Assembly (NCBI GenBank): GCA_000165345.1
Contig: CM000430.1
Location: forward strand, 704,001-768,000
Length of the DNA stretch: 64,000 bases
Reading direction: 5' to 3'
The translations under genes were made by a program, and so were the position numbers. The notes beneath the pieces were generated by a model that searched no databases, was not told the DNA's origin, and was given only the letters and a program-made list of their open reading frames with translations. Below are positions 1-64,000 of the stretch, piece after piece. How positions within the stretch are numbered: the first letter of the stretch is position 1; every line of letters begins with the position of its first letter.

Positions 1-2601
1 TATTATCAGGTTTCTTCCTTCTAACTGCATATTTGAGTATAGAAAGAGCTCTTGATGTTTTGGAAGTCCCATCTTTATCGATTCTTCCACAAAAGAGGTC
101 TATTCTTGCTTGGAGTTGATATAGAAATTTATCCATAATTTTAAGATTATCATCTAAAATGCTTATATCATTACTATATTTTGAGATTCTTTTAACTAAT
201 TTTAAGTCTCGATCTAAAATAACCTTGAATTTTGAAAGTTCATTCTTTAATCTGTTTGTCTCATCTCTTAATTTTTTAATATTAGCATGTTTTTCTTTAT
301 TTGAAAATGTCTCATTTAATATTCCTTGTTTATTCAAAAAAGAATGAGAAATACCAAGTAAAATATCCAGATTCTCTTGATCTGATTTCTCTACGTTAGA
401 AATAGTAAATTCTAATACTTGAATATGTTTTTCCAAACTTTGAATTTTATTTATTAATGGTTTGGCAAAAGAATCTACTTCTGAATCATCTTCCTTGAGA
501 CTATCTAATTCTTTTTGAAGATTAAAATTTAGTTCTATCAGTTTTTCTTTTAAATTGGATAATTTCATGATTGTCTCATTCTTTAAAGAATCACTTTTAT
601 TGGTATCTGAAATTACAAAACCTGTTTCAAAGAAATTCTTTATTAAGTTTTTCGATTTTTTTTCAAGTATAAAATCTAATGATAGTAACTTCAACTCCTC
701 CTGAGTAGAAATTAGTGGAGACTCTTCTTCCCACATTGAATACTTGGTCATAAATTTGCTTGATATACCCAACCTCAAAGTTGGATTATTTATAATGTCA
801 ACAAAATTTGTATTACACCTTTCAATCTGTTGATTCATATATGTATGATTTAATATATATTCTAACTTCTCTAGGTCAAGGACTCCTGTCATAGAAAACT
901 TTTCTTTTTCTCTATCCAATAGCTCAATCTGAAGTTTTAAATCTGGAAATAACATCTCATTATAATGTCTTAATCTTAATATACCATTTTGTAATTCTGA
1001 AATTTTTGATATGCTCTCAGATTTAAGAAATTCATTAACTATTTTAAACAAACCAACTATTTTTGTATGGTGAAACTCTGAATTGGAATCAAACTTAAAT
1101 GGACTTTTTAACCCTTTTTCCCAAAGATTCTTAAACAGATCTTTTGAAGATTCGAAAAAACTCTCAAGCTGAACTTTTGGGTCATTTTCTTTGATTTTTT
1201 TATATATTCCATTCCAAATCTCCAAATACCCTTTCTTTAATACTTGAAAATGAATTTCAAACTTATTTAGTAATTGTTTAAAGATTTCAGAATTTTTCTC
1301 ATGTCTCACGACTAGAATCCCAGTTCTTAAAGCATCTAATGTAAATCTAAATCCATTAAGGGATTTCTTAATACCTTGATCTACCTCTTCCAAATCTCCT
1401 TGATACTCTTTTAATGTATATACTAAATCTGATAAATTACGTAAATTGTAAGCTAAAAAGGACTTTGAAAGGGCCAATATTACTTTGAATATTAAATTAA
1501 CTGATATTTGAAGCCAGTCAACAAAATATTTGACCATTTTTCTATTTGAAACAATCCAATGACTTCTTTCTCTTTGGAGACTTAAGAAATGAGATTTCAA
1601 AGCTTGAATATCTTGAGAAATATCTTCTACAGTAATAATAGAATTAAGTTCATCAGATCTAGCTTTAATAATAATGTCCAATAAACCTTTCAGATTTAGA
1701 TCTAGCTCGATTTTCTTTGAAACTATCGCATTGTGTTCTTTAATAATAGATTCATTTTTACTTTTTAAGAGTGAAATAGAGTTTTGAGATCTTTTAATGA
1801 GTTTCCTAGATATTCCATTCAAAATTGAAATATTTTGGCCTTCTCCAATAACTAGTCCCCATGCTATTTGTCTACAAGAAGAACTAGAAGTGATAGTAGA
1901 AATCAAAGACAGAATTTTATTAATCTTTTCAACGAGTTCCTGTAGTTCTTTTTTGTGAAATTTTTGTTTCTGTTTCTTATTGGAAAAACCACTACTTAAC
2001 ATTGAAATTGCAAATATATTAATTGAATCGAGCAATGAATACCACTTATTAACATCTATACCATTTACATAATTTAATGGAGTGTTTTTCAAGATCTTTT
2101 TATTACTTGTCTCATCATCTTGAAGAAATAAATCCTTGAATTTTTCTTGAACTTTTATATCTATATTGGAAAACCATCCTTTCTTATTTAGGGAAGATTT
2201 TTTTAATATTGGACCAACTTCATCCTTATATGCCAGATATTTCTCATTAAAATCAGACTCTAAATCTTGTATATGAGTTTTATTTGTAAGATCTAACGAC
2301 ATTTTCAAGCTTCCAATTTCTGAAAGTGATGACTCAATTAATTGATCAGTCTCTTGTTTAACCAATTCTAAATATAACTTTTCATTATTTAATAATTCAA
2401 AATTACTTTCTTTTTGAATATCATTTAAGCCTATATTCTTAACTTGCTCCAATTCTACCTCTATATTATTTTCTTCTTTACTTTTAATTCCATCTTCCTC
2501 TACTTCTACAACATCGTTTTTTTTGGAGTCTAAATCATTTCCAGAAACAAAAGAATAGGTAAACCATAGATTTAATAATAAAACATAGAAGATCTTTCTC
2601 A
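1..2601 (-). CDS. Secreted, coiled-coil-rich protein of unknown function; the C-terminal part runs off the window start
   Basis: A minus-strand frame is open from the ATG (complement of 2599-2601) to position 1. It is absent from the ORF track only because it is open at the edge. The N-terminus MRKIFYVLLLNLWFTYSFVSGNDLD resembles a cleavable signal peptide. The remainder is K/E/L/N-rich helical sequence with no catalytic motif I recognise. Confidence 0.65.
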
Positions 2602-3003
2602 TATTAGTTTAACATTATGTTTTCCTAAGTTCCAGTACAATCTCAAATTTAAGAATAACTTCTAAAACTACTAAAATTAGTTTCTCGAGGTTTTTAATTT
2701 TGTTTTTCACGGAATTCCTTTTTTCCCCCTTTTCCTTTAATTCTTTTTTTTTACATTAATATAAACCAAATTTGCATGCTAGTTAGAATTTCAATAATCT
2801 TTATGCGCCCTATGCTGGAAAGAAGAAGCTTACCAAAATTTTCTACAGAAAACTTTTATACAAATATTTTAGGCCCAGTTATATTTAATATCTCTGTAGT
2901 TTTACTTAAAATTGCGTTAACAAATCTCTTGTGTTCTCTTATTCTTTTTAGTTTTTTTTCTATTCAAGATAATCCTTAGTCATCTAATAACATGATCTAA
3001 TTT

Positions 3004-3017
3004 GCCCGCGCGCGCCA
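3004..3017. promoter_or_regulatory. E2F-type GC box (GCCCGCGCGCGCCA) about 400 nt upstream of the minus-strand gene 1..2601
   Basis: It is an isolated GC-only 12-mer in AT-rich intergenic DNA, of the same family as the other boxes listed. Confidence 0.5.
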
Positions 3018-3313
3018 CACCAAAAAAAAGCGAAGTTATTTAATGAGTGGGAAAAAAAGAATGAAGAGAAATAGATTGTTATTATCTCGAAAATGACATA
3101 TTTTAGTAAAAATGTTATAAAATGTGCAAAAAATTTTATAGGATTAGGAGATGTACGCTTTTAAAGTTCATTTATGATTATTTTAATACGTAAAAAGTAC
3201 AAGCACTCGATTATAAAACAATAAGTAGAGGTATAGAAAAAATAGATAAATAATAATGAATATGTAGATATAATCAATGTTTAGAGTCTATGTATATATA
3301 CAATAAAGAACTT

Positions 3314-4311
3314 TTAGATGATTCTCTCAAGTTCAATTGCATAGCCTAATGCGTTTGAAATAAGATCTAAATTATTTGAGGAGCTGGAAGTTTTCTTTTC
3401 AAAGTAGACAGCATTATCAATGAGCTTCCATTGAACATTTGAGGAATTTACTTGTTCTTTGTTGAAATTGGGAGACATTTCATTGATAAAAGAGATTAAC
3501 TCTTCATTGGTGGAGAATCTCATCATGCTCTTAAGCTTATCAATGCTTATCTTATCATAACTACATTCAATACATTTTGCCACTTTTTCTCTACAAGTGT
3601 CAATCAGCTCTTTAAAGAAGATTTGATAGTCTGGAGTTGGTAGTGTACTTTGCATTTGCATGATTTTACTATAATTACCATCAAGAAGATACAATTCAAG
3701 TTTTTTTGAAAAAGAAACAAACTTGTTTTCTTGGTCATTTGGAGGAATAATTTCCAGAGCAATATGGAAATCGCTGATTTTATCACAACTGAGAAGATAT
3801 AGTAAGTACAAACCTTTGATCATATCTTGGTTTTCGGATTTTGCAAGTATCTGTAAGAAAAGTTGATTAGGAATAAAATGGTAATAATTAAGGAGATTTT
3901 GAAAACTTACCGATTCATAATCAATATAGTATCTCTGTAAATTCAAAAAATCTCTTTCAAATCCAAATGAGTCTTTTTTCCTAACAGAAACCAATGCTGA
4001 AATTTCTAAAACGTCCCTTGCAATCACTAATTCTGTCAAATCTATTTCTTTAGAAGATAATGATAAGCTAGGAAGTTCAATTAACAAAATTTTCATCTCC
4101 TTTATCAAATTTGATAACTTATTTAGGTTATCTGATTGTTCTTTTCCTATCTCCACTTTTGCCTAATAGTAAAGCCGAAATAAGTATGTGATAAGTTTAT
4201 GGTTTCAAATATCTTTTGCCATGCCATTACATAGACAAAAGAAACATATTTGAACCATTAATAAGAACTTACCTGTTGTAATAAATTCAATATTTTACTC
4301 GTATCCACCAT
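3314..4311 (-). CDS. RPN12: 26S proteasome regulatory subunit Rpn12 / PSMD8, two exons (4311..4273, 4162..3314)
   Basis: The ORF track starts this ORF at a GTG. Upstream lies a 39-nt exon (ATGGTGGATACGAGT...CAACAG) followed by GTAAGT...TATTAG (intron 4163..4272), which joins in frame. The C-terminal half aligns by eye with PSMD8, for example the terminal LGYAIELERII against IEYARQLEMIV. Confidence 0.8.
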
Positions 4312-4560
4312 TGTTTTGACGATCTCAATAATACACTCACTAATTATTAACCCTCGAAAGTCTTAGAAATAACCAAAATAAAGCAAGTAAATTCAAATTC
4401 TGTTAAACTGCAAGTCCTCTGTGAAATCCCACAAGATATTTACCTAAAACTTCTTCTCAAACTTTCTTGCTTTTTATTAATTAAATTCTCCTCCAAACAA
4501 AATTTCAATATTTGTTTACTTTTCCAGCATCATGGCTTTTTCTAAACCCCTCTAAAGTTA

Positions 4561-4580
4561 CCGCCAAATCGAGGCGCGCC
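4561..4580. promoter_or_regulatory. Paired E2F-type boxes (CCGCCAAA ... GGCGCGCC) in the Rpn12 / FAM76 divergent promoter
   Basis: The sequence is ccgccaaatcgaggcgcgcc. The first half is the reverse complement of TTTGGCGG. Confidence 0.6.
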
Positions 4581-4852
4581 ACTTTGTGAGAATCAATTAA
4601 TTATGGTTTTGAAAAGGTTTAAAAAACAAAAAACAAGAAACAGAAATTCTCGACAGAAATTAAGGATTTAGTATAAATTGACGTGATATATTGAGTATTG
4701 GATGTCTGGGATTTATACGGGGAACACAAATAAGTTGTTTTGCCGTTTTTCCTAGCATTTAATTAAGGTAGGACAAAATTTGCTCTAATTACAGTATTAA
4801 AGTTTCCTATTGCATACTGAAAATCGATAATTATTTATAAATCTAAGTAGAA

Positions 4853-6412
4853 ATGTCGAGAGATCAGATGACATATAGAGAATACTATGATATGCCACGT
4901 TCAGTTCCATACGGAATACCTGAAGGATATAGAAATGACTACTATCACATGAGGATGCGTAGGGACTTTGAAGGTGGGTATCCACCCGATTATGGGCATA
5001 ATATGGATGGCAGACACTATCCAGAAGATTATTACTCATATCCTGCTCAAAGATTTGAACATCACGGTGGGACTATGGAAGGTGTAAGAGAATCAAAGTT
5101 CTCAAATGGAAGTGATAAATGGGACAGATCAAATGGAGAAAGAAGAAATATAGGAAATGATTTAATTCAAAACTTACATGCAGAAACATACAGAAGAGAT
5201 CCCGGTATTATTTCAAGGGAAAATGATATAAGAAAGCAGATTAGACTTGAAGAGGGACCAGGAGGTCCGCCTCAACAGAGTGTTCCAAGCTCTCAAGTGG
5301 GTAAATTAAGTATGCAAGAGGTTGAATCAGGGGTTAGAATAAGTAAAGGGCCTAAAGATGGGAGTGGTGGATTATCTGTTTTCCATACAACTGGGAAGGA
5401 CTCGATTTGGACAAAAATTGATATCTTAAACAAGAAAAAGCTCTGTTATGATTGCCAGAAAGAAAAGTGGAGGGACAAAATTACTCCATTATGTAAGGAG
5501 TGCTATAAATCACTCTCAAATTCCTCAGGCGGTAACAGCTCTAAGAAAGAATGTACCTACTGTAGAATTGAGTTCCTTCAGCATAGGATTTTGAAGAAAG
5601 CTTTCAAAGTGTTTAACAAAGAGATTTGTATGGATTGTTGTAAGAATCTTTGTAAATATAACACAATTCCAGTGCGCTGCCACTTTTGTGACTGTTGGTC
5701 AGCTTGGAACTCCCATCTATTATGTGATAGATGCTCCTCTTCAAGAGAACAATTTGGTGAGCCTCTTCCATGCGATATGTGTAGGAAAAGTTGTGCTTTT
5801 GATAGGGGAGAGGAGGCCAGGAAAAAGCTTGATGGAAGACTGTTTTGTTTCCTATGCACATTTAAATATAAGAAGCTAAAGCATGAAGAGGTGAAAAAAA
5901 CCAATTCTGAATACAAGAGAGCCGAAAAGACTCTTACTAAGGTTGATTTACCAGAAATGGAACCAAAAAATGAACAAAATGATGACAAGAATTGCTTTCC
6001 GAATTTGTCATCAACATCAGATTCAAACAGCAAAGAGAATGTAGACTGGAAGATTATTGCTCAGGAAAGAACAATCTTGTATGAAAAGGCAAAACAGCAT
6101 CTTGCTGAGCTTCAAGCAAAAGAACTTAGCAACAAAATTGAAACTGGGTCATTAATTACTCAGCTTAAAGAATCGAACTCAAATCTCGAGAAGAAAAACA
6201 AGCTTCTAGAAGATAAGATTCTTCGACTTAATGCTGAACTTAATGATTGGCAACTTAAACTTAATAATATTTGCGATGAAAAGAATAAGCAACTTAAGCT
6301 AATTAAGGATGAAAAAAGACAAGCAATTCAGGAAATGGAGGGGTTACTTGAGAAGCTAAAGTCTGAAAATAGAGAGTTAATGGAGCAGCTCAGCTCATCC
6401 TCTAATTTGTAG
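4853..6412 (+). CDS. FAM76-family protein: Cys-rich zinc-ribbon repeats plus a C-terminal coiled coil
   Basis: CTYCRIEF...CMDCCKNL...CDRCSSSREQFGEPLPCDMCRKSCAFDRGEEARKKLDGRLFCFLCTFKYKKL matches the FAM76A/B core [27 protein letters not shown] as I recall it. The C-terminal heptad region (LITQLKESNSNLEKKNKLLEDK...NRELMEQL) parallels the FAM76B tail. The Tyr/Arg/Asp-rich N-terminal extension is lineage-specific. Confidence 0.7.
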   Translation: MSRDQMTYREYYDMPRSVPYGIPEGYRNDYYHMRMRRDFEGGYPPDYGHNMDGRHYPEDYYSYPAQRFEHHGGTMEGVRESKFSNGSDKWDRSNGERRNIGNDLIQNLHAETYRRDPGIISRENDIRKQIRLEEGPGGPPQQSVPSSQVGKLSMQEVESGVRISKGPKDGSGGLSVFHTTGKDSIWTKIDILNKKKLCYDCQKEKWRDKITPLCKECYKSLSNSSGGNSSKKECTYCRIEFLQHRILKKAFKVFNKEICMDCCKNLCKYNTIPVRCHFCDCWSAWNSHLLCDRCSSSREQFGEPLPCDMCRKSCAFDRGEEARKKLDGRLFCFLCTFKYKKLKHEEVKKTNSEYKRAEKTLTKVDLPEMEPKNEQNDDKNCFPNLSSTSDSNSKENVDWKIIAQERTILYEKAKQHLAELQAKELSNKIETGSLITQLKESNSNLEKKNKLLEDKILRLNAELNDWQLKLNNICDEKNKQLKLIKDEKRQAIQEMEGLLEKLKSENRELMEQLSSSSNL

Positions 6413-6703
6413 CTATTCGTTGCTTATAACCATTTTATTACCTTTTCTACAACTAATTTAGTCTAAAACTCAATTAATTCTGGTTTCTTCCTTTATCTTT
6501 TCTTCTGTTTGTTTTAATCAAATATTTTAATTATTCGGTACCTTTTTTTAACTTTAACATGTTATCCCATGTTTGCCGCCATTACCACACAAAATTACGA
6601 GGATAGAAAAAAATTCTAAGTAGTTATTTCTGGATAAAAATTGAAATATAAAAAAGGAGGATGAGAATATGAGAAGCCTAAATACATAATTTCTAAGAAA
6701 AAT

Positions 6704-7198
6704 ATGTACTTAGAAAAGGAGAGCCTTCATCTATTGAATGGTTCTTTCTTCAGAGTTAATTTTAAAGCAATTTCTCAAGGGGAATTGAAAAATATACTAA
6801 AAGCATGCGGATTAAAATCATCAACAAATACTTCAAGTAATCAACAAATAGCTTTATTGGAAGGAATAAGGCGGTATCTTTTAACTGAAGATCTTTCAGA
6901 GCTTACAGATCTATCGAATCCTAATATTAAAAGTATTGAATCTAAAAGATACACTTTTGATTATAAGAATATTATTAATGAAGATACTATTTCCTTGGAA
7001 CTCATTCTAAAGTCTCTAAGGAGATCTCCCCTTACTCTTGAAAAGATTATGATGAGCAATTCTGTAAGTGTTTCTGAAATCGCAGAATGCTGTTCTAGTT
7101 ACCTAAATACTCCAAAAAGTGTTTTTTTAAACAAAATAATTTTAGACAAGATCCAGTTAGTTCTTGATTCTTTAAAAATAAAAAATATAGTTAGCTAA
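6704..7198 (+). CDS. Hypothetical 164-aa protein with a possible SAP-like helix-extended-helix
   Basis: It is a clean ATG ORF in a gene-sized gap with an upstream TGCCGCCA box. ELKNILKACGLKSS...IALLEGIRRYL loosely resembles a SAP motif. No stronger match was recognised. Confidence 0.45.
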   Translation: MYLEKESLHLLNGSFFRVNFKAISQGELKNILKACGLKSSTNTSSNQQIALLEGIRRYLLTEDLSELTDLSNPNIKSIESKRYTFDYKNIINEDTISLELILKSLRRSPLTLEKIMMSNSVSVSEIAECCSSYLNTPKSVFLNKIILDKIQLVLDSLKIKNIVS

Positions 7199-7297
7199 TC
7201 ATTTGGTCTTCTTTTCAACAAACTATTTATTTTTAAATTCATTGCTTTCAAAACTTTCTTTTATTTATTCTTTAACTTTACAACTGGAAATGCAAGA

Positions 7298-7310
7298 TTT
7301 CCCGCCAAAA
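7298..7310. promoter_or_regulatory. Canonical E2F site TTTCCCGCCAAAA
   Basis: It is an exact TTTSSCGC-type site 76 nt upstream of the ATG at 7386. Confidence 0.6.
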
Positions 7311-7385
7311 CATTTTTTTTGGTACTTGGCCACGGCATATAATAATTATATATACGAATATTTCCAGAGAAAAAATTAAGATAAG

Positions 7386-7751
7386 ATGGAAAATTCAGAT
7401 TCTGTTATGAAAGGGAATATTTCTGAGAATCAGGAAATGGAGACTGAGACTCAGTTAGACAAAGAGAGTTTAAATGTGATTTTGGAAGAGGGGGAGAATT
7501 TCTACCCTTTGCTAGAAAGTTCTATTGAAGATGAAATGGTGAATAACAAAGTAGATCTTTCTTCGTAAGTGAATTAAATGAATCTATTGAATTTTCATTC
7601 TGGGATTGCCCTTATTTTTTGTTTGCATGATATTTTTAGGTATATGGATAAATTCAAACAACTTCATGAATCCAAGGTCAGATCGATGAATTTAGAACAA
7701 ATAGAATACTACTGCAAAGAATTTGTGGAAGCATTAGAAGGAGGAAAGTAA
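7386..7751 (+). CDS. Small acidic protein of about 96 aa, two exons (7386..7564, 7640..7751)
   Basis: The listed ORF ends in TCG|TAA, where GTAAGT begins at 7565. Splicing to TTTTTAG|G (exon 2 from 7640) keeps the frame and adds SYMDKFKQLHESKVRSMNLEQIEYYCKEFVEALEGGK*. An E2F-type box TTTCCCGCCAAAA lies about 80 nt upstream. Confidence 0.6.
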
Positions 7752-7919
7752 TATAAAGCTAAAACTTCTCTTAAAGGCTGTTTTGATTAGTAATTTAACA
7801 AACATGATTGACATTATTTCAACATTCAAGCCGAAGCAAAATACTATCTGCAATATTTGAATTCGCAAAAACAAAAAGATAGATGATATAAGTAGGAAAT
7901 TAAGCTATGTGATAATCTA

Positions 7920-10515
7920 TTATAAGTTAAAGTTTGATATTAATGTCTCAAGCTGCTTAGTTATATTGCTCAGCTTATTTATATTTCGATGGCATTGCTG
8001 CCTTTTTTCCACTATCCCTTTTTCTTCTTGAAGAAGGTCGTCAAAAATCTCCTCTCTATAGAGTTTTGCTACCAACTCTCTCTGAATTGCTTCTTTAGCA
8101 GCATTCACCATAAAATACATGATTGCCTTGGGAACTGAGTCTGCTACGTTCTTACGCACAATGTTAAAGTATGACACAATGAAAAATTTTATCACATCTG
8201 ACTCAATCTTTTCCCGTTCTGAAGGATCCCCAGATGTTGCTATTGTTTCTGGAACCAATGGCAATCCCATCTTTCCCCCAAACCTTCCTGAATAATTCTT
8301 CTCATTCTCTGCCAAATTGGCGCCAAATACCCCTGCATGCACAGTTTTGGCGGGATTGTGGCCTTGTATTTTCTTAACTGGGCTAAAAATGTCAATGGAA
8401 GAAGTTGTTGAACGGTTGGTTGGGAAAACTGGTGAGTTTTCGTTGATGCTTTTTATTGGTTTGGAAACAGAGCTTATTTGGTGAGTTTCGATAACTTTGT
8501 AATTTTGGTAGGTTGAAATATTTTCTGTCTCGTTATATTCTGTGGAAACATATTGTGATTTACGAGACTCATGTTGATCATTAAAGAAATCATTCAAAAT
8601 AATTCTACTTTTTCCTGAAGGAGTCATCGGGACTGAATCAGAATCAAGAATAATAGAGTCTTGTACTTGTTTGTTGGACCTATCATTTGAGTTATTTCTA
8701 GTCAAACCTTCAGTTAAAAAGGCTTTTTCCTTTTCAAAAATAGAAGTTAGGGCTGACGCACCTCCAATAAAGTCTGGATGGTTTGTATTTATATAGGCCA
8801 ATTCCATATTTATAAGGTCAATCACAGCTCTGTTAGTTGGTCCAAGGCATTCTTCTAGGACATGATTGACTACTGAAATCATATTATTCTTCAAATTAGA
8901 GTATCGATTAAGCTCCGGTAAAGAACATTGCTCAACTAATCTTTTAAGTTCATCATAGACTTGTTCTACGCAAGTAAGAGAAGGCCTAAGTAACTTTTTT
9001 ATTTGGATCCTTGCAAGAACTTCAAATGCGCCTTCAGATACAAATAAAGACGATTTTGTTCCTGTTGAATTTTTTATTGCTGTTCTAATTTCAGTATCTG
9101 ATAGACCATCCAAAGGATCAAAGTTGAAAAGAGTGTTTCCAAACCAGTTATGAAATACATAATTCAGTCTTGCACCTCCTGAAAGCTTCATTAGGCCAGT
9201 TTGATAGGATGCTTGTCCATCAATCATATTTTGGAACTTTCTTGAAAACTTTGAAAAGCAGTTTAGTATCATAGCTCCTTTGTTTTTTATCATATAGGAT
9301 CCATCAAGGCCTATACTTTCTCCTCCAATGAATAAAGCTTTGTTAGTTAAGGCACTAATTCCATCTAAATAAGAAAGCAATATATTATATTGTAATTGAA
9401 GTATTTCATTATATTTACTTACCTATTTCATCCATTATATCAGATTGAGAAAAATCACCATAATTAATTAGCTCCATTTGTTTAAGATCTATAAGCTTTT
9501 TTGAATGGTTCTTAATCTGTGGAAGCAACTTAAGAATGTGATCCAGAAACTCCTTTTGGAGAATATTTACTAAGTTGTAAGTTCCACAGCGAGACTGATA
9601 AGACTTCAGTTTTGAGTTGTTTTCGAAAAAAGACTTTTCATCATTCAAAGAAGCTCTCAAAGATCTTGGACCTCCTGCTTTTTGTCTGGAATCTCTGCAC
9701 ATAACTGCTACATACCCCCTATTTAAAGGATATGATTGATTACTTAGTACTTGTAGTGTTGTTGAGTAATTTTCTACTGTGTCCAGTTTACTTAAAACAC
9801 CTATTGTTCTGATACCTTCAGGATCCACCTCTCTTGCAATATTTAAGCTATCAGAATTTGCAATATCAGTGTTTGCAGCTGTAATTGCCAAAATTAAACA
9901 GCTTGGACGTCTTATATATGACAAAACAATCTTCCTAATTTGAGTTTCTATATCAAAAGGTTGGTCCTCAATTGGTACTTTTGTCAATCCTGGTAGGTCC
10001 ACCAAAGTCAAATTAATTGCCTTCTTTGAGAAGATTCTCAGTAATATCGGAACTTCTGAAACATTCTTATTTTCTCCTATCAATCTATTGGTCTCAATCA
10101 GAATTTCTTCTTTGACTTTTTCGAAATCTGTAAATTTCAGCCCCTTTTTATGGCCAAACTCTGCGTAGTCATCTCTATTTTCTTGCTTAATTTGCTGAAG
10201 TTGCAAAATAAGTGGCCTCCTAGTGACTATTCCTTGTCCTCTTGGCAGAAAATGACGGCCTAATAGGTCATAAGTGCATTAATAAACAACGAAAATAGTA
10301 ATCATAAGAATTATTATAAATTTAATATAATTTGTCAGAAACTTACCTATAATGTATTCCAAAAGTGAAGTTTTCCCTACTGATTGAGAGCCTACTACTG
10401 CTATTTCAGGTAGGTCTAAGTTTAATTCATTTGAAACATTGCAGCCTCCTGAGCCCTCTTTTAAAATAGTCAGAATATCATGAAGTTCGTTTATAATAGG
10501 TATCAGAGAATCCAT
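7920..10515 (-). CDS. Dynamin-related protein (Drp1/Dnm1-like large GTPase), three exons (10515..10347, 10259..9423, 9364..7920)
   Basis: The P-loop GSQSVGKTSLLE is in exon 1. The splice restores [34 protein letters not shown], the TKLD-equivalent LSKLD, a middle domain and a C-terminal GED (VPKAIMYFMVNAAKEAIQRELVAKLY) are all present. Both introns run GTAAGT...TAG (87 and 58 nt), and their phases match the three listed ORFs. Confidence 0.9.
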
Positions 10516-10999
10516 GCTTCTAACCAAATCTGAGCGTTTTTTTACTTGGTTATTTTTCTAACCTGTTTTCTCTCAATTCCTTCCGCCCTATTTTGGTCTG
10601 ACAAAATGTAAATTTCTACACTGATTGACATATTCCCGCCATTTTAAATAAACCCCACATTGAAATAGTCATTCTTGGAGAATAATTTTCCATTAATAAT
10701 TGAATAAATAAAACATTAAAAATATCTTAATAGTTTTATAATTTCAAAAGAACTTCAATCCACTAAATTGATTTCATTTTTGAATGATCTCTTTTTTCTT
10801 TAAAATCTGTGTACTTGAATTTTACTTAAGACTTAAAATAGGTTAATATAGAGTAGAATCAGTTCATACAAAATATATTTAAAAGATTTAGGAGACAGAA
10901 TTTTCACAATTAGAACAGGAATCGAAGATATCAAATAATATAAATTAAATGAAAGACGTAAAACAGATTACAAAAATTCTAAATAGGTAATAGAAACAG

Positions 11000-11551
<552 letters not shown>

Positions 11552-11972
11552 TTAACTGTTATATTTCTTTTTTATAATATAGTCACAAATATAAAATATA
11601 TTCCCTCTTTCTGACCTAAAATTTGTGTGAATACCTAATTTTGCTAACCCAAGTTCTTTTTTAATTCAAGACCCCTTGCCCTTCTCCTTGGTATTACGAA
11701 TAGTCCTTGCAAGAATTATTTGGACAGTACCTAAAGCAAACCTTAAATTCAATAAGGTTAAATAATATCAGTTGTCCAGTTCCCTCCCCCCCCTCTTATT
11801 TAAAATAGACCCCAAATTAATTATTTATTTGAACACTTAATAACCTGTCTAAATTTTAAAATTATATGTTTATACATAAATATATTGCAAACACTAGGTA
11901 AATATTACTTTTGGGCTTTATTATTATACCCAAAATCGAGCACTTTTTGAGCGGGAATCATTCCCGCCTTGA

Positions 11973-13225
11973 TTAATAAGGATTGTTTTGAATTAGAACA
12001 CATTCTGGAGCATAATAATCAATTCGGCAGTTTTTGGAGCATGTGAATATTGCAATGACTCCAAATTCAACTTTGCTTGGGAGATTTCCTAGAACAATAG
12101 CCTCAGGCTGGATTTGGAATTCAAAAACCCGGTTTGAATTGCAGAGAGGGCATTTTTGAGGAGTCTCTGAGGGGATATTTTTATCAGAAATCCATAAGGG
12201 TGATCCGTTGTGGCTATATCTAATAATATGGCCAGGATACTTTCTTGAATTGTTTATGAACTTGTCGAAAAGGACATCTTTTTCTGTGTTCGAGTTTGAT
12301 ATTTTTCCGAATGCCTTCATCTCAGAATCATCCAAAACATTATCTAAAGAGAAAATAAAGTATTATTAGAGTGTTAACTAGATAGGTTGTAGAACTTACC
12401 AATATTTTCAGAAAACTTTTCCTTATAGTCTTGAAAAAGCTTGTATTCTGATGACTTGGGATCTATATTTTGTTTATTAACACTTTCAAAATGTTTCTTC
12501 TCACAATTAATCCTTTGTTCTCTTTCTAATATATTGTAAGGTTCATTATTAATGTTGTCAAGTTGATCAGGTAATTCTTCAAGACCCAAATCATTTTCAC
12601 CGGTTATGGGTGTCATTTCTTCGTCGGGATCATTTTCAAAGTTATCGTCTTGAGTTTCTTCTTGATCGTCATCTTCATCTTCCTCGTCAGTTGAGCATAT
12701 TTCGATATCTAAGCTAAACTCATCTAAAATTACTTTACCAGCTCCAGAATCGATTGCATTACACTTATCATGAGTATTAGATTGTTGACATTTAGACTCA
12801 GTAGATAAAGGTAACCCGCAAGTATTGCAAATATTATTGAATTTCAATTCTTTAAGCTCTAAAATAGTCTCCTCTGGGTTAACATCTTCAAATAGAAAAG
12901 AGGTTGGGGCTGGATTATAGTCATAATAGTCATTCATTCGAGGAAGCTGGCAACGGAATGCCTGAACACTACAAGTACAATTTGTACAAATAAATAAAAA
13001 AATACTTCTATGAAATAAATCTTCTCTGTCATCCTGAGGCGCATAAACCTGCAACAAAAATCTCATTCTTGTTCCGCAACTATTGCATTGTAAATCTCTA
13101 TACTGAGGAAGGTTTTGAGGGTTAAGCCAAGCAGGCTTTCCCCCGAATTTTGAAGGAAAATACCTGGAATCTAAAACTAAGGGCGTCCTTGGTTTTTCCA
13201 AGTATCCTAGTAAAACGTCATTCAT
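11973..13225 (-). CDS. PDCD2 / Tsr4-family protein with a PDCD2_C domain, two exons (13225..12400, 12343..11973)
   Basis: The N-terminus GKPAWLNPQNLP...CNSCGTRMRFLLQVYAP and the C-terminus CPLCNSNRVFEFQIQPE...FGVIAIFTCSKNC are the family signatures. A 56-nt intron GTAAGT...CTTTAG (12344..12399) links the two listed ORFs in phase. The start was trimmed to the first ATG. Confidence 0.8.
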
Positions 13226-13648
13226 CACAAACACAGTGCATATAAATACTAGAATATAAGCCTTCCAACCTCTGAAACAAATAAAGTTCTTTAAAGAATC
13301 TCCAAGCTTTTTTTCTAGTCAAAATTGAATTTATTTATTTTAGGCGCCAAAGTCATGCCATTAACACGCAATTCTACAAAATTTGACAGTAATAACGGTA
13401 TAGGTAAAAAAACTCAGGCGGGCATGTGATTAATTACAGTTTTTCAATTAAAAGCAGACGAATAAAAATTCAAATTTAACATTTTGTACTAAGGCGCAAA
13501 CTCAGGTAAATTAAGTTAGGTTGGAAGTCTTTTTTTTTAACTATATTTCCAGTTGGTATTGTAGTCCAACGGTTATATAGTGAAAGTTAAGGTTGATTAA
13601 AGTTGAAACAGGTGAAAAATTTAAAAGAATATTGATAGAATTGTGAAG

Positions 13649-16600
13649 ATGGACTCTACAGCAGAAGTTTATTCTTTACCCCAACTACAAGACAGGATAA
13701 AGAGGGATCCAGGGGCTTATTTATCAGATTTTGAGCTACAATTACAGCATTTTTATTCAACATTGGATGTATTTAGATTAAATCCGCAAAATATTCCCAA
13801 AGAAATATTTCAGTTAATGATATTTATTGCTCAGACTTGCCCATATTACTATAAATATGGAGTATGTAACAAGTTTATTGAGAAACTTCTTGATGAATTA
13901 AAGAATAACTCTAGTTTAATGACTTCAGATATGCGAGTTTCAATGGCAACTTCATTAATTTTACTTTCAAATCAAAAAATTATTGACATTGTATATTTAT
14001 TGCCTCTATGGTTTGATTTAATGCGTCTTCCTGATAAAATTTTAAGATCAAAGTTATTGAAACATATAGTTTCAAGTATAGTCAATGCCAATATCAAGAA
14101 AACTGGTAAGAAAACGAGCGCAAAGAACAGGTCAAAGAGTATATTAAAGAGTAAACAAATTGGTACATCATTTTCAATTTCAGAAACAACATTTAGTTAC
14201 TTCGGCGAAACTGGGAATGATAACACTTCAGATCAAACTCTAAAACAATTAAAAAGTTATAATATATCTATGGGATATGACTTGAAAAAATTTAATTCTA
14301 CAGTCATGTCATTTTTAAGAGAAAGAATTGCAGATCCAAAAGATGTTTTACGTTCAATGGCTATTATTATTGATGTTTATAGGCAACATGTTTGGAATGA
14401 TGCTCAAGCTGTGAATATTATAGCTAAGTGTTGTGTGGGTTCAACTTCACCAAAAGTAGCTTCAACTGCAGCGAGATTTCTTTTGGGAAGGAATTGTTCA
14501 ATGGAAGAATTGGAGAATGATATAGAAGATGAAGATGAAAAGAGAGAATTGGCAGCAGAAGCAGCAAAGGCTATGAAATCTGCTTTAATCGGAATCAGTT
14601 CTAATAGTAAAAAGAAGAAAATGGAAAAGGCTAAGCAAGCAATGAAGAAATTGGAAAAACAAAAAAAGAATAAGACTGAAAACAACTCTTTAATTAAAAG
14701 TAACCAATGTATTGATTTAATACATTGTCCACAAGAATTTGCAGAAGAATTATTCCATAGAGTTGCTTCACATACTGATCCTTTTGAGGTTAGAATGACA
14801 CTTATTGGTCTTATTTCTCGTTTAATTGAACGTCATCGTCTGATTCTTATCAATTACTATTCATATCTTGGCAGATATTTATCTCCAAATAATAAAAATG
14901 TTACAAATGTTTTGGCTTTTTTGGCACAAGCTTGTCACGAATTAATACCTCCACAAGAACTTTCTTCAACTATCAAGTTACTTATGGATAATTTTGTTAA
15001 TGAATGTTGTAGGCCTGAAGTTATTGTGGTTGGTTTGAATACTATTCGAGAAATTTGTCAGAGAGTACCTTTGGTTATGGATAAGGATAAGCTCTTGGAT
15101 TTGGCTAACTTTAGAAAGATGAATGATAAAGGAGTATCAATCGCAGCAAAGAGTTTGGTTAATCTCTATAGGGAAATTATGCCAAGTATGCTTCATCGTT
15201 CTTTAATGAGCAAGGATGCTGCAATGAATATGAAGGATGAGAATCAAGATGAAAATAGTTTTGCTTATGGTTATAAAAAGATTGATCAAACTATTTCTGG
15301 AGCTGATTTGCTTATTAAGTATAATAATAGGAAGAATAAATCAAAGAAAGATACTGAGTCTGAATCTTGCCAATCTGTTGAAGATTATGATTACCAAGTG
15401 GATCAAGATACCGATCATGACCATGATGATGATGATGTAGATGGCATTGATCTTGAGGAAATTGATGAATTAAGTCAAGTTGATATGGAAGAACTCGCCT
15501 CTTCTAATGAAGATGATTTTGAGGACTCTGATGAATCAGATATTGGCTCTGATATTGAAGATTCTACTTCAATTAAGGTTTCCAAGTCTCCAGAAAATAT
15601 AATGGAAAGTAATAATATAGTTTTTGATAAGATTTTAGATCAGGATGACTTCAAATTGATTAAAAAACTTAAAACAAGAGTAGAAGCAGCAAAGGCTGTT
15701 GGAGCATCTAAAGGTCCGAAAAATGAGCAGTTAGACTTTTCTACAGCATCATCAGATGAAGGTTTTGGTTCAGGAATTAGTGAAGAGGATAATACTTCAG
15801 AAAGTGAAAGTGAAAATGATTCAGACTCTAATGATTCCACAGATTACGATATTAGTAGAGATATTAGAGATGAGATTACTCGTAACATGGGTAGAAAGAA
15901 GTTGAGTAAACAACAAAGGGTTCAATCTATTATGAAGGGAAGGCAGGACAGAGAGACATTTAAAGAAAGGAGAATTAGAGGTAAGTTTTTCTTGATTCTT
16001 ATGGTCCAATTGTTTTGTTTTTTTTTTTTGTGCATGTGGTTCAGTTATTTATAAGGAATTCAGAGAAGAATTTAAAGCAAATAGTCTTTATTTCTTTCTT
16101 TTTCCTCCTCCAAACAATTGAGTGGATAAAGTAAATTATGGCATGCAAAGCCGGCTAGTTACTACATCTATTAGTTACTAGTGACTATGTAAAAGGTTGT
16201 TGAGTCTAATGCCAAAGTAATTCGTTATTTGAATAGTTGATCAATTCTATCACTAGAAACTTTTATGTGGTTAGAGACATTCAATATATCAAGTACAAAC
16301 TTTTAATAATTATCCACAATCTAAAAAAAATTCATCTAAATGGTTTGGAGGAGTAAAAAGGGCTTATTTAGATATTAACAATAAATTTCAAACTCATGCA
16401 CTAAACTTTTAAAAGAGAAAAAAAAACCACAAAACTCTTGGAACACTTTAAAAATTAACAAACTTGTAAACAAACTTTACTTTATTTTTTTCATTTTACA
16501 GAATCTTTGAGTAAGAAACAAAGTATTCCAAATGAAGTCAAATCAAGAAATAAACCAATGATGATGGTAGTTAAGAAGAGAGGTATCAATAAGAAAAATG

Positions 16601-16692
16601 AAACAGCAAATATGAAATTGAGTAGGATCAAAAAACATCTTCGAAATTTGAAGAAGGATACTGGAAAAAAGAAAAGATTCAGAAAGAGGTAA
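13649..16692 (+). CDS. SDA1: SDA1 ribosome-biogenesis protein, two exons (13649..15980, 16502..16692)
   Basis: The N-terminus LPQLQDRIKRDPGAYLSDFELQLQHF is the SDA1 signature, followed by ARM-like repeats and an acidic tail. Exon 1 ends AGAG|GTAAGT. Exon 2 follows TTTTACAG and is in phase. It encodes NKPMMMVVKKRG...MKLSRIKKHLRNLKK, which parallels the yeast Sda1 C-terminus (KKNFVM...MSLRDKQKVLRAHI). Confidence 0.85.
15981..16501 (+). other. Unusually long (521 nt) SDA1 intron carrying nested long-range complementarities
   Basis: It has a GTAAGT donor and a TTTTACAG acceptor. Positions 16105-16115 (CTCCTCCAAAC) pair with 16343-16353 (GTTTGGAGGAG). Positions 16122-16129 (GTGGATAA) pair with 16309-16316 (TTATCCAC). 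The other nine introns in the window are 56-360 nt. Confidence 0.7.
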
Positions 16693-16882
16693 ATTCCCAC
16701 TTCTTTTTTCTTTTTGTTTATTGTTTATATTTTATTCATCTTGATATGGCTTCTTTCTTATATATTGGAATTCTAAGCTTTTCTTTTAATTAACTTATCC
16801 ACATTTGAAGTAATTAATAATATACACGATTAACAAAATAACAACAAAACTTATGGCCATATTTATTTCTTTTTGAAGTAAC

Positions 16883-19800
16883 TCAGCCTTTTTTCTTTAT
16901 TCTATACAATTTTGGAAGGTCAAGATAATGCTCTTTAATTATTGATAATGAGCTTCTTGGATATATGTTGAATTTCTTATTTAGTATTGAGGAATACTGT
17001 TGGTACTTTATTCTATAAGATATAAAGAAATCATCAATTCCAAGTGATTTATAACGTGAATTAAGGCAAGTAATAATTGAATCATACACAGCACATTTAA
17101 TTAGCAAATTCCATTGGTATTTATTAGGAAGTTGCTTTTTATACGAATAAATATTGTAGCAACATGCGTTTGAAATCCACTCCAAAACTTTGACTAAGAA
17201 TCTGGGATTAATAAACCCTTGGTGTATTTTCTTAATTCTTTTAAAGGTTGAAAGCAGTTTTAGTATACCAATATATACAACAATCACTATATTTGTGTAA
17301 ATCTATATGATAAAGAAAAGAATTTTCATAATAAACAAGAATGAAAATTAATTAATTAATTAATTGGTTGGTTATTTGTTGAATTATATTTAAAACTTAC
17401 CGTAAATAAAGAATTGATTTTACAATCATATAGCAATCCATTCTTGATTCTAAAATCAAAGTATCTTATTAATTTTATACCCAAAACAGACCACATATAA
17501 TTTGACTTTTGAAGGTTTTCAGATATCGTCGTCGACTTAAACCTGTGAAAATTTGAATAATTACTTGTAAATTGGTGCTTAGTTGTCAAGGTTACAGTAT
17601 CCATAACACATATGAATTCCAAATTCTTCCATGGGGAAACCATGCAATTCAAATAGCTGTACTCACTGGAAAACTTCATTCCTGTCCATGATACTTGTTT
17701 ATGGAACTGTTTTAAGGCTATCTTAGCCTTGTTAATCATTTCTTTTTCATTTTGGCAGTCCTTTTCACTTTTGTTGGTATTTATTCTCTTTTCCACTGGA
17801 CTGCTTGTGCACTCTGTCGAAGGTGGGAAGGAAGAAGAGGACGATGAGGAAGACGACGAAGAAGATGAAGAGGAAGATGAAGAGGAACAAGATGATGAAC
17901 AGGAAGAGGAAGGCGAAGATAGTAAAACATCATCCTCCTCAAGGATGATGATCTCATTATTGTGGTCAATCCAAGGAAAGTTAGAGTTGATTTTGTCCTT
18001 GGAAACGTTCGATCCCCATAGTTTTTGTATATAAAGTAACTTTAAGAACTTTTTGGCGGACTCCAAATCGGATGTGAGAAAAAGAAAATCGTCTACCCAT
18101 CTCAATAAGAGACTTTCTTGCTTATTGCTCTGAGAAGGACTTTCTTGATCATAACTTTTGAGATTGGCACGGATTTGGCAATTCTGGTTGTTGATATTAT
18201 TATTAAACTCTTCGGAAGGTTGCAGTAAAACACTTTTAGCATTAATATTATATTCTGATATTTCTAGTCTTCTTTTTTTACTTGTACTAGTATTATAAAT
18301 ATTTATCTCATTTTCTTTAAATTCTGGGTAACGGGATAATCCTGTCTCAAGATCATGTTGTGAAAATAAGTCTTTTTCAGTTGGATCAAGTAATTGTACT
18401 TTTTCTTGTTTAATTGGATTCAGAAATGATAAAGAAATGTAAGAGGAGGAAAAAAATGAATGTCCCAAAAGATTCTGGATTTCTGGATTTAGATCTAAGA
18501 AATTATAATAGAGACAACAAAGAATGTAAGAAATACTTGATCCTTGTGGAATTCCAAAATCTTGCTTAAATAAGCTTAGAAATCTTTTTCCAAATTTGAT
18601 AGAATTTCCAAGTTGTTTAGATTTTATTAGTCTTAAAGACTTTGAACATGTCCTAAGTCGAAAAAAGCTTGTGTTAAGGTGGATCTTAATGATCTCCTTG
18701 ACTAATTTCCAGTTTATCACACGTCTTGAATTTAAAAAAGTAAAGATTTCTGCTTTTTTTTGTCCCAAAATACTCAAATCCTTGTTTGATAAACAAGAAT
18801 TTTTAAGATTCCAAAGAAGTTCATCTAAATCTGGTCCTATAATCCTCTTAATTTTTGATTTGACGACTTTTTGATCTTCATCATGATCTTTCTCAAAAAT
18901 AGGTACCATATTTAGTTTTCCTTTTGAAGTAATAATACATGATCTCCCAAGCTCATCTTGGTAAGAGTCTCTATTCATATTATCAAAAGGCGGAATAATT
19001 GTTGTTTTACTTAAAGCCCTTGAATATAAGCTCAAAAGGGAAATTTCATTTGGAAGAGAAATTACATCCAAAAACTCAAAAATCTTGGACTTATTTATAT
19101 TTTCAAAACAGTTCACTAAATCTGCTTTAATAATATAAATCTTTACATGGGACATTTTTTTACCTTGATTTTGATAAAAATCTTCATTCATTTGAAATTG
19201 TTGTTTGTCTCTTCTATTCTTTATCCACCAATTCTTTATAATCTTATAAATATCTCCAAACTGTACAAGAGAAGCACCAAGATGATTCTTTCCTGTCATT
19301 CTTAATAGAAAAGATCTTAAAATCTTGGAAGGATAAAACAACATATTATTTGTTGATGGACGTCTTATATCTATAATTCTATTACTTGAAGGACGTCTCA
19401 TTACCTTATTAATTGGAGTAGTAGGTACCGATGATCCTGAATTTATTCCAATTCCTATATTATAATTACCAAATCCTAATCCCACTCCTAATCTTCCTGG
19501 TGGTGTCATAATCTGACAATTTTGGCTTGAAAATGATGTAAAATTCTTTCCTCCTATATTATTAATATGACCATAATTATGATTATTTCCTACAATACCG
19601 TTATTACCATTACTATTAAAGTAGTTATAATAGTAATTGTTATTAATCCAACTTGTTGGAAGATCTCCACCAGTCCAAACTGAATTACAATCACAAAAAC
19701 CAATCTTCTTCTTTTCTTCACAAGTGTGATCTCTTTCAAGATTTTGTTGAAGAATTTGTCCAGATCCAACTTTTGATAAATTTATTAATGGTCTTAAACC

Positions 19801-21780
19801 TTTAGATTTCGGTACCCATCTTATTTTTGGGATATTTTCAGAAAACTCAGAGTTCTTATCAATTAATTTTGAAATTTCTTGAATTGAAGATAAATTCATT
19901 ATATAGTCTTTTGACTGAATTCCTTTTAATATACTTTCTAGATACCATTTATCAGCTTGTCTCACGATCTTTATCCAAACTGGATGTCTAAAATATCTTA
20001 CTTTATTACTACCCTCAATTTCTGTTGCATAGAAATGTCTTCTTAATATTGGAAATACCAAATATACTATTAAAAAATAAATGTTCCTAGCTAGATATGT
20101 TTTTCCAAGGCTAATTAAACTTTTTTTAATACTAGATCTTGTCTTATTATTCGGTACCTTTTTAGATCTTTGATTAGAATTAATTAAATTTTTTGATTCT
20201 TTAATAAATTGATAACTTTTTTCTTCAAGTATTCTATTTACCCAATTTGAAACCTCAATTCCATTCATTGCATGTTGAATCTTAAAAGTTTCTCTAATAT
20301 GAAGATTCACAATTATTGGGATCTTTTTATTAATAAAAGTCTTAAAGTTTTTAAAGGTACCAAGTATATTCTTTGGTAATACTTTAATCAAGTATAATCT
20401 TAAAAAATTTACTACTCTAGTAGAACTTGTTTCAAAACAAGGAATAGGTAATTTATTGAAGTTTTGTAAATCTGAATCTTTAATTGGTTCTATTGGACAT
20501 ATTTGATCTAGAAAGTTAACTGGAGACGTATTTCTAATATTTAACAATAAATTTTGGAATTCTTCCATCATAGCAGAAGCCAATTTACATTTAACACGGG
20601 AGAATTTTGTCATTTCATAACTTCCAAGTAATCCAATCAAACTTTGTCTGTTGTGATCTTTGAATATATGATCAGTTTGAATAATAAATCTAAGTAGTGT
20701 TCTTGCTCCTAATAAATTTGGAGGTAAAAGTCTTAGAACAGATAAACAAGGAAGACCTCCTCTTTTTGAGAAATGATCACAATAAAGAAATGTTGAGCGA
20801 TATGGAATATCAATTTTGTAGATTTTAGAAAGTCTTGAATCTTTAATAATTCCTCCTGATCTTTTGTTTACTTGTCTTGGAGTTTCATCTAAAGGCTTAA
20901 CTTCTTCTTTTTCCTCAATTGTAAGAATTGGAGTTAAAGAAGATGATGATACAAATGAATTGGTCTTTTTTGGCCCTGTCTCATAAAGTCTAGCAAGCTC
21001 TTCCAGGAAGTCATTAGTTAACATTCTACCAGCTTGTTGAATGAGAATTTCAGAGTGATCACCAAGTATTCTAAAGATAATACAGCAAACAAATAAGAAG
21101 AGAATCTCAATAGGACCTATTTTGGAAAGAAGAGTATTCCAAGCATGGAGGTTTTGAAACTTGTATAAAGTAGAATTACAGAATGAGTATTTCTTGGGCT
21201 TTATAGTGTCGAAGCTAGTTCTTAATCCTGAATAACTCCCTGAATGAAAGATCCTAATCCTTGGAAAGTGCTTACGGAGTAGGAGCTCAAAGTCTTGTAC
21301 TTGATAGGTCAGAGAATCCTTTTCAGAATCTGGAATTATATTCTTAATTTGGTCTGTAATAAAGGAAGGAGACAATGTCTCATTATATTCGGTATTTCTT
21401 GACCTCTTTCCTGAAGACATAGACGACTGATTTCTAGGTGAGCTAAAGTAGTTCTGACCTAGTATCGATGACCACTCGAGCAATTTTTCGATATTTATAC
21501 CCAACAACTTCCTCCTGTCTCCGTTAATATCAAGACTATTGTCTAAGGAATTAAATGTAAGTTCCCTTAAGCCAAGAAATCCCTCCTTTAAAGCTTTTGG
21601 TATAGAAGGATCTTCCAGTATCAAAGTCTCTTCAAGTAGCCTCCTTAACTCCCCTGAGGAATCATTGTACAATCCTTCTTCTTTGAATACTCTAATCTTT
21701 CTTTTCTGCTCCAGGTACTCTCCCAGCGTCAGAACCTCTTGCTTCATCAACACTGCTAAAGCACCCTTCAACACACTCAT
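16883..21780 (-). CDS. TERT: Telomerase reverse transcriptase, two exons (21780..17401, 17302..16883)
   Basis: T-motif FYATEIEGSNKVRYFRHPVW; motif A YIIKADLVNCFENI; motif B' FGIPQGSSISYILCCLYY; motif C LLLRWVDDFLFLT; motif E WTGMKF. The ORF ends at ACG|GTAAGT. A 98-nt intron (17303..17400, acceptor ATATAG) joins in phase to the 134-aa ORF that supplies the C-terminal extension (thumb). Confidence 0.9.
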
Positions 21781-21836
21781 CCTCTGTATTCATTATCGTC
21801 ATGTAATTACTTTTTGTTCACGACTTACTATTAAAG

Positions 21837-21857
21837 TGGCGGGAAAGGTGCGCGCCA
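21837..21857. promoter_or_regulatory. Tandem E2F-type boxes TGGCGGGAAAGGTGCGCGCCA, 57 nt upstream of the TERT ATG
   Basis: They were read directly from the sequence and lie in the TERT / USP divergent region. Confidence 0.6.
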
Positions 21858-22268
21858 TACATGATTGTATTTAGATTTAATGCTCTGAGGAGAAGAAATG
21901 GGTTGGGGGAGACCATAGAAAGGTTAAGAATGAAGGAGGCGATGATGGTGGGGTATTAGAAGAAGGGAGGAATAAATGTTAAGGATTTAGGAATTATAAG
22001 AGGTAAATATATGAGTAAGGAGTTTTGGTTAATTGAGTGAAGTGTTAAGTAGAAGCGTGGAGAGGGAATTTGATTATAGGCAATCGAACTATGGTAAAGA
22101 AAGAGATAAATGGAGGTAAGATATAAATCATCAGTTCAGAGTGTTTGAAAATAAAAGAAGGAAAGAAAAATAAAAGAATCAAAGCATTTTGAGAAGGAAT
22201 TAAATTTGAAAAAGTTGGAGGCCACCACACAATTTACACACAACCTAGGGGGATCTGTCTCTAACGTG

Positions 22269-22280
22269 TTTTGGCGCCAA
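22269..22280. promoter_or_regulatory. Palindromic E2F-type box TTTTGGCGCCAA
   Basis: It contains the perfect palindrome TTGGCGCCAA and lies about 400 nt upstream of the USP ATG. Confidence 0.55.
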
Positions 22281-22599
22281 CAAAGATTTATGCAAGCTAT
22301 AGGAGAAGAAAGAATAGGTAAAAGAGAATAAATAGAAGAAAGGTAAAAAGTTGTGTAAAATTAATAATAAAAGATTCAAGTTGAGATACTGGAGGAATTG
22401 AAAGAGAGAAGGAGACTGCGTGTGAGGAAATTCTGGAGAAAGATAGAGGAAAAGGAGGGTCAGGGAGGGAAGTAATATACAAAAAGAGGTTAAAAGGAGA
22501 ATTTAAGAATAACAAGAAATATATCTTAGGAGTGAGAAGTATTTAGCAGGACAGATTTAGGAGGAGGAGAAAAATAGAGTTTTAGTAGGTGAAAACAGA

Positions 22600-22667
<68 letters not shown>

Positions 22668-22682
22668 TACAAATAGAGTAAT

Positions 22683-23831
22683 ATGGGGAATTCAGTTCCC
22701 TCATCTTCATCGTCAGTATCATCAGAAACAGTTAATACGAATAGGAACGGGGCTGAAAATATGAGTAGTCCAATAGGAATAAAGAATTTTGGGAACACGT
22801 GTTATATGAATGCTGGGTTACAGTTTATATCAGCAATGGGAATCTTTACAGAAGAAAATTTTGGAGGGATAAAACTTAATAAGAGCTCCTCAGAGGAGGT
22901 TTGTAGGTCATTAATATCAATTTTAATTCAGTTAGGAAAACCAAGTAGAATAACAGATGCAATTTCTCCATATCAACTTTTTAAGCAGCTTAGACAACAG
23001 AACTCTGATCTTTTTAACCAGCATCAACAAGATGCACATGAATTTATTATGTATATTTTGGAAATAATCCATGATGGGACTATTAAACCATGTAATGCTC
23101 CAAAGCTGTCAAACGAAGATCTTGAGAAATTGAGCAAAAAATCAACCCGACCAGGAAATGTTTTTTGGAATAACCATATGATGAGAAATAATTCAATTTT
23201 GAATAATACAATATGTGGACAGTTCAGAAGTAGAATAACTTGCGAGAATTGTGGAAATAATAGTGATACTTTTGATCCCTTTTGGGATATAACATTGGCT
23301 CTTCCTGAAGTTTCAGATGATTATGAGAAGATTTCAATTGGGTCTTGCTTTAGAAAGTTTTTTGAGCAACAGAATCTTTTTCACGAAAATGATGAACCAA
23401 ATTACAATTGTTCCCATTGTAAGAGTGTTGTAAACGCAACAAGATGTATAAATATTTCGCAGTTCCCAAATGTATTGCTTGTAACTTTAAAGAGGTTTAA
23501 TAACAACGGAGAAAAATGTAATGGGATTGTTTCCTTTAAAACAGCAGGAATAATACTCAAATCTCTCACGGAGATTGGCCACTTCAAGTTAGTAGCAGTG
23601 CTTCAACACAATGGAAGTACTCTTTTCCAAGGCCATTATATCTCCTATGTTTTCAAAAAGGAGTTCAACGGATGGTTTAAATTTGATGATGATATAGTCA
23701 CTTTAGTAGACGATATTCTTGAGGAGGATATTCAGGCTTACTGCCTTCTTTATATTCTCGAGTCAAAGAGCGCTTTGAACTCCAACTCTGAACAAGCTTA
23801 TTCTGTGGGTATAAGGAATCAGAGAAATTAG
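22683..23831 (+). CDS. Ubiquitin carboxyl-terminal hydrolase (USP/UBP, peptidase C19)
   Basis: It has the Cys box GIKNFGNTCYMNAGLQF, the QQDAHEF motif, a CxxC...CxxC zinc ribbon and the His box GHYISYV...WFKFDDD. Confidence 0.85.
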   Translation: MGNSVPSSSSSVSSETVNTNRNGAENMSSPIGIKNFGNTCYMNAGLQFISAMGIFTEENFGGIKLNKSSSEEVCRSLISILIQLGKPSRITDAISPYQLFKQLRQQNSDLFNQHQQDAHEFIMYILEIIHDGTIKPCNAPKLSNEDLEKLSKKSTRPGNVFWNNHMMRNNSILNNTICGQFRSRITCENCGNNSDTFDPFWDITLALPEVSDDYEKISIGSCFRKFFEQQNLFHENDEPNYNCSHCKSVVNATRCINISQFPNVLLVTLKRFNNNGEKCNGIVSFKTAGIILKSLTEIGHFKLVAVLQHNGSTLFQGHYISYVFKKEFNGWFKFDDDIVTLVDDILEEDIQAYCLLYILESKSALNSNSEQAYSVGIRNQRN

Positions 23832-24247
23832 ACCCAGTAGTCTCAAACGCTTACAACTTACTCAAAATTCTATATAGCTGTTATAATTTAATGTTTTTAG
23901 TTCCATTTCTTACATGTTATTTTTCATTTTAATCAGTCCTTCCGCAATTATAGATGTTTGCAATAGTTTTGGCGGGTTAAGTCGTTTTTTCCAATGCTTG
24001 TAGGAGAGTTCAGAAAGTTGCTTTGCTTGCATAAAGGGTGGGGATTTTTTTGTTTGGTCCTTTTTAGTTTGAAATAGGCAAAATTTGAAGATATTTTTTT
24101 CTTCTTAGCTGGATTTTACTGTTGGATTACTTTTGACCAGAAACTTATCAATCTGTTTATCCCCCCAACAAATCTTTACGAGCCCAAGCAGATTTAAGTA
24201 ATTTAATAAATCACTTAATTTAGAGCTATTGTTTTCTTTAATTAAGA

Positions 24248-24256
24248 CCGGTATAG
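24248..24256 (+). promoter_or_regulatory. CCGGTATAG motif copy, 26 nt upstream of the ATG at 24282
   Basis: Exact 9-mer; see the finding on this motif. Confidence 0.45.
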
Positions 24257-24281
24257 CTTTATCGAAATTATTCAAGGAAAA

Positions 24282-26456
24282 ATGGTAGATGAAGACTCAA
24301 ACTCTTCTTTATCTCCATCTTCTAATTCGGAAATTACCAAAATCTCCAATGAATACCATGACCGTGGCAGTGGTAAGAAGAGAAGAACATTTAGCAGGGG
24401 GAGATTCAGAAAGCCAGGAGCGCATGGAAGCCATAAACCAGATATGCCCGGGCTTTCAGCACCAGGAGTTCCGGGAGGAGGTGAACCAGCATCAGTAATT
24501 TCAGAACCAGGTGCAGAAAACTCCAAAGGAAGCAAGTCTGAACCAAAGAACAATCGAAATCTTGGGGGAAGAAAAGACTTCCGTAAATACAGGAACAAGA
24601 AGGTTGACCCAAAAAAAGGCATTTCCAATGCAAAAGAAGGGGTAAGATCTGAATTCAATAAAAATGGCCGAGGTAATTTCGTAATGACGAAGCCAAAATA
24701 CAGTTGGGGGAATGAGTTCTCCAGACTTAGTAAGCTTTATGGGGCTAATATTATTGCAGAGGAGTTGGTTTGCGATGAAGATGAAAACAACAAGCCAACT
24801 GAAGAGAGAAAGAACGATGAAGTTGATGATTCTTTCAGAAAAACCTCAATAAAGTTGTCTTGCAAATATCAGCCAAGCGATCCAGATTTCCCTTTCTCAA
24901 AGCTGAGTGAATATAATATGCAAGATTCCAAGACAGAATTTTCTTCTCCTGAAAAATTTTCAATTTTAATACATATAACCATTCCATCAGGATATCCAAA
25001 AGAAAATATCGACCAAGTTGTTTTTGATACTCCAGAATACCAGTATGTGAGTTCCAAGTTTAACGAAGCTTTTCAAGAATGTATTTCAAAATCTTCCTTG
25101 ACTTCAAATCCAATTTATGAAGCTCTTAAGACATTTGATAGGAATTTTTCAGAATTAGTTTTAAATGGACTTCCTTCAATAGAATCTATTAATGAATTTA
25201 TTCTTTTGAACTGGACTCCTGGGGAGCAAAAGCTTCTAGAAGAGGCAATTTGCTATTACAAGTATACAAAGGACGTGAACAAGAAATGGATTGAGATTGC
25301 CAATCATGTTGGTAATGGAAAGACTGTTAAACAGTGCATTGACAGGTATAAGTATTGTAGGTCTTTAGTGGTCAATAAAGAATCAGAGAAAAAAACCATA
25401 ATGGGGGAGGAAAGTGATGTACAATACGCCACCAATGAATCAAAAGTTGATGATGGACTTTTGTATTCAGAAAAGGATGGTCTCGATAAAACACCAGTGG
25501 AAGAATTGAGCAGATTAAATTTGATGAATTATGAGAATTTGCTCATTAATGGTTTGGAAATTTTTTCTATTGATTTAATTTTGATTGCAATTCTGAGGCT
25601 TCAAATTTATTGCTCAAGATGTAATGAGGTGAATGATTATAAACCAATAAGTATTCCAAGTAACCATGATTTGACTTTAAATAACCAAGACGAAACAAGG
25701 GAATTGACTTTCTTGGATAATTTGGTGTTAGGTAACTCACAAAACTGTAAGAAATGTGGTTTAAAACATTCCATACACTTTTCACCACTAATATGCCATT
25801 CTAATGATATAAAAATTGGGAAGATCGAATTTTCTGAATGCTCATTGAGAGATATTTTACCTTCAGATATTCTTGTCTCATGCTCAAACTGCAGTAATTT
25901 TCTGAGGATTAGAGAGTTCTTTGTGGGGAAGCAGTATTCAGTGAACTGTAGAAATTGTTTTAAAGAACTGAAAATTAAGGCAGATGGTTTAATTGTTGGG
26001 AATGAAATATTTAATGTTGACAAAAGCACAGATTTTTTGCTTGCTGAATTGAATAATATGAAAAAGTTCAAAAAAAAGATTAATAAGGATACAAAGCTTC
26101 CCACAGCTGTTGGTACCCCTCTTCCTTCAAATGGAACTTGCTCACATTATAAGAAATCCAATCGTTGGAACAGATTTCCTTGCTGTAATAAAGCCTATCC
26201 GTGCCATGAGTGTCATGATAAGGATAATCCTGATCATAAGTTTGAATGGGCAAAACAAATGATTTGTGGATTTTGTAGTAGAGAACAGGGATTCTCTGAA
26301 AATTGTAAATATTGCCGTGCAAATCTGACAGGTAAATCAGGTAATGCATCTGGAAGATTCTGGGAAGGAGGTAAAGGGTGTAGAAATCCTCTTACTTTGA
26401 GTAATCGTGATAGCAGAAAACGAAAGCTGATTTCTCGACAACTCAAAAAGACTTGA
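24282..26456 (+). CDS. SANT/Myb-like plus CHY-zinc-finger protein
   Basis: A SANT-like repeat WTPGEQKLLEEAICYY...WIEIANHVGNGKTVKQCIDRYKY lies at about 25209-25375. A C-terminal CHY finger CSHYKKSNRWNRFPCCNKAYPCHECHDKDNPDH...CGFCSREQ...CKYC lies at about 26139-26335. The N-terminus is basic and NLS-like (GKKRRTFSRGRFRK). Confidence 0.65.
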   Translation: MVDEDSNSSLSPSSNSEITKISNEYHDRGSGKKRRTFSRGRFRKPGAHGSHKPDMPGLSAPGVPGGGEPASVISEPGAENSKGSKSEPKNNRNLGGRKDFRKYRNKKVDPKKGISNAKEGVRSEFNKNGRGNFVMTKPKYSWGNEFSRLSKLYGANIIAEELVCDEDENNKPTEERKNDEVDDSFRKTSIKLSCKYQPSDPDFPFSKLSEYNMQDSKTEFSSPEKFSILIHITIPSGYPKENIDQVVFDTPEYQYVSSKFNEAFQECISKSSLTSNPIYEALKTFDRNFSELVLNGLPSIESINEFILLNWTPGEQKLLEEAICYYKYTKDVNKKWIEIANHVGNGKTVKQCIDRYKYCRSLVVNKESEKKTIMGEESDVQYATNESKVDDGLLYSEKDGLDKTPVEELSRLNLMNYENLLINGLEIFSIDLILIAILRLQIYCSRCNEVNDYKPISIPSNHDLTLNNQDETRELTFLDNLVLGNSQNCKKCGLKHSIHFSPLICHSNDIKIGKIEFSECSLRDILPSDILVSCSNCSNFLRIREFFVGKQYSVNCRNCFKELKIKADGLIVGNEIFNVDKSTDFLLAELNNMKKFKKKINKDTKLPTAVGTPLPSNGTCSHYKKSNRWNRFPCCNKAYPCHECHDKDNPDHKFEWAKQMICGFCSREQGFSENCKYCRANLTGKSGNASGRFWEGGKGCRNPLTLSNRDSRKRKLISRQLKKT

Positions 26457-26558
26457 ATTGATAATGGTTATTAAGATCCAAACATTTATTTTTTTTGGAT
26501 TTCTCGACCTTTTGTTTGGCTATAATAAGAAAGAAAAAACCAAATATTATAAAAATAT

Positions 26559-27620
26559 TCAATGTAATATTTCTTGAATAAACGTGGAAACCATTTCAAA
26601 TCCGAATTGTAGACTTATTAGCATGAATGTATAATCTTCAAAATTATCCAATATGTATATTAGTATGTGATTTAATAGTAGAATCATTGATAGCATCTTT
26701 CTTGAAAAAATAAAGAACAATTTTGCAAGTATTATTACCAATAAGTAATATTCTAGGATACGAGAATATAACTTTTTTCTTATGTTATCGAATGAATTGT
26801 TTATTTTCTCAATATAGGATGTTAATTTTGATTTTATATTTTCCAAGATAAATTCAATTTTTCTTGACAAACTTTTTTTCTTATTTCCCATAGAAACTTC
26901 TAAGTTTTTCATTAAATTTTCAATATCTTCGTCTATCAGTTTAATTTCTGTGCTAACAGATTTTGATAAATGTTGAATATAATTATTTACAGTATCTGTA
27001 TTTTCAGCTATTTTTCTGTAGGCTAATTGATCAATTGAATATTGTTTATAAAAAATAGACAAAATAACTAACTTAATAGTAAGATTTTTTGAATTGTTTT
27101 CAAATTTACTGTTTTCATTTCCAAATTTCATTATACCATAATCACCTAGATTAATTTTTGAAAGTTGATTTACAATCCTCTCAATATCTTCAAGCTCATA
27201 CTGATTATACCATTTAATGTCATAGTTACTAATTATTGTGCTATTCAAATATGGATGACTTTGATATGCTATAAATCTTTCTCTTATTTTTGATTTTGTA
27301 TTTTTATTAATTAAATCTATTAATTTTCTTAAGAATATAATATTCTTAGTTCTACCATTAAAGCCAAATATACCATTACTTCCACTCTTAGCTGCTTTCA
27401 ATAAATGAATTAACTCACTTTCTAGAATAATCCAATAACATTTTAATTCTTCTTCTTTCCTAGTAGTACATTGGTCAGTAATTAATATATCTTTTCTTAA
27501 CTCTTGCACAAAATTTTCAAAAAAATCCAAAAAATTCACTTTACACCTGATTTCACAAATTATTACTACGATTAGCAATGCGAATAGCCAAATCTGACTA
27601 CTTTTGAGCTTTGCATGCAT
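26559..27620 (-). CDS. Hypothetical membrane or secretory protein of 353 aa
   Basis: After trimming the listed GTG start, the first ATG gives MHAKLKSSQIWLFALLIVVIICEIRC, a signal peptide or anchor. There are at least two hydrophobic segments at the C-terminus (ILEYYLLVIILAKLFFIF, MILLLNHILIYIL). No family was recognised. Confidence 0.55.
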   Translation of the reverse strand: MHAKLKSSQIWLFALLIVVIICEIRCKVNFLDFFENFVQELRKDILITDQCTTRKEEELKCYWIILESELIHLLKAAKSGSNGIFGFNGRTKNIIFLRKLIDLINKNTKSKIRERFIAYQSHPYLNSTIISNYDIKWYNQYELEDIERIVNQLSKINLGDYGIMKFGNENSKFENNSKNLTIKLVILSIFYKQYSIDQLAYRKIAENTDTVNNYIQHLSKSVSTEIKLIDEDIENLMKNLEVSMGNKKKSLSRKIEFILENIKSKLTSYIEKINNSFDNIRKKLYSRILEYYLLVIILAKLFFIFSRKMLSMILLLNHILIYILDNFEDYTFMLISLQFGFEMVSTFIQEILH

Positions 27621-27971
27621 GCCGGTATTAATTTTTGTCACCTATTAAAAATGAACAAACAGGCGCCAACATGTACATGCATACATTGAGAGTATTTTTT
27701 TGGCCACGTAATAAGGGAGGAAAAAAAAAAAAAAAAAATTAATCCCACACAAATTACAAACTGACATAAAATAATAAAAAAATATTATAAAGGAGGAGAC
27801 TCGTAAGGAAAATTTATGTAAAGATATGCCATAGTTGAAGGTTTTGTATATTTTTCAAGTTAATGATTAAATGTTAAAGAGCAATTTGTTAGGATTAAAA
27901 AATACACATACACACGTAAATATAAAGCAATAAATAAACTTTTTGAAGAGAAATATAATGAATTGATATAG

Positions 27972-29951
27972 ATGAAATTCATCAAATGTTCAAAGGGGCA
28001 GAAGAGAGTGTTATTAATGATAATTTTATTACTAATTTCGTACTACATTTATATTGGAGGCTTTACTTATAGCAAAAATAATAATTCCAAATATGTAGGA
28101 AGATATATACAAGCTTATAGTAAGTGCTTACACGGATATTTTCGAATTTATTGGTTGGAAATACCCAAACTGGCTTTTAAATTAACAAGTTTACTTCCAT
28201 TTGTCAAACGAGGAAGCATTCAGAAACTTTTTGATTGGGGAAATCTCACTAGATTGAATAATGAGGATTCATTATCTAAAAAACAAAGCAAGAGCTGTAA
28301 ATACCTTATTATGCTTTTAAACCCATGGGACTTACCAATTGATTGCATTTCTGAGGAATTTTTGGAGGAGAAATTTATTAGTAGTAGTAGCAAATCATCC
28401 ACATTTATAATGGAGCGTAATCTGAATGATAATCCATGGAGGAAAGAACTCTATAGAAGCATTTCGGAAAGGACAAGTAATACTAATTTTTTTGAAGATC
28501 ATATAACTCTGGCAATGCTCGTAGAAGATTTAGAAAACGAATTATCGAGTTTAATTATAGGGGAAGGCTTTCCGAAAGAAACGGGAGAGGATTATCTAAA
28601 TAGATTATTGGATATATCACTAGACTTGGAGTTTAGTGATGTAGAGTGTAAGAGAACTGTCAATATTAAGAGGCTTTGGGAATTTGGCCGTCTATATAAC
28701 GAATTAAATAAAAACAGTGAATCTTCTAAAGCTGGAGAGTCCAAATACTATAGAGAATTTTTGGCTTTTGTTTATTATAGATGCATTTATGGTGCAGAAG
28801 GCTCTAATATATCTAAGAGTCTAGAAAAGAATACAAATACTGAGCATCTTTTTATTAAGCTTGGAATTAGAGATAAAACTGACTTAAATAAAGGCTCATT
28901 CTTTGATGTGGTTTCCTGTTATCAATTAATTCCTGTCATTGGAATTGAAGATAATGAATTAGTTTCTCTTGGAAATCTATGTGGTTGGGAGTTTGAGAAA
29001 AAAAATTTCTACTCTCAAAATGACATTGATCAGGAAAAAATACACCTTATAAGACAACACATAGTCCAAATCGATGAGATTTATTCAAAGTTAGATATTA
29101 TTCGGCTAAACAACAAGTATTATCAGAATCTAACTAAAGAAAATGAAATGGAGGACTTTCAGACAAGCTATTTTAACCAAATAATACTTCTGTTGAAGAA
29201 GACTACTAGGCAAATAATGATTCAATATACCTTTATGTCTGAAGAAATCGGCAACTTTATTAATTCTTCAAGGAAATTTGATCAAAGTTTTGAAGCCAAA
29301 TCCCCAAAAAGCCCTAGTGTCTATCCTATTATATCAACTACCGATCTCAAAAATAATATTTCCAATCATTACAATAAACAAATTTCAGATTCTATCAACT
29401 GGAAACAACTCATATCAAGTATAGTTGACAACACACAAAACATCCTGGTGAGGGAACACATCAACACAATGTTAATCAATTTCCTATTCGATGCAATTAT
29501 TAACATGCTGAATCCCTGGATAAGCTTGTTCTATCAAGCAAGTTTTATCATTAATTCTTATCTGAGCATTATATCTTTTCTATTGGTTATAGTAGCAATC
29601 CTGGTATGCTTTAACACAATTCCATGCTTCAGAAATGAAAAAGATGAGAAAAAGTCACAAAGTATTTGGTCAAAAGTTTTGAGAATTTACAAGGCTAATG
29701 TAATTGTTATATTATTGAATGCAATTCTTATTTTGGGCGGGCTAATTAGGTATTTATATTTGCCTAATGAAATTGAGCTTTTAAACACAAATATAGCAAT
29801 AATAAAAGCAGTCAATAAGGTATTTAATATTGTACTCTGTCCATGTGTGGTGAATATAATAACATCATTTTCTACAGTTTTTTCAATTTTTCAGTGGCAA
29901 TTAATATGGATGAGCAGAAAACTCTCGTTTTCGAGCTTAATTAATTTATAA
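27972..29951 (+). CDS. Hypothetical multi-pass membrane protein of 659 aa
   Basis: The N-terminal anchor is RVLLMIILLLISYYIYIGG. Three or four C-terminal hydrophobic helices follow (for example SYLSIISFLLVIVAILVCF, VIVILLNAILILGGLI). It is transcribed divergently from the previous gene across a shared 351-bp region. Confidence 0.55.
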   Translation: MKFIKCSKGQKRVLLMIILLLISYYIYIGGFTYSKNNNSKYVGRYIQAYSKCLHGYFRIYWLEIPKLAFKLTSLLPFVKRGSIQKLFDWGNLTRLNNEDSLSKKQSKSCKYLIMLLNPWDLPIDCISEEFLEEKFISSSSKSSTFIMERNLNDNPWRKELYRSISERTSNTNFFEDHITLAMLVEDLENELSSLIIGEGFPKETGEDYLNRLLDISLDLEFSDVECKRTVNIKRLWEFGRLYNELNKNSESSKAGESKYYREFLAFVYYRCIYGAEGSNISKSLEKNTNTEHLFIKLGIRDKTDLNKGSFFDVVSCYQLIPVIGIEDNELVSLGNLCGWEFEKKNFYSQNDIDQEKIHLIRQHIVQIDEIYSKLDIIRLNNKYYQNLTKENEMEDFQTSYFNQIILLLKKTTRQIMIQYTFMSEEIGNFINSSRKFDQSFEAKSPKSPSVYPIISTTDLKNNISNHYNKQISDSINWKQLISSIVDNTQNILVREHINTMLINFLFDAIINMLNPWISLFYQASFIINSYLSIISFLLVIVAILVCFNTIPCFRNEKDEKKSQSIWSKVLRIYKANVIVILLNAILILGGLIRYLYLPNEIELLNTNIAIIKAVNKVFNIVLCPCVVNIITSFSTVFSIFQWQLIWMSRKLSFSSLINL

Positions 29952-30528
29952 TGGTAGATCTAGACTATAAATGGACATGGTAGGAAAATAATATTTTTTC
30001 AGAACAATTTTTGCAAGTAAAAAAAAATAGAGGAGAAACCCCTTACTTGCTAGATTTTACATGTACTAGAGAGTTATAGAAGAGAAAAGGAACGAATTAA
30101 AAAAAAAAGTTTGGAATAAAAAGCAAAATAAAGTACTGAGGATAGATTGAATTGGGAAAATAATTGCGATAAGTTGGGAAGAAAATAAAGGTTTCATGAT
30201 ATATATGTGACTGAATAAGACTATATATTATTGGAATAGTTAATAAACAGGTTTGAAAGAAAAATTAGTAATATTTAATCCAGGATAAAGTTGCAGGTTA
30301 AAAGATTCAAGACACAAAAATACTCACATGATATATATAAATATATGCAAAAAAAGGTAAAAGAGTGATTTGGCTATTTGGAAGTGCTTATTACTCATTT
30401 CGTATATTTATACATATATATGTATTTATATTTTTATACATATATATGTATAAATATATAATATGTATACATGTATATAAATAGTGAGAGAAATTGAATT
30501 AGATTATTGAAACATAATTGGTGGAAAT

Positions 30529-34356
<3,828 letters not shown>

Positions 34357-34427
34357 AGGATTAGAATAAAAACATTTTCATGATAATAATTATCATTATC
34401 TTTAATTAATAAAGAGATAATAATAAT

Positions 34428-37242
<2,815 letters not shown>

Positions 37243-37382
37243 ATTAAATAAGTACTAAAAAGATTCCAATTGAGTTACTTTAAACATGATAAAGTTAGAG
37301 TTTCATTATTTGGTTAATTAATAGAAGAAATTAAATAGGATGGGTAAATTGATTATTATTTTTTCTTTTCTTTTATTCTTTT

Positions 37383-37391
37383 CTATACCGG
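37383..37391 (-). promoter_or_regulatory. CCGGTATAG motif copy (reads CTATACCGG on the plus strand), 141 nt upstream of the GT90 ATG and in its sense orientation
   Basis: Exact 9-mer. Confidence 0.45.
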
Positions 37392-37429
37392 TCTTGAGAT
37401 TCCCCACAGTCAAAACTGCATCACGTGCA

Positions 37430-37446
37430 TTTGGCGCCGGCGGGCA
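37430..37446. promoter_or_regulatory. Composite E2F-type box TTTGGCGCCGGCGGGCA in the GT90 / SF3B2 divergent region
   Basis: It was read directly from the sequence. A second site, TTTTGGCGGGAAA, lies at 37882-37894. Confidence 0.6.
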
Positions 37447-38042
37447 ATGCATTATTTTATATTTTGTAAAATATAAAGTCATGTATATAAAAGACCGCAT
37501 GAAGGATAATTTAATTAATAAAAAGAAAATCAATTAGTGACTGTTTAGGAATGAAAAAGAAAAAAAGTTAATAAAAGAAAATAATATAGGAAAAGTATTT
37601 GAATAAAGACAAAAATTTGGTGGTTTTGTTGAGGTGAATAAGAAAAGGAGAGAGGAGTGGGTGGATGGGGGGGAGGAAGGAAAATAACATGCAAGCACCC
37701 ATTATTTAAATAGGAAAAGCTAGAAAAAGAGATAAATTAAGTAAACACAAAAATCTACAGTTTTCTATCTTAATTGTTAATATTTTCTTTTAGTAAATTT
37801 ATATCTTCTCTTCTTTCGTAATAATATGTAAACTATTTATGTTTTTTTTTTTTTCTGAATATAAAATGTTTTTACAAGAACTTTTGGCGGGAAATCATGT
37901 AAAGCTAAATTATTATTATAGTTAATGATTGAATGTTCCATTAGGAGTAGGAATGGGATTGTTTAAATATTAAATATATATAAATATTTGAATAAATAAA
38001 AAGAGTGTAGAAGAACCAAAATATAATTATGAATAAGAAGAT

Positions 38043-39851
38043 ATGAATGAATTATTACATGTTAGGGAAAAAATGGAAGTAAATAAAGAAGATGAAAAGA
38101 AAAAAGTAATAAATGAACCAATAATGAAGGTAAATGAGAGTCAAGAAGATTCTGTGAATAAGAATAAGAAAAAATTGGAATATAAAAAGTTACAAAATAA
38201 GTTAAAAAAGCAAAGAAACAAGGAAAATCGAAAGAAAAGAAAGTCAGAACAAGTGGGGAATCAATATAAGGATTTGTTAAAAACAAATGAGAAAAGATTA
38301 ACAAATAATATTAGTAATAGAGAAGAAAAAGAAGAAGAAGATATAGTTTTTAAAATTCAAGAAAATGATGAGTTGAAAAAGATGTTTGGAGAATCTTGCA
38401 AACTTTTGATTGGTTTGGATCACGAAAACATACTAGAGGAAAAGGAGAAATATATAGATGAAAACATTGAAGATGACGAAAACATTGAAGATGACGGAAA
38501 TAGTGAAAATAACGGAAATAGTGAAAATGATGAAAATAATGAAAGTAAAAAGTCTGTTATTACCTTTAGAGATGGTAATGAAGGAATCAATATGAAACTA
38601 TTAATGGAAGAAGAAGAAGAGGAAAGGGAGGAAATAGAAAAAAGAAGAAAACGTGAATTCTTGAAAGAAATGAAAAATAGAAATAATGGAGTAATTGGTA
38701 AAATGACAGTTAAAGAGTTAAAAGAAAAAACAAATCATCCAGAATTAGTTGAAATTTGGGATACAACAGCTGAAGATCCAGAATTTCTTGTATATTTAAA
38801 AAGTTGTCTAGGATCAGTTAGAATTCCACATCATTGGAATTCTAAAAGAAGATATTTACAAGGAAAAAAGGGTTTAGAAAGACCCCCATATAAACTTCCA
38901 CATTTTATTGAAGAAACTAAGATTGCTGAAATTAGAGCTTTATTACTTGAAGAAGAAAGTAAGATGACAATGAAACAAAAACAAAGAAGAAAGATACGAC
39001 CAAAGCTTAATAGAATGGATATTGATTATCAAGTTTTGCATGATGCTTTCTTCATATATTCAACTAAACCACATTTGACACAATTTGGAGATTTATATTA
39101 TGAAGGAAAAGAGTTTGAATTTAAATTTAAAAATATACGTCCTGGAAAACTTTCACAACGTCTTAAAGATGCTTTAGGAATGCAACCTAATTGGCCTCCT
39201 CCTTGGTTGGTTAGAATGCAAAAGTATGGGCCTCCCCCTTCATATCCTTATTTAAGAGTACCTGGTGTTAATTCTCAAATTCCTAATGGTTGTGAATTTG
39301 GATTTAGACCAGGTGAATGGGGGAAACCTCCTCTTGATGATCAAGGAAAACCTATTTGGGGACTATTACCACCAATTGAGGATGATGATTCTAATAATTC
39401 AAAAAATACCAATAATTTATATTCTTCCACTTTTGATTATTGGGGAGAAGTCGAATACGACCAATTTGATGATATTGAAAAGTCTGATGATAATCAGCAA
39501 GTTGAAGTTAAAGAAAAACAAAATCATTCTACAAACATTCTTACTAAAAATACAAGTGTTAATATTACTAATGAAGTTTCAAATATTTCAAGAACTAATA
39601 ACACTAGTAACTATTCACAATTGGTTGAAAACCATACTGAAGAAAATAACAATACATCAATTTCTGTTACTTCTAATCCTTTCTTATTCACTCAAAATCA
39701 AACCATTATTAGAGACAATCACAAAATTAGTAATGATAGTCAAGCTGATCAATCTCAAAAACAACCATTATACACAATACTTGAAAGAAATGATATAAAA
39801 ATGGATAATAATTCCATCTTTCCATCATCATTTACCTATAATTATAAATAG
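38043..39851 (+). CDS. SF3B2: Splicing factor 3B subunit 2 (SF3b145 / Cus1)
   Basis: The SF3b145 core block is present (PELVEIWDTTAEDPEFLVYLKS...VPHHWNSKRRYLQGKKG-type region). The PSP proline-rich block is also present (MQPNWPPPWLVRMQKYGPPPSYPYLRVPGVNSQIP...GEWGKPP). Confidence 0.9.
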   Translation: MNELLHVREKMEVNKEDEKKKVINEPIMKVNESQEDSVNKNKKKLEYKKLQNKLKKQRNKENRKKRKSEQVGNQYKDLLKTNEKRLTNNISNREEKEEEDIVFKIQENDELKKMFGESCKLLIGLDHENILEEKEKYIDENIEDDENIEDDGNSENNGNSENDENNESKKSVITFRDGNEGINMKLLMEEEEEEREEIEKRRKREFLKEMKNRNNGVIGKMTVKELKEKTNHPELVEIWDTTAEDPEFLVYLKSCLGSVRIPHHWNSKRRYLQGKKGLERPPYKLPHFIEETKIAEIRALLLEEESKMTMKQKQRRKIRPKLNRMDIDYQVLHDAFFIYSTKPHLTQFGDLYYEGKEFEFKFKNIRPGKLSQRLKDALGMQPNWPPPWLVRMQKYGPPPSYPYLRVPGVNSQIPNGCEFGFRPGEWGKPPLDDQGKPIWGLLPPIEDDDSNNSKNTNNLYSSTFDYWGEVEYDQFDDIEKSDDNQQVEVKEKQNHSTNILTKNTSVNITNEVSNISRTNNTSNYSQLVENHTEENNNTSISVTSNPFLFTQNQTIIRDNHKISNDSQADQSQKQPLYTILERNDIKMDNNSIFPSSFTYNYK

Positions 39852-39877
39852 GCAATAATCTGATATTTATTAATTAA

Positions 39878-40825
39878 TCAATTTAAGTCCATTAATATTT
39901 GAATTTCTTGTTTTAATTCTCTAATTTTTGCTTTCTTATCAAAAATGGATGCAAGGTCGTCAATTATTGTATAGGATATTGTTAAACATAATTCAAGCAT
40001 TTCCTCAAGCTCCTCAATTGTTAAGCCATTTTTACCTTGTAATTTATTCAGTTCTTCTTTAGCCATTAAAAACGGTATATGTGACTGTCTAAGGAATTTC
40101 AAACCTGCAAAACCAGTCAACATTTCCATAAGTTCTTCCTTTAATTCTTCAACATCTAATGCCGAGAATTGAGGGGTAAACAGTAAAGAACATTCCATGA
40201 TAAGTTTTGAAAGTAGATCGTCAATAGAAGCTTTAATATCATTAATAACGCTCTTAAAGTTCTGGATCCCGGAACTTTTTTCGGATTTTAATCGTAATTT
40301 CACGGCAGGATCTTTAATTTTAGATAATGGATGTTGAGTAGTAGTACTAGTAGTCTGTTCCTTGGAATCTTTAGGAGATTGACTTCTAGATCTAGAGCCA
40401 CTTCTAGATTTAGAGCCACTTCTAGATCTAGAGCCACTTCTAGATCTAGAAGTAGTTCTAGATTTGGAATCCTTTCTAGATTTAGAATCCTTTCTAGATT
40501 TGGAATCTCTTCTAGATTTAGAATCTTTTCTAGAATTTGAGTCTCTTCTTCCGGAATGACTATCTTCCACTGAACTACTAGGATTTGGTCCTTCTCTATG
40601 ATTTCCGATAGAAGAACAGAGGCAGCCTACTCTGTATATTCTGGAGCCACACTTTTCACAAAACCCCGAAGTAGGAGCTGAAGCTTTAATTTTCAAGAAT
40701 GAGAAACTTTCAAAGTATTGGACGTATTTAAACTCATAATTTTTGTACGGACTTTTAACAAAAGAAGAATTACTATTAAATATACCAATGAATGCAAGGA
40801 TAAATAAGGCAATACGTAAAAACAT
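39878..40825 (-). CDS. Signal-peptide protein with an SKSR/SRSGSR repeat array and a conserved helical C-terminal domain (paralogue A)
   Basis: The N-terminus is MFLRIALFILAFIGIFNSNSS. The central array is RRDSNSRKDSKSRRDSKSRKDSKSRKDSKSRTTSRSRSGSRSRSGSKSRSGSRSRS. The C-terminal roughly 130 aa are alignable to the next gene. Confidence 0.8.
   Translation of the reverse strand: MFLRIALFILAFIGIFNSNSSFVKSPYKNYEFKYVQYFESFSFLKIKASAPTSGFCEKCGSRIYRVGCLCSSIGNHREGPNPSSSVEDSHSGRRDSNSRKDSKSRRDSKSRKDSKSRKDSKSRTTSRSRSGSRSRSGSKSRSGSRSRSQSPKDSKEQTTSTTTQHPLSKIKDPAVKLRLKSEKSSGIQNFKSVINDIKASIDDLLSKLIMECSLLFTPQFSALDVEELKEELMEMLTGFAGLKFLRQSHIPFLMAKEELNKLQGKNGLTIEELEEMLELCLTISYTIIDDLASIFDKKAKIRELKQEIQILMDLN
40378..40545 (-). 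repeat. Coding minisatellite, 18-nt period, encoding the SRSGSR / KDSKSR units of paralogue A
   Basis: Plus-strand units tctagatttagagccact / tctagatttggaatcctt are repeated about nine times. Confidence 0.85.
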
Positions 40826-41760
40826 AGTTAATGAATTAAAACTTCAAAAGTAATAATAAAAAAGATAATTAAACTCAAAATATGAAAAAAATAATCAAGA
40901 TCCTTAAAAAACTTGCTTTGCTTCTTAGTTATAGGGGATGAAGAAAATGTAATATTATTACTTTAACAATATGCTTGTTGACTTTTCTTAAAAGATTCAC
41001 ATTAACATTAGATTAGCAATGCATGACAAATATATATAAAATATATATTGATTTGTTTCCTTCTGTTATACAAATAATTAAAATAAATATTATTTGTACA
41101 CAAAGCAAAATAATAAAAAAACAATTAAACGAGTATTTTCATCGATACCCTCTTTTTCTTTTTTTCACTCTTTCCTTTATTTTGTGAAATTGCATTAATA
41201 CACAGTTACCGCTCAAATATGGCGCCAATTATTTTAAATGATTTATTTATAGATATATTAATTGAAAGGAGTAATTATAGTTGAATGAAAAATATAAGAG
41301 AAGAAAAGAACAACATAGTAAAGTATAAAGATTTTTTCTTTAAAAAAGTATTTTATAATTATTTCAATAAACTAAGGAAAAAAAGAAATATAGGAAAAGA
41401 ATATGTAAAGTTTATATAAATATATAAAAATAAAAAAAAAATGAATAAATATTTAGGCGGGTAATGCATGCAAAGATAAATAAGAGCGATGAAACGAATG
41501 AATAATGTGGGAATAGAAATAAAATAGATAAATAAACGAAATATTTAAAATTGGTATATTTAAAGAAAGTAAATAAACAAGACTAGATTTTTTTCACAAT
41601 TTCTCAATAACATTAAAAAAATGATTGAATGAACTTGGCTTTGAAATAGCGTTGAATATTGCCATACAAATATGATTAAAGGTATAAAGAAATGCATATG
41701 TACTATATAACTGAAATATATAAAGAACTCCCAAGAAATAGAATATTAATTGACAAATGG

Positions 41761-64000: not shown

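Follow-up and report, generated by a model that had tools for sequence, protein, structure and literature searches.

The single intron of SDA1 in Cryptosporidium parvum harbours a sense-strand RNA structure that is conserved throughout the genus, covaries and occurs in a single copy, and the stretches of intron flanking it are complementary to each other beyond chance in most of the species compared. We regard an intron-hosted, H/ACA-like orphan snoRNA combined with a splice-site-approximating stem as the probable explanation. An initial annotation of the locus had named an intron-hosted ncRNA and a splice-site-approximating structure as two possible readings of this intron; comparison across species lends support to each of them, and the one does not exclude the other.

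The SDA1 gene and its intron

The window, the whole stretch of 64,000 nucleotides that was analyzed, belongs to C. parvum chromosome 2 and contains, on the plus strand, the gene encoding SDA1, a pre-60S ribosome-biogenesis factor. Exon 1 (13649–15980) extends from the ATG through the last base ahead of the intron, and exon 2 (16502–16692), comprising the conserved C-terminal 63 codons and the stop, yielded a tblastn match in all ten Cryptosporidium species. The intervening intron of 521 nt (15981–16501) starts with GTAAGT, ends with TTTTACAG and is removed by a phase-1 splice preserving the SDA1 reading frame. The spliced product of 840 aa is identical to the public model of C. parvum IOWA-ATCC (QOY42885.1/CPATCC_000571), confirming that the intron initially delineated is real, and SDA1_HEAT (PF08158) is on record for the homologues. 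It is the only SDA1 intron in Cryptosporidium, and in all ten species examined the orthologous intron shares its position, its phase and the GTAAGT...AG ends, with lengths ranging from 246 to 582 nt. Based on the 1370 introns that make up 1.29% of the C. parvum genome according to Li et al. 2022 (PMC9465071), and on a genome of ~9.1 Mb, the mean intron measures ~86 nt, so that the SDA1 intron reaches roughly six times the mean.

The branch-site consensus pointed to CTTTAC (16475–16480, plus strand) as candidate branch site, which aligns with CTTAAC of the relatives and would make 16479 the branch A, 22 nt ahead of the 3' splice site. An alternative candidate, TTAAC, is located at 16455–16459. 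Five public SDA1 models (C. parvum Iowa II, C. ubiquitum, chipmunk genotype I, C. ryanae and C. xiaoi) run through the intron, meet an early stop and lack the conserved C-terminal exon; intron retention would therefore yield a protein devoid of the conserved C-terminus. The next large gene is TERT (17356–21780, minus strand), and the SDA1–TERT neighbourhood is kept in all species.

A conserved and covarying RNA structure inside the intron

Within the intron we delineated a predicted RNA on the plus strand (16139–16300) built of a hairpin, a hinge, a second hairpin and an ACA tail, with putative ends, and supported by conservation, MFE folds and covariation; its predicted length varies between 152 and 174 nt across the species. 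The RNAalifold consensus of the 5' domain (16139–16214), together with covariation and conservation, yielded a three-way junction formed by P1 (16139–16144 paired with 16209–16214), an invariant junction strand of 9 nt, GCAAAGCCG (16145–16153), P2 (16154–16164 paired with 16172–16182) and P3 (16183–16186 paired with 16203–16206), the latter closing an invariant-rich loop (16187–16202). The H-box-like motif AAAGUA (16214–16219) follows directly after P1. The 3' hairpin (16226–16295), derived from MFE folds and covariation, consists of stems a, b and c with small internal loops between them, and leads into the ACA box candidate (16295–16297), with AAC next. The initial annotation had pointed to a core of ~180 nt holding a GCATGCAAAGCCGGCTAG box and a duplicated TAGTTACTA. 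Both are present inside the enclosing helices, where the conserved 5' domain opens with the box (16141–16158) and the duplication (16156–16164 and 16172–16180) represents both strands of a covarying hairpin.

More than 40 bases of the 5' domain are invariant, and its identity to C. parvum amounts to 69% in C. muris and to 85–100% in the remaining eight species. The corresponding values are 60–100% for the adjacent exons and 18–94% for the intron flanks, the latter dropping to 31–55% in C. canis, C. felis, C. ryanae and C. xiaoi. The 5' domain is thus more conserved than the neighbouring exons. In the alignment, 98.5% of its cells are paired, with compensatory changes in six pairs, a combination of pairing and compensation reached by none of 500 shuffles, and controls slid along the alignment were only 16–50% paired. 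Pairing of P2 in particular is maintained through five compensatory positions. G-U or U-G pairs account for 16 of the 200 counted cells, and as these fit the sense strand alone, they argue against a structure on the minus strand. For the 3' hairpin, 88–96% of the cells are paired in seven species, with one compensatory pair per stem.

A covariance model of the 5' domain recovered one copy per locus and no paralogue in the 64-kb window and the nine related loci. Single-sequence folding of the 101 nt at 16130–16230 was unremarkable (z = +0.4 for the plus and −1.7 for the minus strand), so that the evidence for the structure is comparative and not energetic. A composite core motif gave zero matches in the metagenome scan, and a complement of the invariant loop was found nowhere else in the 64-kb window. 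Together, these data bear out the proposal of an intron-hosted ncRNA insofar as the core holds a single-copy, sense-strand RNA structure that covaries and is conserved throughout the genus.

Pairing of the intron flanks

In C. parvum, the RNA is enclosed by nested helices, two of which had been described in the initial annotation. The middle helix (16098–16122 paired with 16336–16360) has arms of 25 nt that are 88% complementary, extending the perfect 11-nt match between CTCCTCCAAAC (16105–16115) and GTTTGGAGGAG (16343–16353), which is present as described. Of the nested 8-nt match, the 5' arm GTGGATAA (16122–16129, 10 nt upstream of the RNA) was placed correctly, whereas its 3' arm TTATCCAC lies at 16310–16317 and not at 16309–16316. 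Across species this inner helix is just 59% paired, and the middle helix is 71–77% paired in the relatives. A third, outer helix (16002–16029 paired with 16418–16445) was found beyond these two, based on the inverted repeat as well as the MFE and centroid folds; its 28-nt arms are 82% complementary, with core pairs at 16005–16009/16438–16442 and 16012–16017/16430–16435, and it is 92.5% paired in the five species having these columns.

We assessed the role of chance with 1000 dinucleotide-preserving shuffles of the whole intron. Perfect inverted repeats of 11 nt or longer occurred in 222 of the shuffles (22%), mostly made of A/T runs, one of at least 11 nt with at least six G/C in a single shuffle, and a G/C-rich 11-mer with a nested, co-linear 8-mer in none, in line with the view that two co-linear helices are improbable by chance. 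Folding of the whole intron relative to shuffles gave z values of −2.8 for C. parvum, −3.3 for C. canis and −5.2 for C. ubiquitum. Covariation of the two helices in orthologous introns, which the initial annotation had proposed as a check, proved weak: column by column they covary little, and only the C. parvum clade possesses them. Therefore they are not themselves the conserved RNA.

Pairing between the flanks as such recurs. The flank–flank duplex beats shuffled flanks in eight of the ten species (z = −2.0 to −6.2), with pairing sequences that are unrelated among the parvum, canis and ryanae/xiaoi groups, while C. felis and C. muris show no significant pairing against the same kind of control. 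Since the flanks pair beyond chance through clade-specific sequences around the core, we propose that they form a zipper stem around the RNA, consistent with the splice-site-approximating structure initially suggested. In Saccharomyces cerevisiae, zipper stems are defined by a total linker of 42–85 nt (Rangan et al., PMC12350175). The outer helix leaves linkers of 21 and ~33 nt, in total ~54 nt and inside this range, with the putative branch A at 16479; the alternative branch site at 16458 would shorten the 3' linker to 12 nt and take the stem outside the yeast definition.

The yeast zipper stems of RPS17B and RPL7A/B offer a parallel for this total linker, and the divergence of sequence with pairing kept is also common to both systems (PMC12350175). 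Unlike its yeast counterparts, the predicted Cryptosporidium stem stacks three interrupted helices over ~150 nt per side, encloses a conserved RNA instead of a loop and belongs to an apicomplexan host with very short introns. A second parallel is provided by the external stems that Darzacq and Kiss reportedly described in 2000 for box C/D snoRNAs, and that are said to flank intronic snoRNAs with absent or weak terminal stems. The C. parvum inverted repeats likewise lie just outside the RNA, 10 nt away on each side, and could likewise hold the RNA fold during processing; in contrast to those external stems, the inner helix of C. parvum is poorly conserved. A zipper rebuilt clade by clade provides a natural test of whether splice-site-approximating stems, as characterized in yeast, operate in an apicomplexan.

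Class of the embedded RNA and competing explanations

Box H/ACA snoRNAs adopt a hairpin-hinge-hairpin-tail layout of ~120–160 nt with an H box of the form ANANNA and an ACA 3 nt from the mature 3' end, and their pseudouridylation pocket sets the target position 14–16 nt ahead of the box, be it H or ACA. Independent MFE folds returned this layout for the SDA1 element in nine of the ten species, with covariation in both hairpins. At the aligned position, ACA is found in nine species and AUA in C. canis, at or a few nt from the last paired base. The hinge motif directly after P1 reads ANANNA in seven species and, on reading the hinge sequences, ANANNG in the other three; the hinges are A-rich, and shuffling them gives ANANNA in 24–100%. 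An ACA tail and an H-like hinge motif do occupy conserved positions in this intron, for which the initial annotation had reported no clear H/ACA boxes.

In the 5' hairpin, P2 is separated from the H box by ~33 nt and not 14–16 nt, and no pseudouridylation pocket is recognisable. In the 3' hairpin, by hand counts on the folds, the ACA lies 14–16 nt away from where the upper stem begins in C. ryanae, C. xiaoi and C. muris, and ~18 nt away in the parvum clade, where only 3x3 and 4x4 internal loops are available; the pocket sequences are not conserved between clades. We searched for rRNA antisense elements in 77 eukaryotic rDNA contigs from metagenomes, a set of which Cryptosporidium rRNA and snRNAs are not part. 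The best k-mer complement in this eukaryotic rDNA was the 9-nt TGTTGAGTC, complementary to 18S GACTCAACA, a match to the universal 18S GACUCAACA that is at chance level. RNAduplex on six full eukaryotic rDNA units, again from outside Cryptosporidium, performed no better than with shuffled segments, and no bipartite antisense element was found in this non-Cryptosporidium metagenome rDNA. Orphan H/ACA RNAs exist, and with no rRNA target found, we treat the element as such an orphan.

Compared with intron-encoded box H/ACA snoRNAs, such as the four of this class that Li et al. 2022 report for C. parvum, and with the intronic snoRNAs of Plasmodium, the element is likewise intronic, on the sense strand and hosted by a ribosome-biogenesis gene. 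It also resembles H/ACA snoRNAs in its size of ~160 nt, its hairpin-hinge-hairpin-tail layout, its single copy kept across the genus, the ACA after the 3' hairpin and the A-rich H-like motif after the 5' hairpin. It differs from them in that a three-way junction, with an invariant strand of 9 nt and an invariant-rich loop of 16 nt, takes the place of a simple pocket in the 5' hairpin, that the 14–16 nt rule applies only to the 3' hairpin and only in three distant species, that neither an rRNA target nor an Rfam match was found and that three species have ANANNG as their H box.

Other RNA classes were compared with the intron. The Infernal scan against Rfam proposed in the initial annotation gave no match in the whole window at gathering thresholds, and only chance-level matches for the intron and its core at E values up to 10. 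The absence of C/D boxes noted initially holds: the intron contains neither TGATGA nor CTGA, P1 is bordered by GCAAAG and GUCUA, and Rfam C/D models score 12.8–25.2 bits against gathering thresholds of 45–51, so that the element does not fit a box C/D snoRNA. ARAGORN predicted zero tRNA or tmRNA genes in 15900–16600. A MITE or other inverted-repeat element was rejected, as no second copy was found by self-BLAST of the intron against the 64-kb window or by the covariance model in the nine related loci. By eye, the element fitted neither a K-turn, a hammerhead, a twister, an SRP Alu domain nor an RNase MRP CR-I, none of them with Rfam support, and the same applies to U5 loop 1 on the minus strand, which the G-U pairs oppose as well.

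For the H/ACA-like orphan snoRNA with its zipper stem, which we favour, the following sequence of events can be envisaged. The nascent intron would be bound by H/ACA proteins, and splicing and debranching, followed by exonuclease trimming, would reduce it to the protected, stable RNA. The complementary intron segments flanking the RNA would zip up as a long, interrupted stem that carries the RNA on its end. [quoted passage not shown] The need for the RNA may be what kept the intron at one position genus-wide.

It is conceivable, if unlikely, that the three-way junction is no modification guide but the core of a Cryptosporidium-specific RNP or of a cis-acting sensor, with the ACA-tailed scaffold serving stability only. 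Such an RNP might work on pre-rRNA in the manner of snR30/U17, as a snoRNA for processing or chaperoning, and such a sensor might allow Sda1 or another assembly factor to feed back on the splicing of SDA1 pre-mRNA. If true, this non-guide RNA would represent a new family whose function is not predictable from box motifs.

We also consider it unlikely that the element acts purely as a cis-acting pre-mRNA fold, through which a protein such as Sda1, a ribosomal protein or an assembly factor tunes splicing or retention of SDA1 with no stable RNA being released. The compact three-way junction of invariant bases lacking guide-like rRNA complementarity, the ribosome-biogenesis host and the read-through annotations in C. 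parvum and four other species would fit such a fold, as would the resemblance of zipper and conserved structure to yeast intron regulators (PMC12350175; RPL7B preprint). The autoregulatory yeast introns of RPL30, RPS14B, RPL7B and DBP2 likewise combine a conserved structure, a ribosome-related gene and a conserved intron position, whereas the SDA1 element differs from them in its ACA-tailed two-hairpin layout, and no partner protein and no competing, mutually exclusive structure was identified for it. Moreover, the hairpin-hinge-hairpin-ACA layout with its conserved ACA tail has no obvious role in cis, and intronic small RNAs do accumulate in C. parvum (PMC9465071).

Doubtful is a stable intronic RNA outside the H/ACA class, in which the three-way junction is the unit of a genus-specific RNP and the ACA and H-like motifs are coincidences of an A-rich sequence. 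It would account for the imperfect H box, for a best-conserved domain devoid of a pocket fitting the 14–16 nt rule and for the missing Rfam match, and Li et al. 2022 count 19 intronic ncRNAs of unknown class. Coincidence is difficult to reconcile with an ACA or AUA that immediately follows the 3' hairpin in the alignment and an ANANNR at a fixed position after P1, each in ten of ten species.

Very improbable, and already disfavoured, is the view that the helices are neutral inverted repeats, arisen by chance or as terminal repeats of a mobile element, and that the core is a DNA regulatory site. The frequency of perfect 11-nt inverted repeats among the shuffles, the weak column-wise covariation of the C. 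parvum helices and the palindromes GCATGC and AGCCGGCT in the core are compatible with it. Yet both the G/C-rich 11-mer and the nested arrangement are far rarer in shuffles, neither the 64-kb window nor the related loci contain a further copy of any intron segment, flank pairing recurs in separate clades with different sequences, and GCATGC is not conserved in C. muris. Compensation in P2 together with the strand-specific G-U pairs favours RNA over DNA.

The element was also considered as all or part of the missing telomerase RNA of Cryptosporidium, because TERT lies ~0.9 kb away from it and because a three-way junction in the 5' hairpin with an H/ACA-like layout resembles the CR4/5 and H/ACA domains of vertebrate telomerase RNA, but this is hardly credible, as neither strand of the intron holds a 7-mer of (CCTAAA)n in any permutation, refuting a complete telomerase RNA by its absent template, and as the P3 loop measures 11–16 nt versus 5 nt for the P6.1 loop.

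In the stripped-down genome of Cryptosporidium, introns are few and very short, and only ~10 snoRNAs are recognised. Li et al. 2022 (PMC9465071) report 23 intronic ncRNAs in C. parvum, including the four snoRNAs, and suggest that such RNAs preserve introns; their text names no host gene that would tie a Cp_snc identifier to the element. The annotated intronic ncRNA cgd2_1365 is probably a different RNA, since it reads as one of the 'benchmark' ncRNAs taken from Rfam families and the window is free of Rfam matches. The element is either a well-defined addition to an incomplete snoRNA catalogue or the confirmation of an entry already listed. It is a real but fairly ordinary feature, a solid and moderately interesting instance of a known phenomenon that overturns nothing. 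With one intron position in ten of ten species and an RNA more conserved than the exons around it, the SDA1 intron would be a clear case of an intron retained for the sake of an ncRNA.

The SDA1 intron in C. parvum and its relatives

The base composition of the window is that of AT-rich eukaryotic DNA, in which SDA1 comprises two exons, a long open reading frame (13643–16054) and a short one (16507–16692). Splicing position 15980 onto 16502 leaves the reading frame intact and yields an 840-residue SDA1 protein with 98% identity to C. hominis SDA1 and 100% identity, over 93% of length, to the older 801-residue C. parvum Iowa II model. Every residue matches the newer C. parvum IOWA-ATCC model (QOY42885.1/CPATCC_000571), which identifies the source of the window as C. 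parvum. The junction 15980^16502 proposed in the initial annotation is already present in public annotation. Five public SDA1 models are single-exon read-throughs with a stop codon inside the intron: XP_626530.1 of C. parvum Iowa II (window 13649–16054, 801 residues) and those of C. ubiquitum (locus L007, 3001–5550, 849 residues), chipmunk genotype I (L008, 3001–5478, 825 residues), C. ryanae (L009, 3001–5433, 810 residues) and C. xiaoi (L010, 3001–5295, 764 residues). The conserved C-terminal exon is missing from all five and was located downstream in each by tblastn.

The intron (15981–16501; GTAAGT...TTTTACAG) is 521 nt long. The 1370 introns of C. parvum make up 1.29% of the genome (Li et al. 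2022, PMC9465071), which for a genome of ~9.1 Mb corresponds to a mean intron of ~86 nt, so that the SDA1 intron is indeed outsized at ~6 times the norm. We compared the SDA1 loci of nine relatives (C. hominis, C. meleagridis, chipmunk genotype I, C. ubiquitum, C. canis, C. felis, C. ryanae, C. xiaoi and C. muris), locating both exons in each by tblastn. All ten species carry the intron in identical codon phase with GTAAGT...AG ends, and its length ranges from 246 nt (C. muris) to 582 nt (C. ubiquitum); the short orthologous introns that had been named as evidence against an embedded structure were not found. The intron is ancient within Cryptosporidium, and its length is always several-fold above the typical one.

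A conserved central RNA structure with an H/ACA-like layout

The alignment of the ten introns contains a block that is near-invariant in every species, TGGCATGCAAAGCCGGCT ... GTGACTATGTAAAAGGTTGTTGAGTCTAATGCCA, at 16139–16214, followed 3' of 16214 by a moderately conserved block up to TACAAAC at 16294–16300. The 76-nt 5' block of C. canis, C. felis and C. ryanae is 95%, 85% and 87% identical to that of C. parvum, respectively, with values of 68–83% for the well-conserved coding exons beside the intron and 31–55% for the intron flanks. As judged from these alignments, conservation lies in the centre of the intron rather than in the bracketing helices. Two previously flagged core motifs are both present and take on a structural meaning: the GCATGCAAAGCCGGCTAG box is the start of the conserved 5' block, and the duplicated TAGTTACTA represents the two strands of one hairpin.

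RNAalifold predicted, on the sense strand, a terminal stem P1 (16139–16144/16209–16214), a hairpin P2 (16154–16164/16172–16182) and a short hairpin P3 (16183–16186/16203–16206), together forming a three-way junction with an invariant 9-nt junction strand, GCAAAGCCG. Within this 5' domain 98.5% of the alignment cells are paired and compensatory changes occur at six pairs, five of them within P2, as exemplified by CUAGUUACUA/UAGUUACUAG in C. parvum versus CUAAUAAUUA/UAAUUAUUAG in C. felis. The observed pairing values were reached by none of 500 shuffles, and slid controls were 16–50% paired. G-U pairs account for 16 of 200 cells; as these are A-C mismatches on the opposite strand, the predicted structure belongs to the SDA1-transcribed strand. 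The single-sequence folding energy of the 101-nt stretch around the 5' domain was unremarkable, and the case for an RNA structure here rests on the comparison between species. Between C. parvum and C. hominis the 76-nt domain shows no difference.

Independent folds of each species, covering P1 through the conserved tail, agreed in nine of the ten species: the 5' domain is followed by a single-stranded hinge, a long 3' hairpin and a short tail. In the seven well-aligning species, the 3' hairpin has three stems that are 88–96% paired, with one compensatory pair each. The statement that clear H/ACA boxes are lacking had to be revised, as nine of ten species have ACA at the corresponding alignment position of the tail (AUA in C. 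canis) and the motif immediately 3' of P1 is ANANNA in seven (ANANNG in C. meleagridis, C. ryanae and C. xiaoi); an H box in the hinge is, however, unsurprising given that the hinge is A-rich. By hand count, an internal loop of the 3' hairpin lies 14–16 nt upstream of the ACA in C. ryanae, C. xiaoi and C. muris, a spacing expected of an H/ACA pocket. The 5' hairpin forms a three-way junction in which no pocket has the required spacing, the parvum-clade 3' hairpin has only small loops with ~18 nt to the ACA, and the pocket sequences vary from clade to clade. Because these features, together with the A-rich hinge, argue against full membership, we describe the RNA as H/ACA-like.

The 3' hairpin differs at three positions within 20 nt between C. 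parvum (16280–16297, TCAATATATCAAGTACA) and C. hominis (locus L001, 5632–5649, TCAACATAACAAATACA), two of the changes keeping or strengthening pairing (G-U to G-C, U-G to U-A) and the remaining one giving an A-A mismatch.

Pairing of the intron flanks

The 11-nt perfect helix of the initial annotation lies exactly as placed (16105–16115 with 16343–16353), at the centre of 25-nt arms (16098–16122/16336–16360) with 88% complementarity. The nested 8-nt helix exists as well, pairing GTGGATAA at 16122–16129 with TTATCCAC at 16310–16317, its 3' arm having originally been set one base off, and an additional outer helix joins 16002–16029 with 16418–16445. Among 1000 dinucleotide-preserving shuffles of the intron, perfect inverted repeats of at least 11 nt arose in 22%, mostly as A/T runs; one with at least six G/C arose in a single shuffle and the nested arrangement in none, in agreement with the view that two co-linear helices are unlikely by chance. 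Folding of the whole C. parvum intron is more stable than that of shuffled versions (z = -2.8), and the minimum-energy and centroid folds stack the three helices as one long interrupted stem, of which the inner helix is 10 nt from the predicted RNA on each side.

Compared column by column, the C. parvum helices are kept in close relatives, being paired to 92.5% (outer), 71–77% (middle) and 59% (inner). Covariation scarcely exceeded that of slid controls, and C. felis, C. ryanae, C. xiaoi and C. muris, whose introns are shorter, lack the arms. An alignment-free comparison of the best flank-to-flank duplex with dinucleotide-shuffled flanks showed stronger pairing in eight of the ten species, with z values of -4.5 for C. 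parvum, -4.1 for C. hominis, -6.2 for C. meleagridis, -3.4 for chipmunk genotype I, -2.0 for C. ubiquitum, -3.2 for C. canis, -2.8 for C. ryanae and -3.6 for C. xiaoi, the remaining values being -0.9 for C. felis and 0.0 for C. muris. The arms are unrelated between groups: CCUCCUCC pairs with GGAGGAG in the parvum group and GGUGGUGG with CCACC... in C. canis, and those of C. ryanae and C. xiaoi are A/U-rich and related to neither. Since the flanks pair in eight species, by sequences that are unrelated between the groups, pairing around the RNA is recurrent and the particular helices are not.

Whole-intron z values were -3.3 for C. canis and -5.2 for C. ubiquitum, the latter being the strongest fold excess among the introns tested. 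The left flank of the C. ubiquitum intron (L007, 5324–5905) contains a long CT-rich run, UUCUCCUUCUCC...CCUCCUCCUCCUCC, which pairs with a GA-rich run, GGAGAAGGAGAAAGAG, of the right flank.

In C. parvum, 21 nt separate the 5' splice site from the start of the outer helix, and ~33 nt separate its end from the candidate branch A. This A, at 16479, belongs to CTTTAC, a motif aligned to CTTAAC in relatives. Given this branch point the helix would leave a linker of ~54 nt, inside the range of 42–85 nt that defines zipper stems in yeast (PMC12350175).

Class, target and genomic neighborhood

At gathering thresholds, Rfam matched nothing in the whole 64-kb window; the Infernal search suggested initially, run on the intron and core, gave chance-level matches only and no family, and ARAGORN found no tRNA. 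Searched over 139 kb, a covariance model built on the 5' domain matched once per locus (76–113 bits) and nowhere else, and the composite core motif was not found in the metagenome collection. rRNA targets were sought in 77 eukaryotic rDNA contigs from metagenomes. The sole recurrent complement, 9 nt of UGUUGAGUC versus universal 18S GACUCAACA, is about chance expectation, and RNAduplex gave the invariant segments no better energies against six full rDNA units than it gave shuffled ones. The RNA is provisionally an orphan without rRNA target, provisionally because the search covered the rDNA of other eukaryotes. The invariant UGUUGAGUCUAAU (16198–16210) could pair at 12 of 13 positions with universal 18S AUUUGACUCAACA, with one U-U mismatch; its 9-nt core, the part compared with the rDNA contigs, matched at chance level. 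This 18S segment is presumably the helix-31 loop region, which bears pseudouridine in yeast.

We consider it probable that the SDA1 intron hosts an H/ACA-like orphan snoRNA, its flanks forming a zipper or external stem. The RNA would be released from the spliced intron, and the flanks would zip into a stem with two effects, presentation of the RNA and a shorter effective intron. This explanation combines both earlier readings, a splice-site-approximating structure and an intron-hosted ncRNA, as recurrent flank pairing and a conserved core RNA. It fits the report of 23 intronic ncRNAs (4 snoRNAs) in C. parvum, which may explain the survival of some introns (Li et al. 2022, PMC9465071); the SDA1 intron RNA may already be among the unnamed Cp_snc entries of that study. 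Both zipper stems and snoRNAs hosted by introns of ribosome-biogenesis genes are known kinds; the SDA1 element is unusual in its invariant three-way junction, and no curated family matched it.

The main rival, to which we assign a rather small chance, takes the conserved fold as a cis-acting, protein-binding regulator of SDA1 splicing. The second, a stable RNA belonging to another class that is specific to the genus, appears improbable. Neutral repeats, a mobile element or a DNA site are disfavoured by the shuffle results, the lack of other copies in the searches and the strand-specific covariation.

The next large gene is TERT (17356–21780, minus strand), a 1474-residue open reading frame with a long poly-serine run whose orthologues carry Telomerase_RBD; all ten species share the gene order Arf, PDCD2, SDA1, TERT. 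As TERT adjoins SDA1, and as the telomerase RNA of vertebrates has both a three-way junction and an H/ACA domain, we looked for a telomere template, and rejected a telomerase RNA as no 7-mer of the telomere repeat, CCTAAA, occurs within the intron. Between SDA1 and TERT lies a 134-residue open reading frame (16883–17287, minus strand), and C. muris has an annotated 134-residue gene without Pfam family at the corresponding place (L006, 5756–6216); the two, alike in place and length, may represent a small conserved protein. Elsewhere in the window, G+C falls to 0.18–0.22 over ~4 kb (55001–59000), compared with ~0.30 in the remainder.
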